A program made the translations under genes and the position numbers. The notes beneath the pieces are model-generated. The model was given only the letters and a program-made list of their open reading frames with translations. It ran no database searches and had not been told where the DNA came from. Shown here in pieces: positions 1-64,000 of a stretch of 64,000 nt of DNA. The DNA comes from Longimicrobiales bacterium (lineage in GTDB: Bacteria; Gemmatimonadota; Gemmatimonadetes; Longimicrobiales; Gaopeijiaceae), in contig CBDDCX010000007.1 in NCBI GenBank assembly GCA_965226375.1, forward strand, positions 256,001 through 320,000. The letters are read 5' to 3'. The number at the start of each line of letters is the position of its first letter. Positions within the stretch are counted from its first letter, which is position 1.

Positions 1-671
1 GCACCGCGTACGGATACCTCGGTGACCTCTACTTGAGCGTCGATGGGACCGACACGAAGAGAGCACGGAACGCCGTGCTGGAGTTTTCGGATACCACCGT
101 TGGAACAGTGCAATCGGTGCTTTAGAGGGCCGACTTGATCGACGGCGACTTCGCTGCTGCCCTGGCCAGACCATATACGCAGCGTAACACATACCGGCGC
201 GCGAAGACCCTCGAGCTTGCCGGTCGCTTGGATGAGGCTCGGGTTGCCTGGGATTCCATGGCCATTAACACGGCACCTTGGGTCGAGGAGAATCCGGATG
301 TCCGCGGGGCGAGAATCACACTGGCTCGGGCCTACGCGGCGCTCGGTCGAGGCGAGGAAGCCGTCCAGCACGCCACGATCGTGATGGAGGACATGCCCTT
401 CACGCGAGATGCGGTAGCGGCAGTGGGTTATCACTACCAGGCGGCCGAGATTTTCGCGCTCGTGGGTGAGCCGACGCGGGCAGTACAACTCTTGGAGCTC
501 CTGCTCGATCGGAACTCCGGGGTAACAGCTGCGGAATTGGCGGCCGATCCCGAGTTGGGTTCCCTCCGTGACCGTCCCGACTTCCGAGCGCTGATCGAGC
601 GCTGGTACCTCGCCCGTGTGGGCGCCGTACTCGCGATGTCGCTGGTGATCTCCGCCGCCCTTCCGTCGTAG
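1..671 (+). pseudogene. C-terminal part of a TPR-containing protein, interrupted by an in-frame TAG at 123-125
   Basis: Frame is open from the window start (TAYGYLGDLYL...VQSVL*RADLIDGDF). TPR-like helices (LARAYAALGRGEEAV) and a LAADPELGSLRDRPDF C-terminal motif. Confidence 0.55.
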
Positions 672-695
672 CCGTCACCCTTTACGTTCGTTCCC

Positions 696-1751
696 ATGGA
701 AATCGGCATCTACTCCTTCGTCGAGACGGCGTTCGACTCCGAGACGGGACGCCAACTCAAGGTTGAGGAGCGGCTCGCACACCTCCTCGAAGAGATCGAG
801 CTGGCCGATCAGGTGGGCCTCGACGTCTTCGGCGTCGGTGAGCACCATCGTGCCGACTATGCGGTCTCGGCCCCGGCCATCGTCTTGGCCGCTGCCGCGG
901 CCCGTACCAGCAAGATCCGGCTCACCAGTGCGGTCTCGGTGCTGAGCTCCGACGATCCGGTGCGTGTCTTCCAGGACTTCGCCACTCTGGACCTCATTTC
1001 GGGCGGACGCGCGGAGATCATGGCGGGGCAGGGGTCGTTCACGGAGTCGTTCCCACTGTTCGGTCAGGACCTGTCGGACTACGACGAGCTCTTCTCGGAG
1101 AAGCTGGAGCTGCTGCTGCGGTTGCGGGAGGAGGAGCGTATCACCTGGTCGGGTCGGCATCGGCCGTCCATCGAGGATCGCGCCGTGTACCCGCGTCCCG
1201 TTCAGGATCCCATCCCGGTCTGGTTAGCCGTGGGCGGAACGCCTCAGTCCGTGATGCGGGCGGCCACGTTGGGTCTACCGATGGCGTTGGCCATCATCGG
1301 CGGTGCGCCGGAGCGCTTCAAGCCGGTCGTGGATCTCTACCGGGACACGGCGGCACGGGCGGGTCACGATCCGGCCACACTCCCGCTCAGCATCAACTCC
1401 CACGGTTTTATCGCGGACGACGCGGCGGACGCGGCGGACATCTCCTTTCCGCCCTATGCCGAGACCATGACGCGCATCGGAAGCGAGCGCGGCTGGCCGC
1501 CTGCTACCCGCCGTCAGTTCGACGCCGAGGCCGAGCTGAGGGGTGCACTGTTCCTAGGGAGTCCTCAGCAGATCATCGACAAGATCCTCTTCCAACACGA
1601 GATCTTCGGACATCAGCGTTGTCTGATTCAGCTCACGGTCGGGCCGACGCCTCACGACAAGGTCATGAGGGCCATCGAGCTGCTGGGCACCGAGGTCGCA
1701 CCGGTGGTGAGGCGGGAGTTGCGCGTGCCTACTCATCCAGCAAGCGATTGA
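696..1751 (+). CDS. LLM-class flavin-dependent oxidoreductase (luciferase-like)
   Basis: GEHH motif, [23 protein letters not shown], typical length. Confidence 0.93.
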
Positions 1752-2292
1752 CGGCGATTCGAAGGGCCGGAGGCGGCATGAACCCGAAGATCCGGTGCCG
1801 GATGATGCCCTGGCGGTCGATGAGGAAGGAAGTGGGAATGGTGGTGACTCCTCCGAACGCCCGATCGGCGGTGGCAGAGGTCTGCACCACGGGGTAGGTG
1901 ATGTCACGCTCGAGCAAGAACGCTCGGACCTCGCTCCAGCTTCCTCGATCCGTCGAGACGCCCAGGATCGTGAAGCCCTGATCCCGTTTGTCATCGTACA
2001 GCTTCTGGAAGCCCGGCATCTCGAGCTTGCACGGGCCACACCACGTCGCCCAGAAGTTCACCAGAACCACTTGGCCTTCCAGGTCCGCCAAAACCACCGG
2101 TTGTCCGTCGGGGCTCTCGAAGACCACTGCCGGTGCCGTGCCTACAGGGCCGCCGACCCCGATCATTGCCGCCATCTGCGGCCACAGGCGATGCGCCGCG
2201 AAGGTGAGGATCGCCACGGTCAGGACCGTCTCCACGCGTTTCCACGTGAGCCAGGCGGGAATCCACCGCCGGTCTTCGACTCTCTCGTTCAT
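1729..2292 (-). CDS. TlpA-family thiol:disulfide reductase
   Basis: [11 protein letters not shown] motif, IPTSFLID cis-Pro loop, N-terminal TM helix. Start moved to the ATG at 2292, which has GGAG upstream. Confidence 0.92.
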
Positions 2293-2448
2293 GTCTCCAG
2301 AATCCTGCGATTGGCGGTCGAGTTCAAGAGGTGACTCCCTCCCGACCAACGGCTCGTCCGTTTGGCGATCGAGGTAGGAAACAGTGTGGACCGTCACCCG
2401 TAGCCTTCGAACCGTGCTCTCGACTAGCTTTCGGGACACCTGCTAACC

Positions 2449-2931
2449 ATGACCCAGGACGTGCCCATGAACGTGAGTGTAGGCGACCGAGCCTCTCGCA
2501 GCATGACGCTTACCGCGGAGCACGTGGAGCAGTTCTCCGCTCTCAGCGGGGACTATAATCCCTTGCACTTTGACGAAGACTTCGCGGCCGCGACGCCCTT
2601 TGGAAAGCTGGTCGTGCAGGGGGGACTGACGACCGGCATCCTGCATGCGCTGGTGGCCGAAGACATGCCGGGGCCAGGCACCGTGTTCCTCAGCCAGAAC
2701 TGGAAGTTTACCGCCCCCGTCTCCGTCGGTGACACGATCACGGCCGAGGCGGAGATACTCACGGTACACGCGACCAAACCGGTGACCAGTCTCGCCGTCG
2801 AGGTAAAGCGACAGGATGGGGAGACGGTCCTCGAGGGTGAGGCCTGGTGCTATACGTTTGCGGGGAACCGTGAGCCCGCCTCGGAGACGTCCCCCGACTC
2901 CACGCCCCCGCCTGATTCCACCACCACCTGA
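2449..2931 (+). CDS. MaoC-family dehydratase
   Basis: SGDYNPLH hydratase motif, MPGPG, FTAPV. Confidence 0.92.
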   Translation: MTQDVPMNVSVGDRASRSMTLTAEHVEQFSALSGDYNPLHFDEDFAAATPFGKLVVQGGLTTGILHALVAEDMPGPGTVFLSQNWKFTAPVSVGDTITAEAEILTVHATKPVTSLAVEVKRQDGETVLEGEAWCYTFAGNREPASETSPDSTPPPDSTTT

Positions 2932-2937
2932 CCGACC

Positions 2938-3708
2938 ATGAGCCCTCTCCCTCGCCGGCTCGCAGTCCCGACACTGTTGGCCGCCAGTCTCTGCGTGCTG
3001 GTCCCCGTCCCGACCCGTGCTCAGACGGCTCGGGAGATCATCGATCAAGTGGATCGCCTTCTCAGGGGCGAGTCCAGCGTGGCCCGGTTCACCATGGACA
3101 TCCGGACGGAGCACTGGGAGCGCTCGCTTACGCTGCGCGCCTGGTCGCTGGGAACCGAGTACGCCCTCGTGCGCGTCGAGACTCCCACCAAAGAGGCCGG
3201 AACGGCGACGCTGAAGGCGGGCCAGGAGGTCTGGAACTACCTGCCCAGGGTGGACCGCACCATCAAGGTCCCGTCGTCCATGATGATGGGGTCGTGGATG
3301 GGATCCCACTTCACCAATGACGATCTGGTGAAGGAAAGCACGCTCGTCGAGGACTACGAGATCGAGGTCGAGTTCGAGGGTGTCCGAGAGGATGTGAACG
3401 TTTGGGAATTCCTCCTTCTCCCGCTCCCCGAGGCTCCGGTCGTGTGGAGCAAGATCCGTTACCAGGTGCGGCGGGACGATCTCATGCCCACCTGGGCTCG
3501 TTACTACGACGAGCGGGACGATCTCGTCCGTACGATGACCTTCACCGAGCACCGGGTGATGGACGGCCGCTTGGTGCCGGCCGTCATGACCGTGGAGCCC
3601 GCCGACGATCCGGGTGAGGTCACGCGCATCCGCTACCACGAGCTGGAGTTCGACATCGGAGTCGACGAGGACTTCTTCTCTCTGCGCAACCTTCGGCGCC
3701 AGAGGTAG
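2938..3708 (+). CDS. Outer-membrane lipoprotein-sorting (LolA-like) protein
   Basis: Signal peptide, WNYLPRVDR and WMGSHFTNDDL motifs; lies upstream of an FtsX-type ABC transporter. Confidence 0.88.
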   Translation: MSPLPRRLAVPTLLAASLCVLVPVPTRAQTAREIIDQVDRLLRGESSVARFTMDIRTEHWERSLTLRAWSLGTEYALVRVETPTKEAGTATLKAGQEVWNYLPRVDRTIKVPSSMMMGSWMGSHFTNDDLVKESTLVEDYEIEVEFEGVREDVNVWEFLLLPLPEAPVVWSKIRYQVRRDDLMPTWARYYDERDDLVRTMTFTEHRVMDGRLVPAVMTVEPADDPGEVTRIRYHELEFDIGVDEDFFSLRNLRRQR

Positions 3709-3712
3709 TCGG

Positions 3713-4975
3713 GTGGGGGATCGTTGGGTGTGGTGGCGGCTGGCGTGGCGCAACCTGTGGAGAAACCGGAAGCGTACGCTCATCACGGCCTCCGCGCTCA
3801 CCTTCGGCTATCTGGCCTCCGTGACCATGATCGGAATCTGGAACGGCATGGTGGCCGAGATGATCGAGACGGGGACCAACCTGGTCTCGGGGCAGTTGCA
3901 GATGCACGCTCCAGATTATTATCCCGAGCGCAGCATGTATGAGACGTTGGGTGGTCGGGCCGGGATCGACGTAGACGAGCTTGTTCGGGTGACCCAAGGT
4001 ATTCCAGGTGTGGTCGCGGCGTCTCCTCGCGTATACGGGGGAGGGCTCGTCAGCTCCGGTGATGAGACGGTAGCAGGCATCCTGGTCGGAGTTGACCCGA
4101 TCCGGGAAGCAGGAGTCACGCGGCTTCTGTCGTTGCCGGTGGAGGGTCGCGCACCCCGTAGGGGCGAACGCGAGATCTTCATCGGGCGGGACATGGCCGA
4201 CCTGCTACGGGTCGAAGCGGGAGACGAGGTAGTCCTGGTGGCGCCTGCCATGGACGGATCCCTGGGCAACGACCTGTACTCCGTGAGCGGGATATTCGAC
4301 ACCGGTATGGCGGCGCTCGACGGATCTCTAGCCATCATGCCCATCCGGTCACTCCAGGATCTCCTCGCCATGCCGGAAGATCGGGTGCACGAGGTGGCTG
4401 CGGCGCTCGCCGACCCCTGGACTGCTCCGGCTCTCAGCGATTCGCTCGCCTCCGTGGCAGAGGGTCTTGGCTACCCGGTCACCCCGAGGCCCTGGACGGT
4501 CTTTCGGGCGGAGCTCGCGGAATACGCCAGCCTTGCCAAGGCAGTGAACGGGATCATCGTCGGCATCGTCTTCGTCATGGCCATCTTCGGGGTCGCGAAC
4601 ACCATGCTGCTCGGGACCTTCGAGCGTCGCCGTGAGTTCGCCGTGGTGCGAGCCCTCGGCACCCGGCCATCGCGCGTGGCGCTGACCGTGGTCTACGAAG
4701 GCCTGATCCTGGGCATCATCGCCCTCGCTGCGGGGGCCGTACTTTCCGTACCGATCCTCTATTGGCTTCACAACTACCCGCCGGATCTCTCCAATCTTTG
4801 GGGTGACTTCACCATGGCCGGGGCCGTGGTTCGCCCCGTGCTCCGAGCCGACTATTCGCTCGAGGGTTCGGTATGGAGTGCGGCCGGCCTGTTGGTGACC
4901 TCGATCATTGCGGCGTTCTACCCGGCGATCCGTGCCGTGCGGATAGCGCCGGCCGACGCCTTGTCCGACGCGTGA
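3713..4975 (+). CDS. ABC transporter permease (FtsX/LolE-like)
   Basis: LAWRNLWRNRKRT, FERRREFAVVRALG, four TM segments. GTG start inferred. Confidence 0.92.
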   Translation: MGDRWVWWRLAWRNLWRNRKRTLITASALTFGYLASVTMIGIWNGMVAEMIETGTNLVSGQLQMHAPDYYPERSMYETLGGRAGIDVDELVRVTQGIPGVVAASPRVYGGGLVSSGDETVAGILVGVDPIREAGVTRLLSLPVEGRAPRRGEREIFIGRDMADLLRVEAGDEVVLVAPAMDGSLGNDLYSVSGIFDTGMAALDGSLAIMPIRSLQDLLAMPEDRVHEVAAALADPWTAPALSDSLASVAEGLGYPVTPRPWTVFRAELAEYASLAKAVNGIIVGIVFVMAIFGVANTMLLGTFERRREFAVVRALGTRPSRVALTVVYEGLILGIIALAAGAVLSVPILYWLHNYPPDLSNLWGDFTMAGAVVRPVLRADYSLEGSVWSAAGLLVTSIIAAFYPAIRAVRIAPADALSDA

Positions 4976-6231
4976 AACGGACGCCGACGCTGCTGCGATT
5001 GGCGGCCCGTGGGGTGCTGCGCGAGGCGAGGCGTAGCGTGCTCACCGCGTCGGCCATGGCGCTGGGCCTGGCTCTCCTCATGTTCTCCCGGTCCCTGGCG
5101 GACGGGGGCCACGAGGATTGGATCAACGCCGGCGTGCGGATGGGGGCCGGCCATGTCTTGATTCAAGCGCCCGGCCATCGGGAGAGCGGGAGCCTCGAAG
5201 ACCGACTGTCGGAGGCCCAGGCGAGTCTGTCGCTGGCTGCTCTGGAGGGTCTCGAGGGGCCCTTGGCACCTCTGGCCACCACGCTGCGCCTCTCCACGAA
5301 CGGCCTTGCCAGCTCGGCTTCGTCCGCTGTGCCTGCCGCGATCCAGGGCGTGGATCCAACCCTCGAGTCGGGATTCTCACATGCGGTGGACAAGCTCACG
5401 GACGGACGCTACCTGAAGGTCGACGACCGTTTGGCTGCCTATGTGGGCACGGCCATGGCCGAGCGCCTGGGGCTGTCCCTCGGTTCACGGTTCGTCCTGA
5501 CGGCTCAGTCGGCGAGCGGGGACATCGAGGGCCAGCTCGTACGGGTGGTCGGAATGTTTCGCACGGGGCTTCCCGAGGTGGACGAGGCTCTGGTGCACAT
5601 TCCGATCTCGACGGCACGCACCTGGTTGGCTGCCGAGGGGGCCGTGACCACGGTCGGGGCGATCCTGCCGGGCAGCCGGATCGTCCCGGACGTGGTGCGT
5701 GAACTCGAGGCCGCCCTGGAATCGGACGGCGTACGTGTGCTGAGTTGGCGTGAGGCCTACCCCCAGCTGGACGCCGCGGTACGCATCGACGACTACGGCG
5801 ACTTCATCTTCCATGGCATTCTGTTCGCCATCGTCGCGCTGGCCGTGCTAAACACCGTGCTCATGTCCGTGCTGTACAGGAAGCGGGAGTTCGCTGTGCT
5901 CCAGGCGCTCGGGCTGACCCCGGGCGAGACCGGTCTCGTGGTGTTCACCGAAGGCCTTCTGCTGACGGCACTGGCCGGTGTCGTCGGAATCATTCTGGGA
6001 GCCGCGGTGACCTGGGTGTTCTTTCGAGACGGGCTGGATTTCTCCGGCCTCATGTCCGAGGAGTTCACGTTCTCGGGCATCGTCATGGATCCGGTCATCG
6101 TTCCGGAATTCAGAATCGCGCATGTCCTGCAGAGTGCCTTTTCCATCGCCGTCGTCGGCGTCACGGTGTCCATCTATCCCGCTTACCAGGCCACCAAGAT
6201 CGACGTAGGGGAGGCGTTGAAATTCGAATGA
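4972..6231 (+). CDS. ABC transporter permease (FtsX/LolE-like)
   Basis: RKREFAVLQALG; paralogous architecture; GTGA overlap with the previous gene. Confidence 0.92.
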   Translation: MKRTPTLLRLAARGVLREARRSVLTASAMALGLALLMFSRSLADGGHEDWINAGVRMGAGHVLIQAPGHRESGSLEDRLSEAQASLSLAALEGLEGPLAPLATTLRLSTNGLASSASSAVPAAIQGVDPTLESGFSHAVDKLTDGRYLKVDDRLAAYVGTAMAERLGLSLGSRFVLTAQSASGDIEGQLVRVVGMFRTGLPEVDEALVHIPISTARTWLAAEGAVTTVGAILPGSRIVPDVVRELEAALESDGVRVLSWREAYPQLDAAVRIDDYGDFIFHGILFAIVALAVLNTVLMSVLYRKREFAVLQALGLTPGETGLVVFTEGLLLTALAGVVGIILGAAVTWVFFRDGLDFSGLMSEEFTFSGIVMDPVIVPEFRIAHVLQSAFSIAVVGVTVSIYPAYQATKIDVGEALKFE

Positions 6232-6941
6232 CGACCGAGAGCCCGAGGGTGGCGACCGATATCGCCGTGCGTACCGAGGACGTCTGGAAGATCTACCCGC
6301 AGGAGCCGGAGCCCGTCGAAGCGGTACGGGGCGTGTCCCTCGAGATCCGGGAGGGCGACTTCATGACCATGGCGGGTCCGTCCGGGTCGGGAAAGACGAC
6401 CCTTCTCAATATGCTCGGGGGCCTCACACGCCCGACGAGAGGGCGTCTCTGGGTCCGGGATGACGAGATCACGGAACTTTCGAACAAGGAACTCGCACGG
6501 CTCCGACTCGAGAGCATCGGCTTCGTCTTCCAGGCGTTCAATCTGCTGCCCGTCCTGTCGGCTCTCGAGAACGCCGAGTTCTCGCTCCTGCTACGCGGCG
6601 TGCCGGCGGCGGAGCGCCACCGGCGTGTGCGAGAGCTCTTCCGGGAGATCGGGCTCGAAGGGCTGGAGGATCGCAGGCCGGGTAGACTGTCGGGTGGTCA
6701 ACAACAGCGCGTCGCGGTCGCGCGGGCGGTCATTGGCCAACCCACCCTGGTACTCGCGGACGAGCCCACGGCGAATCTGGACTCCCACACGAGCGACGCC
6801 CTGCTCGACGTGATGGAAGAGCTGAACCGGGAGCACGGCACCACGTTCTTGTTCTCGACCCACGATCCCCGGGTCGTCGAGAGGGCGCGCCGTCGCGTGA
6901 GCCTGGTGGACGGGCAGATCGCGACGGACGAGCGGGTATGA
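6228..6941 (+). CDS. ABC transporter ATP-binding protein (LolD-like)
   Basis: GPSGSGKTT, LSGGQQQR, LADEPTANLD. Confidence 0.95.
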   Translation: MTTESPRVATDIAVRTEDVWKIYPQEPEPVEAVRGVSLEIREGDFMTMAGPSGSGKTTLLNMLGGLTRPTRGRLWVRDDEITELSNKELARLRLESIGFVFQAFNLLPVLSALENAEFSLLLRGVPAAERHRRVRELFREIGLEGLEDRRPGRLSGGQQQRVAVARAVIGQPTLVLADEPTANLDSHTSDALLDVMEELNREHGTTFLFSTHDPRVVERARRRVSLVDGQIATDERV

Positions 6942-6985
6942 CGGCTCCCGAGGTGCTGCACGGGCGGCACGAAAGGCGCTGACGC

Positions 6986-8194
6986 TTGGGGGCATTGATC
7001 GGCGCGGTCGTGTGTCTTGTCGCGTGCCTCGCCTTGGGACCGGGCACGCTGGGAGCCCAGGTGGCCGATCTGTCCGCCTACTACTTCAACCTCGCCGGCC
7101 ACTCCGGGCCAAGCCCTGTCAGCGATTCGGGGCTCAGCGACTTCCAGCGCTTTCGTCTCATGTGGGCGCCCTCCCTTGGGTCCGTGGGTCTGGACGTGGC
7201 CTATGAGCATACGCTTCAGCTCAGCGCAGAAGGCGTGATGGGTACAGGGGCGGTGCTAGCCCCGACCGCCGGAGTCAACTGGCTGGACCTCGACTGGACC
7301 GTTGAGGAGAGTGACCACGTCTTGTGGCGGCATCGTGTGGATCGCCTGGCGCTCTCGTTTCCGATCGGAGAGTCGGTGGAGGTTGCCGTGGGACGGCAGG
7401 TCGTATCGTGGGCGAGTACGCTGATCCTTACGCCCGCCGATCCGTTCACGCCGTTCGACCCCGCGGATCCGTTTCGCGAGTACCGGGCCGGTGTCGACGC
7501 AGCCCGGGTTCGTGCCTACCCGGGGGCGTTCAGCGAGGTGGACATTATCGTGCGCCCGACGACGTCGTCGGATGGCGACCAGCTCACGGCGCTCGTGCGC
7601 GGAAAGACCAACTGGCGGGGGTGGGACGTCGCCGCGTGGGGTGGCGTGCTGTTCGATGACGCAGCCGGGGCGGTGAGCGCGGTTGGAGCCTGGGCCGGCT
7701 GGGCCGTACGTACCGAGGTTGCCGTTCGGGACGACGGGAACAGGTCCGTGCTCAGGGGCACGGTCGGACTCGACCGTCGGTTCGCGGTACGCGGCCGCGA
7801 TCTATACGTGATCGTGGAGTATCAGCACGACGGCTTCGGCGCGGCAGACGCGGACGACCTGTTCCAGACCACTCTTTCCGCAGCATTCCAACGGGGCGAG
7901 CTACAGCTCCTGGCGCGGGACGCGCTGGCCACCCAGGCCTCGTACCAGATCCAGCCCCTGTGGGCCCTCGACCTTTTGGCCCTCACCAGCCTTTCGGACG
8001 GTAGCGTCCTCCTTTCGGGCGGGGGAACGTGGGGGTTTTCGTCGCACTCCAGCCTGCGGGGTGGGACGTTCGTGGGCTTCGGCGACGATTCCTTGGCACC
8101 TATCGCGGCGTCAGCCGCGGCTCCCACCGGCATCGGCTCGGAGTTCGGACTGACCCCGTCCGTGCTCTATCTTTCGTTGACCCATTTCTTTTGA
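6986..8194 (+). CDS. Putative outer-membrane beta-barrel protein; 5' end uncertain (ATG at 6938 meets a TGA at 6980)
   Basis: Signal-like N-terminus, GRQVVSW motif, alternating beta strands, terminal Phe. Confidence 0.7.
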   Translation: MGALIGAVVCLVACLALGPGTLGAQVADLSAYYFNLAGHSGPSPVSDSGLSDFQRFRLMWAPSLGSVGLDVAYEHTLQLSAEGVMGTGAVLAPTAGVNWLDLDWTVEESDHVLWRHRVDRLALSFPIGESVEVAVGRQVVSWASTLILTPADPFTPFDPADPFREYRAGVDAARVRAYPGAFSEVDIIVRPTTSSDGDQLTALVRGKTNWRGWDVAAWGGVLFDDAAGAVSAVGAWAGWAVRTEVAVRDDGNRSVLRGTVGLDRRFAVRGRDLYVIVEYQHDGFGAADADDLFQTTLSAAFQRGELQLLARDALATQASYQIQPLWALDLLALTSLSDGSVLLSGGGTWGFSSHSSLRGGTFVGFGDDSLAPIAASAAAPTGIGSEFGLTPSVLYLSLTHFF

Positions 8195-8206
8195 TGCGGG
8201 AGATCG

Positions 8207-9052
8207 ATGGACGACCGTGTGCGAGTGGCACTCATCACCGACGTCTTTCATGACGACCCCGACCGGTCACGGCTAAAGAGTCGCCTGACGGAGGCGCGGG
8301 CGCTCGGTGCTACACTGGCTGTTCTGCCTGAGCTTCCGCTGAACGCGTGGTCGCCGGCCACGCGTGTGCCTCGCGATGAAGATGCCGAGCCGCCCGGGGG
8401 GCCGCGCCAACGGGTGCTTGCCCAGGCCGCAGCCCAGGCGGGCATCACCCTCCTGGGCGGCGCCATCATCACGGATCCCGATACGCACTCGAGGCACAAT
8501 ACCGCCGTCTTGTACGACACGGGTGGTCAGGAGCTGGGCCAGTACAGAAAGGTCCATCTGCCCGAAGAGGAAGGTTACTGGGAGACCTCGCACTACGAAC
8601 CGGGTGCGGAGCCGCCACGCGTGATGGCCGGGCCGGGCGTCGACGTGGGTGTACAGATCTGCTCCGACATCAATCGTCCTCAGGGGTCCCAGCTTCTCCG
8701 TAGTCAGGGGGCCGAGGTGCTCCTGGTTCCGCGGGCCACGCCCGTTGAGACCTACGAGCGGTGGCGGCTGGTGCTTCGGGCCAACGCGGTCATGGCCGAT
8801 GCGTATCTGCTCTCGGTCAACCGACCCCGACCGGAGTTCGATGTCGACATCGGAGGCCCCTCGCTCGCTGTCGCCCCGGACGGTGAGGTTCTCTACGAGG
8901 GGACCGATCCGGTCGCGATCGTGGAGCTGCAGGCCCGCCGGGCGGGTGAAGCGGTAGTGCAGTATCCCGGGTATCTGGCCAGACCGGCGGATCTCTACGC
9001 GCGGGGTTGGAGCTCGATCAGCGGAGGGAGCTCGATCAAGGGAGACGGATGA
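8207..9052 (+). CDS. Carbon-nitrogen hydrolase (nitrilase superfamily)
   Basis: Catalytic triad motifs LPEL, YRKVHLP, QICSD. Confidence 0.92.
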   Translation: MDDRVRVALITDVFHDDPDRSRLKSRLTEARALGATLAVLPELPLNAWSPATRVPRDEDAEPPGGPRQRVLAQAAAQAGITLLGGAIITDPDTHSRHNTAVLYDTGGQELGQYRKVHLPEEEGYWETSHYEPGAEPPRVMAGPGVDVGVQICSDINRPQGSQLLRSQGAEVLLVPRATPVETYERWRLVLRANAVMADAYLLSVNRPRPEFDVDIGGPSLAVAPDGEVLYEGTDPVAIVELQARRAGEAVVQYPGYLARPADLYARGWSSISGGSSIKGDG

Positions 9053-9068
9053 GGGGACTTCGGTTGCC

Positions 9069-9677
9069 CTACCCGGCCGATGCGCTCGTCGAACCGACCT
9101 TCGAGGACTTGGATCGGCGTGGCGTGCTTTTCCGATAGAGACAGAGTCCACCGTAGGCCGTGAGTAGCCCGGCGATCACCCACGTCGCGGTCGGGAAGCG
9201 TTCCAGCAGGAAAGGAAGACCGGCTCCCGACGCCGTGAACACGAGCGCGCCGGGAAAGATGCCCACCGCCGTGGTCCAGAAGAAGCGCCCACGCGGCACC
9301 GGGGTGAGGCCGGTGCCCCAGTTCAGCGCGGTGAAGGCGATCACCGGAATAAAACGTGGAAGGAGTAGGCCCCACCAATCCGCTTCCAGGACGAGCTGAT
9401 CCGCCTTCTCCAGTGACTTCTCCGGAACGAAGCGCTCGGCGAGAGGCCGCCCGAGCCTGCGGGCCAACTCGAAGCTGATCTGAGCACCGACCAAGGCTCC
9501 CCCCCAAGTGAAGAGGGTGCCCAGCACCGGGCCGCACATCATCCCGTTGAGGACCGCCGGGAATTCGGCCGGGATGGGAAGGATGGCAACGAAGGCCATC
9601 GCCAGGGGAGCCAGGACGTACGCCCACACCCCGATGGACTCGAGCCACGTACCGAATTCGTATACGAGTGCTTCCAC
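9069..9677 (-). CDS. VTT/TVP38 (DedA superfamily) membrane protein
   Basis: Hydrophobic; GAQISFELARRLGR, RFIP and FFWTTAVGIFPG motifs. Confidence 0.85.
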   Translation of the reverse strand: MEALVYEFGTWLESIGVWAYVLAPLAMAFVAILPIPAEFPAVLNGMMCGPVLGTLFTWGGALVGAQISFELARRLGRPLAERFVPEKSLEKADQLVLEADWWGLLLPRFIPVIAFTALNWGTGLTPVPRGRFFWTTAVGIFPGALVFTASGAGLPFLLERFPTATWVIAGLLTAYGGLCLYRKSTPRRSKSSKVGSTSASAG

Positions 9678-9779
9678 CGTCCCCCCTCCTGGCCCCCGCC
9701 TAATCCCCGTCCGTATCGCCAGAGGAAATGCCCAGCCGTACTACCGAGCCCGCTCGAAAAAGGTGCGTTCCGATGGTGA

Positions 9780-10127
9780 TCACCCCCCGCATCCCGCGCA
9801 CTCACGCGATTCGGGAAAGACGGTGAGTCGCCCGATTTCGATCGGGCTCTCGCAGACGAGGCAGATGCCATACCGACCCTTCTCTACCCGCTCCAGGGCC
9901 CCCAGAACCAATGCGAGCTTCACCTGCTCCCGTTCCCCTAGGCTCTTTGCCATGCTCTGATTCTGGAGGGAGTCCATTCGGGAGAGCCTTCCCACCGCGG
10001 TTTGATCGAGCTCGACGACTTTACTGGCCCGCTCGCTGGCGCCCATGCTGCGCTCCAGTCGACGTAGCTCTCTTTCGAGGTCCTGCCGAAGGTCCTCGAC
10101 CTGATCCGGGGTCAACGGGGGAGACAT
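9780..10127 (-). CDS. TraR/DksA C4-type zinc-finger protein
   Basis: VGRLSRMD coiled-coil tip; YGICLVC...RL...P...CAGC. Confidence 0.9.
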   Translation of the reverse strand: MSPPLTPDQVEDLRQDLERELRRLERSMGASERASKVVELDQTAVGRLSRMDSLQNQSMAKSLGEREQVKLALVLGALERVEKGRYGICLVCESPIEIGRLTVFPESRECAGCGG

Positions 10128-10245
10128 GGCTTCCAGTGTGGCTCGCGACGGGTGTCTCTCGCAACCACAGTGCGATCAGGCGGAACGTATGGTATTTTCC
10201 GGAGACGGGTGACATTGTCCCCGCGAACCCCGATCGAGAGGAACG

Positions 10246-13200
10246 ATGGCGTCCTGGATCAAGTCGCTCTTCGGCGGCAACGAAGAGCTTAGCGAGCTCA
10301 CGGAGCTTCCCGAGGATCTCCAGAAGATATTCGTGCAGGCCAAGAGAGACCGAAAAGCGCTCAGGGACCTTCTCAAGCGGTCGGAGAAGGCGCAGCAGGT
10401 GCTCCAGGACGTCTCGGCACCGCTGGCGGCTGTGCAGGCCAGTGCGGAGTCCATGACCCTGCAGATGAACGAGCTCCAGGCGCGGGTCGACTCGTTTACG
10501 GACGTCTCGGAGCAGGTGGACTCCGTCGAACAGCGCGCCATGGCACTCACCGAGTCGCAGAGCAAGGCGTCTACCACGCTGGACGACGCATCGAAGAGGG
10601 TCAGCGACCTGAAGATGCAGGTTCGGGACATTCGCTCGATGGTGGATGAGATCGTCACGGCCCGTGACGACCTGACGGAGATGGCGGGCCCCTACGGCAC
10701 CGTCGCCACGCTCCTCAAGCGGGTGAACGTGCTTCGTGAAGAGCTTCAGCAGATGCAGGACCGGGGGGCGGTGCTGAAAGAAACGTCGGATAAGCTGGAT
10801 CTGGTCGAGGGGCAGATCACCGAGATCACCGATTCCCAGAAAGAGCTCGCCGATACCGTGACGCGGGGCACCAATTCGGCCAACCGACTCGAGGGACAGG
10901 TAACGGAGCTGCAGGTGCAGGTCGAGAAGGTGTCCGACGCCAGGGCAGTTATGTCAGAGCTGCTAGGCCCCAACGGAGGTCTTTCCATAGTTCAGAAGCA
11001 GTTCGGCAAGCTCAAAGACGAGCTCGCCCGCATCGAGGGCCGCACGCTCGATCTGGGGCAGCTTGAGGAGCGGGTCTCCGTGATCGGCCGACAGGCCGAC
11101 TCGGTGGAGGAGGACCAGCGCAAGGGGCTCGAAGTGATCCAGTCCTCCGCCCACGAGGTCAAGGATCTGGACGCCAGGGTCGCGGATCTCCATGAGGCGG
11201 TACAGTCGGTGTCGGTGGCCAGACAGGAGATTGCCGAGTTGGCCGGACCCAAGGGGGCGCTCGCCAAGCTTCGCACCCAGATGGAGGAGGCCAGGGCGCA
11301 GTTCTTGGACTACGGACAGGACGTCGCGCGGATCCGGGAAGATCAGTCCGACGCCCGGAGCTCGCAGGAAACCATCCTCTCCCGGTATGAAGAGTTCCGG
11401 ACCAAGATGGACGCCGTGGATCAGGGCGTGGAGCATGCCACCAATCGCGTGGCCAGCGTCGAGAACACGATGCAGGATCTCACCAGGGCCGAGGAGCTGG
11501 CGAGCCGCACGGAACGACAACTCAACGCATTGCGGGGTCTTTCCGATCACGTGAGCCAGAAGACCACCGCGCTGGAGCGCCAGCGCGAGGCCATCGATCG
11601 CACGGAAGCCCAAGCCCGTGCCCTCACGGACCTTCACTGGGAGCTGGAGTCGAAGCTCAAGGAGGCCAAGACGCAGGTCAAAGAGGTGAAGAAGGTCAAC
11701 GCGAGCGTCGAATCGCTTCGGACTCTGCACGCGCAGGTGGCTGAACAGTCGGATGAGCTACGGGCGGGACAGGCGAAGATCCGGACCGAAGACCAGGCCT
11801 TGCGAGCTTCCCTGTCCGGGCTGCAGGAAGAGGTACGACGCAGTACGCAGAGTTACGAGCTCGGGCAGGCCAACCTCGAGGCCATCGATCATCGGATCAC
11901 GGATCTACGCGAGGGCGTGACCGAGTTCGAGAATCGTTTCCGCGCTCTCGACGAGGCGAGCCAGCGCGTAAGTGAGGCCACCCGTCGGGGTGATCACCTG
12001 TCCGGTCGCCTGACATCTCTGTCGGCCCGGCTCGATCAACTCGGTGAGCAGGTGGAGTCGGTCGCCGGGATGAGCGAAGGCATGACCAGGGCGGAGGAGG
12101 CGGCGGTGGAGGCGGCCAGTCGTCTCGAGCGTATCGAGGCGCGTCAGTCCGAGGTGCAGGACGCCGTGCGCGATCTCACCACCCTGAGAGGCTCCCGCGA
12201 AGAGGTGATCAATGCCCTCGAGCGGCTCAGGGCCACGCGGTCGGAGATCGAACGCATGCAGACCGGGCAGCTGGAGACCGGCGCGTGGCTTGCGAGCGCG
12301 CAGGAGTCCATCGTCGAGCTCCGAGAGAGGATATCCCAGCTCGATGACCTGACGGCCAACGTGGATCACATGCGCAGGAACGCCGATCGTGTGATCGCGG
12401 TCGCGTATCAACTGGAGCAACGCGAGCCGTCGCTCACAGAGCTGGACGACCGCATGTCGGAGTTGCGGGCCATCGGCACGCAACTCGACGAACGCACGAG
12501 CAACCTGCTCGCCGGCCTCGCCGACGCCGACCGCCGCTTCGAGGCCGTGGCCACCCGGGCCGCGGCGGCCGACCAGGTGCGTGACGTGATCGACGAGGTG
12601 ATGGCCGCCGTGCGAAAGGCCGAGAACCGGATGGAGGAGCTCGGAGAGGGTGTCGACACAGCGGTGGAGAGAGCCGAGTACATCAAGTCCCTGTCCGAAC
12701 GCGTGGATCGTGTGGCCGGCGACATCGCACAGCGTCAGCAGGCTCTCGACAAGGCCATGGAGCATCTCGATCGAGTCGCCACGCTGCGCCAGGAGGCAGG
12801 AACGGTCGTTCAGTCGCTCGAAGACCAGCTGCGTTCCGTCACAGAGCACCTTGCGCAGGCCGAGGAGCAGTCCGCCAAGGTTGGAAGCCGTGCCGAACTC
12901 CTGGAAGCGCGGGCCGGCAGCCTGCGTTTTGCGGAGAAACGCATCAGGCAGTTTGAGGACAAGCTCGCCGATCTCGACAAGGTCGAGCAGGAACTCGACC
13001 GCTCCATCGACACGTTGGTGGCCAGGCAGGGCAGCATCGACCAGGTGCGCGACGAGGTCCAGGAGCTCTTCGCCCGGGCGGAGAGCACGCTCAAGGACGT
13101 GCGAGCCATTTCCGCGGCCACCGACGAGGTGCAGACCGCCAGCGACAACCTCGCGGCCATCCGGGCCAAGGCCGAAGAGATGACCGAGGTGCTCGCGACC

Positions 13201-13473
13201 ATAGACAAGCGGCAGGAGCAGATCGAGCACGCCGAAGGGCGTCTCGCTCGTGCCGACGGCCTGCTCATGGACATCCGAGCGGGACTCGAGTCGCTGCGCA
13301 GTCAGAAGGCCGTCGTAGACCATGTCATTTCGACGTCCGGACAGCTCACCTACGAGGCCAAGGAGGCCGAGCGGCTGCTCGTGCAGCTACGCCAGGAGCG
13401 GGACCTGACTCAGGGCATCCACGATGCACTGAGGGAGATGCGCGACGAGGACTCAGAGGCCAGGGCGGGCTAG
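10246..13473 (+). CDS. Large coiled-coil protein of unknown function
   Basis: 1075 aa with E/L/A/R/Q-rich heptads, GAGG RBS, no Walker motif or TM segment. Confidence 0.85.
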   Translation: MASWIKSLFGGNEELSELTELPEDLQKIFVQAKRDRKALRDLLKRSEKAQQVLQDVSAPLAAVQASAESMTLQMNELQARVDSFTDVSEQVDSVEQRAMALTESQSKASTTLDDASKRVSDLKMQVRDIRSMVDEIVTARDDLTEMAGPYGTVATLLKRVNVLREELQQMQDRGAVLKETSDKLDLVEGQITEITDSQKELADTVTRGTNSANRLEGQVTELQVQVEKVSDARAVMSELLGPNGGLSIVQKQFGKLKDELARIEGRTLDLGQLEERVSVIGRQADSVEEDQRKGLEVIQSSAHEVKDLDARVADLHEAVQSVSVARQEIAELAGPKGALAKLRTQMEEARAQFLDYGQDVARIREDQSDARSSQETILSRYEEFRTKMDAVDQGVEHATNRVASVENTMQDLTRAEELASRTERQLNALRGLSDHVSQKTTALERQREAIDRTEAQARALTDLHWELESKLKEAKTQVKEVKKVNASVESLRTLHAQVAEQSDELRAGQAKIRTEDQALRASLSGLQEEVRRSTQSYELGQANLEAIDHRITDLREGVTEFENRFRALDEASQRVSEATRRGDHLSGRLTSLSARLDQLGEQVESVAGMSEGMTRAEEAAVEAASRLERIEARQSEVQDAVRDLTTLRGSREEVINALERLRATRSEIERMQTGQLETGAWLASAQESIVELRERISQLDDLTANVDHMRRNADRVIAVAYQLEQREPSLTELDDRMSELRAIGTQLDERTSNLLAGLADADRRFEAVATRAAAADQVRDVIDEVMAAVRKAENRMEELGEGVDTAVERAEYIKSLSERVDRVAGDIAQRQQALDKAMEHLDRVATLRQEAGTVVQSLEDQLRSVTEHLAQAEEQSAKVGSRAELLEARAGSLRFAEKRIRQFEDKLADLDKVEQELDRSIDTLVARQGSIDQVRDEVQELFARAESTLKDVRAISAATDEVQTASDNLAAIRAKAEEMTEVLATIDKRQEQIEHAEGRLARADGLLMDIRAGLESLRSQKAVVDHVISTSGQLTYEAKEAERLLVQLRQERDLTQGIHDALREMRDEDSEARAG

Positions 13474-13527
13474 AGGGCCACTGAAGCGGGTACGGAGGGT
13501 CGCTTTACGCGGCCGTAAATGGCCGCG

Positions 13528-14223
13528 TTAGGCGTCCACGACGGACAGCTGGGTGGCTCGCTCCAGGGCCGCGGTCAGAGCGGCGTTGATGGCGTCCGAA
13601 GCGAAGCCGCGCCGACTCAGGAAGGCGTGCAGACGGCGTCGACCCCGTTCGCGTTCCGGAGAGCGGTCGTTTGTCGCGAGCGCTTCGGCCACCGTGGGGT
13701 TCTGACGCTCCACCCACTTCTCCGCTACCTCCACGGCGAGCCTGTGCTCCGACGTTTCTTCTTCTGAGAATGCATCTTCGATGGCCTTGTCAGCGACTTC
13801 GCCGGGCACACCCTTCTGTCTGAGCTCCTGCATCAAGCGGAATCGTCCCCGCGGACGAAGCCGGATGCGGCTCCTCGCGAAGGCCGAAGCGAAGGCCTGA
13901 TCGTCCAGGAACCCTTGCTCCCGGAGGAGGTGGATACACCACTCGACCAGGGCAGGGGGGAAGTCCTTCTTGCGAAGCCGGGTGCGGAGCTCCTGTTCGG
14001 CTCGCGGCCGATAGGAGAGGAGATGTAAAGCCGCCTGGCGAACGCGCCACTTGGTGTCGTCCTCCTTGAGGCGGACGAGATCTGTGGGCTGGATCTCGGT
14101 GCCCACATGGATCCCGGAGCGATCCATGACGTCCAGGGCGATCTCGAGCGGCTCATGACCCTCGATGTGTACCAGAACCCGGTCTCTCTTCCGCGGGGCG
14201 AGATGGATCCGGAGGATCTTCAC
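13528..14223 (-). CDS. recX: Regulatory protein RecX
   Basis: ALHLLSYRPRAEQELRTRL, GFLDDQAFA, LRQKGV, FLSRRGF. Confidence 0.92.
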   Translation of the reverse strand: MKILRIHLAPRKRDRVLVHIEGHEPLEIALDVMDRSGIHVGTEIQPTDLVRLKEDDTKWRVRQAALHLLSYRPRAEQELRTRLRKKDFPPALVEWCIHLLREQGFLDDQAFASAFARSRIRLRPRGRFRLMQELRQKGVPGEVADKAIEDAFSEEETSEHRLAVEVAEKWVERQNPTVAEALATNDRSPERERGRRRLHAFLSRRGFASDAINAALTAALERATQLSVVDA

Positions 14224-14262
14224 ACCGTCATTGTAGAACCGTCACTGTAGAACCGTCATTGT
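14224..14262. repeat. 14 bp tandem repeat, ~2.8 copies (ACCGTCAYTGTAGA)
   Basis: accgtcattgtaga accgtcactgtaga accgtcattgt, read directly. Confidence 0.9.
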
Positions 14263-14564
14263 CCGTACCATCCTCCGGCCACGAGGTCCCGGAAGAGAAT
14301 GATTGGACGCCCGTCTTCCAAAACGAGGGCGAAGTACTCCCTGGAGATGGGAGTGCGCCACCACTCGTCGTCGATTCTCCAGCGCTCCCGTACCGCCACC
14401 ACCCGAAACCGCTTACCGCGTCGGTGCAGTTCGGCGGGTAACCCCTCTTCGTCGGTACGCACCTGAACGGGAGAAGGGGATTTCAACGGGCGAAGCCTCT
14501 GCCGTTGAAGCCTGCTCGGTCGCCCGTTGGAGGCGTCGTTGGATGATGGAGTCGGAGGGCTCAT
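14256..14564 (-). CDS. Small DUF6504-like / ImuB C-terminal-like protein
   Basis: ERWRIDDEWW...REYF...LFRDL...WY pattern typical of small proteins in SOS mutagenesis cassettes. Confidence 0.75.
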   Translation of the reverse strand: MSPPTPSSNDASNGRPSRLQRQRLRPLKSPSPVQVRTDEEGLPAELHRRGKRFRVVAVRERWRIDDEWWRTPISREYFALVLEDGRPIILFRDLVAGGWYGQ

Positions 14565-14585
14565 CACCTTCTCGGTGTCACGGTT

Positions 14586-14614
14586 ATTATGGAAACCGAA
14601 TATAACCCGAAAGT
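14586..14614 (-). promoter_or_regulatory. Putative SOS operator (TTCGG-N6-TTCGG) next to a CATAAT -10 box
   Basis: 14595-14614 is 18/20 identical to 26792-26811 upstream of imuB. Confidence 0.6.
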
Positions 14615-14676
14615 GTGGGCGATGCAATTCATCAATGGGATGACTTCGACCTCCCGTGGTCATCCAGCCGGCCTCT

Positions 14677-15252
14677 TTATTCCCCGGATCGTTCTTCGCC
14701 CAGCAGCCGCGCAGTCTCGACCTGGCCAAGGCGTTCGAAGAACCGGTCGCCGAACGCCCGTAGCGTCTCGTTGTCCGGAAAGGCCGAGGACGGAATGGTC
14801 AGGAAGGAGTTGGCGCCCGAGTAGATGAGGAACGCCCCGTCCGACTCCTTGATGTCCTCGATGGCGCTCCACTTCACGAGCCATTCGTAGCCGGTGGTGG
14901 AGTCCAGGATGCCATCGTCCCGCAGCTCCACGCGATGAGGCCCGAAGATACCGTTGATGAGGCCGAGCTCGGCGACCTTTTTGATCTGGCGCTTCTGCGA
15001 ATGGCGAACGAGAGGCTTCAGCGCACCGACCAGGAGCGCGCCGGTGAACGCCATGACGAGGGCCCCCACGACCGATGCGCCGCCGATGAACAGGAGCAGA
15101 CTCATGAGCCCGACGATCACGGCGAACAGGGCCTGCATCTGCGTAAGTGCCTTCTTGGTCAGCTCCGAGTTCCAGGAGTGTGTGGCGTTGGCTGTAGCCC
15201 AGTCTTCAGGTGTGAACTCGAACTCGACCGTGATTGGGCCCGACTCTGGCAA
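14677..15252 (-). CDS. YcxB-like membrane protein (possible cassette gene)
   Basis: Two TM helices followed by a W-x-x-I...FLIY...IPSSAF YcxB-like C-terminus. Confidence 0.75.
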   Translation of the reverse strand: MPESGPITVEFEFTPEDWATANATHSWNSELTKKALTQMQALFAVIVGLMSLLLFIGGASVVGALVMAFTGALLVGALKPLVRHSQKRQIKKVAELGLINGIFGPHRVELRDDGILDSTTGYEWLVKWSAIEDIKESDGAFLIYSGANSFLTIPSSAFPDNETLRAFGDRFFERLGQVETARLLGEERSGE

Positions 15253-15331
15253 TTCCGGCCTCCCGACGGATGTGGGCCGACTGTCATGTGCTCTTGATAC
15301 TCAATTTACATGTGGGGCGGGTGGGTTGCGA

Positions 15332-15461
15332 TGATAACGGGGTCGCATGCTGAAGACACGGGGCGCCGCACGAGACTACGTATGATCTCGTTCCGACATA
15401 CGTATGCACGGAGTGAGTGATGTCTTAGCGCATCCCGCGACCCTTGCGTGTCCCGTTGCCC
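15332..15461. repeat. attC-like imperfect hairpin
   Basis: TAACGGGGTCGCATGCTGAAGACA pairs imperfectly with TGTCTTAGCGCATCCCGCGACCC...CCCGTTG. Confidence 0.5.
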
Positions 15462-15510
15462 CTGAGCAAGGTTCGCTGGCTCTTCCGAGGGGAAAGATTA
15501 ATGAGCAAAG

Positions 15511-16039
15511 GGGGTATTCCCCGCACTCCAGCCTCCACGCCCCCGACATAGCTCTCGTCCACTTGCACAACGCCGCTCAGCTGGTCGCGATCCGGTCGGA
15601 CCATGGCCCGGCGGAGCTTGTGGAGCCAGACCCACGCTGTCTTGTAGCTTCCCAGTCCGAGCACGCGCTGGAGCCCGAGAGCATTGGCTCCGTATTTCTG
15701 GCTCGTGAGCTCCCAGGCAGCGAGAAACCACAGACGCAGGGGCGAGCGCGTGCGGTGGAACACGGTTCCCGCCAGCACCGAGGTCTGCCTTCGACAGTGT
15801 GGGCAGACGAGACGCCCCCGCGATGCTCGCCAGACCTCTCCCAACCCGCCACAGCCCACGCACACAAACCCTTCCGGCCAGCGCAGACCCTCCACGTACT
15901 CCAGGCATGCCGCATCGTCGGGGAAGAACTCGTCCAGCTCCAGCCGCGTACGGGGATAGTCCACGCCGCCACGGAGCTGAGAAGCCGGAACCGCCATGAC
16001 CACAACATGTAGTGGGCGGTGGACTTAAGGCAATACCCC
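15511..16039 (-). mobile_element. Internally deleted IS1595-family (ISXO2-like) element
   Basis: Transposase N-terminus (RWPEGFVCxxC, CxxC Zn ribbon, YKTAWxWLHKLRRAM, VDESYVGG) truncated after GVRG. Ends are GGGGTATTCC / GCAATACCCC (9/10 inverted). No TSD seen. Confidence 0.8.
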
Positions 16040-16227
16040 ATATACCTCATACGTTCACGGCGCGGCGTCCGCAGATCTGGATTGTGACGGAGACATCGTC
16101 CGTTCGGTGTGAGCCGCCGCTGGCGGAATCCCGTGGCCACGCCTTCCTAACACAACTTGAAAGCACGCCCCCTGTGGGTACCGTGGAGTTGCGAAACGAC
16201 CATGGACCACAGCAGAGGGCGGCTCTC

Positions 16228-17319
16228 ATGAAGCGGAACACCAAGTATGTGGGACTCGACGTGCACCAGGCAATGACGGTGGCGACGGTTCGGGGCCAAG
16301 GGGGACGAGTGATCGCGCGCAGCGTGATCGAGACGGGGGACGCATCGATCACGGAGTTCTTCAGCGCGATGCGCGGGTCGGTGCACGTAGTGTTCGAAGA
16401 GGGAACCCAGGCGCAGTGGCTCTACGACCTACTGAGTCCTCGTGTGGATCGGGTGATCGTATGCGATCGCAGAGGCGAAAAGCGTTCGGGCAACAAGGGG
16501 GACCAGGTCGATGCCGACGAGCTGTCGGAGCGGTTGCGGTGTGGCGGGCTGCGCGCGGTATACCACGGCGCACACGGCCGATCTGATCTCAAGGAGCTGA
16601 CTCGAGCCTATCGCAACCTCGTCGAAGACGGCACGCGCGTGATGCTGCGGCTCAAGGCACTCTTCCGTGCGCGGGCGATCCGAACCACGGGCGGCGGAGT
16701 CTACCAGCCGAAGCAGCGCGGCGCCTGGCTCGCGCAGCTACCGGAGGGAGGAGCTCGTCTACGAGCCGAGACCCTGTACGCTCAGCTCGATGTGCTTCGG
16801 GCTCAGCGCAAGAAGACCAAGGCGGCCATGGTCGCCGAGGCGAAGCGTGATCCGGCCTTCGGGGTGCTCGAGACGATCCCCTACTTTGGGCCCGTGCGTA
16901 TCGCACTGTTGCTAGCAACCATGGGTACGCCGTGGCGCTTCCGCACGAAGCGCAACCTGTGGGCCTATGCCGGACTCGCCGTGGTCACGCGCTCGAGCTC
17001 CGACTACGAGTTGTTCGATGGGCGTCCTCGCCGGCGGCGGCGCCCTCCGCTCACTCGAGGGTTGAACCGCAACCACAATCGAGTCCTCAAGAATGTCTTC
17101 AAGGGCGCCGCCAACGTAGCCATTGGACGTCCGGGCCCATTCCTGGACTTCTATAACCGAATGCTCGAGCGCGGGATGCGCGAGGAGCTCGCCCGTGTGA
17201 CGCTGGCTCGCAAGCTCGCAGCGCTCACCCTTCGTCTACTCAAAACCGGAGAAGTCTTTGATCCGACGCAGCTGAGTCGACCCCAAACATTGAGGGGGGT
17301 TCATCGTCCTAGGGTGTAG
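16228..17319 (+). CDS. IS110-family DEDD recombinase/transposase
   Basis: YVGLDVH, FEEG, KGDQVDA, LETIPYFG, YAGLAVVTRSS, LARKL. Confidence 0.95.
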   Translation: MKRNTKYVGLDVHQAMTVATVRGQGGRVIARSVIETGDASITEFFSAMRGSVHVVFEEGTQAQWLYDLLSPRVDRVIVCDRRGEKRSGNKGDQVDADELSERLRCGGLRAVYHGAHGRSDLKELTRAYRNLVEDGTRVMLRLKALFRARAIRTTGGGVYQPKQRGAWLAQLPEGGARLRAETLYAQLDVLRAQRKKTKAAMVAEAKRDPAFGVLETIPYFGPVRIALLLATMGTPWRFRTKRNLWAYAGLAVVTRSSSDYELFDGRPRRRRRPPLTRGLNRNHNRVLKNVFKGAANVAIGRPGPFLDFYNRMLERGMREELARVTLARKLAALTLRLLKTGEVFDPTQLSRPQTLRGVHRPRV

Positions 17320-17720
17320 GGGTGCAGCGCATGACCTTCGATCCCTTGGAACGTCGAATCCCTGGACGACGGTGCGGGAGGCAGTCTCAAGCAAATCCGT
17401 ACGCCCGGCTCGCAGTCATGCCGAGGCACGATCCTAACTCCAGGCCCTTCCGCAGAACCCGAAGAAGTGTCAGGCCGGCCCCGAGGCTGAGTCTCAGATA
17501 GAACCATGGTTCGCGTCGTACGACCTAGGTCCACTCAATCAAGTCCAGACGGATCGACCATCCAAGTGAGGATCATCGTGGCCGACACGAAGACTGACTC
17601 ATCCAGCACACCACTCCCTGACGATCCGGTCATTCCAGCCAAGCGGAGGCTGAGTGCCAAGCCCAACACGGCTTCGCAGACAGCCGGGGCGGAGCCCGGC
17701 CTTGACACTCTCTTTCATAG
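17320..17720 (+). ncRNA. Putative bridge/seek RNA region of the IS1111-type element
   Basis: Non-coding end contains TCCTAAC (17432-38, equals the target left flank) and ATAGAAC (17498-504, equals the IS right end plus core). Confidence 0.55.
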
Positions 17721-17805
17721 AACCAATTTGCGATCCTGCTGCGCCCCGAGGATGCCAGATCGCGATAGCGCTACGCGAGTTTTCCGCAGCCATCGCTGGT
17801 TAGGG
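17721..17805 (-). repeat. attC-like site split by the IS110 element (other piece at 16145-16151)
   Basis: Rejoined CCTAACCAATTTGCGATCCTGCTGCG pairs with CGCAGCCATCGCTGGTTAGG, leaving extra-helical bases. Confidence 0.72.
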
Positions 17806-17836
17806 CGTAGACTCACGGGTCTGCGGTCGTGCTGGC

Positions 17837-18358
17837 TCAGGGCTCGTTACTGACTAGGAGGTCCGGCGCCGACGCATTTGATCCCGACTGCAGCTCCAAA
17901 GGGTTTCGCTTCGCCAGCGAAACGGTTGCGGCTGCCAACCCCGCGGTAACGGCCCCGTAGGAGGCAGCACCCGCAACAAGGGCAGTCAGCTGCAAGGCGA
18001 TAGGGATAGGGAGACCCAGTATACCTTCGGCCATCCTGACCGCGTCCGACAGGCTTGCGACCGCGATCGTACCCACTAGGGCCACGGCAGCCCCCACGAC
18101 GAAGCCCCACAATGCGGCTCGGTGGGCCGTCAAGTCATCGAGGGTTCGCCGTCCTTCCATCACTGACAGAAGACCGCCGAAACCCACACCGAGGACAAGC
18201 CCAGCGACCCCTGCTACGACACCGAGGCCCAGAGCCGAACTCAAGAACGAAGTCGTGGAGATCAAACCCCCGAGTGCCGTGCCAACGGCGCCAAGGGCGA
18301 TACCCCAGATGGTCCCGATCCCCAGGGCAGCTTTCAACTTCCTTGTCAGGTTTCCCAC
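17837..18358 (-). CDS. Hypothetical Gly/Ala-rich multi-TM membrane protein (cassette gene)
   Basis: Four hydrophobic segments, GGGAG RBS, ends ~30 bp before an attC-like site. Confidence 0.75.
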   Translation of the reverse strand: MGNLTRKLKAALGIGTIWGIALGAVGTALGGLISTTSFLSSALGLGVVAGVAGLVLGVGFGGLLSVMEGRRTLDDLTAHRAALWGFVVGAAVALVGTIAVASLSDAVRMAEGILGLPIPIALQLTALVAGAASYGAVTAGLAAATVSLAKRNPLELQSGSNASAPDLLVSNEP

Positions 18359-18419
18359 TGCTTCTCCCTACCGGCTAGCCTCTTCTACGCCCTAGCTAGT
18401 CGTTGTACTACGAAAACTC

Positions 18420-18456
18420 ATGTCCTATGACGCGCTCACTGACTCACGACGCGGAG
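18420..18456 (-). repeat. Degenerate attC-like arm
   Basis: ATGTCCTATGACGCGCTCACTGACTCACGACGCGGAG aligns with ATGTCCGATAACGGGCTCACGCGCTCCCGCGCGGAG at 20385; the core is mutated to GAC. Confidence 0.55.
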
Positions 18457-18660
18457 GTGGCGTAGCCACCGGAATGTCCGCGAAGCGGCCGAGCCGTTGC
18501 TCATCGTAAGATCCAAGCTGCCGTAGCGCGACATGCGCGGAGGGGCACTTCGGCGGAGGTGGTGGTGAGTACCGGCCTCATCCGACGGCGCAAGTTGCGT
18601 CCATTGGCGCCGACATCAAGGCGGCCTTGTCATAAAACAGATATCTGCCTATTAATTATC

Positions 18661-19026
18661 ATGCGTCGAAAACCGGGTGAGCTCATTCCGCTGGAAATAG
18701 AGATCCTTGAAGCCGCTGTGGCTCTCCAGCGGGAAGGCATCCCGGCCTTCCACGGTTATTCGCTCGCAAAGAGCATGAAGACCGACTCCGATCGCCGGAT
18801 GCTCACGGCCCACGGAACCCTATACCGCGCGCTTCATCGATTGCAGCGCGCAGATTTGCTCGAGGGGTTCTGGGAGGATCCTGTTGAGGCGGAGCAAGAA
18901 AGCCGCCCGCGCCGTCGTCTGTATCGGCTCACAGCGTTAGCGGTGGTCGCGCTCAGCCGCGCCCGAGCGCGGCAGCGCGCCAGCGGCGAACTACCTTCGC
19001 TAGAAGGTGGGCTGGAGGTTCCATGA
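18661..19026 (+). CDS. PadR-family transcriptional regulator
   Basis: HGYSLAK, GTLYRALHRL, RPRRRLYRLT. Upstream TTGTCA-N17-TATTAA with a CAGATATCTG palindrome. Confidence 0.88.
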   Translation: MRRKPGELIPLEIEILEAAVALQREGIPAFHGYSLAKSMKTDSDRRMLTAHGTLYRALHRLQRADLLEGFWEDPVEAEQESRPRRRLYRLTALAVVALSRARARQRASGELPSLEGGLEVP

Positions 19027-19739
19027 GCGCAGCCCGGCGGATCGCCGTGAACGTCGCACGCACCTGGGTGCATCTCTACACGAGCCGTATGCCGACGGAG
19101 TTGCGCGTGACCAGGCGCGCGGAGATCGATGCCGACCTTTGGGACCACGAGAAGGATGCGGAAGAAGGGGGTGTACCCCCGCTGGTCACTGCGCTGGAGA
19201 TCTTCCTGCGAACCTGTCTCGGCGTCCTGGACGACTTGAGCTGGCGTTTCGAAGCCCGTCAACCGGGAGTTGGCGCTTCACGAAAAGGAAGGAGTACCAT
19301 GATGGACTTCTCAGCAAGACAAACACGGTGGATGGGGATTCTCTCAGTCGCCGGCGGTGCGATCGTGATGCTGATGCTCGTGGTGATTCCTACCCTCCAG
19401 TCGTACTTCGCTTCGGCCGGAATTCCGCTGCCGCTCCCGACCCGCATCGTCATCGGTAGGTCCGCGTTCCTGACGGGCTATTGGTGGGCCTGCGTCGCGG
19501 GGATCGTCGCCTTTTCCCTGGCCGTTAGACAGCTCGACAAGATTCTGCGGGACACGATGCTCACCAGGGTCGCCGCCTTCTACGACGACGAGGTGGACAG
19601 CGCGGTGGAGGCGCTGCTCACGAAGATGGAGCCGATCATGATCGTCGGGCTGGGCGTTGTAGTGGGTGGACTGATTATGGCCATGTACTTACCGATGTTC
19701 GATGTTGGTCAACGCGGTGAAGTAAGACGTTGCTATTGA
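19023..19739 (+). CDS. PadR-partner membrane protein fused to PilC/GspF-like segments
   Basis: N-terminal WVHLYT...RRAEIDADLWDH...DDLSWR; C-terminal LPLPTRIVI and FYDDEVDSAVEALLTKMEPIMIV...MYLPMF. Confidence 0.7.
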   Translation: MSAARRIAVNVARTWVHLYTSRMPTELRVTRRAEIDADLWDHEKDAEEGGVPPLVTALEIFLRTCLGVLDDLSWRFEARQPGVGASRKGRSTMMDFSARQTRWMGILSVAGGAIVMLMLVVIPTLQSYFASAGIPLPLPTRIVIGRSAFLTGYWWACVAGIVAFSLAVRQLDKILRDTMLTRVAAFYDDEVDSAVEALLTKMEPIMIVGLGVVVGGLIMAMYLPMFDVGQRGEVRRCY

Positions 19740-19882
19740 CAGAGTTTCGGCACGATAACGAAGAACCTACCCGGCCAGCACGGAACCGTGCGAAGCAGTT
19801 GCGGGGAATCCTGGGCCAAATGGCGCCCGATGTCCTTAGTGGAGAGGCGCGAGATTGAGGACGACGCGGCGAGGTCTCTTAC

Positions 19883-20344
19883 CTAGGGACACGCGTCTAT
19901 CAGCGCGAGGAAGTCCCCTCGGAGTGAGTTGATCGTAGTCCGCCACATCTCCGGAATCTCGATCTCGCGACCCCGGCAGGCCAATCCGTGGTAGGTGTCC
20001 CATTCGGCGTCCCCCAGCACACCTATCTGATGCTGAACGTAGGCGTTCTCCATGTTCCGCCAGAACACCCGCCGCACGTTGAAGTATTGGAGCTGATCGA
20101 GGCCGCTTAATCGCTCTCGGAGCGAGTCGTTGCTGGCCCTGTACATGATCAGAGAGAGATCGGGGTCTGTCCCGATCACAAGCAAATACTCGTTAGATGC
20201 CCGAATCATCTCTTGGTACGTCGCCGCTCGAGAAGCGGCGGTGTTCTGGCGGATTTCGAGGCCGACGAAGACAAGGGAGACAATCACTGCGATGCCGCCG
20301 AAGACCTCGGTCAACGACGTTAGTCTCGAAGGTGCTTTTGCCAA
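19883..20344 (-). CDS. Hypothetical protein (cassette gene)
   Basis: AVIVSLVFVGLEIRQNT N-terminal TM motif; TTG start with GGAGG RBS. Confidence 0.8.
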   Translation of the reverse strand: MAKAPSRLTSLTEVFGGIAVIVSLVFVGLEIRQNTAASRAATYQEMIRASNEYLLVIGTDPDLSLIMYRASNDSLRERLSGLDQLQYFNVRRVFWRNMENAYVQHQIGVLGDAEWDTYHGLACRGREIEIPEMWRTTINSLRGDFLALIDACP

Positions 20345-20389
20345 GCCGGCCTCCTCTGGCTTCTTCGTGGGACGGCGAAAGCCCATGTC

Positions 20390-20537
20390 CGATAACGGGC
20401 TCACGCGCTCCCGCGCGGAGTGAGCGTCGGCGAACGGAGTGCCCCGAAGGGACGGGCCCGTTGGTCTCCACGATAGTGTCACAACAGGTAATGCGCGAAG
20501 GCGCGCCGAAGGGTCCGGCGGGAGAGCAGCGTTAACC
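20390..20537 (-). repeat. attC-like site (148 bp)
   Basis: TAACGGGCTCACGCGCTCCCGCGCGGA pairs imperfectly with TCCGGCGGGAGAGCAGCGTTA; 28 bp identical to 20828-20855. Confidence 0.75.
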
Positions 20538-20557
20538 GACGTACCGACCTAGCGTTC

Positions 20558-20785
20558 TCAGACGTGTCCGAACATTTGCTCGAAGAGTTCACGTGAACGC
20601 TGCAACCCTTCTTCGGTGAGGGCGACAGATTTCCTCTTCGAAATCGGATCTCCAATCATCCCTTTCTCATGGAGACGGTTTAGAGCCTCCCAGTCGAACC
20701 CCTGCCAGGAACGGATTCCGTCATGCAGCGTCAGCCACATCAAAGCCAGAACGGCCTCGTCGACTTTTGTCTCGTCGAATTCCAT
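20558..20785 (-). CDS. DUF6429-like small protein (cassette gene)
   Basis: DEAVLALMWL...WQGFDWEALNRLHEKGMIGDP...KSVALTEEG. Confidence 0.85.
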   Translation of the reverse strand: MEFDETKVDEAVLALMWLTLHDGIRSWQGFDWEALNRLHEKGMIGDPISKRKSVALTEEGLQRSRELFEQMFGHV

Positions 20786-20824
20786 AAAGTGCCATCCATG
20801 AACTCACTGTTCATCCAGTATGTC

Positions 20825-20868
20825 GTCTAACGGGCTCACGCGCTCCCGCGCGGAGAGCGGCGTTACGC
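20825..20868 (-). repeat. Very short attC-like site (44 bp)
   Basis: Minus strand reads GCGTAAC...GTTAGAC; the second box is a perfect GTTRRRY. Confidence 0.72.
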
Positions 20869-20886
20869 GACGCGCGTACGCGCAAA

Positions 20887-21141
20887 CTATCGATACACGT
20901 CTCGGCGGTGGCCAATCTTCACGACGATGACGACCTGGGCGTCATCGTCGACTTCGTACAAGACACGATGGGATCCCTGGCGTACCCGATACCGAGATCC
21001 ACTCGTAAGCTTCTCACAGCCACGAGGCCGGGGGTCCTCGGCCAGAGCATGGATGCGCTCAACGACCCGGCCGCGATCCGCTTCCTGGAGAGCTTTCAGT
21101 TCTTTGACGGCAGAGGGCTTGATCTGGAGATCATAGCTCAC
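20887..21141 (-). CDS. RelE/ParE-family toxin
   Basis: PRPRGCEKL, YRVRQGSHRVLYEVDD, KIGHRRDVYR. Confidence 0.93.
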   Translation of the reverse strand: MSYDLQIKPSAVKELKALQEADRGRVVERIHALAEDPRPRGCEKLTSGSRYRVRQGSHRVLYEVDDDAQVVIVVKIGHRRDVYR

Positions 21142-21364
21142 CGCTCTGCCTCATCTCCTGCAGCACATCGGAGAAGGAGAGGCTTGGCTCGTTCGCGCGT
21201 GCCTCAAACGCCTCGAGATCCTCTGCGTCTTCAGAGAGAATCCCGAGGACTGCCTCGTTCACGAGGTCGGATACACTTTGCTCCGTCTCGGCGGCTTTGA
21301 GTCGCAAGGCTCGATGTACTGAAGGAGAGAAGTAGACCGTCGTTCGCTTTGTTTTCGTGCTCAT
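21131..21364 (-). CDS. CopG/ribbon-helix-helix antitoxin
   Basis: KRTTVYF...HRALRLKAA...SDLVNEAV; overlaps the toxin gene. Confidence 0.88.
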   Translation of the reverse strand: MSTKTKRTTVYFSPSVHRALRLKAAETEQSVSDLVNEAVLGILSEDAEDLEAFEARANEPSLSFSDVLQEMRQSGEL

Positions 21365-21413
21365 GCTGCCACTATAGCGTTATAGCGCCACAACGTCCAG
21401 ACGTTTTTCTAGC

Positions 21414-21557
21414 GTGTCGCGTAACGGCCCCACTCCCGACACCCTTGTCTCAAAGCAGGCATTCAGCGCCCGTATTGCGACGTATGTCGGTATGGCCTTA
21501 TGTGCGACGTGGGGAATTCCGCACCGCACCGTCCAACTCCCCAGCCTCGGGAGGGGC
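21414..21557 (-). repeat. att-like site immediately 3' of the recombinase gene (partial hairpin)
   Basis: GTGTCGCGTAACGGCCCCACTCCCGA matches the array consensus and pairs with TCGGGAGGGGC at 21547; there is no outer GTT partner. Confidence 0.5.
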
Positions 21558-21613
21558 GCGCTCAGACTAGGCACATTACCAACGATCCGCCACCCGCCAC
21601 ACACAACTCCCGC

Positions 21614-22537
21614 CTACTCCTCGTCCTTCTCCTCAGGGCCCCCGAACAGCGTATCCGCAGGACTGATCACCTTTACCAGAGCTTGGTTCGCCACATGCGT
21701 GTAGATCTCGGTGGTCGCCGACTTGGCGTGTCCCAACAGCTGTTGGATGTAGCGTTGTTGCGTCCCACTCTCAACGAGGTGCGTTGCGAACGAGTGCCGC
21801 AGTATGTGTGGAGTGACCGTCCTCCGGATTCTGGCTCGCTCAGCGGCCTTCTTCACAACGCGTTGGAGGCTCCGAGCGTTGTAGTGCCGATCGGGCCTTT
21901 CTCCTGGAAACAGCCATTTGTCCAGACGCTCAGTCCGCGCGTAGTCCCTGAGAGCTTCGAGGGTCACGGCGGAGAGCATCACATACCGGTCCTTCCGCCC
22001 TTTTCCCTTTCGCACTCTGATCATGCCACGGTCGGACTCGATGTCAGTGACCTGGAGGCGGATCACTTCGCCGACGCGTAGACCGCCGGAGTAGAGCACC
22101 AGCAGCATCGCTCGGTGCTTCAAGTTGGTGACGGCGTCGATGAGGCGCCGAACCTCGTCGCGGCTCAGGACCTTCGGCAACGATTTGTCTCGTCGCGGCC
22201 GAGGCAGCTCGAGCTTGGCGACCCCTCTACGCAGCACCTTCGAATGCAGAAACTTGAGCGCGCTCACCGCCTGATTCACGTAACTATACGAGCAGCCCTC
22301 ACGCATCAGACGCAGCAGCCACGAACGCATTTCCTCGGTCGTGGCGTTGGGGTCAGCGCTCGTCCGTCCCAGATAGAAGCGTTTGACGTGTGATCCGTAC
22401 AGCCGGCGTGTCTGTCGGGAGAAGCCGCGAAGTCGCATTTCCTCGTCCATGCGATCGAGTTGGTCTCCCAGCCACTCGGGTGCGTCGCCAGTCTCGGTCC
22501 TTTTTCGGTCGCGGCCCGTCCCTCGTCTCTTCGCCAT
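21614..22537 (-). CDS. Tyrosine recombinase with N-terminal SAM-like domain, lacking the IntI-specific insertion
   Basis: YSGGLRVGE, KGRKDR, HILRHSFATH, LGH, TTEIYTH; catalytic set intact. Confidence 0.93.
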   Translation of the reverse strand: MAKRRGTGRDRKRTETGDAPEWLGDQLDRMDEEMRLRGFSRQTRRLYGSHVKRFYLGRTSADPNATTEEMRSWLLRLMREGCSYSYVNQAVSALKFLHSKVLRRGVAKLELPRPRRDKSLPKVLSRDEVRRLIDAVTNLKHRAMLLVLYSGGLRVGEVIRLQVTDIESDRGMIRVRKGKGRKDRYVMLSAVTLEALRDYARTERLDKWLFPGERPDRHYNARSLQRVVKKAAERARIRRTVTPHILRHSFATHLVESGTQQRYIQQLLGHAKSATTEIYTHVANQALVKVISPADTLFGGPEEKDEE

Positions 22538-22651
22538 CACGGACGCTCCCACCGGGGGCAGGGCGATGCCATGGCTCTTTCGGCGGGCGTACGGGCCGGA
22601 CACGGCGATACGCCCCGAACCGGACGCGGCCAATCCCCAATGACGGCTTCC

Positions 22652-22686
22652 GCGATAACCGAGCCTACTATACAATTAGTTGACAC
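22652..22686 (+). other. Candidate attI-like site upstream of the recombinase
   Basis: AT-rich GATAAC...ATTAGTTGACAC, matching the array motif NTTA-NNN-GACAY in the opposite orientation. Confidence 0.4.
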
Positions 22687-22719
22687 TCGACGGATCCGCC
22701 GTCTGCTTCAGGAAGCCCA

Positions 22720-24438
22720 ATGCTCATTGGACTGATCGCCGTGCTCTTGACCCTGGGGTCCTTGACGGCCCCGGGACACGCTGACCGGGCAACCCTCGCT
22801 GCGGGGGATTTGCAGGGCGAGATCCACGATCTCGTCGCCCAAGGAGATCTGGAGGCCGTCCGGGATCTACTGACCGAGGACCCCACACTACTCGAGTCGA
22901 GAGATGGCCTCGGCCACACCCCGCTCCATACGGCGGCGATCGAGGAGAACCCGGCGATCGTGCGCTTCCTGCTCGAGGCGGGGGCGGAGGTGGATGCCCG
23001 GAATGATCGCCAGCGCACGGCCATCTGGTTGGCCGCGTGGCAAAACGACGGGGTAGAGGTCGTCTCCCTCTTGCTGGCTCACGGGGCAGATATCGAGGCC
23101 GTTGGTTTCCTGGGCCAAACGCCTCTGTCGGCGGCCATCGTGGGTCGAAGGCATGTGGTCGTCGATGTGCTTCTCGACCAAGGGGCCTCACTTCCAACCG
23201 AAACGGGCCCCCGGATCGAACTCATGTATCGCGCAGTTACGCACGGCAACCTCCGGGTGTTCGAACGGATGTTCGAGGTCCTTCCAACCCTCGATCCCGC
23301 GAGCGAAGAGGCGGCCGACTTACTTTGGGGTGCGGCCGAGGGTGGCTCGGGGGCGATCATGGAACGCCTTCTCGCGACCGGCATCGACCCCGACTCGCCG
23401 GATGCCTACCAAGATCGGCCCATTCATACCACGAGTCAGAGCGGGTTCACCGAGGCGACCCTGGCGCTGATCGGGCGGGGAGCCGACCTGAACCGGCGAA
23501 ACCTGACGGGTGACTCTCCCTACAACCTCGCGGTGGCGTACGAACACACCGAACTAGCCGCACGGCTGACGGAGTTGGGAGCGGATTCGGGTCCCCCTGA
23601 GCCTCCCGTTTTACAAGGCGACTATCTGGGCGAAACGCTTCCGGGCGGGGAGCCCGTGGTGTTTGCTCCGGGCATTGTCTCGAGGGAGGGTTCACAGAGC
23701 GTTCACGCGACGACCGTCTTTTCTCGGGACGGTTCAGAGGTGTACTGGTCGGACGCTTGGCAGGCCCCGATCTCATATATGAAGCGGGTGGATGGTCGCT
23801 GGACGATGCCGGCCCATGTCCCGTTCACGACCGGATACATCGACGACATTCCGATGTTCTCCCCGGATGAGAAGCGACTGTATTTCCTGTCGTCCATGCC
23901 GATCGACGGCGGCGAGGCCAGTAATCGCGAATACCTCTGGTACGTCGAGCGGGAGAGCCCGGAGGACCCGTGGTCCGAGCCCATTCCCGGGCCCGCCGCG
24001 ATCAACGCGGTCCCCCTCCATTGGCAGTTCGCGATCGCGCCCAACGGAGATTTCTACCTACCGGCCGCGACCGTAGGAGGGCAGGGCAGGGACATTCATG
24101 TCTCCCGGTTGGTGGACGGCGAATACCAGAGTGTGGAGCGAATCGAAGGCCCGCTGAACACATCGGGCGATGAGCACATGCCGTTCATCGCGCCGGACGA
24201 GAGTTATATGCTGTTCGCCGCCCGGAATCGCCCCGGCACGGACGAACACTTCCGGCTCTACGTCAGCTTCCGGGGGTCGGACGGTTCGTTCCAGGAGCCG
24301 GAGCTCCTTCCTGAACGTATCACCGGAGGATGGGACCAGATCTGTCCGGTGGTGACTCCCGATGGCCGGTACCTCTTCTACATCTCAGGGAATGACGTTC
24401 GCTGGGTGAGTACGGAGTTCGTCGAGGGCCTTCGTTGA
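22720..24438 (+). CDS. Secreted ankyrin-repeat protein with C-terminal PD40/TolB-like propeller
   Basis: Signal peptide; GHTPLHTAA and GQTPLSAA repeats; PMFSPD, PFIAPD and PVVTPDG repeats. Confidence 0.88.
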   Translation: MLIGLIAVLLTLGSLTAPGHADRATLAAGDLQGEIHDLVAQGDLEAVRDLLTEDPTLLESRDGLGHTPLHTAAIEENPAIVRFLLEAGAEVDARNDRQRTAIWLAAWQNDGVEVVSLLLAHGADIEAVGFLGQTPLSAAIVGRRHVVVDVLLDQGASLPTETGPRIELMYRAVTHGNLRVFERMFEVLPTLDPASEEAADLLWGAAEGGSGAIMERLLATGIDPDSPDAYQDRPIHTTSQSGFTEATLALIGRGADLNRRNLTGDSPYNLAVAYEHTELAARLTELGADSGPPEPPVLQGDYLGETLPGGEPVVFAPGIVSREGSQSVHATTVFSRDGSEVYWSDAWQAPISYMKRVDGRWTMPAHVPFTTGYIDDIPMFSPDEKRLYFLSSMPIDGGEASNREYLWYVERESPEDPWSEPIPGPAAINAVPLHWQFAIAPNGDFYLPAATVGGQGRDIHVSRLVDGEYQSVERIEGPLNTSGDEHMPFIAPDESYMLFAARNRPGTDEHFRLYVSFRGSDGSFQEPELLPERITGGWDQICPVVTPDGRYLFYISGNDVRWVSTEFVEGLR

Positions 24439-24472
24439 TCGGTGGAAACGGCCAGGGCCGAATCGGACCTAG

Positions 24473-24895
24473 CTAATCCCCCCAGGGATTGAGAACAGGC
24501 ACGCCCCGGTCAGCGTAGTCGCCAGCGTTGCGGGTGACCAACGTCAGGTCATGTACCTGGGCGGTGGCCAGCATGAGCCCGTCCACCACGGGCAGTTCTC
24601 TCCCGACGCGCCTTCCCTGGGCAGCCAAGCGGCCCCACGCGAGAGCCACGGCGTCATCGACGGCGAGCACGCGTCCCCGGAATCGTGGGCCCAGGTCCTG
24701 CTCCAGCCACTCCGTGAGCACTTCCTTGCGGCGCCCGGGGGCCATGAGCGCCACGCCGTTCGCAATCTCTCCCAACACGAGGACACTGATGGCGAGGTCC
24801 AGGGGGGTGTGATCTCGGAGCCACTCCACCACGCGCGGGTGCGGGGCCGGGCGCGCCGGCTCTGAGAGCACGTTGGTGTCCAGCAGATATCGCAC
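24473..24895 (-). CDS. vapC: VapC/PIN-domain toxin
   Basis: YLLDTNVLSE, DGLMLATA, LVTRN. Confidence 0.92.
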   Translation of the reverse strand: MRYLLDTNVLSEPARPAPHPRVVEWLRDHTPLDLAISVLVLGEIANGVALMAPGRRKEVLTEWLEQDLGPRFRGRVLAVDDAVALAWGRLAAQGRRVGRELPVVDGLMLATAQVHDLTLVTRNAGDYADRGVPVLNPWGD

Positions 24896-24952
24896 AGTAG
24901 AGTCCTGAGTTGGGAGTCCGGCGTGCCACCGAGGGCGCCTAAGCACCGCCCT

Positions 24953-25210
24953 CTAAAGCGACACGTCCCGTCCGACGTCTCGGGACCGCTCCAGAACCAG
25001 GGTGCCATCCGCCATCGCTTCTGCGAGAGGAGATGCCTTCAGGAAGGAGACCAGGTCGCCCGGCTCGGCCAACTTCTCGTATTCCTCCGCGCTGAGAATC
25101 ACGACGGCCTTACGGCCGTGGCGGGTCACGAGCTGCGGGCCCTCAGAGCGAGCGCGGCGGACCAGCTCGCTGAACCGATTCTTGGCATCTTCGAGTTTCC
25201 ATCTCGTCAT
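24953..25210 (-). CDS. Phd/YefM-family antitoxin
   Basis: WKLEDAKNRFSELV...PQLVTRHG. Confidence 0.92.
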   Translation of the reverse strand: MTRWKLEDAKNRFSELVRRARSEGPQLVTRHGRKAVVILSAEEYEKLAEPGDLVSFLKASPLAEAMADGTLVLERSRDVGRDVSL

Positions 25211-25239
25211 CGCGTCCTCATCTAGTCACTTTGGCCTGA

Positions 25240-25272
25240 TCTGAGTCTGGCTAGTCTAGCTAGATGTGTCAA
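25240..25272 (-). promoter_or_regulatory. Putative sigma70 promoter of the phd-vapC pair with palindromic operator
   Basis: Minus strand TTGACA-N17-CAGACT; the spacer contains the palindrome TCTAGCTAGA. Confidence 0.55.
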
Positions 25273-25421
25273 TGGTGGCAGTGGCGTCGCTACAAGTTCG
25301 CCTCGATCGCGGGCGGGAGAATGCCCTGACGGGACCCAGAATATCAGACGCACGATTTCTCTACGTATGTTTGGAATCGAAACATACGTACGTCTCCGAA
25401 GGACTTGATCGCCCGGTACCG

Positions 25422-26768
25422 TCACGGCTCAAAGTTCAACAGCGCATGCCTCCGTTCGGGGATCCGCGACCAGGGGTCCACCTCTACGACCCGGTAGAGT
25501 GGGGAGTAGCCGAGCTTCAGCTTGAGCTCCTGCACGGCCTCTCTGAGGGCCGAGGGAACGATACCCTCCGACAGCTCCCGTCCGCCCTCTTCTCGGCTGC
25601 TGGATTCTGCTCGGTCGAAGAGATCGTTCTGGGACGTGGCGGGACCGAACTGGAAGAACTCGACGGTGAGGGCTTCCACGGCACGGGGGGGAGGAGACAG
25701 GGCCATCCGAGTCCGCAGGACGAACGCGATTCGCTCGCGATGTGCCGTGGACTCCCGAAGAACCGTTTCCATGGACCACGAGCCTCCACCCTCGAGGCGA
25801 GCCGCCAAGCCGACCCCTTGTATGCTCCGGCCCTGACGCTCCGGACGGGCCAGCGCCCGTTCCAGAAGACGGTCCAGAGCACCGTGGAGCGTCTGCACCT
25901 GACCCACGGGAGTATGGAAGTCCAGGGAAGAGCGGATCGGTTGGGGGCGATGATTCGGTTGTACGGGATCGATGCGTTCGCCGGTGGCCCATTCCCGAGC
26001 CTTTCGTCCGTCCGACCCGAACTGGCCGACGAGGGCTGGGGTCGGGAGACGGATCAGGTCGTCCAACGTGTCGACACCGAGTCGTTCGAGCCGCTCGATC
26101 ACCATCGTATCCACGGGGAGCACGGAGACGGGGCAGGGGCCCAGGAAGGAGAGGAGCTCTTCGTCTCTCACGATCACGGGCTGTCCGGGCCCCGCTCCGG
26201 CCGCGGCCACCCAGGCTCCGAATTTGCCAGGAGCCCATCCCATTCTCATGGCGGCCACCAGTGGGCGAGGGAAGATGGTGAGGAGGGCTCCGAGGACTCT
26301 GTCGACCTGGCGAGGTGGTGAGCCATAGAGTCGTCCGAGTCCGTCCATCCCCACGAAGACCCTTCCGCGGCCGGCCGGCTCCACGATGGGGCTCAGGTTC
26401 GACAGTGTCTCGAGAAGCTCTTCCTGGGCCGCGTCGTAGTGGGCCGGGTCTGGTTCCAGGAGGGTGAGGGAGGGACAGAGGGCGACGGCCTGGGAGATGA
26501 GTTGTCCGGGGCGTACGCCTGCGATGGAGGCTCGCTCCGAGACCTGCCAGACCGTTCTCCGGGTGTTTTCGCCGGGGGAGAGGAGGGCTACGGACGTGGT
26601 GTCCAGCTCCGGGGTTCGAACCAGCTCCAGCCGAAGCTCGAAGGTGGGTAGCCAGGCACAGAGGGCTTGGCGGCTTCCTCGGCGGGTGGTGGTGGTGCCC
26701 CTGGTCTCCCACCCGCGAACGGCCGGATGGGTGGGACCACTATACACACGAGAACGGGGCTCTGACAT
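25422..26768 (-). CDS. imuB: ImuB-like catalytically inactive Y-family DNA polymerase
   Basis: Y-family layout (GVRPGQLISQAVALCP, LERLGVDTL) without the catalytic carboxylates; C-terminal DPWSRIPERR. Confidence 0.82.
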   Translation of the reverse strand: MSEPRSRVYSGPTHPAVRGWETRGTTTTRRGSRQALCAWLPTFELRLELVRTPELDTTSVALLSPGENTRRTVWQVSERASIAGVRPGQLISQAVALCPSLTLLEPDPAHYDAAQEELLETLSNLSPIVEPAGRGRVFVGMDGLGRLYGSPPRQVDRVLGALLTIFPRPLVAAMRMGWAPGKFGAWVAAAGAGPGQPVIVRDEELLSFLGPCPVSVLPVDTMVIERLERLGVDTLDDLIRLPTPALVGQFGSDGRKAREWATGERIDPVQPNHRPQPIRSSLDFHTPVGQVQTLHGALDRLLERALARPERQGRSIQGVGLAARLEGGGSWSMETVLRESTAHRERIAFVLRTRMALSPPPRAVEALTVEFFQFGPATSQNDLFDRAESSSREEGGRELSEGIVPSALREAVQELKLKLGYSPLYRVVEVDPWSRIPERRHALLNFEP

Positions 26769-26791
26769 GGACAAAACGGCCTTGAGCGGAT

Positions 26792-26811
26792 ACCGAATAA
26801 AAACCGAAAGT
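26792..26811 (-). promoter_or_regulatory. Putative SOS operator (TTCGG-N6-TTCGG)
   Basis: Near-identical to 14595-14614; about 24 bp upstream of the imuB ATG. Confidence 0.6.
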
Positions 26812-26886
26812 CCAAAGTACTTCGAAGAGAAAAGAAGAGCAAGCAGATCTCGATGTGGTTGGATGGATTCCGTGAAGATTCGCGAG

Positions 26887-27660
26887 CTACTCGCCGCTCG
26901 AACCGCCTTCGTCTTGCCCCGGATCGAGCGCCGCGGGCTCGGATCCACCCTCCTCCAGAGCTTTTTCCGCCGTCCGCGACGCCTCGTCCATGATGGCTCC
27001 CAACTTCCGACGGAATGCGACGCTCGTGCGGCTCCAGATCGTCCGAGCTACGATGAACGCGCTTCCGAGCGTGCTTCCGAAGATTCCAGCGACCCCAAGC
27101 GCGGTGGTAGGCTCAATGACCTTGGCAACGAGGATCAACGAGCCTAAAAGGGCGGCGAAGGTTGGGATGAAGTACGTGAGCGCATATGCGGTCCTCCGGT
27201 CTCCCAGCACCTCGATGGTCGTGCCCGTGTCACGGGCGCTGACGTTCACGAAGATCTGGCTCGGCTCTTCTATGGTTTGCCACTCCAAGGAGTCGAGAAC
27301 GTGCTCGGTTTTTCCTTGATGGCCCGCCGCCCGGCGGATCGCCTGTAGTATCCGGCTCTGAGCCTCTTCGGAAACCTTCCCGGGGAGCGTCCGCTCATGA
27401 CGATACCTGGCCGGCCCGCCGAAGAAGGCGACAAGCCTGTCGTGACTTTGCTCCGGTAGGCCGGCGGCGGCCCGTGCGACGGCCGTCGGATCGATTCCCG
27501 CCTCTCCGGCGATCTGCTGGATCTCGGACAGAGACAACCCGCCGCCGGGCCGTGCATCCCCCACCTCGCTGATCTCCGAGGCCCTTCGGAGGATCAACGC
27601 GAACTCCTCATCGGAGTAGCGGCGTCCTCCCTCGTCGTCCCCGCTCATGAAATTCTCCAT
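26887..27660 (-). CDS. Hypothetical membrane protein
   Basis: RRYSDEEFALILRRA...LSLSEIQQIAGEAGID N-terminus, two C-terminal TM helices. Confidence 0.8.
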   Translation of the reverse strand: MENFMSGDDEGGRRYSDEEFALILRRASEISEVGDARPGGGLSLSEIQQIAGEAGIDPTAVARAAAGLPEQSHDRLVAFFGGPARYRHERTLPGKVSEEAQSRILQAIRRAAGHQGKTEHVLDSLEWQTIEEPSQIFVNVSARDTGTTIEVLGDRRTAYALTYFIPTFAALLGSLILVAKVIEPTTALGVAGIFGSTLGSAFIVARTIWSRTSVAFRRKLGAIMDEASRTAEKALEEGGSEPAALDPGQDEGGSSGE

Positions 27661-27667
27661 GATATGC

Positions 27668-29383
27668 CTACGCCGACCCTCTGCCGTCTCTGCCGATAAG
27701 CTTGTTCAGCACGACCACGGGCACCAGGCCCACGGCGATGATGAGCAGTGCGGGCACGGCTGATTGGGTCAGCTGCTCATCCGTGGCGAGTTGGAAGGCG
27801 CGGGTGGCCAGTGTATCGAAGTTGAACGGGCGCAGGATGAGCGTGAGCGGTAGCTCCTTCAGCACGTCCACGAAGACCAGAAGGGCGGCGCTCAGAAGGG
27901 TCCCTTTGAGCAAGGGCAGGTCCACCTTCAGGAGCGTCTTGAACGGCGGCACCCCGAGCGACCTGGAGGTCTCGTCGAGATTGCCGCACAAGCGCTTGAA
28001 GCCCGACTCGAGCGGGTTGAGCGCCACGGCCAGGAAGCGCACGACATAGGCGAATGTGAGAGCCGCGAGTGTGCCACTCAGCAGGAGTCCAGTAGGGATA
28101 TCGAAGGTCGCCCTCATGAACGAATCGACCCGTCGATCCACCCACACGAACGGGATGAACACGCCCACGGCGATGACGGCTCCGGGAATCGAATAGCCGA
28201 GGACGGCTACCTTGGAGGCGAGTCGTAGGAGGGGCGTGGGGCTCAACCGAGTCGCATAGGAGATCAGCAGGGCTGCCAAGACCGCTGCACCTGCGGCCAC
28301 CAGGGCCAGCGAGAAGCTGTGAAGCGTGAGTTCGACGAAGCGTGCATCCAGCGCTCCGACACCGGATTTCGCCGCCCACCCCAGGAGCTGTAGGACCGGA
28401 ACCAAAAACCCCAGCGCGAGCGGAATGAGGCAGGCGGCGAACGAGAGCCATCGGCCCCTCGCTCCCAGCGTGCGCCGTACGTTCGGCCTGTAACCCCTGG
28501 CTCCGTCGTCGAAGCGAGCGCGGCCCCGCTGCGCCCGCTCGAAGATGATGAGCGAAAACACGAAGAGGAGAAGGATGCCGGACAGGCGCATGGCCGACAT
28601 GGGGTCGTTCAGGGGGAACCACGCCCGGAAGATCCCAGTCGTGAAGGTGGGTATGCCGAAGTATTTCACGGCCCCGTACTCGTTGAGCACTTCCATGAGA
28701 ACCAGCGTCAGACCGCCCACGACGGCCGGCCGGGACATGGGCAACGCCACCTTGAAGAAGGTGTTCCATGGTCCCCGCCCGAGGCTGCGAGCGGTCTCCA
28801 GGACAGCTCCCGACTGACGGACGAAAGAGGCCCGGGCGATTACGTACACGTAGGGGTAGAGCACCAGGGCCATCATGACCATGGCCCCCTCCCTCGACAT
28901 GATCGCCGCCCGGATCCGCCACGTCTCGCCGCCGGGCCACACAGCACCCAGGAGGCCTGACGTGGTGCTCCCGTACTCGAAGACCCCGGCATAGGTGTAG
29001 GCGATGATGTACGTGGGAATCGCCAGCGGCAGGACCAGGCTCCACTCGAACGTCCGTCGCCCCGGAAAGTCGTAGACCGACACCAGCCATGCCGGGGCCA
29101 GCCCGAGAACGAGGGCGAGAACGCCGACTCCCACCATGAGGAGCGCTGAATTCCCCACGTAGACCCAGAGGACCGTGCTGGCCAGGTGCTGCCAGATCTC
29201 GGTGCGAGGTCCAAAGACTCCCACCGAGATCACCAGCAGGGGGAGCGTCGTGAGCGTCACCACCACGAGGGCGGACACACTCCAGGGGGTGAGCCCGCCC
29301 CGGAACTCGCCGCGCGACTGACGCCAGAAAGCCCGGAGCGCGCTCCACGCGCTCCGGGCTCTCGGACGGATGGCCGCAGCCAT
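27668..29383 (-). CDS. Fe3+ ABC transporter permease (FbpB/FutB-like)
   Basis: Two EAA-like loops (ETARSLG, ETSRSLG), LPLAIPTYI, KELPLTLILRPFNFDTLA. Confidence 0.93.
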   Translation of the reverse strand: MAAAIRPRARSAWSALRAFWRQSRGEFRGGLTPWSVSALVVVTLTTLPLLVISVGVFGPRTEIWQHLASTVLWVYVGNSALLMVGVGVLALVLGLAPAWLVSVYDFPGRRTFEWSLVLPLAIPTYIIAYTYAGVFEYGSTTSGLLGAVWPGGETWRIRAAIMSREGAMVMMALVLYPYVYVIARASFVRQSGAVLETARSLGRGPWNTFFKVALPMSRPAVVGGLTLVLMEVLNEYGAVKYFGIPTFTTGIFRAWFPLNDPMSAMRLSGILLLFVFSLIIFERAQRGRARFDDGARGYRPNVRRTLGARGRWLSFAACLIPLALGFLVPVLQLLGWAAKSGVGALDARFVELTLHSFSLALVAAGAAVLAALLISYATRLSPTPLLRLASKVAVLGYSIPGAVIAVGVFIPFVWVDRRVDSFMRATFDIPTGLLLSGTLAALTFAYVVRFLAVALNPLESGFKRLCGNLDETSRSLGVPPFKTLLKVDLPLLKGTLLSAALLVFVDVLKELPLTLILRPFNFDTLATRAFQLATDEQLTQSAVPALLIIAVGLVPVVVLNKLIGRDGRGSA

Positions 29384-29410
29384 GCTCTCGGTCAGCCTAA
29401 ACCGCCATCC

Positions 29411-30463
29411 CTACCGCCACCCGGCCCGGTCGAAGATCATCACGGCACGCGCGTTGAGCTCCCCGAGCACGGACAGGTTCAGCGTGTCGGCACGGAACTC
29501 TCCCCACTCCTGAAGCGTCTCCGCCCAAGCGATGCCGGGTTTTACCGGATACTCGAAGTTGGCCTCGGCGTAGCTGGTCTGGGCCTCTGAATCGGTCAGG
29601 AATTCCAGCAGCCTGAGCGCGTTCTCGGGATTGGGCGAGTGCGCGGTGACGCCGGCGCCGCTCACGTTTACGTGAGCACCCCGATCGGCCTGGTTGGGGA
29701 AGAAGATCCCTACCTCTTGGGCCAACTCGCGGTCACCCTCGTCGTCCCCGTTGAGCAACAGCCCGACATAGTAGGTGTTGGTGATGGCCACGTCGCCGAC
29801 ACCGGCCGCCACGTCCTTGACCTGATCGCGATCCCCGCCCTGGGGGGACCGAGCCATGTTCCGTACCACACCCCGGGCCCACTCTTCCGCCGCGTCCTCT
29901 CCGTGGATGGCGATGATCGACGCCAGAAGCGACTGATTGTAGATGTTTTCCGAGCTTCGCACGAGAACACGGCCCCGCCACTTGGGATCGGCCAGGTCTT
30001 CGTAGGTCGAGAGCTCGTCGGGCGAAACCCGATCCAGCGAGTACGCGATGACGCGGCCTCTCTGTGTCAGCCCGTACCAGTAGCCCTCCGGATCCCTCAG
30101 GTGGGGGGGGACGTTTGCATCGAGTACCTCCGAGCCCGAGCCGCGGAGCAGATTGCGTTCCTTGGCCCGCTGTAGACGACCCGCGTCCACGGTGATCAGC
30201 AGATCGGCCTGTGTGCTCGCACCTTCGGTCTCGAGGCGGGTGATCAGCTCGTCGGCCGAGGCCGTCTGGATGTTGACCTGTATGCCTGTCAGCTCAGTGA
30301 AGCGGCGAAAAAGCTCCTGGTCCGTGTCGTAATGCCTATGACTGTAGACGTTGACGACGCCGGCGTCCTCTGGGACACCGTCCTGCTGTCCGTCTCCGGT
30401 GCAGGCGGCAAGAAGGGCCACTCCCATGAGGGTAAAGAGGCTCGAAGTATGCAACGGCTTCAT
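29411..30463 (-). CDS. Fe3+ ABC transporter substrate-binding lipoprotein (FutA-like)
   Basis: LAAC lipobox, VNVYSHRHY, TVDAGRL, NTYY. Confidence 0.93.
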   Translation of the reverse strand: MKPLHTSSLFTLMGVALLAACTGDGQQDGVPEDAGVVNVYSHRHYDTDQELFRRFTELTGIQVNIQTASADELITRLETEGASTQADLLITVDAGRLQRAKERNLLRGSGSEVLDANVPPHLRDPEGYWYGLTQRGRVIAYSLDRVSPDELSTYEDLADPKWRGRVLVRSSENIYNQSLLASIIAIHGEDAAEEWARGVVRNMARSPQGGDRDQVKDVAAGVGDVAITNTYYVGLLLNGDDEGDRELAQEVGIFFPNQADRGAHVNVSGAGVTAHSPNPENALRLLEFLTDSEAQTSYAEANFEYPVKPGIAWAETLQEWGEFRADTLNLSVLGELNARAVMIFDRAGWR

Positions 30464-30526
30464 GAACAGCTCTCCATGAGACGACGTGGAATCCAGAGTG
30501 AGAGGGGTAGTCCTCTGTTTCTCAGA

Positions 30527-30549
30527 TAGTTGAGAACGACTCTCAACTA
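30527..30549. promoter_or_regulatory. Fur/iron-regulator-like operator
   Basis: Perfect 9-5-9 inverted repeat TAGTTGAGA-acgac-TCTCAACTA upstream of the iron transporter. Confidence 0.65.
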
Positions 30550-30727
30550 GTCGCAGGAAGATCGACTCTATGGGCCAGGCAGGCAAGAGATGGCGCGCAT
30601 AAGTCTTCAGTGGGGATCAATGGCGTCGACTCCAGGACGCCGGTATCTTTCGGGCTCCACAGGGGAGCCTTGTTTGAGGCGGAGCCTGCCTAATTCGACA
30701 CTTCACGACCCTGCACCGGAGCGTTCC

Positions 30728-31966
30728 TTGACCGAATACACCTACGCCACCGTCCCGGCGGATGGCGAGAAGATCACGATAGACGGTGGCAAGCCGGTCG
30801 TACCGGCCCAACCGATCATCCCGTTCATCGAGGGAGACGGGATCGGTCCCGATATCTGGCGCGCCACGCAGGCCGTTGTCGACGCGTCGGTCGCCAAGGT
30901 CTATGAGGGCGAGCGGCGGATCGCGTGGATGGAGGTCTACGCGGGCGAGAAGGCGAACGACAAGACCGGCGAGTGGTTGCCCGAGGAGACCTTCGAGGCT
31001 CTCCGAGAGTTCAAGGTCGGGATCAAGGGACCCCTGACCACACCGGTCGGTGGGGGCATCCGATCGCTCAACGTCACGATTCGCCAGGTCCTCGATCTCT
31101 ATTCCTGCATTCGGCCGGTCCGGTGGATCAAGGGAGTGCCTTCGCCGATGAAGGAGCCCGAGAAACTCGACGTGATCATCTACCGTGAGAACACCGAGGA
31201 CGTATACGCCGGCATCGAGTGGGTTTCCGGCAGCGCCGACGCCAACCGCGTCAGGGCGTTTCTGGTCGACGAGATGGGCGTCTCCATCCGTGAAGAGAGC
31301 GGCATCGGGATCAAGCCGATGAGCCCCTTCGGCACCAAGCGACACGTGGCTGCCGCCATTCGCTACGCCCTCGAGCGGAACCGCAGGCTCGTCACGCTGG
31401 TCCACAAGGGGAACATCATGAAGTTCACCGAGGGGGCGTTCAGAGACTGGGGATACGAGGTGGCCGCAGAGGAGTTCTCCGATACCACGATCGCCGAACC
31501 CGCGGTCTGGGAAGGCGCCGATCCTGCCGGAAAGCTACTCGTCAACGACCGGATCGCCGACGCCATGTTTCAGCAGGTGCTTCTGCGCCCGGACGAGTAC
31601 GACGTGCTCGTGACCCCGAACCTCAATGGCGACTACCTTTCCGATGCCTGCGCCGCGCAGGTCGGCGGTCTCGGCATGGCGCCCGGTGCAAACGTGGGCG
31701 ACGAGATTGCAGTGTTCGAGGCTACGCACGGTACGGCCCCGAAGTACTCGGACCTGGACAAGGTGAATCCTGGTTCGCTGATACTGTCCGCCGTGATGAT
31801 GCTCGAGCATGTCGGTTGGAACGAAGCGGCCGAGGCGGTGAACAGAGGCATAGAGGGAGCGATCGACGCCAAGACCGTAACCTATGACCTGGAACGTCAG
31901 ATGGAGGGGGCCACCCTATTGAAGACCTCCGAGTTCGGCCAGGCGATCATTGCCCACATGCGATAA
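30728..31966 (+). CDS. icd: Isocitrate dehydrogenase (NADP+)
   Basis: [44 protein letters not shown]. Confidence 0.96.
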
Positions 31967-31976
31967 GAAAGACCCA

Positions 31977-33470
31977 ATGAACATTCATCTCGTCTCTTCG
32001 GCCGGCGCCGCCGGCCATGACATACCGTTGTTGACCGTTCCCGTCTTCGAGACCGAGGACGGAGCGGCTCCGGTTCTTCCCGCGGATCTCGAGCAGGTCG
32101 CCTCCGGGTCGTACCTGGCCGAAGACCTCAAGGGCAAGCTGGGTGAGTCCGTTGTCGCCTACCTGGGGGGGGATGAGGGCCCCCGTCGGCTTCTTTTGTT
32201 GGGCGCCGGGAAAGCGGCGGATCTCGATGCCGAGTCGCTTCGACGGTGGGCCGGCCACGCGGTTCGAGCGGCGGAGTCGATCGGTGTAGCGGGGATCGGT
32301 GTGTACCTGGGGGGGATGGAGAACGCCGGGTCGGAGCACGCCGGACAGGCGACCACGGAGGGGGCCGTCTTGGCGGCCTGGCGTTTCACGGAGATGAAGA
32401 GCACCCCCGCCGGAGACGATCCACCCACCGAGGTGGCCGACTTCACGGTCATGGCCGAACCACAAGAGCTGGAAGAGGCGGGGCGGGGCGCAGAGGCCGG
32501 GGCGATCATCGGCCGGGCGGCCAACTTCGCTCGCACGCTCCAGTCGCGACCGGGCAACGTTGCGACGCCGACCCACCTGGGCGACGAGGCCTCGAGAATG
32601 GCCGCAGAGCGGGGGCTCGACGTCACCGTGATGGGGCCGGACGAGCTCCGGGGGGAACACATGCACGCTCTCCTCGCCGTGGCTCAGGGCTCGGACCAGG
32701 AGCCGAGACTGATCGTCCTCCGACATGACGGTGGGGAAGAGGGCGCCGCTCCGTTGGTCCTGGTGGGGAAGGGGCTCACCTTCGACGCGGGCGGAATCTC
32801 CATCAAACCCGCTTCGGGCATGGAGGACATGATCTTCGATATGTCCGGTGGAGCCGCGGTCATCGGCGCCATGCAGGCCGTGGCAGAGCTGAAGGTGCCG
32901 CTGAACGTGGTGGGCATCGTGCCGTCGTCGGAAAACCTTCTCAACGGGAGCGCCCTCAAGCCCGGGGACATCATCGGATCCCGCGAGGGCAAGACGATCG
33001 AGGTCGTCAATACCGATGCGGAAGGTCGCCTGATCCTGGCCGACGCCCTCTCGTACGCGCAGAGCCTGGGGCCTGCCGCCATCGTCGACTGTGCCACGTT
33101 GACCGGTTCCGTGGTCATCGCGTTGGGGCATCACGCGGCCGCGGTCATAGGCACGGACGGTGATCTGGTGGACGAGCTCCGCGCGGCCGGAGACCAGGCC
33201 GGTGAGCGATGTTGGCCACTCCCGTTGTGGGACGAATATCGCCGGCAGATCGACAGCAAGGTGGCCGACATCGTTAATGTCGGTGGGCGCCCGGGAGGGA
33301 GTATCACGGCGGCCGCCTTTCTCAGTGAGTTCGTGGGGGACTGTACGTGGGCCCACCTGGACATCGCGGGCACCGCCTACGGAGAGGGCAAGCTCCCCTA
33401 TCAGCGCAAGGGGGCCGCGGGCTTCCCGACAAGGCTGCTCGTTCAATGGGTTCGGAGCCGGGCGGCGTGA
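31977..33470 (+). CDS. pepA: Leucyl aminopeptidase (M17)
   Basis: GKGLTFDAGG, DMSG, NTDAEGRL, HLDIAGT. Confidence 0.95.
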   Translation: MNIHLVSSAGAAGHDIPLLTVPVFETEDGAAPVLPADLEQVASGSYLAEDLKGKLGESVVAYLGGDEGPRRLLLLGAGKAADLDAESLRRWAGHAVRAAESIGVAGIGVYLGGMENAGSEHAGQATTEGAVLAAWRFTEMKSTPAGDDPPTEVADFTVMAEPQELEEAGRGAEAGAIIGRAANFARTLQSRPGNVATPTHLGDEASRMAAERGLDVTVMGPDELRGEHMHALLAVAQGSDQEPRLIVLRHDGGEEGAAPLVLVGKGLTFDAGGISIKPASGMEDMIFDMSGGAAVIGAMQAVAELKVPLNVVGIVPSSENLLNGSALKPGDIIGSREGKTIEVVNTDAEGRLILADALSYAQSLGPAAIVDCATLTGSVVIALGHHAAAVIGTDGDLVDELRAAGDQAGERCWPLPLWDEYRRQIDSKVADIVNVGGRPGGSITAAAFLSEFVGDCTWAHLDIAGTAYGEGKLPYQRKGAAGFPTRLLVQWVRSRAA

Positions 33471-35587
33471 CGCCAGCGTCACGCCGCGTATACGCGCCCC
33501 GGGCCCCGACGGCCGGGGCGCGGCGCGTTTGGTACCGCGCCGCGAGAGCGCGGCGCGTTTTGTACTTGGCTCTCGGGGTGGTACTCGCCGGAGTCTTGAT
33601 GCCTCGGATGGCGAGCGCGCAGGTGACCGACACCATCCCGGTGGCGGATACCCTACAGGTGGTGGACAGCCTACAGGTGGCGGACAGTCTGCTTGCCCCG
33701 CCCGACTCACTGCGGCCCGTGACTCCGGACTCGCTGCGACCGGTGCTGACTGAGGCAGAACAGCAGGCGCTCGACTCCCTCGCGGCGGTGGTCGACTGGC
33801 TGACCCAGCAGGTGGACACCTTCCCTCGCTTTCCCGCAGGCGTCGGGCCTTCATGGGAAGCCGCCGTGTGGAGTTGGGATCGTGCGGCGTTGAGGGCTAC
33901 CCGAGCCATAACGCTCGCCGAGTTGGTCAGTCACATTCCCGGAGTGATCCCGTTGAAAGGAGGTGACTACGGCACCCCGCAGTTCGTCACGGCGTTCGGC
34001 GTGGCTGGAGGACGCATCAGAGTTCTCTGGGACGGCTTCGAATGGCTCCCTCTGGAAGGCGGCGTGGCCGACCTCTCGCGCATAGGCCTAGGCGGGCTCG
34101 AGGAGGTGCGCGTGGAGCGTCATCCCGGCGAACTGCGCATCGAGATTCGCACCCTGGAACCCACGGACCCCGAGCCTGTGACGTCGTTGGATGTGGGCAC
34201 CGGTGACTTGGGCACCAACCTGCTCCGCGGTGTCCTTGCCCATCCCCACACGCTCGGTGGGTCCCTCACCTTCACGCTGGACCGGTTGGAGACCCGCGGT
34301 CCGGCCCTCGACGCCGCCGGTGCCTTGAGTGGAGTCGGGCTTAGATACGCCCTCGCCCGTAACAAGCGGGGCGGGGTGTCGGCGGAGTTCCGACGATTCG
34401 CCGCCAAGAGCTCGGTCGAGGACTTTTCGACCACGCTCACCCGTAATGACTGGAATGTGAGAGGAAGATGGCGCTTTACCGAGGACGTGATCGGTGAAGC
34501 GTTCGGGGGAGCTTCGTCGATCTCCGGTGATGCCGACGATCCCGTGTTCGGCGGTGTGGCCGTCAAACGCTCTCAACTCGGACTCCGTGCCGGCTACGAG
34601 AGGGGGGGAGTGTGGGGGAACGGGACTGCCCGGTTCTTGGACGGTGACGGTCTGCCGACCGGTACGTACGAGTTGGCGGTGGGCGGTTCCCACCCGCGGG
34701 CGCTTTCGGTCGATGGTTCCCTGCGTCTGGAGAGCTGGTCCGAGGAGAGCGCTTCATCCTGGAGGGCTCGTGTCACGACGGCACCGGTTCTGGGGGTGTC
34801 CCTATTCGCCTCCTATGAGGATGGCAGGAGCGGTGTGCCCTTCGTGGGCGATTTCGAGGAATACCTCCGATCTCTAGAGCCGCCGCCGGAGGATTCGCTG
34901 GGCGTGGAGCCCGACCCGGAGCCACAAGACAGCGTCCAGCCGCTCGAAGAGCCAGTGGCTCGGTTCACGGACCGGACCGGTATACGGGCCGGAGCGACCC
35001 TCGCCTGGCGGACGCTAAGCTTGTCTGGAGCCTGGCTCTCGATGGAGACCGATTCGCTCCGCCCCCTGGGCCTTCCCCTCGATCGGGGTGCGATAGCCCT
35101 TGAAGGCGAAGAGCGGACGGGCTACGAGCTGTCCGCCAGCCTACCCCTCCCGATCCCGGGCTTCCGGGTCGACGCGGCCGTACAGTCGTGGGACCAGGAG
35201 TTGCCCTACCTCCCCAAGCGAACCTGGGACGGGTCCATCACGTACCACCGTGTCTTCAAGGAATCGAGTAATCTCGAGCTTTGGGGGACGCTCGGAGTGA
35301 CCGGTCACGAGGGCATGCTCATCCCCATCGTCGATCCGGATCCGCCGCCGGACGATCCCTTGGACACACCTGGGGAAGATCCCGACGAGGAGCCGAGTGG
35401 ACCGATTCTGCTGCGTATGCCCCTCTACAGGGACGTATACGCGCTGATTCAGGTACGGGTCGTGACTGTGAACATCTTCGTGCGCGTCGAGAACGTCGCG
35501 GGCAAGGCAGACAACTTCGATTTTCCCGATCGTCAGCAGCCCCGCTTCCGCACCTTGTACGGGGTACGTTGGACCTTGAATAATTAG
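33467..35587 (+). CDS. Outer-membrane protein with TonB-dependent-receptor-like plug domain
   Basis: Signal peptide, DSL-rich linker, TLAELVSHIPGV plug-like motif, C-terminal YGVRW. Confidence 0.7.
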   Translation: MTPASRRVYAPRAPTAGARRVWYRAARARRVLYLALGVVLAGVLMPRMASAQVTDTIPVADTLQVVDSLQVADSLLAPPDSLRPVTPDSLRPVLTEAEQQALDSLAAVVDWLTQQVDTFPRFPAGVGPSWEAAVWSWDRAALRATRAITLAELVSHIPGVIPLKGGDYGTPQFVTAFGVAGGRIRVLWDGFEWLPLEGGVADLSRIGLGGLEEVRVERHPGELRIEIRTLEPTDPEPVTSLDVGTGDLGTNLLRGVLAHPHTLGGSLTFTLDRLETRGPALDAAGALSGVGLRYALARNKRGGVSAEFRRFAAKSSVEDFSTTLTRNDWNVRGRWRFTEDVIGEAFGGASSISGDADDPVFGGVAVKRSQLGLRAGYERGGVWGNGTARFLDGDGLPTGTYELAVGGSHPRALSVDGSLRLESWSEESASSWRARVTTAPVLGVSLFASYEDGRSGVPFVGDFEEYLRSLEPPPEDSLGVEPDPEPQDSVQPLEEPVARFTDRTGIRAGATLAWRTLSLSGAWLSMETDSLRPLGLPLDRGAIALEGEERTGYELSASLPLPIPGFRVDAAVQSWDQELPYLPKRTWDGSITYHRVFKESSNLELWGTLGVTGHEGMLIPIVDPDPPPDDPLDTPGEDPDEEPSGPILLRMPLYRDVYALIQVRVVTVNIFVRVENVAGKADNFDFPDRQQPRFRTLYGVRWTLNN

Positions 35588-35670
35588 ATGGATCCGGTCC
35601 ATGGCGGGCCTGCCGAGAGGGCTCGCCCGAGGTATGATCCTCTCTCACCGATTGATAGGGAAGTTCTGAC

Positions 35671-36564
35671 ATGATTCGAAGCATGACCGGGTTCGGCGAG
35701 GCCGAGGAGGTCACCGACGCCGGCTTGGTGCGTGTCGAGATGAAGACGGTGAACCATCGGTTCTTCAACGCGAGCCTGCGGACACCGCCCGGTTTCGACC
35801 GGCTAGAGGCAGAGATTCAGTCGTGGATGCGCTCTGTCATCGGGCGCGGCCATGTGACGTACAGCCTTGCCTTGGACCGGGGTCTCGCCGCCCAGGACCA
35901 GGAGCTTCCGGAACTCGATCTCGATAAGGCCACGCGGTACAAGGAGTTGCTCGAAACCCTCAGACATGATCTGGATCTCGAAGGGGCGGTCGAATTGTCG
36001 CACGTGGCCCGCTTCGGGGAGATCTTTCGGGCTCCGATTCCGTCGAGCCCCTCGGCCGATGTGGACGACGCCCTGGTCAAGAGGCTCACGGAACAGGCGG
36101 CCGCCGCGGTCGTCCGCATGCGCGAAACCGAGGGGGCCAGACTGCAGGCCGATCTCGAGGAGCGGCTGACCGCTATCCTCGCGCATCTGGCCGTCATAGA
36201 GCGACGCGCACCTGAGCGCCTGATCCAAGAACGGAATCGGCTTCGCGAGGCGGTCGCCGAGCTCATGGAGGGCCACCCCGCCGACGAGGACCGGCTGGCA
36301 CGAGAGATCGCCTACCTGGCTGAGAAGTGGGACATCAACGAAGAGCTCGTGCGTTTCCGATCCCACGTCGAACTCTTTGGTGAGACGCTGGCGAGCGATT
36401 CCGCGGAGCCGGTTGGCAAACGTCTGGGATTCGTGATCCAGGAGATGAACCGGGAGGCCAACACCATCGGGTCCAAGGCCAACGACTCGGAGATCAGTCA
36501 GGCGGCCGTGTCACTCAAGGAAGAGATCGAGCGTCTCCGCGAGCAGTTGGAGAACGTGGAGTGA
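35671..36564 (+). CDS. yicC: YicC/YloC-family endoribonuclease
   Basis: MIRSMTGFG, VNHRF, QEMNREANTIGSK, REQLENVE. Confidence 0.95.
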   Translation: MIRSMTGFGEAEEVTDAGLVRVEMKTVNHRFFNASLRTPPGFDRLEAEIQSWMRSVIGRGHVTYSLALDRGLAAQDQELPELDLDKATRYKELLETLRHDLDLEGAVELSHVARFGEIFRAPIPSSPSADVDDALVKRLTEQAAAAVVRMRETEGARLQADLEERLTAILAHLAVIERRAPERLIQERNRLREAVAELMEGHPADEDRLAREIAYLAEKWDINEELVRFRSHVELFGETLASDSAEPVGKRLGFVIQEMNREANTIGSKANDSEISQAAVSLKEEIERLREQLENVE

Positions 36565-37229
36565 GCTCGGACGGCCTCCGTGCACCTGCGCTGGTCCTGT
36601 CGGCGCCGAGTGGGGCGGGCAAGACCTCGATCGCAAAGGCCCTGGTCAGAGGGTGGGACGACTCAGTGTTTTCGGTTTCCGCCACGACTCGCCCGGCCAG
36701 GGAGCACGAGACCGAGGGTGTGCACTACCACTTCCTGGAAGAGTCCGACTTCCAGGCGATGCTGGACGCCGGCCAACTGTTGGAGTGGGCCGAGGTGCAC
36801 GGCCACATGTACGGTACGCCGATAGCCAACCTCGATGCTGCGAGGCGGGAAGGGATGCACCTCATCTTGGACATCGACGTCCAGGGGGCCATGCAAGTCC
36901 GCACCCGTGTCTCTGACGCGTTGCTGGTCTTTGTGCTTCCGCCCTCGGCCGACGCACTGGTCCACCGTCTCAGAGGGCGGGGAACCGAGAACGACGAGAT
37001 CGTCGAGCGCCGGCTGCGAAACGCCCGGGGGGAGCTAGAGCGGGCTTTCGACTTCGACCATGTGGTGGTCAACGAGAATCTCGATCAGGCGGTGGCAGAA
37101 GTAAGGGCCATCTCGCTCGGCGAGGCGACTCCGGCCTCGGGGGCCATCGACTTATCGGGCACGATTCGCGAACTTCAAAGGCGAATCGACGAAATCCTCG
37201 CGGCGGGCTTCAACTCCGCTTCGAACTGA
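36561..37229 (+). CDS. gmk: Guanylate kinase
   Basis: APSGAGKT, SATTR, YGT, DIDVQGA. Confidence 0.96.
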   Translation: MSSDGLRAPALVLSAPSGAGKTSIAKALVRGWDDSVFSVSATTRPAREHETEGVHYHFLEESDFQAMLDAGQLLEWAEVHGHMYGTPIANLDAARREGMHLILDIDVQGAMQVRTRVSDALLVFVLPPSADALVHRLRGRGTENDEIVERRLRNARGELERAFDFDHVVVNENLDQAVAEVRAISLGEATPASGAIDLSGTIRELQRRIDEILAAGFNSASN

Positions 37230-37308
37230 GGTACGTTAAGTGCCTTTCCGGCTCGATTCGCGAGCTTCAAAGGCGAATCGACGAAATCCTCGCGGCGGGC
37301 TTCAACTC
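37162..37308 (+). repeat. 55 bp direct duplication of the gmk 3' end (37162-37216 and 37254-37308)
   Basis: 54/55 identical. Confidence 0.92.
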
Positions 37309-37368
37309 TGCCCCGAGATGAAGTACCCTAAGTCATTGTCATAATTGAACGTAAGAGGGAGTTGGCTG

Positions 37369-37584
37369 ATGCGCGTATTCACACCCGACGAGTCTGCTAA
37401 GCACACCCAGAGCAAGTATCTCGGCGTGCTCGTCGCAGCGAAGTACGCTCGGGAGCTCAACGCGTTGCCGAGGGAAACGCTCCCTCTCGGTGAGGAGAAG
37501 AAGCTCACCACCAAGTCGCTGGAGGCACTCACCTCCGGACAGATCGAGTTCCGCCTGGTAGGACGCCGGAAGCGGGAGGATTAA
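37369..37584 (+). CDS. rpoZ: RNA polymerase omega subunit
   Basis: SKYLGVLVAAKYARELN; lies between gmk and coaBC. Confidence 0.88.
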   Translation: MRVFTPDESAKHTQSKYLGVLVAAKYARELNALPRETLPLGEEKKLTTKSLEALTSGQIEFRLVGRRKRED

Positions 37585-37633
37585 CCTCCACCGGCGGTAG
37601 CCCGGTCAGCGCTGCGAAAGAGAGCGAGGGACC

Positions 37634-38875
37634 TTGCCCGGAAGTGTATTGGGTCCGCGGCGTCCCTGGGATGGTCGTCGTGTCGTCCTGGGAGTCACAG
37701 GCGGGATCGCCGCCTACAAGGCGGTTCAGCTCGCCCGTGATCTCACCCGTCTCGGAGCGATCGTGGACGCGGTGCTCACTCGGGGTGCTCAGCAGTTCAT
37801 CCAAGCCCTCTCCTTCGAGGGAGTAACGGGCCGTCCGGCCCTGACCGAGCTCTTTTCCACGGAGGGTGCGGCGCTCCACATTCGGCTCGGGCAAGACGCG
37901 GACGTGGTGTGCGTGGCTCCGGCCACGGCCGATTTCCTGGCCCGGGCTGCCCAAGGCAGGGCGAACGATCTTCTCACGACCACCTTGTTGGCCACACGAG
38001 CCCCGGTCGTGCTCTGTCCCGCCATGAACGATCGTATGTTCGCGCATGCCCAGACGCGGGCGAACGTCGCTCACCTGCGCGACGCCCTGTCCTATCGGAT
38101 CGCCGGCCCGGCTGTGGGTCCCTTGGCGTTCGGCGAGGGTGAGGGACCGGGCAGAATGCTCGAGCCGGCGGACATCATCGAGGAGATCGGCCGGGCTCTG
38201 GCTCCGCCTTCGACACTCACGGGCAAGCGGGTTCTTGTCACGGCGGGTCCCACGCGAGAACCGATCGATCCGGTGCGTTACGTGGGGAATCGGTCCTCGG
38301 GTCGTATGGGCTTTGCCCTGGCGGCGGCCGCTTGGAGGCGAGGGGCTGAGGTCACGGTGGTATCCGGCCCGGTGGCACTCGGGGAACCACACGGGGTCGA
38401 GGTCATTCGCGTGGAGACGGCCCGGGAGATGTTCGATCAGGTGTCCGGCAGCTTGCCCGAAGTCGATGTATCGATCTTCGCGTCGGCCGTCTCCGACTTC
38501 CGCCCCGTGGATGCCGCGCAGGGCAAGCTCAAGAGAGCCGAAGTGGGTCCGGAGCTGGCTCTGCGCCTTATCGAGAACCCGGATGTGGCGGGAGAGACCC
38601 GGGAGCGGCGTAAAGAAGGATCCGTTGTGGTGGGATTCGCCCTGGAGACCGAGGCCTTGCTGGAGAACGGGCAGAAGAAGCTGGAGACCAAGGACCTCGA
38701 CCTCCTGGTTGCCAACGATGCCACCGAGAAGGGTGCCGGATTCGAGGTGGAGACCAATCGAGTGACGCTGCTCACCGACGGAGGGCCCAGCGAGGAGCTC
38801 CCGCTCATGAGCAAGAATGAGGTGGCCGAGATCATCCTTGACCGGGTCACGCGTCTCCTGGAGAGCCGCCCGTGA
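37634..38875 (+). CDS. coaBC: Bifunctional phosphopantothenoylcysteine decarboxylase/synthetase
   Basis: GGIAAYK, PAMN, TAGPTREPIDPVRY, SSGRMG, GFALET. Confidence 0.96.
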   Translation: MPGSVLGPRRPWDGRRVVLGVTGGIAAYKAVQLARDLTRLGAIVDAVLTRGAQQFIQALSFEGVTGRPALTELFSTEGAALHIRLGQDADVVCVAPATADFLARAAQGRANDLLTTTLLATRAPVVLCPAMNDRMFAHAQTRANVAHLRDALSYRIAGPAVGPLAFGEGEGPGRMLEPADIIEEIGRALAPPSTLTGKRVLVTAGPTREPIDPVRYVGNRSSGRMGFALAAAAWRRGAEVTVVSGPVALGEPHGVEVIRVETAREMFDQVSGSLPEVDVSIFASAVSDFRPVDAAQGKLKRAEVGPELALRLIENPDVAGETRERRKEGSVVVGFALETEALLENGQKKLETKDLDLLVANDATEKGAGFEVETNRVTLLTDGGPSEELPLMSKNEVAEIILDRVTRLLESRP

Positions 38876-39681
38876 GCCGCAGCTCCCGGGAGATCGAACA
38901 GGTCGCGCGCTTCCTGGGGCAGAAGAAGGAGCTCGGTGAGCCCGAGCTGTACCTGGACGAGCTTTCCAGGGCCGAGGTCCTGGCGGCGACGGCCAAGGCG
39001 TTCGCCATGACCCGCTCGACCGGTACCGAGAGGGCGGCCTCCGCGCCGACGGGTACCGAAAGAGCGGCCGCCGCCTCGACCGAGCGACCCGCTACGGACA
39101 CCGTCGCGCCGCCACCCGACATTGGCGGCTCGGACTATCCGGCCCTCAAGGCCGCTGCCGAGGCGTGCCAACTCTGTAGGTTGGCGCGGACGAGAACCCA
39201 CGTGGTCTTCTCCGACGGAAATCCGAACGCCCGGCTCATGGTCGTCGGAGAGGCCCCAGGTGCCAACGAGGACAAGACCGGCCTTCCGTTCGTCGGGCAG
39301 GCGGGAAAACTTCTCGATCTTCTCTTGGCGTCGGTGGGCCTGTCCAGGCAGGATTCCGTGTACATCTGTAATGTGCTCAAGTGTCGCCCGCCGGGAAATC
39401 GAGATCCGATGGCCGACGAAATCGAGCTCTGTGCCCCCTACCTCAAGCGGCAGATTGCGCTGGTCGCGCCGGAGGTTATTCTGGCCGTGGGTACCTTCGC
39501 CGCTCAGCTCCTGACGGCGGCCAATCGACCACTTGGGAAGCTGCGAGGCTCCGTGTATAGCTACGAAGGCGTTCCCCTTGTGGTCACCTACCACCCGGCG
39601 GCGCTGCTTCGAAACTCGGGCTGGACGCGTTCGACTTGGGACGACCTCCAGCTCCTGCGACAAGTGATGGATCAGCCCTGA
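38872..39681 (+). CDS. Uracil-DNA glycosylase, family 4
   Basis: CxxC, GEAPG, KCRPPGNR, YHPAALL. Confidence 0.94.
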   Translation: MSRSSREIEQVARFLGQKKELGEPELYLDELSRAEVLAATAKAFAMTRSTGTERAASAPTGTERAAAASTERPATDTVAPPPDIGGSDYPALKAAAEACQLCRLARTRTHVVFSDGNPNARLMVVGEAPGANEDKTGLPFVGQAGKLLDLLLASVGLSRQDSVYICNVLKCRPPGNRDPMADEIELCAPYLKRQIALVAPEVILAVGTFAAQLLTAANRPLGKLRGSVYSYEGVPLVVTYHPAALLRNSGWTRSTWDDLQLLRQVMDQP

Positions 39682-41090
39682 TGGAAACCGCATCGATTCC
39701 GGCGGCAGCACCCGAATACGACCGGCAGCCACCGTACTCTCTCGAGGCGGAGATCTCGGTACTGGGTGGCATGCTCATCGACAACGACGCCGTCGCCCGA
39801 GCCATCGAGGTGGTCGACGACTCCATGTTCTACCGCGAGGCCAACCGGCGTCTGTTCCGGTCCATGGCCCGCCTCTTCGAACGGGGTGGTGTGGTCGACG
39901 TCATCACGCTGAACGAGGAGCTCAAGAAAACCAACGAGCTCGAGTCGTCCGGCGGCGCCACCTATCTGGCGGAGTTGCTCGACGCCGTGCCCACCGCGGC
40001 CAACATCGAATACCACGCGCGCATCGTCCGGGAGAAGGCGCTCCTGAGGCGGCTCATCTCAGCGGCGTCCGACATCATCCGCGATGTCTACGACCAGGGT
40101 GAACGTGATGTGGAAGAGCTTCTGGACCATGCGGAGCAGCGGGTCTTCCGCGTAGCCGAGAGCCACGAACGCGAAGGTTTCGTCTGGATCAAGGAAATCC
40201 TGTGGCCCACCTTCGAGCATATCGAGAAGCTGCAGGAGTCCGCCGGCGGCATCACGGGCGTGCCTACCGGCTTCAAGGACCTGGACCGCATGACCACGGG
40301 CCTGCAAAAGGGTGACCTGATCATCGTTGCCGCCCGTCCGTCCATGGGGAAGACCTCCTGGGTCCTCAACGTGGCCCAGACCGCTGCGATCGAGCACAAC
40401 ACGACGGTCGCGATGTTCTCCCTGGAGATGTCCAAGGAGCAGCTCGTCCAGCGCTTCCTGTGTGCCGGGGGCCGAGTGGATGCACAGAGGTTACGCCAAG
40501 GAAAGATGAGCCCGGACGAATACCAGCGTCTTGCGGCGGCGGCGGGACACCTGAACACCGCTCCGCTTTGGATCGACGACTCCCCGGGCAGCACGGTCCT
40601 GGAAATGCGGGCCAAGGCCAGGCGGCTCAAGTCCGAAACGGATCTCGGCCTATTGATCATCGACTACATGCAGCTCATGTCGGGCGGCTACCGGACGGAG
40701 AGCCGTGTTCAGGAAGTGAGTGAGATCTCGCGCGGGCTGAAGGCTTTGGCCCGTGAGCTCGACGTGCCGGTCATTGCGCTCAGCCAGCTCAGCCGTGCTC
40801 CGGAGCAGCGGACCGACCGGCGGCCCCAACTTTCCGACCTGCGCGACTCGGGGTCCATCGAGCAGGATGCCGATCTGGTCATGTTTCTGTACCGGCCCGA
40901 ATACTATTTTGGCCCGGTGGACAAGGATGGTAACTCGATCGAGGGCAAGACGGAGCTGATCATGGCAAAACAGCGTAACGGCCCCACTGGGCTGGTGAAC
41001 CTCTTCTTCCACAAGGCCTACACGCGCTTCGACTCCGTGACCAGTGAGCAGCAGCAGGGCGAAGGCGCAGGTGGGTACGACGGTCCGTGA
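39681..41090 (+). CDS. dnaB: Replicative DNA helicase
   Basis: AARPSMGKT, IDYMQL, SQLSR, SGSIEQDAD, KQRNGP. Confidence 0.97.
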   Translation: METASIPAAAPEYDRQPPYSLEAEISVLGGMLIDNDAVARAIEVVDDSMFYREANRRLFRSMARLFERGGVVDVITLNEELKKTNELESSGGATYLAELLDAVPTAANIEYHARIVREKALLRRLISAASDIIRDVYDQGERDVEELLDHAEQRVFRVAESHEREGFVWIKEILWPTFEHIEKLQESAGGITGVPTGFKDLDRMTTGLQKGDLIIVAARPSMGKTSWVLNVAQTAAIEHNTTVAMFSLEMSKEQLVQRFLCAGGRVDAQRLRQGKMSPDEYQRLAAAAGHLNTAPLWIDDSPGSTVLEMRAKARRLKSETDLGLLIIDYMQLMSGGYRTESRVQEVSEISRGLKALARELDVPVIALSQLSRAPEQRTDRRPQLSDLRDSGSIEQDADLVMFLYRPEYYFGPVDKDGNSIEGKTELIMAKQRNGPTGLVNLFFHKAYTRFDSVTSEQQQGEGAGGYDGP

Positions 41091-41809
41091 GCGGGCCTCC
41101 AGCTGACCACGTGGAGGCGGAAAGGGCCCCGAGCGTCGGGGTCGTGGTGCCCGCGGCAGGTGTGTCTCAGCGCATGGGTGGGGCACGCAAGCAATTCCTG
41201 AGTCTGGCCGGTGAGCCGGTCCTCCTCAGGGCTGTTCGACCGTTCCTCGCTCAGTCGGGTGTGCGAGCCGTCGTCGTGGCGCTCCCCGCCGATCAGGTCG
41301 AGCCGGCCCCCTCGTGGCTCATCGACCGGGACGATCGCATCGCCGTCATCGAGGGTGGAGAGACCCGCCGAGATTCCGTATGGGCGGGCCTTCAAGCACT
41401 CCCCAAGGATCTCGATGTTGTCGTCGTCCATGATGGGGCCCGCCCCCTGGTGTCACCCGACGTGGTCGCCCGATGCATCGCCGTGGCCGGGGGCGGGGTG
41501 GGGGCCGTGGCCGGTTACCCGGCCGTGGACACGATGAAACATGTCGATGGCGCGGGGGGCGTGACCGGGACCCCCGAACGCTCGAGTCTTTGGCACGCGC
41601 AGACGCCCCAGGCCTTTCCCCGAGGCCAGATCCTGGAGGCCTATCGGCGGGCGGTAGAAGAGGATTGGCCGGCGACCGACGACGCCGGGCTGATCGAACG
41701 GATCGGAGGAGCGGTGATCATGGTGGAGTCGTCACCCACGAATCTGAAGATCACCTGCCGGGAAGACGTGGCCGTCGCCGAGTCGCTACTGGCTCGACGG
41801 GTTCCGTGA
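41087..41809 (+). CDS. ispD: 2-C-methyl-D-erythritol 4-phosphate cytidylyltransferase
   Basis: PAAG..RM..KQF, HDGARP, QTPQAF, NLKIT. Confidence 0.95.
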   Translation: MSGPPADHVEAERAPSVGVVVPAAGVSQRMGGARKQFLSLAGEPVLLRAVRPFLAQSGVRAVVVALPADQVEPAPSWLIDRDDRIAVIEGGETRRDSVWAGLQALPKDLDVVVVHDGARPLVSPDVVARCIAVAGGGVGAVAGYPAVDTMKHVDGAGGVTGTPERSSLWHAQTPQAFPRGQILEAYRRAVEEDWPATDDAGLIERIGGAVIMVESSPTNLKITCREDVAVAESLLARRVP

Positions 41810-42468
41810 GCGGGCCACGCCTGCTGGATGTGCGATCGTCTTCCGTCGCCGATCTGGACCTGGCAACCATTCTCGAGCACCTACGCGGTGGTGGGCTCCT
41901 GGCGTACCCAACCGAGACCGTGTACGGCTTCGGGGGAGTTCCGAGTGAGAGCGTCGTCAGCAAACTCGCCGCACTCAAGGGCCGGAGTGCCGGGCAGCCG
42001 ATGCTGATGTTGATTCCCGACAAGGAGATCGTGAGCCACCTGACCTGGACGGCGGAGGCGGCTGAGCTGGCCGACGTATTCTGGCCGGGGTCGGTCACCC
42101 TGATCCTTTCGGATCCCGAGGACCGGTTCCCGCTCGGGATTCGAGGTGATTCGGGGGCCGTGGCAATCAGGGTGAGTCCGCACCCCGTGGTCAGTGCCGT
42201 GGTCGGAGGGCTCGGCGGGCCGATCGTATCCACCAGTGCGAACCGGCCGGGCGAGCCGCCCGCGCTCGATGCCCATCATGCTCTGGAATCGGCGGAGGCC
42301 ATGGGCGCGGGTGAGGAGCTCTGGGTTCTCGACGGCGGGACGCTTCCGGCGTCGCCTCCGTCCACGATCGTCGACTGTTCCGGAGCAGTGCCGATTGTCG
42401 TGCGCGAGGGGACCGTACCTCTGGGTAGAGTTCGTTGTGTCCTCCCCGAGATCGAGGCTTCGCCGTGA
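41806..42468 (+). CDS. tsaC: L-threonylcarbamoyladenylate synthase (TsaC/Sua5)
   Basis: PTETVYG, KGR, WPG, STSAN, PSTIVD. Confidence 0.93.
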   Translation: MSGPRLLDVRSSSVADLDLATILEHLRGGGLLAYPTETVYGFGGVPSESVVSKLAALKGRSAGQPMLMLIPDKEIVSHLTWTAEAAELADVFWPGSVTLILSDPEDRFPLGIRGDSGAVAIRVSPHPVVSAVVGGLGGPIVSTSANRPGEPPALDAHHALESAEAMGAGEELWVLDGGTLPASPPSTIVDCSGAVPIVVREGTVPLGRVRCVLPEIEASP

Positions 42469-42992
42469 GTGAACTGGCCCGGCTCCGTCTTCTCTTCGTC
42501 TGCACGGGCAACACGTGTAGGAGTCCGATCGCGCACGTAATCGCCGCACGCGCGCTCGCGCGTGCCGGGTGGAACGAAGCGGAGACCCGATCAGCGGGAG
42601 TCTCCGCTCTGCCGGGGTCGATGGCCAGTGAGGGGGCGATCCGAGTTGCCGCGGAACAGGGACTCGATCTCCAGGGGCATCGGAGTAGCTCCTTGAACGA
42701 GGATCTGGTCGACTGGGCGGACCTCATTCTCACGATGGGCGTCCACCATCTCGTGGCGGTCGAGGAATACGGTGGTCAGGACAAGGCGGCGATGCTGTCG
42801 GCCTTTGCCGAGGGTCAGGAAAGCGGACAAGGTTGGGGGGTTCCCGATCCGTTTGCGGGTGACATTGAAGTGTACCGCGATAGCTTCCGCGTTCTGGAGA
42901 AATTGGTGGAGGCTGCGGTGGCACGGCTCACTCGCGACTCCGACGTGATCACACCACGCGGCTCAGACGCGGTCACAGGAAACGACACATGA
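42465..42992 (+). CDS. Low-molecular-weight protein Arg/Tyr phosphatase
   Basis: VCTGNTCRS P-loop, DPF. Confidence 0.93.
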   Translation: MSELARLRLLFVCTGNTCRSPIAHVIAARALARAGWNEAETRSAGVSALPGSMASEGAIRVAAEQGLDLQGHRSSSLNEDLVDWADLILTMGVHHLVAVEEYGGQDKAAMLSAFAEGQESGQGWGVPDPFAGDIEVYRDSFRVLEKLVEAAVARLTRDSDVITPRGSDAVTGNDT

Positions 42993-43840
42993 CGTCGCTC
43001 ACGTCGAGGACGCGGGTATTGGCACTTCTGGGTGATCCGGTCGAACACTCTCTGTCTCCGGTAATCCAGAACGCGGCGTTCAGAGAGGCCGGCGTGGACG
43101 GTGTCTACGTGGCCCTTCGGTGTGACGCCGCGGATCTGGTGGGTTTCATGCATGGCCTCGGGCGGGCCGGAGCTGGAGGGAACATCACTCTTCCGCACAA
43201 GGAGAAGGCCGCCTCCTTCCTGGACGAGCGGTCCGAGGCGGTCAGGAGGACCGGGGCGTGCAACACCTTCTGGGGGGACGGTGGGCGTGTGTGCGGCGAC
43301 AACACGGACGTCGAGGGATTTCGTCGGGCCCTGCGGCACTTTCTCGGGAGAGCGCCCAAGGGCTTTCGGGTGCTGTTACTCGGGGCGGGCGGTGCTGCGC
43401 GGGCGACCCTCGTAGCGCTTCTCGACGAGGGCGTTGAGGATGTGCTCCTTCTGAATCGCTCCACCGAGCGTGCCCGTGCGGTTGCCAGACGGATCGGGGG
43501 CGAACGCGTGCGAGTGGCCGAAGCTCCACGCGCCGTGGACGACGGAATCTTCGACCTGGTCGTGAACGCGACGAGACTCGGCCTCACGCCCGGCGACAAG
43601 CTCCCGATAGATTTAAGCCGCCTCGCGAGAGTCGGTGCCGTGATGGATCTGGTATACGGCCCGGCCGCCACCCCGTTCGTGGAGTCGGCCGAGCGCCTGG
43701 GGATTCGAGCGGTGGACGGTGGGGAGATGCTCGTGCAGCAGGGGGCCGTGGCCTTCGAGAGGTGGTGGGGGGACCCGGGCCCGGTGGACGCGATGAGGCG
43801 TGCGTTGGCTGTGTCCCGGATGAGCCACCAGCCGGGATGA
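42989..43840 (+). CDS. aroE: Shikimate dehydrogenase
   Basis: HSLSP, NITLPHK, GDNTD, GAGGAA, MLVQQG. Confidence 0.95.
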   Translation: MTSLTSRTRVLALLGDPVEHSLSPVIQNAAFREAGVDGVYVALRCDAADLVGFMHGLGRAGAGGNITLPHKEKAASFLDERSEAVRRTGACNTFWGDGGRVCGDNTDVEGFRRALRHFLGRAPKGFRVLLLGAGGAARATLVALLDEGVEDVLLLNRSTERARAVARRIGGERVRVAEAPRAVDDGIFDLVVNATRLGLTPGDKLPIDLSRLARVGAVMDLVYGPAATPFVESAERLGIRAVDGGEMLVQQGAVAFERWWGDPGPVDAMRRALAVSRMSHQPG

Positions 43841-43871
43841 GGCCCCTGGCGGAAACGGGCGAATCGCCGGC

Positions 43872-44616
43872 ATGACTCACGCAGGTCTGGCCCGAGAGCT
43901 GTTGGACTTCTTCCTGCCGGCGGCCTGTTTGGGATGCGGTGATCACCTGCCTCTGGAGCGCGCCTCGGAGTTGGTGTGCGCGCGCTGCCGAACTCGACTC
44001 AAGGAGCCGGGCCTGGCCTCGGTGCAACCGCTGTGGTTTTCCTCTCGGATCGGGTGCAGTGCCTGCCGCGGTGTGCCTCTAGTGCGCAGACTGGTGTGCG
44101 GACTTGGGGGGTGCTCGCTCGGCAGTCGTGCTGCGGCCGCCGGCCGACGACTTGGTCCATGGCCTCAAGTACGGCGGTTGGGCCGAGCTCGCGGGACTCA
44201 TGGGCCGGTGGATGGTTCGCCGGAGCATACATCCCGAGCTGGCTTCCAGTGACTACGTGGTGGTGCCCGTTCCCACGACCAAGCAGCGCCTGCGTTCGAG
44301 GGGCTACAACCAGGCCCACCTGCTTGCCGCGGCGGTGTCCCATGGGGCGGGCCGACCCCTCCTCGAGGCCCTCGAACGGCGTCACGGAGGCCACACTCAG
44401 GTCGGGTTGCACCCGGCTCAGCGCCGGGCTAACGTCAAGAACGCCTTTGTAGCAAGCGAGGACACCATGATCGAGCTTTCCGGCGCTCGCGTGCTGCTCG
44501 TGGATGATGTCCTCACCACCGGCTCCACTGCGGCGGCGGCGGCCCGCGCGCTCGTTCAGGCAGGTGCCGCCGAGGTCTTTCTGTCGACCTTTGCACGGGC
44601 CTGTCCTTTTGTGTAA
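43872..44616 (+). pseudogene. comF: ComF-family protein with a frameshift (~44012) and an in-frame TAG (44080)
   Basis: Double zinc ribbon split across frames (CLGC, CARC / CNRC, CL*C), RGYNQA, VDDVLTTGST. Confidence 0.85.
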
Positions 44617-45675
<1,059 letters not shown>

Positions 45676-45677
45676 CG

Positions 45678-45929
45678 ATGGCCTCCGCATCTTTGCCCGG
45701 TTCACCGGACCGACAGGGGAGCAAGCCGGCTCGAGTCTCCGAGGCGTGGTTCTCGTACGCGTGTCCCGTGTGTGGGCACCGAGATGGTGCTTCCCTGGAC
45801 GTCGGTGCGACTCGCCAGGTGAATTGCGGGCACTGTGAAACCGTCCTGGAACTGAGCGCCGGGAGCTCCCGTCAGGAGAAGGCTGCAGCGCGGGTCGTGG
45901 TGGACGGAGGCGAGGGGGGAACTCACTGA
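45678..45929 (+). CDS. Small zinc-ribbon protein
   Basis: CPVC...CGHC, GGAGG RBS. Confidence 0.6.
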   Translation: MASASLPGSPDRQGSKPARVSEAWFSYACPVCGHRDGASLDVGATRQVNCGHCETVLELSAGSSRQEKAAARVVVDGGEGGTH

Positions 45930-46020
45930 GGTGGAGTGGGGAACAAAGCCTTTTACGGCAGTGGCTTAACTATCGCCATCGGTGTGTAATGGTGGGGGGA
46001 AGGGACCGTATCTGCACACG

Positions 46021-46617
46021 ATGAAAACACTACAACAGCTTCAAGAGCGGGTCGACGTGTCGACCGCTGCACCAATAGCGCCTCAGACACCGGCGAAACC
46101 GTCACAGCTTCCGCTCGATTTTGGTGAGTGGTATACCGATCACCGGCCCACGGTGTATCGATACGTCCGCTTTCGGGTCGCGACCAGAGAGACGGCCGAA
46201 GACGTGACGTCTCAGGTCTTCATGAAGGCACTCCGGTCGATCCACCGCTACGATCCGAATCGCGCAGCGCCGCGCACGTGGCTCCTGCGCATCGCCCGGA
46301 ATGCGGTAACGGACCATCTCCGGTCCCTGAAGCGTCGCGGTTCTCTGCACGTCTCACTCGACCGCGTCCCCGATCTGGTGGCTCAGATACCGTCTCAGGA
46401 AGAGCGGGTGCTGAAGCAGGAGCGGATCCAGGCGCTGCTCAACGGAACGCAGACGCTGCGAGGAGCGGACCAGGAGATACTGTCACTCAGGTATGGAGCG
46501 GGCTTGGACAACAGTGAAATTGCGTCCTCGCTCGACATAAGCCCCAACGCTGTGGCCGTTCGGCTCCACAGAGCGCTGAAGCGCCTCAAGGAAGCCGTCG
46601 CGGACGAATGCGAGTAA
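46021..46617 (+). CDS. ECF sigma-70 factor
   Basis: AEDVTSQVF, WLLRIARN, EIA...VAVRLHRAL. Confidence 0.93.
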   Translation: MKTLQQLQERVDVSTAAPIAPQTPAKPSQLPLDFGEWYTDHRPTVYRYVRFRVATRETAEDVTSQVFMKALRSIHRYDPNRAAPRTWLLRIARNAVTDHLRSLKRRGSLHVSLDRVPDLVAQIPSQEERVLKQERIQALLNGTQTLRGADQEILSLRYGAGLDNSEIASSLDISPNAVAVRLHRALKRLKEAVADECE

Positions 46618-46638
46618 TACGAGAAGGATTGGACATAG

Positions 46639-49452
46639 ATGACTGACCGACCTAACGATCTATCCGGACTGCCGCTGCCGCCTGAATTGGCGGAGCTCGA
46701 CGCGGAGCTGAAGTCGATTCTGATCGACGAACGGCCCTCGTTCGGCCCCGAATTGCAGGCGGAGCTGGAGAACGTGTGGGTCAGCCCCGCTCCGAGTTCC
46801 GGCTTCCGTGTTCGCCATGCGATGGCTGCGGCCATCGGAGCTTTGCTGCTGGTGAGTGTGGCCGCACCTCAGGCCCGAGCCGGTCTGGCTCGGCTCCTGC
46901 CCTGGAATCAGCCTTCCGAGCCGGAGCCCGTCTTGGAGCAGCCGGTGACCCAGCCGGATGTGACCCTACCTGAGCCGGGACCCGTCACGCTGGCGAACGA
47001 TAATGTGGTCGAGCCCGCGGTCGCGCCGCGCGTGCCGGAGCCCGGTGAAGAGATCGTCCTGGACCTCCCGGACAATACCTATCCGGAGCTGCTCGACAGG
47101 GCCCGTGCGGAAAGGATGATCCGGAACCAGTATCCGATCCAGCTGCAGGAGGCTGGCATCGGCGGTTTGGTAACGCTCCGCCTATGGGTGGGATTGGACG
47201 GGAGCGTAGACCAGGTGCAGATCCAGCGGGGATCCGGTGTGTCCGCGTTCGACAGGGTCGCCCTCGATATGGCTCCTAGCCTCCGCTTCAAGCCGGCCCG
47301 GCGCTTTGGGGTGCCCGTGGGCACGTGGGTCAACTTCGACCTGGCCTTCGAGCCGTTCGAGGACAGCCCCGCTCCGCAGCCCCCTTCGCCGATCGCGACG
47401 CCTGCCCCGCCGGAGAACCTCGGCTACGTGTTCTCCGAGGAAGCGTTGTCAGGAGAGTACCTGACGCCGCCGCCCACGCTGTTCGAAGGGCAGGAGCTGC
47501 TCAGAGAGGCACTGGGAGATAGGATCGTGAAGGGGGGTCCGCTCGAAAATCTGGCGGCTCTTCTAGAGGGCGATCCGCCGGTGGGCTTCGGCCTCACACA
47601 ATGGCGGAGTGAGGCCGGAGCGGCGTTGGAAGATGCCCTGCGCTCGGCGCCCCTGAACCCGGCCCCGGCTCTCGCTTTGGCTCGCATCAGAAGAAAGCAG
47701 GGTCTCCGGGATGAGGCACGACGCCTCTACGCCGACGGAATCTGGCGTGCCGAGGCGAACCGAGACGCGGTGTCTCCCGCGTTCCGGGCCGAGCTCTACT
47801 ACGAGCAGGGTATGATCATTCAGGAGCAGTGGCTGGCGTGGGAGCATCTGGGACGTATTGCCACGTCGGACTTGAAGAGAATCGAGTGCAGAGTCACATC
47901 CGGCCACGCGGACAGTCGTTACGCGACGGCAGAGCCCCTCATGGGACTGAACAACCTGTGTCCGACCGAATTCCGTGAGGTGATGGATCAGGGGTTCCAG
48001 TCGACACGTCCAGCGAAGGGGGAGAGCCGGGCAGACATGATCCGGTCACTCTCTGCGGCGGTGGAGGCTGTGCCGAGTCATCCCGGAGCCAACGTCGAGA
48101 TTCTCCTGGATTTCGCCGATCAGGGCCGCTGGGGAGACCTACTGAAGGAATCTCAGAAGTTCATCTGGGAGTCCCGCGGCCACCCTCACGGGATACTGCT
48201 CTCAGGGGTCGCGCTTCAGCGCCTCGGGTATCCCGAAGAGGCGATGGAGCGGTTCCGAGTGGCGCTCGACGCGCTCCCGTCGGTCGAAGCGCAGCGCCTC
48301 AGAGATATCGGCGTGCTGCTGCCGGCTGTCCGGGTGGGCGCTTATGCGGCAATGAGCGATGTCCAGCGTCTCGAAACGGAGAGCGCGTTTTGGAGCACGC
48401 GTGACCCGATCCTTACCACCGAGGTGAACGAGCGTTTGGCCGAGCACTTCGCGAGGGCCGCGTATGCGACGCTCCGGTTTGGAGATCTGGACTCCGAGGC
48501 TGCCGAGGTATTGCTCCGATACGGAGTTCCCGCCACCGTGCGAACGGTCGGCGAGGGTACCGGTCTCAGGACCGTATTCTGGGACTACGGCGGCGGCTCG
48601 AACGTGACGTTCCGTCGCTCCGCCACGTCCAGGCATATGGACCTGACGCCCGAGAGCGCCGCGTATCTCCGGAGCCTGAAGGACCTCTTCCCGCACCGCT
48701 ACGGCAGTGTAGCTCTTCGAGAGGTTCGTGATCTGCCTGGGCTGGTGAGCCAGTTCCGGATGGCCCGAGGAGGGCTGGAGATCGAGGTTCACTCGGAGGT
48801 GCCCGAGAAGATGTTTGGGGGCCCAAGCGATTCACTGCATGTGTCGATCTATCTTCTCGGAGAGAACGAGCAGGTGGTCAGCTCATCCAGGCAGCGGGTT
48901 GCCGCGGCGCGCGGAGACCTCGACTTGAGGACCTGGGCGGGACCTGAGGTCCGACAGGTCGTGCTAGAGATCTATGATGACCGGCTCGGCTTTTTGGCGG
49001 CTCTGCGTGAGCCGGTGGATTTCGAGACGTCTGTCGGCGAGGATCCACGGATCTCGGATCTGCTCTTCGTCGAGGCCGCGAACCCCGAGCCCTCGGAAGT
49101 TCGGCGCACTGCCGCTTGGGTGTCGGCCCTGACCGAGGAGGTCAGTGACAACGCCACGCTCGGTGTGATTTTCGAGCTGTACGACCTTCCCGATGTGGAG
49201 TCCACCTACAGCTTGCAGGCCCATTTGGAGGCCACCGACGGCTCGCGAATCCCGCTCTACATTTGTCCGTCCGGAGCGCACGAGTTCCGCACGACGTGGA
49301 GACGAAAGGGTGATGCGACGGTCGGGGTTGCCGACTATGTGACACTGGACCTGACCGAAGTGGTGCCCGGGGACTACACCCTGGAGATCGTGGCCACGCT
49401 GCCGCGTGCGCTGGAGCCGGTGCGGTCGAGGCGGAGTTTGACCATTCGGTAG
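46639..49452 (+). CDS. Membrane-anchored protein with TonB C-terminal domain, TPR-like region and degenerate GWxTD-like domain
   Basis: One TM, Pro-rich linker, YP..AGIGG.V.L..SG..FD..A..FKPA; DPILTTEVNE...EH..R..YA...RYG.P. Confidence 0.7.
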   Translation: MTDRPNDLSGLPLPPELAELDAELKSILIDERPSFGPELQAELENVWVSPAPSSGFRVRHAMAAAIGALLLVSVAAPQARAGLARLLPWNQPSEPEPVLEQPVTQPDVTLPEPGPVTLANDNVVEPAVAPRVPEPGEEIVLDLPDNTYPELLDRARAERMIRNQYPIQLQEAGIGGLVTLRLWVGLDGSVDQVQIQRGSGVSAFDRVALDMAPSLRFKPARRFGVPVGTWVNFDLAFEPFEDSPAPQPPSPIATPAPPENLGYVFSEEALSGEYLTPPPTLFEGQELLREALGDRIVKGGPLENLAALLEGDPPVGFGLTQWRSEAGAALEDALRSAPLNPAPALALARIRRKQGLRDEARRLYADGIWRAEANRDAVSPAFRAELYYEQGMIIQEQWLAWEHLGRIATSDLKRIECRVTSGHADSRYATAEPLMGLNNLCPTEFREVMDQGFQSTRPAKGESRADMIRSLSAAVEAVPSHPGANVEILLDFADQGRWGDLLKESQKFIWESRGHPHGILLSGVALQRLGYPEEAMERFRVALDALPSVEAQRLRDIGVLLPAVRVGAYAAMSDVQRLETESAFWSTRDPILTTEVNERLAEHFARAAYATLRFGDLDSEAAEVLLRYGVPATVRTVGEGTGLRTVFWDYGGGSNVTFRRSATSRHMDLTPESAAYLRSLKDLFPHRYGSVALREVRDLPGLVSQFRMARGGLEIEVHSEVPEKMFGGPSDSLHVSIYLLGENEQVVSSSRQRVAAARGDLDLRTWAGPEVRQVVLEIYDDRLGFLAALREPVDFETSVGEDPRISDLLFVEAANPEPSEVRRTAAWVSALTEEVSDNATLGVIFELYDLPDVESTYSLQAHLEATDGSRIPLYICPSGAHEFRTTWRRKGDATVGVADYVTLDLTEVVPGDYTLEIVATLPRALEPVRSRRSLTIR

Positions 49453-49547
49453 CCCCCGGATGAAGAGCCGGCGGAGAGGAATCGACCTCTGTAACCCCCT
49501 CGGGAGCGATTGTGGCTCCCGGGGGGGTTCTGTATTTTCCGACCCTG

Positions 49548-50759
49548 ATGGCCAAGAAAACTCTCCAAGACCTGTCTCCTGAATCGCTCGCGGGCCGGCT
49601 CGTGATCGTTCGCGTGGACTACAATGTACCGTTGGACGAAGGTGGTGGGGTCACCGATCGGACTCGTCTCGACCGGACGCTTCCGACGCTCCGCCACCTT
49701 GTCGGCCACGGGGCCGGGGTCGTGCTCCTCTCGCACCTCGGACGCCCCAAGGGAGAACCGGTGGCGGCCCTATCTCTTAGGGGAGTCGCGACCGAGCTGC
49801 AGGTGCTGCTCGGGAGCCCCGTCGACTTTTCTCCGGCGACCACCGGTTCCGAGGCACGGAAAGCGGTGGAGAGCGTGGAGGACGGAGGGGTCTTGTTACT
49901 CGAGAACACACGTTTCCACGCAGAAGATACCGCGAACGATGCAGCCTGGGCTGAAGAACTGCGCCACGGTGCCACTCTGTTCGTCAACGACGCATTCGGC
50001 AGTGCCCACAGAGCACACGCGTCCACCACGGGTGTGGCCGACGCCGTTCGTAATACCGGGGGCGAGGCGGTAGCGGGTTACCTGATGGAGAACGAGCTCC
50101 GCTTCCTTGGCGACGCCCTCGTCGAGCCGAAGCGTCCTTTCGTGGCCATGATCGGCGGTGCCAAAATCTCGGGGAAGATCGACGTTATCGAGGCGCTGCT
50201 TCCGGCCGTGGATCGACTCCTCATCGGTGGGGCGATGGCCAATACCTTCTTCCTGGCCCTTGGTCTCGAAGTCGGCCAGTCTCTCGTGGAGCCGGATCGG
50301 GTCGACGTCGCCCGTGATCTCATGGCCCGGGCCGGGGACAAGATGCGACTCCCCGTGGATGTCGTCGCTGCGCCGGAGCTGATAGCGGGGGCCGTGACAC
50401 GGGAGCTCCCTCGTAGCGATGTGGGCTCGGCGGAGCGGATCGGTGACATCGGCCCCGCATCGATCCGGCTCTTCGCGGATGAAGTGACCGGAGCGGGGAC
50501 GGTGGTCTGGAACGGACCCATGGGCATGTTTGAGGTAGACGAGTTCGGGAGGGGGACGGTCGAGTTGGCTCAGGTGGCCGCGCGTGCGGCCGACGGCGGG
50601 ACTACGGTAATTCTGGGTGGAGGTGACTCGGCCGCGGCAGCGGAAGCGGCCGGCGTCGCGTCGCTCATGACGCATGTGTCCACGGGGGGCGGAGCCGCCC
50701 TCGAGTTCTTGTCCGGCGCGGAGTTACCCGGCGTCGAAGCGTTGTCCGATCGTACGTAA
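49548..50759 (+). CDS. pgk: Phosphoglycerate kinase
   Basis: RVDYNVP, SHLGRP, LENTRF, HRAHAS, STGGGA. Confidence 0.97.
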   Translation: MAKKTLQDLSPESLAGRLVIVRVDYNVPLDEGGGVTDRTRLDRTLPTLRHLVGHGAGVVLLSHLGRPKGEPVAALSLRGVATELQVLLGSPVDFSPATTGSEARKAVESVEDGGVLLLENTRFHAEDTANDAAWAEELRHGATLFVNDAFGSAHRAHASTTGVADAVRNTGGEAVAGYLMENELRFLGDALVEPKRPFVAMIGGAKISGKIDVIEALLPAVDRLLIGGAMANTFFLALGLEVGQSLVEPDRVDVARDLMARAGDKMRLPVDVVAAPELIAGAVTRELPRSDVGSAERIGDIGPASIRLFADEVTGAGTVVWNGPMGMFEVDEFGRGTVELAQVAARAADGGTTVILGGGDSAAAAEAAGVASLMTHVSTGGGAALEFLSGAELPGVEALSDRT

Positions 50760-50778
50760 CGAAACCAAGGGAAGACCA

Positions 50779-51528
50779 GTGAGACCAACGGTGATTGCAG
50801 GTAACTGGAAGATGCATCAGGGCCCCTCGGCCACGCGGGAGTTCTTCCATGACTTCTCGCCCGCGCTTTCGGACCCGCAGCCGATGATCCTGATCTTCCC
50901 CCCTGCCGTGTCTCTCTCGGCCGCCGCGGAAGCCCGTAGGGGCCGGCCTGCGGTGGCCCTGGGCATCCAAAATATCCATTGGGAGCCTAGGGGGGCCTAC
51001 ACGGGCGAGCACTCGGCCGGAATGGCTTTGGCAGCCGGGGCGCGATACGCGCTCGTGGGTCACTCCGAGCGCCGACACGTCTTCGGCGAGACGGACGACG
51101 AGGTCGGGCGAAAAGTCGCCGCAGCGCTCGGTGAGGGCCTCACTCCGGTGATATGTGTCGGAGAGACGCTGGAGGAGCGACAGGCCGGCCGGGTCGGCGA
51201 GGTCATCGTTCGCCAGCTGGATGCCGCCCTGCAAGATCTTCCCGAGGGTACACCGCGCTTCTTCTTGGCCTATGAGCCCGTGTGGGCCATCGGTACGGGC
51301 GAGACCGCTACTCCGGCCGATGCCGCCACCGCTCACGGGACCCTGCGCAGCCGATTGAATGAGGTGTTCGGTCCGGATGGAGCGGCAGGAGTGCCGATCC
51401 TCTATGGGGGCAGCGTGAAGCCCTCCAATGTTGCTGAACTGCTGGCGGCCTCGGACGTGGACGGAGTCTTGGTGGGGGGTGCCAGCCTCGACGCGACATC
51501 GTTCGCTGCCATTGCCGAAGCTGGCTGA
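50779..51528 (+). CDS. tpiA: Triosephosphate isomerase
   Basis: AGNWKM, GHSERR, AYEPVWAIGTG, YGGSV. Confidence 0.97.
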   Translation: MRPTVIAGNWKMHQGPSATREFFHDFSPALSDPQPMILIFPPAVSLSAAAEARRGRPAVALGIQNIHWEPRGAYTGEHSAGMALAAGARYALVGHSERRHVFGETDDEVGRKVAAALGEGLTPVICVGETLEERQAGRVGEVIVRQLDAALQDLPEGTPRFFLAYEPVWAIGTGETATPADAATAHGTLRSRLNEVFGPDGAAGVPILYGGSVKPSNVAELLAASDVDGVLVGGASLDATSFAAIAEAG

Positions 51529-51609
51529 TTGCAAGGGTTTTCGGGTTGACACTCGGGGGCTTCACGGCGACGTTTATCCGCTGTTCTGCACCCTCTCAGC
51601 TAGACGATT

Positions 51610-51993
51610 ATGTTCGGTTTACTGCTTGCGATTCTGATACTCGACGGGATTCTTCTCGGCGTCGTGGTCCTGCTCCAATCGGGAAAGGGCGGCGGTCTCG
51701 CTGCGATGGGCGGTGGCGCCGCTGCGACGGACGGAATCCTTGGTGGCCGACAGGCCACGACCGTGCTGACCCGAGCCACGTGGACTACAGGTTCGGTCTT
51801 CATGCTGTTGGCTCTCGTGCTGTCCATCCTGTCGTCGCGGGTGCAGCAGCCGCAGTCGATTCTCCGTCAGGATGCTCAGCCGACGGTGCCTGCGGCGCAG
51901 CCGATCCTACCCATGCTCGATCAGGTGGGGGAATCGGCGGCCGAACCAGGCGAGGCCAGCGATCCGGCGGCGAACGACGGCAGCAACAACTGA
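51610..51993 (+). CDS. secG: Preprotein translocase subunit SecG
   Basis: VLLQSGKGGGL, two TMs, follows tpiA. Confidence 0.93.
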   Translation: MFGLLLAILILDGILLGVVVLLQSGKGGGLAAMGGGAAATDGILGGRQATTVLTRATWTTGSVFMLLALVLSILSSRVQQPQSILRQDAQPTVPAAQPILPMLDQVGESAAEPGEASDPAANDGSNN

Positions 51994-52190
51994 CCCAGCC
52001 CGGTCTTGCGACCGACTCTGGCAGGCCGGCGGGTCCAACGACTCGCATATTGAATGTCCTCATCTGAGCCCTCCGACGACGGCTTGGTAGCCGATCTCAG
52101 CCGCCCCGATATCTCCGGTGCCCTCGTCCTGACGCGCTTTGCTGAAGAGCGCCTAAACGTCCTCGCCGAAGAGCCGACGGCGGTACGGAC

Positions 52191-53246
52191 GTGACACACG
52201 GGAGCGATTCCGACGCCGTCGTGGCCATGGCCAAGCCGGAACATGTATCGAAGACCGACCACGGAGAGGCTGTGACTCTCCTTGAGGCGATCAGCGAGGG
52301 CCTCTTCGAGGAAATGGTCTCCGATGACCGAGTGTTCCTCCTGGGCGAGGACATCGGAGTCTACGGTGGGGCCTTCAAGGTCACACGCGGTTTCCTCGAT
52401 TATTTCGGTGACAAGCGTGTCATCGATGCCCCCATCGCGGAGGGCGGCTTTACGGGGGCGGCGGCCGGCGCTGCGCATATGGGCTTGCGTCCGGTGGTCG
52501 AGATGCAGTTCATGGATTTCATCTCACCGGCATACGATGTGATTACGAACTACATCGCCACCTCCCTCTATCGGGGGAGTGGGCCCCTCCCTCTGGTCAT
52601 CCGTGGCCCGGTGGGCGGTGGAAACCGAGGGGGACCGTTTCACTCCCAGAACGTGGAGATGGCCTTCTTCCATACACCGGGTCTCAAGATCGTGTATCCG
52701 AGCACGGCCTATGATGCGAAGGGTCTCATCAAGGCGGCGATCCGTGACGGAAATCCGGTGATCTTCGAGGAGCACAAGGGCCTCTATCGGGCGCCCGCGC
52801 TCCGTGAGGTCCTTCCGAAGGAGGACTACGTCGTGCCCCTCGGAAAGGCGCGCACGGTGCGCGAGGGGAGCGACCTCACCATTGTCACCTATGGGATGAT
52901 GGTTCACAGGAGCGCAGAGGCGGCCGAAGAGCTCGAGCGTGAGGACGGAGTGCGAGTCGAGATCTTGGATCTTCGAACACTCCTGCCGTTGGACGATGAG
53001 GCCATCTTCGAGAGCATCAAGAAGACCGGACGCCTCCTCGTCGTTCACGAGGACACCCGGACCGGGGGCATTGCCGGTGAGATTGCCATGCGCGTAAGCG
53101 AGGCCGCATTCGAGTGGCTGGACGCGCCGATGCTCCGGGTGACTTCCATCGATTCACCCGTGCCGTACTCCGGCGTGTTGGAGGATTACTTCTTGCCGCA
53201 GGTTGAAGACGTCGTGACGGCGGCGCGCTATCTCGTGAATTATTAG
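52191..53246 (+). CDS. 2-oxoacid dehydrogenase E1 beta subunit
   Basis: GEDIG..GG.F, EMQFMDF, HSQ, DLRTL.PLD. Confidence 0.95.
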   Translation: MTHGSDSDAVVAMAKPEHVSKTDHGEAVTLLEAISEGLFEEMVSDDRVFLLGEDIGVYGGAFKVTRGFLDYFGDKRVIDAPIAEGGFTGAAAGAAHMGLRPVVEMQFMDFISPAYDVITNYIATSLYRGSGPLPLVIRGPVGGGNRGGPFHSQNVEMAFFHTPGLKIVYPSTAYDAKGLIKAAIRDGNPVIFEEHKGLYRAPALREVLPKEDYVVPLGKARTVREGSDLTIVTYGMMVHRSAEAAEELEREDGVRVEILDLRTLLPLDDEAIFESIKKTGRLLVVHEDTRTGGIAGEIAMRVSEAAFEWLDAPMLRVTSIDSPVPYSGVLEDYFLPQVEDVVTAARYLVNY

Positions 53247-53578
53247 AAGGCTGTTGAAGAAGTACAGTGGGTCGCGCGACCCGCGCCTTCGGCGCGGGTG
53301 CCCCGGGTCTTGCGAGGCTCAGACTAGGAACGACGACGAGTCGTAGCAGGGCTACGGCGAGGAGGAGAGACAACGTGACAATGCGCTTCGCGATTGTTGA
53401 CCGACCGCAACCCCCCTGTGCCCTCCGGGTTAGGGCGGCGAGGGCCCGACCACGCTTCGCGCGGTGCCCCGGGTGTTGGCGCTCCTCCCCGATACTTAAG
53501 CATCGCGTCGTCGCGCCGCCTACGCGCTGGACCCTCGGCGCTCCTAACGCGACCCGCTGTACTTCTCCAACAGCCTTC
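53246..53578. mobile_element. MITE-like non-autonomous element
   Basis: 31 bp terminal inverted repeats (29/31; GAAGGCTGTTGRAGAAGTACAGYGGGTCGCG), flanked by TA on both sides, no transposase. Confidence 0.8.
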
Positions 53579-53688
53579 TAGCATTTACTAGCTTCCTGAA
53601 CGGCGACGGTGGGACCGCCCATCGATCCTCCGGGTACTCTCGGGTCGCCGATTCGGATTTCAGCAACGATCAATCTGGAGAGAACAGA

Positions 53689-55076
53689 GTGGCGCGCATC
53701 GAGGTTCCCATGCCGCAGATGGGTGAGTCCATCGCCGAAGGCACCGTATCGAAGTGGCTGAAGAACGTCGGCGACACGGTCGAACGAGACGAGCCCATCC
53801 TGGAGATCTCCACCGATAAGGTGGACGCCGAGATCCCTTCCCCGCAGTCGGGGACGCTTGTGGAGGTAAAGGTCCAGGAAGGGGAGACCGTGGAGGTGGG
53901 TACCGTCGTCGCGTTCATCGACACCGAGGGTGGTGCTCCGACCGTGGCTACACCGACCGAGGTGGCCGAGCCCATTCCCGTCGCGCCTCCCGTGGCTGAA
54001 GAGGTCCCGTCGCCGGTTGCCGAGTCCGCTTCTCCACCGACTGCTTCTGGTCCGTCCGAGGATGGAGATCCGCAATCGGCCGAGGACCGCTTGCGGACGA
54101 AGTCGACCCCGGTGGTCCGGCGCATCGCCGAGGAGCATGGGATTACCATCGGTGACGTGTCGGGGACGGGCCACGCCGGCCGGGTCACCAAGCAGGACAT
54201 TCTCAACTTCATAGAGGGAGGGGGACCAAAGGCACAGCCTGCGGTTGTTGCAGCCCCCGCCCCCGACGTGGCGCCGTCGGCTGCTCCTGTGTCACCGGCG
54301 CCATCGGTGGTGCCGTCCGATCTCTGGGCTGCCTTCTACGGTGAGGTCCAGCACCCCGAGTTTCCGGTCCCGAAGGGGACCAGGTCCTGCCGATGGATAA
54401 GATCCGTCGGCTCACGGCGGAACACATGGTCATGGCCAAGCGCGTGGCTCCGCATGTGCATTCGTTCATTGAGGTCGACTTCTCCCGCGTGGACAGCATC
54501 CGTGCGGCGAACAAGGCCAAGTGGGCGGAGCAGGGGGCCAGGGTCAGCTACACGGCCTTCGTGGCGTGGGCGTGTTCGCGACTGCTGCGCAGCTTTCCCA
54601 ACGTCAACGGCACCGTGTCGGGCAATAACATCATTCACCGAGGCAGCGTGAATATCGGGATGGCAGTGGATCTCGATCCCGGACTCATCGTCCCGGTCAT
54701 CCACGACACCGACGATCTGAGCCTGGTCGGCATCGGCAAGAAGATCATCGATCTGGCTGAACGCGCACGCTCTCGGCAGCTCAACCCGTCGGAGATTCAG
54801 GGTGCGACCTTCTCCATTACCAACCCGGGTGTCCTCGGCACGCTGGTCGGGTTGCCCGTCATCCCGAAAGGGACGTCGGCGATCCTTGGCACGGGGGCGA
54901 TCGCAAAGCGCACCGTGGTGGTGGAGGATCCCGCCACGGGCACCGACGCCATCGCCATCAGGAAGCGATCGCTGTTTTCCCTCGGGTACGATCACCGACT
55001 CGTGGATGGTGCCGACGCCGCGAGGTTCCTCTCGGGACTCAAAGCGCTCCTGGAGGACTTCCCCGAGGACGCGTAG
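53689..55076 (+). CDS. 2-oxoacid dehydrogenase E2 (dihydrolipoamide acyltransferase), frameshifted at ~54370
   Basis: Lipoyl domain TDKV and E3-binding domain, then the catalytic domain with DHRLVDG in a second frame. Confidence 0.88.
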
Positions 55077-55150
55077 TGTCACCGCGGCGAGGCCAAGGTG
55101 AGGTGCCCTCGACCGGACGGGACGCTTGGGTAAGAGGACGCTGACGGACG

Positions 55151-55864
55151 GTGTCGGATCCTTCATACCCGAGTGACTCGCTGGAGTTGGAGGTGCGGGA
55201 TCTTGGCCTCGTGCCGTACGGTGAGGCGCTGGAGCTCCAAGCGGATCTGGTAGCGCGTCGACGCGCCGGTGAGGTGCCGGACCAACTCCTCCTCCTGGAG
55301 CATCCCCACGTCATAACGCTGGGTACGGGATCGCGTCCCGAGCACGTTTTGGCCGACGCGGCTCGGCGGGATGCACTCGGGGTCGAGCTCTTCGAGGTAG
55401 GTAGGGGTGGGGACGTGACCTATCATGGTCCCGGCCAACTCGTCGGCTATCCCGTGCTGGATCTCAAGCCCGACCGTCGAGATCTGCACCGCTATCTGCG
55501 AGACCTGGAGGCCATGCTCATTGCGGCCATGGGGGAGTTCGGTGTCCGAGGGGAGACCGTACCGGGGCTCACGGGCGTTTGGGTGGAGAGCCGCAAAGTA
55601 GCGGCCATCGGTGTCCGTGTGTCGTCCGGCTGGATCACCTCCCATGGTTTCGCGCTCAACGTGGACAGCGACCTCACCTACTATGAGACGATCGTGCCGT
55701 GTGGCATCGCCGACCGTACGGTCACATCGCTTTCCAAGGAGGCCGGCCGCTCGATCCGGGTCGCCGAGGTCGCTCCTGTCGTTCGCGAGGCTTTCGCTGA
55801 TACGTTTCAGCGGCGAATTCGTGTTGGCGGGCCAACAAATGAGGCCTCTGAAGAGGGTGTCTGA
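55151..55864 (+). CDS. lipB: Lipoyl(octanoyl) transferase
   Basis: LEHP, RGGDVTYHGPGQ, KVAAIG, HGFALN, PCG. Confidence 0.96.
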   Translation: MSDPSYPSDSLELEVRDLGLVPYGEALELQADLVARRRAGEVPDQLLLLEHPHVITLGTGSRPEHVLADAARRDALGVELFEVGRGGDVTYHGPGQLVGYPVLDLKPDRRDLHRYLRDLEAMLIAAMGEFGVRGETVPGLTGVWVESRKVAAIGVRVSSGWITSHGFALNVDSDLTYYETIVPCGIADRTVTSLSKEAGRSIRVAEVAPVVREAFADTFQRRIRVGGPTNEASEEGV

Positions 55865-56062
55865 GGTGACCTGGGGACTCCGTGGGTTTTTGAAATCCCG
55901 GCAGAAGATCTTGCCCGTCAATCCTTGGACAAGCCTCGAAGATCAATCTGTTTACGCTCGATTATGACCGGAGCAACGGCACTCCGGACTGTTTGTTAAC
56001 ATCGAATAGCATAACGAGTTACGGGATAATGCATGTTTTGTGCACGAGGTCGATCGAGAAGC

Positions 56063-56091
56063 TTGACGTTGGGCTGGAGCCTGCCCATACT
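56063..56091 (+). promoter_or_regulatory. sigma70-type promoter
   Basis: TTGACG-N17-CATACT. Confidence 0.7.
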
Positions 56092-56097
56092 GTAAGT

Positions 56098-56444
56098 GCG
56101 TTTCCGATGTGGTACGCTGAATCGATGGCGTTGGTCATCCCTTCATGTGGATCGCGAGACGCGTTTCATCGGACGGGACGCCGTAGCGGTGGAAGCGAAC
56201 CGAGGGTTGGACCTCGGTGAGCCGGCAGAGGAGCCGTTGGTCTCTGCTGAACCCTCCGGAGCTCGGAGGACCTGAAGTTGCTGACCGCGCGACGACGGGA
56301 TAAGGGAAGCTGAGTCAGCTGCCCGACTGAAGGTGAGCCGCAAGGCGATCTGGAAGGAGGGCGGGTTTCCAAACAAGACGAGGTTTCTACCAACGAAATA
56401 GGGGCCCTCGGGGCGGCTTGCCGCACCGAGGGCTTCTTTTTTTT
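56098..56444 (+). ncRNA. Unassigned structured non-coding RNA (~345 nt)
   Basis: Lies between a promoter and an intrinsic terminator; many nested helices; no convincing ORF. Confidence 0.6.
56404..56444 (+). terminator. Rho-independent terminator
   Basis: GCCCTCGG...CCGAGGGC stem followed by TTCTTTTTTTT. Confidence 0.88.
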
Positions 56445-56502
56445 GTGGAGGCATTGGCCTGCGACGTGCTCTGCGGCCCCGAGGAACTCAACCGGCGGGG
56501 AG

Positions 56503-57078
56503 CTATCCTTCGGGCGGGGCGTGCTCGAAGTAATCGAGATAACGGCCGTACTTGTCACGCTGCTCATCCAGCCAGAGCTCGTAACGGCTTTCAACCAGCC
56601 CCCCGGAAGCCGTTCGCTCGGTGGCCGCTCGCGTGGCGAGATGGTCGGCGTACTCGTTCTGGACATGGCCTTCGTGACCGCGAACCCAGCTCCACCGCAC
56701 GTCGTGTTTGGCGGCGATGCGATCGAGCTCCTGCCAGAGTTCCAGGTTCCCGATCTCTCCCCCCTTCCGCTTCCATCCACGCGACTTCCACCCCTTCAGC
56801 CACTCGGTCATTCCCTTGACGAGATACTGGCTGTCCGACACGAACCGGGCTCTACACGGACGCTTTCGCAGCAAGGTCAGCGCCTCGATCGCGCTCCGAA
56901 GTGCCATACGGTTGTTGGTCGTGTCCGGCTCTGAGACCCAATAGTCCCGGCGTACCCACTCATCGGCCGTCCAGTGCTCGACCAGACCGCCGGCGCCTCC
57001 GGGGTTGGCTCTGTCTTGGAACTGGTTGCCGAGGCAGGACTCATCGGCGTAGATGAAAATCTCGGGCGCTTCCGTCAT
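56503..57078 (-). CDS. rnhA: Ribonuclease HI
   Basis: YADESCLGN, TTNNRM, SDSQY, WVRGH, NEYAD. Confidence 0.93.
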   Translation of the reverse strand: MTEAPEIFIYADESCLGNQFQDRANPGGAGGLVEHWTADEWVRRDYWVSEPDTTNNRMALRSAIEALTLLRKRPCRARFVSDSQYLVKGMTEWLKGWKSRGWKRKGGEIGNLELWQELDRIAAKHDVRWSWVRGHEGHVQNEYADHLATRAATERTASGGLVESRYELWLDEQRDKYGRYLDYFEHAPPEG

Positions 57079-57253
57079 TTCGTTCCGTCTTCTTCCCGAT
57101 CAGATGGCTCGGCGGGTAGCGAGCAAGGTAGGGCGGCGAGTGGGGGGGCGGAACCGGGTGACATCCAAGCTTGACTCGCTTTGCTGCGGTTCTAAATTCC
57201 GCCGGCTGTCGGATCTTTCTGACGGCACCACACATGACTCGGAAGTTCCCGAT

Positions 57254-58378
57254 TTGGCTGGCACTGACCCACGCGAACCTGCGTACCTTCTCCTTGAAGA
57301 CGGTCGGCGTTTCGACGGCTTTCGATTTGGCGCCGCAGGGCCTTCACTCGGTGAGGTGGTATTCAATACGTCCATGACCGGATACCAGGAGATCCTCACC
57401 GATCCGTCGTATTCCGGTCAGCATGTCGTCATGACGTATCCGCTGATCGGCAACTACGGAGTGAACGACGAGGATCGGGAGTCGGAGGGCCCTCAGGTTA
57501 CGGGCTTCGTGGTGCGTGAGCTTCCTCCGCAGCATTCCTCCTGGCGAGCGACCGAGTCGCTGGAGGAATACCTTACGGCCCATGACGTCGTGGGAATCGC
57601 TGAGATCGACACTCGGGCGCTCACTCGGCATATCCGTTCCGAGGGAGCCATGCGTGGCGCTATTGCTCCGGCCGAGACCGACCAGGCCACCCTATTGGAG
57701 AGTGTGCTGGCACACCCACGCATGGAGGGTCTCGATCTGGCGTGTGGTGTGTCCACCGACGAGCCGTACGTGGTGGAGGCCGTTGGCGAGGAGCGCTTCC
57801 ACGTTCTGGCCTACGACTTTGGCATCAAGGCGAACTCGCCAAAGCTCCTGTCTGAGGGCGGATGCCGTGTGACGGTCATCCCCGCAGAGACCTCGCTGGA
57901 GGACATTCTGGCGGTGCGTCCCGACGGGATGTTCATCTCCAACGGACCTGGAGACCCCTCGGCCGTCGAGAAGGCCGAGGCCGCTATCCTCGAACTCTCT
58001 GAGCGGGACGTCCCCGTCTTCGGGATCTGTCTGGGCCACCAGCTCATCTCTCGGGCCTTCGGTGCCAAGACCTATAAGCTCCCGTTCGGTCATCACGGAG
58101 GGAACCATCCGGTACGGAATCTCGATAGTGATACGGTGGAGATTACGTCTCAGAACCACGGATTCTCGGTGGCTCTGGGCCAGGGTGACGAGATTCCGGG
58201 AGCGCCGGAGCTACGACTCACCCACGTCAATCTCTACGACGGCACGGTGGAGGGCGTGGCTCATCGGGAACGCCCGGTCTTCGCGGTTCAGTACCATCCT
58301 GAAGCCGCCCCTGGGCCCCACGACAGCCGGTACCTCTTCGATCAGTTCATAACGCTCATGGAGTCACGGCGCCCGTAG
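57254..58378 (+). CDS. carA: Carbamoyl-phosphate synthase small subunit
   Basis: GEVVFNTSMTGYQE, SNGPGDP, GICLGHQ, QYHPE; start approximate. Confidence 0.96.
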   Translation: MAGTDPREPAYLLLEDGRRFDGFRFGAAGPSLGEVVFNTSMTGYQEILTDPSYSGQHVVMTYPLIGNYGVNDEDRESEGPQVTGFVVRELPPQHSSWRATESLEEYLTAHDVVGIAEIDTRALTRHIRSEGAMRGAIAPAETDQATLLESVLAHPRMEGLDLACGVSTDEPYVVEAVGEERFHVLAYDFGIKANSPKLLSEGGCRVTVIPAETSLEDILAVRPDGMFISNGPGDPSAVEKAEAAILELSERDVPVFGICLGHQLISRAFGAKTYKLPFGHHGGNHPVRNLDSDTVEITSQNHGFSVALGQGDEIPGAPELRLTHVNLYDGTVEGVAHRERPVFAVQYHPEAAPGPHDSRYLFDQFITLMESRRP

Positions 58379-58468
58379 GTCCAAGGGCCACTTGACGTTC
58401 CAGGTTCGAGATCGTTACCGTGGCAGCCCTGCCATCACTCGGACACATATCGTATCGCGGAGGAATGG

Positions 58469-58771
58469 ATGACCAAGGCGGACCTCGTTGAACAGGTGGC
58501 GGAAGCCATCGGTCCCGGGATCACCAAGAAAGATTGCGCACTGGTCGTCGATGGGTTTCTCAACGCCGTAAAGCGGGCACTCGCGAACGGGGAGAACATC
58601 GAGATCCGCGGGTTCGGAACCTTCAAGGTCCGAAAGCGGAAGAGTCGCATGGCTCGTAACCCACGGACTGGCGAGGGGGTGGAAGTGCCTTCCAGAAGTG
58701 TCCCGGTGTTCAAGCCCTCCAAACACCTTCGGACGCGTGTCAGCCAGCTCGACGGGCGGCCCGTAGAATAG
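58469..58771 (+). CDS. HU/IHF-family DNA-binding protein
   Basis: MTKADLV, IRGFGTF, ARNPRTGE. Confidence 0.95.
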   Translation: MTKADLVEQVAEAIGPGITKKDCALVVDGFLNAVKRALANGENIEIRGFGTFKVRKRKSRMARNPRTGEGVEVPSRSVPVFKPSKHLRTRVSQLDGRPVE

Positions 58772-58889
58772 AACGGCGCGGCGCGCGACCGGCCGGATTC
58801 GACACGAGCCGTATCCATTCTTGTCCGAACGCTTCCTCTTGATCGTCTCAAAGGACTTAACGCTTCGGTGACGACGAACATCTGACTTG

Positions 58890-59450
58890 ATGATGGCCGA
58901 GGATATACGCACCGAGCCACCTTCCGATGACGAGTTGGTTCAACGTGCAAAGGCTGGTGACAATCGCGCGATGGACTTGCTCGTGGACCGGCATCACGGC
59001 GCGGTTTTTCGGACGTGTGTTGCCATTCTCGGAGAAGCGGATCTTGCAGCGGATGCGAGCCAGGACAGTTTCATCAAAGCGTTCAGAGCCCTCGGACGGT
59101 TTAGGGGCGACTCCGCCTTTCGGACATGGCTCTTGGCCATCGCGGGAAACGAAGCCCGCGGACATCTCCGCAAGGCCGGTAGACGGAAAGAGCGTGGACT
59201 AGAGGATGTGGATGCCATTTCAGCGACCGGGCACGACCCGTCGACGGAGGTCACCCTTCGTTCGGAGGCGGCTCGCGTCCGGCAGGCCGTGGATGGGCTG
59301 CCCCACAAGCAGAGGTTGTCGGTGACGCTTAGAATCGACGATGACTTGAGCTTTCGCGAGATCGGTGAGATCATCGGTTCATCAGAAGGCTCGGCTCGAG
59401 TGAACTACCATCACGGCATCCGCCGCCTACGGGAGTTGTTGGAGCCATGA
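58890..59450 (+). CDS. ECF sigma-70 factor
   Basis: FRGDSAFRTWL, LSFREI. Confidence 0.92.
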   Translation: MMAEDIRTEPPSDDELVQRAKAGDNRAMDLLVDRHHGAVFRTCVAILGEADLAADASQDSFIKAFRALGRFRGDSAFRTWLLAIAGNEARGHLRKAGRRKERGLEDVDAISATGHDPSTEVTLRSEAARVRQAVDGLPHKQRLSVTLRIDDDLSFREIGEIIGSSEGSARVNYHHGIRRLRELLEP

Positions 59451-59899
59451 CGGACCATACGTGTGCAGACGCAAAGGAACTGCTGCCGAGCTTGGTGCGA
59501 GGAGATCTCTCCACGCAGGAGCGCGCGCGGATCGAGGCGCACGTCTCTACGTGTGCGAGTTGCAGTGAAGAAGCTGCCCTTGTGCGCCAGCTCCGCACGA
59601 CGAGGCCGGTACCGCCCGTCGGATTGGCGGATGAAATCAAGCAGGCGGTTGCCCGCGACAAGGCGCGCCCCCGTCGGTCGTTCGGCTGGACGCTTCCGGC
59701 TGCCGCGACCATTGTCCTCGCCTTGGGAACCGCCGTCATCTGGCAGCGCGCTGAGACCTTGCCTGAGGCCAGTAAGCTCGCCCAGGACTCGTTCGTGATG
59801 GTTTGGTCCGGCGACGACGCCATGGTCGCCGATGCACCCATGCTCGAAGATCTGTCCGACGAGGAGTTGGCAGCCCTGCTCGAGGAGCTCGGAGGATGA
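59447..59899 (+). CDS. zf-HC2 anti-sigma factor
   Basis: HVSTCASC motif plus TM helix. Confidence 0.88.
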   Translation: MTDHTCADAKELLPSLVRGDLSTQERARIEAHVSTCASCSEEAALVRQLRTTRPVPPVGLADEIKQAVARDKARPRRSFGWTLPAAATIVLALGTAVIWQRAETLPEASKLAQDSFVMVWSGDDAMVADAPMLEDLSDEELAALLEELGG

Positions 59900-60435
59900 A
59901 CAGACTGATCGGCGTATTGGTCGCCCTGCTCATCACGGTGGGTTCAGAGGGCCTTACGGCCCAACGGAGAGGGTCGCCGGATCAACGGCCAGGGGAAGGC
60001 CGGCGTGCGGAGATGGAGCAGATGATCCGGGGCCGTTTCGACGCCATGGTCCGGCAGCAACTCGGACTCAGCGACGAGCAGAGCCAGAGGCTCCAAGATG
60101 TATTGGAAGGCTACCGCGAACAGCGGCGGGGCTTCATGCAGGACGAGCGATCCACGAGGCGCCAGTTGATGAATCTGGGTGCCGGGGACGAACTCACAGA
60201 GGAGCAGGCGACCGAGGCCCTTCAGCAAATGCTCCGGTTGCGCGAAGAGGAAGTACGTCTCTTCCGCGAGGAGCAGGAGGCGCTCGTGGGAGTGATCAGC
60301 GCTCGTCAGCTTCTGCGCTTCGTGGTCATGCGCGATCAACTCAATCAGCGAATTCAGAGCATTCGGGCCGGCGGTGGCCGTGGCATGGGGCCACCAGGGG
60401 GGCGCAGACCGGGTGGCGGGGCAGGGCCCCCTTGA
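59896..60435 (+). CDS. Periplasmic Spy/CpxP-like helical protein
   Basis: Signal peptide, LGLSDEQ and ISARQ (LTxxQ-like) motifs. Confidence 0.7.
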   Translation: MNRLIGVLVALLITVGSEGLTAQRRGSPDQRPGEGRRAEMEQMIRGRFDAMVRQQLGLSDEQSQRLQDVLEGYREQRRGFMQDERSTRRQLMNLGAGDELTEEQATEALQQMLRLREEEVRLFREEQEALVGVISARQLLRFVVMRDQLNQRIQSIRAGGGRGMGPPGGRRPGGGAGPP

Positions 60436-60535
60436 GGCATCCGCCTGGAACGTTGACCCGAAAGGGGGGGTTCTCTACTGTCCTGAGATCGTTCTTGTCT
60501 TCTTACGACATGCTTCTCCCTGGACGCCGGAATCC

Positions 60536-60781
60536 GTGGAAATCCGAACCCTTTTCTTCGCATCCTACCGAGAACTGGTAGGCACCAAGGAGCTCGATAT
60601 CGATCTCCCCGAAGGGGCGACCGTATCGGACCTGGTCTCGACGCTACGGTCACGCGGGGGTGCGTTCACGGTTCTTCCCGTCGATCCGGCGGTCGCCGTG
60701 AATCACAGCTACGCAGACCCGGCTGTTCTTCTCAATGATGGCGACGAGGTGGCGCTGATTCCTCCGGTGGCGGGTGGCTGA
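60536..60781 (+). CDS. moaD: Molybdopterin synthase sulfur carrier
   Basis: FFASYRE...AVN...GDEVALIPPVAGG. Confidence 0.93.
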   Translation: MEIRTLFFASYRELVGTKELDIDLPEGATVSDLVSTLRSRGGAFTVLPVDPAVAVNHSYADPAVLLNDGDEVALIPPVAGG

Positions 60782-61235
60782 GATGGCCTTCGCTGCGGTG
60801 GTGCAGACGCCGATCGATCCGGCCGAGGTCCTGGCTCGGGTGGGAGCCGACGAAGATGGAGCCGGTCTCCTGTTCGTGGGGGTGGTGCGTGATCACAACG
60901 AAGGTCGCTCCGTGGAAGGAGTGCGCTACGACGCCTACGAGGAGATGGCGGTCGGAGTGCTCACCGAGATCGTGGGTGAGGCCGCCGGCGTGCTGGGCAC
61001 CGATCGTATCGCCGTGGTACACCGTGTGGGTGACCTGGCGGTGGGCGAGGTCAGCGTTGCGATCGCCGTCTCGAGCCCTCACCGTGCCCAGGCCTACGAG
61101 AGCTCCCGATTCATTATCGAGGAGATCAAGAAGAGACTCCCCGTATGGAAGAAGGAGCGCTACACCGACGGGGTGCAGGAGTGGGTGTCCGGGGCCATAC
61201 CCGTGGCTCCTTCCGGGGAAGCTGAACAGCCATGA
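60774..61235 (+). CDS. moaE: Molybdopterin synthase catalytic subunit
   Basis: F.G.VR, HRVG.L, SPHR, PVWKKE. Confidence 0.94.
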   Translation: MAEMAFAAVVQTPIDPAEVLARVGADEDGAGLLFVGVVRDHNEGRSVEGVRYDAYEEMAVGVLTEIVGEAAGVLGTDRIAVVHRVGDLAVGEVSVAIAVSSPHRAQAYESSRFIIEEIKKRLPVWKKERYTDGVQEWVSGAIPVAPSGEAEQP

Positions 61236-62212
61236 TCGATCAGTTCGGCCGCAGAGTCGAGTATCTCCGCATTTCGGTCACCGACAAGTGCAACCTGCGG
61301 TGTGTCTACTGCATGCCCCTGGAAGGCCTCGACTGGCTCAAGCGCGAAAGCCTTCTCAGCTACGAAGAGATCGCGCGCATCGTCGAGATTATGGCCGGCA
61401 TGGGCCTCAAGAGGGTTCGTATCACCGGGGGGGAGCCTCTGGTCCGCAAGGACCTCCACAGGTTGGTCGGCATGCTGTCGGCCATCTCGGAGATCGAGGA
61501 CATCTCACTGTCCACCAATGCGGTTCTGCTGGCCGACCAGGGGGAGCGCCTCAGGGACGCCGGCGTAAATCGGGTCAACATCTCGCTCGACTCACTGCGG
61601 GCCGACCGGGTGGACGCCATCTCACGGCGCCCCAACTCGTTCGGCCGCATCATGGACGGACTCGAAGCCGCCGAGAACCTCGGGTTCGAACCCATCAAGA
61701 TCAACGTCGTGCTCATCGGTGGGCAGAATGACGACGAGATCGAGTCCTTCGCCCTCATCACCAGGGACAGGCCCTGGCACGTGCGTTTCATCGAGCTCAT
61801 GCCGACCGGCTCCAACTTGGAGCTGAGCATGGACAACTTCGTGTCCTGTCAGGATGCCCTGGCCCGAATCCGAAAGCTCGGGGCGCTGGAGCCCGCAGAA
61901 GGGCCCGCCGGCAACGGCCCCGCGACCTATTTCCGCTTCCCGGACGGACGGGGCACCGTGGGAGTCATCACTCCCATGAGCCACAACTTCTGTGACCGCT
62001 GTAACCGCATGCGGCTGACGGCCGACGGACAGCTCCGTCCGTGTCTTTTCGGGTCTCTCCAAACCAACCTTCGAGACCCGCTTCGGGAGGGAGCCGACCT
62101 GGTTCCGCTCATCGAAGAGACCCTGCGCACCAAGCCCGAGCGTCACTACCTGATTCAGGGAAGCGATGAGGGCTCGGGGGGTCTCGTAGCCCTCTCCCAG
62201 ACGGGCGGCTGA
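61232..62212 (+). CDS. moaA: GTP 3',8-cyclase
   Basis: YLRISVTDKCNLRCVYC, FCDRCNRMR, C-terminal GG. Confidence 0.96.
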   Translation: MIDQFGRRVEYLRISVTDKCNLRCVYCMPLEGLDWLKRESLLSYEEIARIVEIMAGMGLKRVRITGGEPLVRKDLHRLVGMLSAISEIEDISLSTNAVLLADQGERLRDAGVNRVNISLDSLRADRVDAISRRPNSFGRIMDGLEAAENLGFEPIKINVVLIGGQNDDEIESFALITRDRPWHVRFIELMPTGSNLELSMDNFVSCQDALARIRKLGALEPAEGPAGNGPATYFRFPDGRGTVGVITPMSHNFCDRCNRMRLTADGQLRPCLFGSLQTNLRDPLREGADLVPLIEETLRTKPERHYLIQGSDEGSGGLVALSQTGG

Positions 62213-62330
62213 CCCGGGCACATCGCCCCGTAGGAGGGGTTTTGGAGGCATGGAGTTTCCCCTCGGTCTCGGGTAACTTCCGTGGGGCGAACGCCCTGAA
62301 AACAACGAAAAACCTTCCAGTCATGGTCAG

Positions 62331-63263
62331 ATGAGCGTGAATAAGATCACTGTCGTAGGAGCGGGCCACGTAGGCGAGACCTGTGCCCAGAGATTGGCGG
62401 AAAAGGAGCTCGCCCGTGAGGTCATCCTGATCGACATCGTCGAGGGCATTCCTCAGGGCAAGGGACTCGATCAGTGGGAGAGCGCACCCGTCGAAGGGTT
62501 CGACTCCCGCATCATCGGGACCAACGACTACGAGGCGGCGGCGGGGTCCGGAATCTTCATCGTCACTGCGGGCATCGCACGAAAGCCCGGCATGAGCCGT
62601 GACGACCTGCTCAAGACCAACGCCGGCATCGTGGAGTCCGTCTCGAAGGAGATCGCCAGGGTGGCGCCCGACTCCATCATCATCATGGTCTCGAATCCCC
62701 TGGACGTCATGTCACATGTGGCCATGCAGACTACGGGATTCCCGCGTGAGCGCATCATCGGCATGGCCGGGGTCCTCGACACCGCACGTTATCGCTCCTT
62801 CATCGCCCTGGAGCTGGACGTGAGCGTCGAGGACATCCAAGCGCTGGTGCTCGGGGGGCACGGTGACACGATGGTGCCGCTCGTCTCCACCACGAACATC
62901 TCCGGGATTCCCCTCACCCACTTCCTGGATGACGATCGCATTGCCGCCCTGGTCGAGAGGACCCGCAAGGGAGGTGCGGAGATCGTCGGTCACCTCAAGA
63001 CCGGCAGCGCTTACTATGCGCCGTCATCGGCGGCCGTTCAGATGGCCGAGGCGATCGTCAAGAACAAGCGTCGCATCCTTCCGTGCGCGGCGTATCTCCA
63101 GGGTGAGTTCGGCCACGAAGGCATCTTCCTGGGTGTTCCGTGCAAGCTCGGGGAGGGTGGGTTGCAGGAGATCATCGAGGTGGAGCTCACCGAGGCTGAG
63201 GCAGCCGAGCTGGCGAGCAGTGCCGAGGCCGTTCGGGGCACCATGGAGGCTCTCGCCGGCTGA
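62331..63263 (+). CDS. mdh: Malate dehydrogenase (LDH-like)
   Basis: [25 protein letters not shown]. Confidence 0.96.
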
Positions 63264-63343
63264 CGCCCCGGGGCCGCTCGGGGCTCCGGCCCCGTCTCTT
63301 CAGCGGCTCGGAGCACGGCCGGTGCTGATCGGTGGGAGACACC

Positions 63344-64000
63344 ATGCGTCGAGTATTCACACTGTACGGGTCATCGGTGGGCAAGAAAACCGCCATGGCC
63401 CTGTCCGGTCTCGCCCTGGTCGGATGGCTCTTCGGCCACATGGTCGGCAATCTGAAGGTTTTCCTGGGAGCCAACGAAGCCGGCATCCAGCACATCGACG
63501 AGTACGCCGAGTTCCTCCGCACGATGGGTGAGCCGATACTGCCCGAGGGTTTCAGCCTCTGGGGGATCCGGCTCCTCATGCTGGCGTTGATCGGCATACA
63601 CATCGTTGCGGCGACGCAGCTCTATCTGCAGAACCGGGCGGCCCGAACGACCCGCTACACGAAAGAGGAGTCGATCTCCTTCACGTATGCGTCGAGGACG
63701 ATGCGGTGGGGTGGGGTGATCATTCTTCTCTACATCGTCTACCATCTGTTACACATGACCGTCGGCTCGCTTCATCCGGACTTCGAGCACGGCGCCGTGT
63801 ATCGCAACCTAGTCATCGGATTTCAGAACCCCATGGTGGTCGGTGCATATACCGTGGCCACGTCGGCACTCGGCCTGCACCTGTACCACGGTCTCTGGAG
63901 TATTTTTCAGACGCTGGGCGCGAGCCACCCTCGGTACGACGACCTTCGTCGCCCGCTCGCGGCCGTGCTCACCTTTGTCATGGTGGGCGGATTCCTGTCC
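63344..64000 (+). CDS. sdhC: Succinate dehydrogenase cytochrome b subunit (runs off the window)
   Basis: SSVGKKTAMALSG...HMVGNL, HLYHGLWSIFQTLG. Confidence 0.88.
   Translation, partial: MRRVFTLYGSSVGKKTAMALSGLALVGWLFGHMVGNLKVFLGANEAGIQHIDEYAEFLRTMGEPILPEGFSLWGIRLLMLALIGIHIVAATQLYLQNRAARTTRYTKEESISFTYASRTMRWGGVIILLYIVYHLLHMTVGSLHPDFEHGAVYRNLVIGFQNPMVVGAYTVATSALGLHLYHGLWSIFQTLGASHPRYDDLRRPLAAVLTFVMVGGFLS

Follow-up and report, generated by a model that had tools for sequence, protein, structure and literature searches.

The window (the whole 64,000-nucleotide stretch of DNA that was analyzed) contains, between positions 14677 and 25400, a cassette array that is real but partly decayed and that lies behind a tyrosine recombinase lacking the insertion (I2) of integron integrases (IntI). 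In our reading, the locus is an integron-like platform, sedentary and partly decayed, with this neighboring insertion-less, HARP-less, Xer-like recombinase as its cognate integrase; we put the probability of that reading at roughly three in four. That the neighbor itself would carry out catalysis is suggested by the sequence comparisons given below. The system is integron-like in its working while falling outside IntI, and the array and its insertion-less enzyme, taken together, suggest a second, simpler route to gene capture.

The array begins with an attI-like head site, located 190 bp behind the recombinase gene and followed by co-oriented cassettes with hairpin sites (Table 1); crossover at the head would fall at G|TT, between positions 21425 and 21424. 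Site E is the sole full-length attC-like site of the window. Site F is what an internal deletion has left of a 143-nt site, and its R'' is a perfect match to the start of cassette 1. Around the ankyrin/PD40 gene and the vapBC pair (22720-25210), no cassette sites were detected, and a motif at 22646-22690, considered as a second attI, was discarded: it looks like a divergent promoter region, and there is no array behind it. A search for a cassette promoter yielded two weak sigma-70-like matches, neither of them clearly a Pc, and Rfam returned no match in the window or in four distant loci.

Table 1. Features of the cassette array and its surroundings (positions in the window)
Position	Strand	Feature	Basis
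14677..15252	-	ycxB-like gene, chromosomal backbone	synteny in relatives
15332..15450	-	site A: degenerate terminal site without proper R'' end	R' box is junction with chromosomal backbone
15511..16039	-	IS1595 remnant, 28-nt inverted repeats	profiles, repeats
16145..17805	-	site C: IntI-type attC interrupted by IS110 (16148-17723)	family classification
17724..18395	-	IntI-type cassette: membrane-protein gene 17837-18358	start (18385-18395) complementary to R'' of site C
18420..18535	-	site D: HARP-less family, truncated; R' box mutated, R'' half missing	site comparison
18559..19739	+	inverted passenger: PadR gene and coupled ORF with PilC/T2SSF fragments	ORFs, profiles
19753..19883		candidate D2: AAC end present; unconfirmed as site	fits neither site family
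19883..20395	-	cassette 3: gene of hypothetical protein (19883-20386) without Pfam match; own site degenerate	ORF, Pfam
20390..20537	-	site E: 148 nt; 6-nt spacer on R'' side, 11-nt on R' side	site comparison
20396..20830	-	cassette 2: DUF6429 gene 20558-20785	ORF, domain search
20825..20868	-	site F: attC-like, HARP-less family, internally deleted, 44 nt	site comparison
20831..21424	-	cassette 1: toxin of RelE/ParE type (20887-21141) with RHH antitoxin (21131-21364)	copy in G251, 94% identical
21414..21442	-	attI-like core, double-stranded: L arm (21432-21442) and R arm (21414-21424) of 11 bp each, separated by 7-bp spacer	sequence comparison
21614..22537	-	tyrosine recombinase, 307 aa, Phage_int_SAM_4 and Phage_integrase	profile search, alignment, predicted structure
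22720..25210		ankyrin/PD40 gene (+), vapBC pair (-)	upstream of recombinase, in same 10-kb insertion

Repeats were present at every position listed in the preliminary description, which had regarded them as related hairpins. This holds for those at 18420, 20390-20537, and 20825-20868, which form one family (the HARP-less family, with about seven further copies on other contigs), and to a lesser degree for those at 15332 and 21414, which score nearer to that family than to IntI-type sites, but weakly. The repeat placed at 16146/17721-17805 (here 16146/17723) is, instead, an IntI-type attC of the other family, split by IS110; the weaker candidate at 19753-19883 belongs to neither family; and the supposed cassette hairpin at 21414 is the attI-like array head, not an attC. 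The list of genes had omitted the IS110 element, the IS1595 remnant, and the inverted PadR operon inside the array, and it had included the YcxB-like gene. The latter is backbone, since it is syntenic in three of three close relatives, with homology ending at 15335-15336 (the R' box of site A) in two of them and at 15320 in the third.

As previously proposed, the recombinase is intact and lacks the IntI signature. Its alignment to VchIntIA (2a3v) splits into two blocks (residues 30-197/9-178 and 217-295/240-318), from which it follows that approximately 40 residues are absent at the site of the IntI insertion; patch III measures 33 aa (KGRKDR...WLF), and the predicted structure model shows no additional helix from residue 202 to residue 221 and leaves residues 1 to 20 unstructured. 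The protein scores 205 bits with TIGR02249 (cut-off, 265) and 218.8 with NF040815 of NCBIfam (cut-off, 220), and it stays below the XerC and XerD cut-offs as well (TIGR02224, 177/335; TIGR02225, 184/330 [score/cut-off]). Neither Pfam nor a profile constructed from 49 relatives detected a HARP-like N-terminal domain in it, and no clear free-standing copy of the domain was seen in the genome (best E value, 0.064), the profile being seeded from the present order and unreliable for Bacteroidota. All catalytic residues (R154, K179, H244, R247, H270, and Y279) are retained; across 116 homologs, K179 is nearly invariant and the other five are invariant. Judging from a dN/dS of approximately 0.18 relative to the copy in genome G251, the gene is under purifying selection. 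In a quickly built tree, with SH-aLRT support only and a fork between this lineage and IntI that gives no order of branching, IntI (13 rows) received a support of 100, and the window recombinase fell into a separate 55-row clade with a support of 99. By this phylogeny, it is outside the IntI clade and belongs to a well-supported clade without IntI insertion and without HARP. Its spread is patchy (52 of 201 genomes at an E value of ≤1e-40); a search of the ESM Atlas returned generic integrase clusters only, and a metagenome scan, distant homologs only.

Homologous recombinases are strongly associated with repeat arrays, on the downstream side. At 45 loci with insertion-less recombinases, picked as the top matches on long contigs and including related genomes that are not independent, 128 sites were counted in 338,747 bp downstream and 2 in 333,922 bp upstream, by a strict detector that missed site E and made one false call in the window, included in the 128. 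Similarly, 31 distant loci, largely from Bacteroidota or metagenomes, had 23 sites in 153,938 bp downstream versus 1 in 90,999 bp upstream, while the transposase-linked homologs had none at four loci. Among 28 loci with long downstream DNA, 4 were without any site. Of the 12 HARP-less loci, 6 showed none, each of these six with just 0.3 to 2.6 kb of downstream contig. A pattern search placed a G|TTA head, with a predicted attI role, within 700 nt of the recombinase stop codon in 28 of the 45 loci. In the HARP-less clade, the head site is similar to the L' arm found in the clade's own cassette sites. Gene content and order, when checked across relatives, were variable rather than fixed. A chance placement of an orphan attC cluster beside an unrelated recombinase would fit with the other orphan site clusters of this genome and with the finding of Cury et al. 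that just 50 of 18,808 non-IntI recombinases lie near attC, these being judged not to be IntI. However, the ratio of 128 to 2 sites, their fixed side and orientation, the conserved head site, and the fact that in G251 a homolog of 84% identity, at another locus, has the same head and the same site family behind it make such a coincidence highly improbable. We therefore reject this half of the alternative posed in the preliminary description and favor the other, a non-IntI recombinase lineage with its own cassette system.

Cassette 1 recurs in G251 among other neighbors, with breaks at the R' boxes, at G|TT. According to such sequence comparisons, cassettes move as units that break at G|TT, each unit consisting of TTA, the gene, the downstream hairpin, and G. 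At insertion-less loci, the cassette start pairs with the cassette's own R'' in 59 of 74 cases (8/74 for the pairing as integrated), similar to IntI control cassettes (27/34 versus 3/34). A "mirror-image attC," in which the top strand would be cut and the hairpin would travel with the downstream gene, is at odds with cassette 1, which carries the site downstream of it, and was rejected. In contigs from four runs of four studies, the array was nearly unchanged; no cassette-precise joints were found there, the joints being either repeat to repeat or one 601-nt deletion, and among the runs listed, no RNA data set contained the array. Relatives with empty sites are approximately 80% identical.

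The sites themselves fall into two families. With a leave-genome-out nearest-neighbor assignment, 127 of 128 sites from insertion-less loci and 48 of 49 IntI-type sites were placed correctly. The former have an outer arm with G in 121/128 and A in 115/128 and a median length of 145 nt, versus 100 nt for IntI-type sites. For the analysis of stems, bulges, and offsets, 7 doubtful sites had been removed and 20 motif-found sites added. A 5-nt spacer offset, present in 30 of 35 sites, tracks the HARP-less clade; an asymmetric spacer as such was dismissed as a unique hallmark of the insertion-less system, as IntI-adjacent sites of this order are also offset, by 2 to 3 nt in 30 of 46. As judged from a crude alignment, 45/46 IntI-type sites have their first bulge on the L'' arm, versus 42/109 and 8/35 sites in the two insertion-less groups. 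In the L stems, 7.97 of 9 positions are paired, compared to 5.48 with arms swapped between genomes, a covariation that is weak in the HARP-less family alone (6.89 versus 5.93).

In addition to the window recombinase, the genome encodes a canonical IntI (308.6 bits, on contig C4), which the preliminary description had named as a possible explanation of the sites. While such an IntI does exist, it has no adjacent array, and the IntI-adjacent sites of relatives belong to a different family. Strand exchange by this IntI in trans, with the insertion-less recombinase either assisting (in the making of cassettes, in binding, or in regulation) or persisting as a relic at the array head, would account for an IntI without an array of its own and for the IntI-type cassette within the window array, and IntI is known to be structure specific and sequence tolerant (PMC4889954). 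Moreover, all eight array-bearing HARP-less genomes tested (G000, G190, G251, G257, G302, G390, G407, and G418, the last with 31 pattern matches) carry an IntI above the cut-off. Against this, no HARP-less-type sites were found at 10 of 10 IntI loci, even where the genome has many of them; the L'' bulge of IntI-type sites is missing from the array sites; the neighbor keeps every catalytic residue under purifying selection; and long arrays are kept in sister lineages without an IntI match. The latter was absent in 6 of 11 genomes with at least two sites, including one that consists of a single contig at 97% completeness, all IntI-free array-bearing genomes being outside the HARP-less clade. Counting against the neighbor as cognate enzyme, arrays persist where the recombinase is broken (G251, G257, and G302) or was not found (G256 and G250). 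On balance, we consider exchange in trans unlikely. The C4 IntI probably did place one IntI-type cassette in the window array, which it would have put at a secondary site.

Under our preferred reading, with the neighbor as cognate integrase, the enzyme would bind the 11-bp arms (TTA-NNN-G-M-M-A), 6 to 7 bp apart, in the manner of Xer. Because its spacer is 11 nt, the R'/L' half could not serve as a duplex; folding of the bottom strand would pair it with the 6-nt spacer of R''/L'', with some 5 nt of the cleaved strand looped out, and this folded form would be the substrate. A single strand would then be exchanged with the head site and the junction resolved by replication. As the likeliest block to a second cleavage, we lean slightly toward the bulge formed by the oversized spacer and not toward an I2 helix that grips an extrahelical base in L''. 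Alternatively, the neighbor might be cognate but act on duplex DNA (or an extruded cruciform) by two Xer-style strand exchanges, with the hairpin being secondary. The Xer-like 11-6/7-11 geometry of the head site and the R''/L'' half, the lack of I2 or HARP to handle single strands, and three cassette junctions in G257 that are bare 11-6-11 sites without a hairpin (and that a strict 11-6-11 short-site pattern, with zero matches, missed) are in line with this, as is the two-exchange pathway on duplex sites that IntI itself retains (PMC4792948). Yet, the observed break is at R', where the spacer is 11 nt, partner-site spacers are not homologous, and both the distal match of R'' to the cassette start (59/74) and the L-stem covariation would be needless for a duplex R'/L' site. 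We regard this alternative as marginally less likely still than exchange in trans.

Evenly balanced, in our view, is the wider proposal of a widespread second integron class, with an integrase without I2 and, in this clade, also without an accessory DNA-structure domain, in which site geometry alone would give directional one-strand capture; the bare Xer-like enzyme may also use short duplex sites. Published work counts against our preferred reading in that I2 is reported to be required for attC recombination (PMC8138268, PMC4889954, and PMC4792948). A literature search yielded no description of an array clade without IntI insertion and HARP and with its own 5-nt-offset sites. Integron detection and theory are built on the I2 insertion; an insertion-less enzyme with hairpin cassettes of its own would mean that current tools miss a gene-capture system of many genomes in this order and in Bacteroidota. 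The origin of I2 has been presented by Escudero et al. (PMC4792948) as a chicken-and-egg problem (how attC could have come under selection ahead of the domain that reads it), a question that such an enzyme makes directly testable with a 307-aa protein and two short sites; it also offers a smaller structure-guided recombinase. A second class, if real, would provide a living model for the stage that preceded I2 as integrons evolved, and many "orphan" attC clusters would find their explanation in it.

Among known systems, the "integron-like" subgroup of simple tyrosine recombinases shows incomplete conservation of the insertion, according to Smyshlyaev et al. 2021 (PMC8138268), although the portion of that paper available gives no cassette arrays or function for insertion-less members. 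With XerA, XerC, and XerD acting on dif, the window system has 11-bp arms and a 6- to 7-bp spacer in common, and archaeal XerA (4a8e) is the nearest solved sequence and fold; in CTX-phage integration, Xer is reported to be able to exchange one strand pair with a folded single strand of the phage. Unlike XerC/XerD, the window recombinase is patchy and heads variable cassette arrays, in a genome that has two separate Xer-like genes elsewhere. Transposase-paired insertion-less recombinases share the same two Pfam domains, 44 to 48% identity, and the same 33-aa patch III but occupy separate branches, with a transposase gene (presumably IS91-like) following them and no arrays at 4/4 loci. A further close system is the sedentary chromosomal integron, especially the type that has intI co-oriented with its cassettes. 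Shared features are small cassettes of promoterless genes with toxin-antitoxin pairs, R''...R' ends with AAC/GTT (RYYYAAC/GTTRRRY-like), G|TT crossover, a cassette start complementary to its own R'', a head site beside the integrase gene, and orphan clusters elsewhere. In contrast to chromosomal integrons, the window system has no I2, a recombinase outside the IntI clade, 11-bp Xer-like arms, and longer sites, with an L stem without the L'' bulge and, in this clade, a 5-nt offset.

The recombinase beside the array is a protein of 307 amino acids with SAM_4 and Phage_integrase domains, which scores just below the cutoff of NF040815 (218.8 versus 220) and well below that of TIGR02249 (205 versus 265). 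The insertion typical of IntI is missing, as the preliminary description had stated: approximately 40 residues are absent relative to VchIntIA. Its predicted structure (pLDDT of 88) is a simple fold of two domains, its first 20 residues are unstructured, and XerA and VchIntIA are the top structural matches. The catalytic residues are conserved, dN/dS relative to the homolog in genome G251 is ~0.18, and the named close homologs belong to Gemmatimonadota, which makes a host of this phylum probable. A quick tree built from 167 proteins placed IntI in a separate clade (13 rows; support of 100) and the window recombinase inside a 55-row clade (support of 99). A HARP-like N terminus, for which a purpose-built profile was used in addition to Pfam (PF07443 match in 11 of 116 homologs at an E value of ≤0.05), was found in none of the members of the latter clade, here called HARP-less; most other array-linked relatives have one. 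Several HARP-less loci share a short conserved motif ahead of the recombinase start codon, which may be a regulatory site or a leader ORF coupled to the gene. At three other loci (L292, L302, and L303, in G302 and G301), RIT-like elements with several integrases split the recombinase gene, always at the HxLRH codons.

Positions of array features, in order from the recombinase, and of related elements (window coordinates unless a contig or locus is named)
Feature	Position	Remarks
Conserved motif	~22560-22575	~30 nt 5' of recombinase start codon
Recombinase	21614-22537	Minus strand
Head site, 11-7-11	21414-21442 (core)	190 bp past recombinase stop codon
Cassette 1, RHH/RelE	20825-20868 (site F)	
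Cassette 2, DUF6429	20390-20537 (site E)	
Cassette 3, hypothetical gene		Site degenerate
PadR operon		Inverted
ORF coupled to PadR	19023-19739	
Site D	18420-18535	Truncated
IntI-type cassette	16145-17805 (site C)	Site split by IS110; membrane-protein gene, 17837-18358
IS110	16148-17723	
IS1595 remnant		
Site A	15332-15450	Degenerate; last in array
Inserted segment	15337 to about 25360-25420	~10 kb
Palindrome	25362-25391; 15376-15406	Second copy inside site A
Mini-arrays	G000:C8:483779; G000:C5:107669	
Second array	G000:C8:57289-65180	
Recombinase fragment	C6:226546-226812	C-terminal
Bare junctions, L241	G257:C3, ~2287455, 2288984, 2291638	
Membrane-protein gene, L144	10113-10631	G418

The proposed cassette array with a non-IntI recombinase is a real feature. 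Site E is its only full-length site, and approximately seven further sites of the same family lie elsewhere in the genome (G000). The window covers C7:256001-320000 of that genome. Compared with three close genomes, the inserted segment replaces an unrelated 1.4 to 4.1 kb between ycxB and imuB. In two of these relatives, homology runs as far as the R' box of site A (15335-15336), and in the remaining one it ends at 15320; ycxB, previously counted among the array genes, is therefore part of the backbone. The palindrome TACGTAT-N15-ATACGTA occurs at approximately five places in the genome and also at the syntenic spot in G256. IS110-family elements target attC; the element here has five full, near-identical genomic copies, two of them inside IntI-type attC sites with 22 identical flanking bases. 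Two separate PilC/T2SSF fragments make up part of the chimeric ORF that is coupled to PadR, and a 601-nt deletion spans the PadR operon in two other samples. Elsewhere in the genome, two mini-arrays start with the bare 18-bp head-site core, fused straight to an ordinary chromosomal gene at its stop codon, in places where relatives have neither core nor cassettes. Another array, also of the window's site family, has a conserved head region but no recombinase, and a recombinase fragment adjoins a transposase gene.

Recombinase homologs, transposase-linked forms included, were found in 52 of 201 genomes of the order and 105 of 314 of the family. The earlier question of whether homologous recombinases neighbor repeat arrays was examined at 45 insertion-less loci (top matches, long contigs preferred, and relatives among them not independent): 128 sites were found in 338,747 bp downstream versus 2 in 333,922 bp upstream, both of the latter at a single locus (L080, G094:C3) and in reversed orientation. 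With at least 5 kb of downstream DNA, 24 of 28 loci had a site and 19 had two or more; the upstream count was 0 of 39 loci with at least 5 kb on that side. Distant loci with enough downstream DNA (31 of 122) yielded 23 sites downstream and 1 upstream, and all four transposase-linked loci had none.

Comparison of these 128 sites (29 genomes) with 49 IntI-adjacent sites (10 genomes) gave a near-perfect split into two families (127/128 and 48/49 correct by leave-genome-out nearest neighbor), which covers four genomes carrying both systems. Insertion-less sites have 11-bp arms, no fixed L'' bulge, and an unbroken L stem (7.97 of 9 pairs; 5.48 after arm swapping). The HARP-less subfamily has a 5-nt offset (30 of 35 sites, six genomes), the other insertion-less sites one of 2 to 3 nt (95 of 109). 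The HARP-less subfamily was missing from all 10 IntI loci examined; across the 314 genomes of the family, its pattern matched in 23, of which 8 have at least three copies.

By sequence comparison, cassettes move as units. Cassette 1 recurs in G251 at 94% identity, where a hairpin site rather than the head site precedes it and different DNA follows; the homologous stretch ends at the R' boxes and takes in the downstream site, of which site F is a deleted form. The three variable start bases pair perfectly with the cassette's own R'' in 59 of 74 consecutive cassettes behind insertion-less recombinases (integrated pairing, 8 of 74), and the IntI control gave 27 and 3 of 34. Cargo of HARP-less arrays is varied: of 26 ORFs chosen, 9 had Pfam matches, mostly to small domains or to those of toxin-antitoxin type. 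Membrane-protein genes in the IntI-type cassette of the window and in a HARP-less-type cassette at L144 are related (36% over 80 amino acids), and cargo families are therefore common to the two systems.

Xer-like spacing is seen in the head site and, within every cassette site, in the R''/L'' half, while the R'/L' half, where the break lies, has a spacing of 11 nt. Folding of the bottom strand would restore a 6-nt partner by looping out ~5 nt, and one-strand exchange would be followed by replicative resolution. The spacer bulge would stand in for the contact that, according to PMC4792948, IntI makes with an extrahelical base via I2. A duplex route is less probable, though compatible with three cassette junctions in G257 that are short 11-6-11 duplex sites without a hairpin; all three share one identical 6-bp spacer, and one left arm fully matches the cassette start.

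It was also considered at the outset that a canonical IntI elsewhere might explain the sites, and IntI may act in trans on HARP-less arrays. G000 does encode one, on C4, and has a handful of scattered IntI-type remnants; IntI-type material entered the window array itself (site C). Moreover, IntI was present in all eight array-bearing HARP-less genomes tested versus 13 of 40 genomes in a wider set, the six IntI-free array genomes all lie on other branches, and several close relatives retain arrays with a broken recombinase or none at all. Cassette order was also unchanged in all four other samples compared. However, no array was found at the C4 locus, and IntI in trans leaves the segregation of the two site families unexplained.

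No description of insertion-less cassette systems was found in a literature search that fell mostly outside subscription papers; proteins of this kind may be listed in the supplements to Cury 2016 and Smyshlyaev 2021. Cury 2016 (PMC4889954) places 50 of 18,808 non-IntI recombinases near attC and judges them not to be IntI, Smyshlyaev 2021 (PMC8138268) describes an integron-like subgroup in which the insertion is not fully conserved, yet essential for integron function, and Ghaly 2021, Ghaly 2022, and Neron 2022 define IntI by its extra domain. Judged from its sequence, the array described here functions in the manner of an integron, yet falls outside the IntI integrons.

Follow-up and report, generated by a model that had tools for sequence, protein, structure and literature searches.

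Comparison with described RNA classes

The hallmark of 6S RNA is a long rod with a central bubble that mimics an open promoter. Together with Ms1 (RF02566) and CoRP, 6S (RF00013) belongs to the abundant stand-alone RNAs, and Ms1 has a length of about 300 nt (PMC11077062, in excerpt). The raiA motif RNA (ModT, RF03072) is similarly a stand-alone, very abundant and pseudoknotted RNA with a housekeeping-sigma promoter and variable neighbours (PMC11706538, in excerpt). Found in Bacillota and Actinomycetota, it has helices P1–P8 and two pseudoknots within ∼215–260 nt, as far as the excerpted accounts go, and is a monomer by cryo-EM (PMC12286853, in excerpt). The latter source describes OLE, ROOL and GOLLD as ornate RNAs that form RNA-only oligomers and carry symmetric kissing loops whose palindromes switch. 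These are ∼550–830 nt in length, and prophages and tRNA arrays are frequent locations of ROOL and GOLLD. Finally, the ARRPOF RNA of a Fusobacterium plasmid contains consecutive hairpins and four pseudoknots in ∼255 nt and forms a homodimer through kissing loops (PMC12990946, in excerpt).

The window analysed here is a 64,000-nt stretch of a contig from a Longimicrobiales (Gemmatimonadota) genome. A sequence-only reading of this DNA had proposed that a lineage-specific large non-coding RNA (ncRNA), possibly a 6S/Ms1-like RNA polymerase binder, lies between a lipB-like gene and rnhA. The Rfam scan that it called for found no family matching the window or 36 homolog loci when the whole of Rfam was used, including any model for ARRPOF, OLE, ROOL or GOLLD; matches at the gathering or E-value level were terminator-like or miRNA-like chance matches only. 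The models for tmRNA, RNase P RNA and SRP RNA have no match at the locus and each has one elsewhere in the genome, in agreement with the hallmarks of these RNAs having been judged missing. RF03072 likewise has no match at the locus. The same is true of RF00013 and RF02566 (the best Ms1 match in the genome, E 0.44, is on another contig), and a long closing stem with a central bubble is not seen, covariation giving instead successive hairpins with four pseudoknots; the RNA is therefore rejected as a member of the 6S or Ms1 families.

The ncRNA resembles ARRPOF in its consecutive hairpins and four pseudoknots; unlike ARRPOF, it is chromosomal, belongs to Gemmatimonadota, has its own promoter and terminator and has no plasmid match. 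With OLE, ROOL and GOLLD it shares the loop signature but neither the length nor the helix order, and it matches them neither in sequence nor by model. Two features of ornate homo-oligomeric RNAs are present, namely several covarying pseudoknots and palindrome-switching loops, the latter not in all members. It is like the raiA motif RNA in its promoter type, apparent abundance and variable neighbours, but has four pseudoknots rather than two and another helix order. Among the papers listed for ncRNA of Gemmatimonad, Gemmatimonas or Longimicrobiales, none describes it. Term searches of PMC8632094, PMC5737381 and a pair of 2026 preprints, covering the main text, give no mention of the phylum, and 'Gemmatimonas' was not listed for PMC11109978; the supplements of PMC11109978, PMC5737381 and the preprints could hold the family as an unnamed cluster. 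The class is apparently undescribed, being closest in kind to ARRPOF, OLE and raiA and a member of none.

The ncRNA gene and its neighbours

The gene is a real, stand-alone ncRNA gene of ∼345 nt on the forward strand (56098–56444), identified from its fold, homologs and covariation, with metatranscriptome contigs listed within 56115–56402. Its folding energy of −162.5 kcal/mol corresponds to a z of −4.15 and is equalled by 0 of 100 shuffles, which bears out the earlier description of a highly structured RNA. Upstream is an open reading frame (55151–55864, forward strand) that we take to be lipB-like from its translation. Downstream and convergent, as had been stated, lies rnhA (RNase HI; 56503–57078, reverse strand), a naming backed by an RNase_H family match on a syntenic homolog. 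The σ70-type promoter noted previously is present at 56063–56091 (−35 TTGACG, 17-nt spacer, −10 CATACT, forward strand). By itself this pattern is at chance level, with 1 found as against 0.4 ± 0.6 in shuffles; across homologs the two boxes hold their register and the spacer between them diverges. Transcription would start 7 nt past the −10 box and end at the U-tract. A GC-rich hairpin with a U-tract (56404–56444, forward strand), likely an intrinsic terminator, recurs in homologs, though its bulged form was not flagged by a simple terminator scanner; by a loose pattern, 74 of 106 members have a U-rich tract after this hairpin. The RNA has a promoter and terminator of its own and many copies away from lipB and rnhA, and so is independent of its neighbours and is not a 5′ UTR. 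The source genome carries one copy.

No open reading frame is common to 12 sampled members, and alignments of members are rich in frame-breaking indels. GAGGU in the P7 loop was considered as a Shine–Dalgarno sequence and rejected, as no start codon lies at a usable distance by eye. Two other observations concern the upstream DNA. A terminator-like hairpin (55968–55987) stands 3′ of lipB, between that gene and the ncRNA promoter, and a dihydrolipoamide acyltransferase-like gene (53689–55076) is divided between two overlapping frames (53689–54651 and 54393–55076), probably by a frameshift or an assembly indel.

Secondary structure and pseudoknots

Covariation supports a predicted fold in which a chain of hairpins is tied together by four long-range loop pairings (PK1–PK4). 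Mutual information among 57 homologs, calculated with no assumed structure, recovers P1, P2, P4, P7, P9 and P11 along with two long-range contacts; it ruled out a first pairing scheme in which P2 was a pseudoknot and GCGGUGG paired with the P9 loop. For 81 pairs in the 57 homologs 89.3% of cells are paired, compared with 36–47% in slid controls, and 512 cells hold double changes compared with 162 after shuffling (0 of 500 shuffles reach 512), 73 of the 81 pairs contributing, the structure having been drawn from the same sequences as were then counted. That set includes one truncated or rearranged member (L179), which was left out of the tree. On the tree, Watson–Crick double changes form 21% of changes at true pairs versus 1% at mismatched columns, with averages of 2.2 versus 0.12 per pair; the pseudoknots give 29% versus 0.3% in controls, and PK1–3 average 1.4 versus 0.02.

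All elements are on the forward strand. The 5′ domain (56098–56162) contains P1 (56098–56108/56151–56162), P2 (56115–56121/56142–56149) and P3 (56124–56139); in family f5 a small loop stands in place of P2 and P3. Directly after the 5′ strand of P1, GUGG (56109–56112) pairs with CCGC (56285–56288) in the P9 loop to form PK1, for which 97.8% of cells are paired and 3 of 4 pairs have double changes; fully switched versions occur, such as ATGAAC/GTTCAT in homolog L270. The P4 hairpin (56166–56192), supported by covariation, has the loop GACG (56177–56180). P6 (56195–56222) presents a UUGGA loop (56207–56211) that pairs with UCCAA (56368–56372) as PK2, a sequence that switches in L007, L012, L268 and L275. 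The most conserved motif is held by P7 (56223–56249), from which CGUUGG (56235–56240) pairs with CCAACG (56390–56395) as PK3. PK3/P7 is 98% paired in the covariation set, and at least 6 Watson–Crick pairs of PK3, in several sequence versions, are found in 90 of 106 members, a count that includes L179 and the mis-anchored L287. Distant members rewrite PK1, PK2 and PK3 wholly with complementarity kept.

P8 (56253–56269) carries the palindrome GAGCUC (56259–56264) and is followed by P9a/P9b (56271–56299), supported by mutual information and covariation, the loop of which carries the 3′ strand of PK1. The 3′ domain (56305–56388) is closed by P10 (56305–56310/56383–56388), assigned by eye, and contains P11 (56319–56364), assigned by covariation, which has a lineage-specific insertion capped by GCAA. 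In PK4, GCAAG (56340–56344) from a loop of the P11 domain pairs with CUUGC (56417–56421) in the loop of the terminal hairpin, so the terminator hairpin is likely part of the fold. At least 5 PK4 pairs are found in 74 of 128 members, compared with 30.0 ± 3.6 when partners are swapped, and 40 of the 128 have a weak PK4 or none; L179 and L287 were left out of this and all other counts from the metagenome members onward. The core from P4 to P10 is constant, and the 5′ domain and P11 differ in size among members. It is possible that not all four long-range contacts are intramolecular, and that some join separate copies of the RNA.

This arrangement replaces the single multibranch domain envisaged from the letters alone. 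All the complementary segments listed for it are present in the sequence, and three of its hairpins, ACCGAGG/CCTCGGT (P6), GCAGAG/CTCTGC (P7) and the GCAA hairpin, are kept in homologs. Neither TCCGATG/CATCGGA nor the GGTGGAAGC/GTTTCTACC helix, over its first 7 pairs, is supported: they are 71.5% paired and their double changes do not exceed those of shuffles (105 and 140 of 500). CCCTCC/GGAGGG and AGCTG/CAGCT compete with P8 and P11, which have covariation, and with P10, placed by eye.

Self-complementary loops and probable self-association

Two hairpin loops are self-complementary. A palindrome of at least 4 nt occupies the P8 loop (L8) in 47 of 57 members, compared with 17.9 ± 3.3 when shuffled, and in 45 of 77 diverse members, compared with 21.7 ± 3.7. 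It switches among nine tetramers, eight (AGCU, GAUC, AAUU, GGCC and others) plus UGCA, and palindromes are not enriched in the control loops L6 and L9. The P4 loop (L4) is GACG in 89 of 133 members and GAUA in 15, with GACA and GAUG in none, and the tree contains ∼6 independent switches between CG and UA. For each of these two positions the top covarying column is the other, adjacent position; as adjacent bases are unable to pair within one strand, this covariation points to pairing between two molecules. The same signature, GGCC changing to GAUC or AGCU and an adjacent dinucleotide switch, was used to argue for the intermolecular bridges of OLE and GOLLD (Kretsch et al., PMC12286853, in excerpt), and GACG tetraloops kiss in the murine leukaemia virus RNA dimer (PMC5874298, in excerpt). 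The P4 loop is accordingly predicted to be a symmetric kissing loop of two base pairs and GAGCUC of P8 a second symmetric kissing loop, through which the ncRNA would probably form a dimer or oligomer, as judged from these loop patterns.

Self-pairing is not universal, given that the P8 palindrome is missing in 32 of the 77 diverse members and a self-complementary L4 in about a fifth of members. GAUA in P4 could instead be a non-kissing tetraloop. The three copies read from genus g53 (L161, L162 and L168) have neither self-complementary loop and are candidates for a natural monomer.

Distribution and copying

The family comprises 158 copies, 138 of them distinct below 97% identity, from Gemmatimonadota genomes and metagenomes, located either in the lipB–rnhA gap or at unrelated loci, with up to 5 per genome. 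Conservation and covariation in these relatives, signs of transcription and the failure to match Rfam have sustained the proposal of a lineage-specific large ncRNA of a new class. Of 61 genomes searched with BLAST, 17 gave a match, the source genome among them; one of these matches (L017) is false and not a family member. In a scan of named genomes with a P3 motif, which sampled one sixteenth of the collection with one motif that some members lack and which is the sampling beyond Gemmatimonadota, 5 of 120 matches are full-length members, all five labelled Gemmatimonadota; the remainder are chance matches to a motif that is too loose. Among metagenome pattern matches 67 of 120 are members, their taxonomy being unassigned. 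All 3 viral pattern matches are due to chance, and phage and plasmid collections gave no match.

The lipB–rnhA regions of relatives, a comparison that had been advised, were collected by fetching the region 3′ of rnhA for 90 of the 141 family genomes with an rnhA match. The ncRNA is present at 40 of these 90 loci; in 34 of the 50 others the lipB–rnhA gap is no more than 160 nt and the genes nearly abut. With a core covariance model, 9 of 38 genomes that have none at this site were seen to carry copies at other loci. The lipB–rnhA site is common to families f1 and f3. Stop codons occur within the rnhA match of 4 of the 141 genomes (G208, G244, G254 and G280).

By family, the ncRNA was found in 11 of 12 genomes of f3 (10 of 11 minus one unpublished genome), with up to 5 copies each, in 1 of 12 of f2, in 3 of 16 of f5 in one sample, plus others found earlier, in 1 of 8 of f7, in 0 of 6 of f6, f8 and f9 and in 0 of 10 genomes of other classes, these searches having scored 83 of the thousands of candidates per genome, so that a miss means not found rather than absent. 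On the same footing it was not found in f4, with 0 of 16 genomes (two weak matches were read) and, when a broader model was used, 0 of 38, the two sets having three genomes in common. The pattern matches in f4 looked like coding chance matches, as did those of a reversed-pattern control. Matches to model R1 weaker than ∼E 1e-4 were also mostly coding chance matches, except for the three copies of genus g53. In that genus the ncRNA lies 3′ of rplU–rpmA, and its 5′ domain is enlarged and made up of purine-rich hairpins; an apparent tandem array there proved to be a single RNA with this larger domain.

Relocated copies lie beside genes for unrelated enzymes and transporters, and no common partner gene, transposase, integrase or reverse transcriptase occurs among the 59 neighbouring proteins. 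Paralog pairs and duplicates share untranscribed DNA 5′ of the start, and copying at the DNA level is therefore likely. In one case (L313, 6429–7014 and 8028–8613) a unit of 586 nt containing the upstream region, RNA and terminator is duplicated with 99.7% identity on either side of a DUF5715 gene, which is either a recent duplication or an assembly artefact.

Upstream control elements

Approximately 41 nt 5′ of the −35 box, at 55996–56022, is an inverted motif TTAAC-N17-GTTAC with a YAA-N4-TTR half-site. The half-site is likely an IHF site by the consensus for that protein. It is found in 17 of 39 members having a σ70-like promoter, with 2.2 expected from shuffles, and in 13 of the 39 it stands 40–42 nt 5′ of the −35 box. 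Under strict patterns 70 of 106 members have a σ70-like promoter and 3 a σ54-type promoter. Four relocated copies (L272, L273, L275 and L276) have σ54-type motifs (TGGCACG-N4-TTGCA or close) in place of the σ70 boxes, three of which pass the strict pattern. Copies from family f5 (L152–L154, L156–L158, L279 and L338) share a GGGAWTYCCC-like inverted motif ∼40–50 nt 5′ of the start, a possible regulator site.

Expression in environmental RNA

The ncRNA is transcribed and present in RNA libraries. Among 24 listed runs, 12 both hold part of the stretch and are recorded as RNA. Four runs, each from a different study, were compared, and in all four the contigs accumulate on the gene, with summed contig depths of 34 to 198,000 on two ncRNA bins, 0 on adjacent bins and 0–30 on neighbouring genes; the discrete 56098–56444 transcript that had been suggested as a check is beyond what contig depth can resolve, since strand and ends are not given by it. 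Peak-bin sums exceed those of the source genome's tmRNA locus in all four (69 versus 21, 197,862 versus 19,206, 118,414 versus 91,186 and 5,286 versus 195), a weak measure that is a hint of abundance only, because it is built from contigs of runs selected for containing this stretch, with relatives summed. In a sponge run (X1) a 232-nt piece of the ncRNA has no differences at depth 71, and tmRNA pieces with one difference are at depth 2–4. The cellular level may be very high.

Proposed function

We favour, with a probability of about one half, the reading that this folded, four-pseudoknot and likely self-pairing ncRNA is abundant and works in trans, serving a protein or complex as its scaffold or sponge. 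The transcript would fold into hairpins locked by PK1–PK4, copies would associate through L4 and L8 into a particle, and the particle would bind its partner stoichiometrically. The apparent abundance, the scarcity of invariant unpaired bases and the dispensability of the RNA suit the role of scaffold or sponge more than that of enzyme. The Y RNA partner Ro60 (TROVE, PF05731) was not found in the source genome (G000), which is 90% complete.

The strongest competitor, itself unlikely, is that the RNA binds RNA polymerase, filling the role of 6S, Ms1 or CoRP through a fold unrelated to theirs. Corynebacteria, which are without 6S and Ms1, have their own unrelated polymerase-binding RNA (PMC11077062, in excerpt), and the ncRNA appears very abundant. 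No 6S scored above the Rfam cut-off in the source genome or 40 relatives (41 Gemmatimonadota genomes), with a model that passes the cut-off in only 4 of 14 control genomes, and no Ms1 was found. However, 6S is also undetected in family f4, where the ncRNA was not found, so the two show no complementary distribution. In addition, there is neither a long duplex with a central bubble nor a promoter mimic, and the single strands are consumed by pseudoknots.

The zapA–rny gap is a usual site of 6S. It was considered as a 6S locus and rejected, as it holds a promoter and leader hairpin and no 6S-like rod; ygfA was not found. In this gap (L324, 1777–1946, in G000:C7) a promoter (TTGCGT-17-TATTGT) and leader hairpin 5′ of an RNase Y-like gene are conserved in five genomes.

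Somewhat less probable still is a ribozyme or ligand-binding RNA with its active site around the P7 loop, PK3 and the P10 junction. With four pseudoknots the tertiary fold should be precise, the unpaired GRGGU purines 5′ of PK3 are the best conserved letters, and large pseudoknotted RNAs have been argued to have sophisticated functions (PMC5737381, in excerpt). Yet few unpaired bases are invariant, only ∼19 of 135 core positions reaching 90% and most of these being helical, and there is no likeness to a ribozyme or riboswitch family and no conserved downstream gene. A selfish or passively mobile RNA cassette of little benefit to the host, suggested by the way in which the lipB–rnhA gap either holds it or cleanly lacks it and by the relocated and duplicated copies, is improbable, as the neighbours contain no mobility gene, the duplicates include untranscribed DNA, f1 and f3 share the site and the phage and plasmid collections gave no match. 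Cis-regulation of lipB or rnhA, a tRNA-like 3′ module and a small protein gene are already largely refuted as readings, since despite the frequent lipB–rnhA synteny and an R-CCA directly 3′ of P10 in 126 of 141 members the RNA has its own promoter, terminator and distant copies, the CCA is internal and both pairs and changes with L7, and the sampled members share no reading frame.

A scaffold or sponge in trans remains the preferred reading; a more far-reaching possibility is tentative. The ncRNA may represent a new class of RNA-only particle, in which a ∼300-nt, four-pseudoknot RNA with two symmetric kissing loops would form dimers or closed cages, be one of the non-ribosomal RNAs present at the highest levels in uncultured Gemmatimonadota from sponge, sediment and soil, be expressed as paralogs under σ70 or σ54 and have an activity unlike that of any described bacterial RNA, be it catalysis, ligand storage or polymerase sequestration. 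It is rare for a bacterial RNA to be both large and heavily pseudoknotted, and novel folds and RNA-only assemblies have come from the few classes known. The present RNA is of a size that permits direct transcription and imaging, and its more than 130 natural variants, with forms that lack the self-pairing loops, offer built-in controls. Its host phylum is abundant and poorly studied, with no 6S RNA detected here, and the class would open up tests of how RNA oligomers evolve and of whether, and by which RNA, polymerase is regulated in these bacteria.
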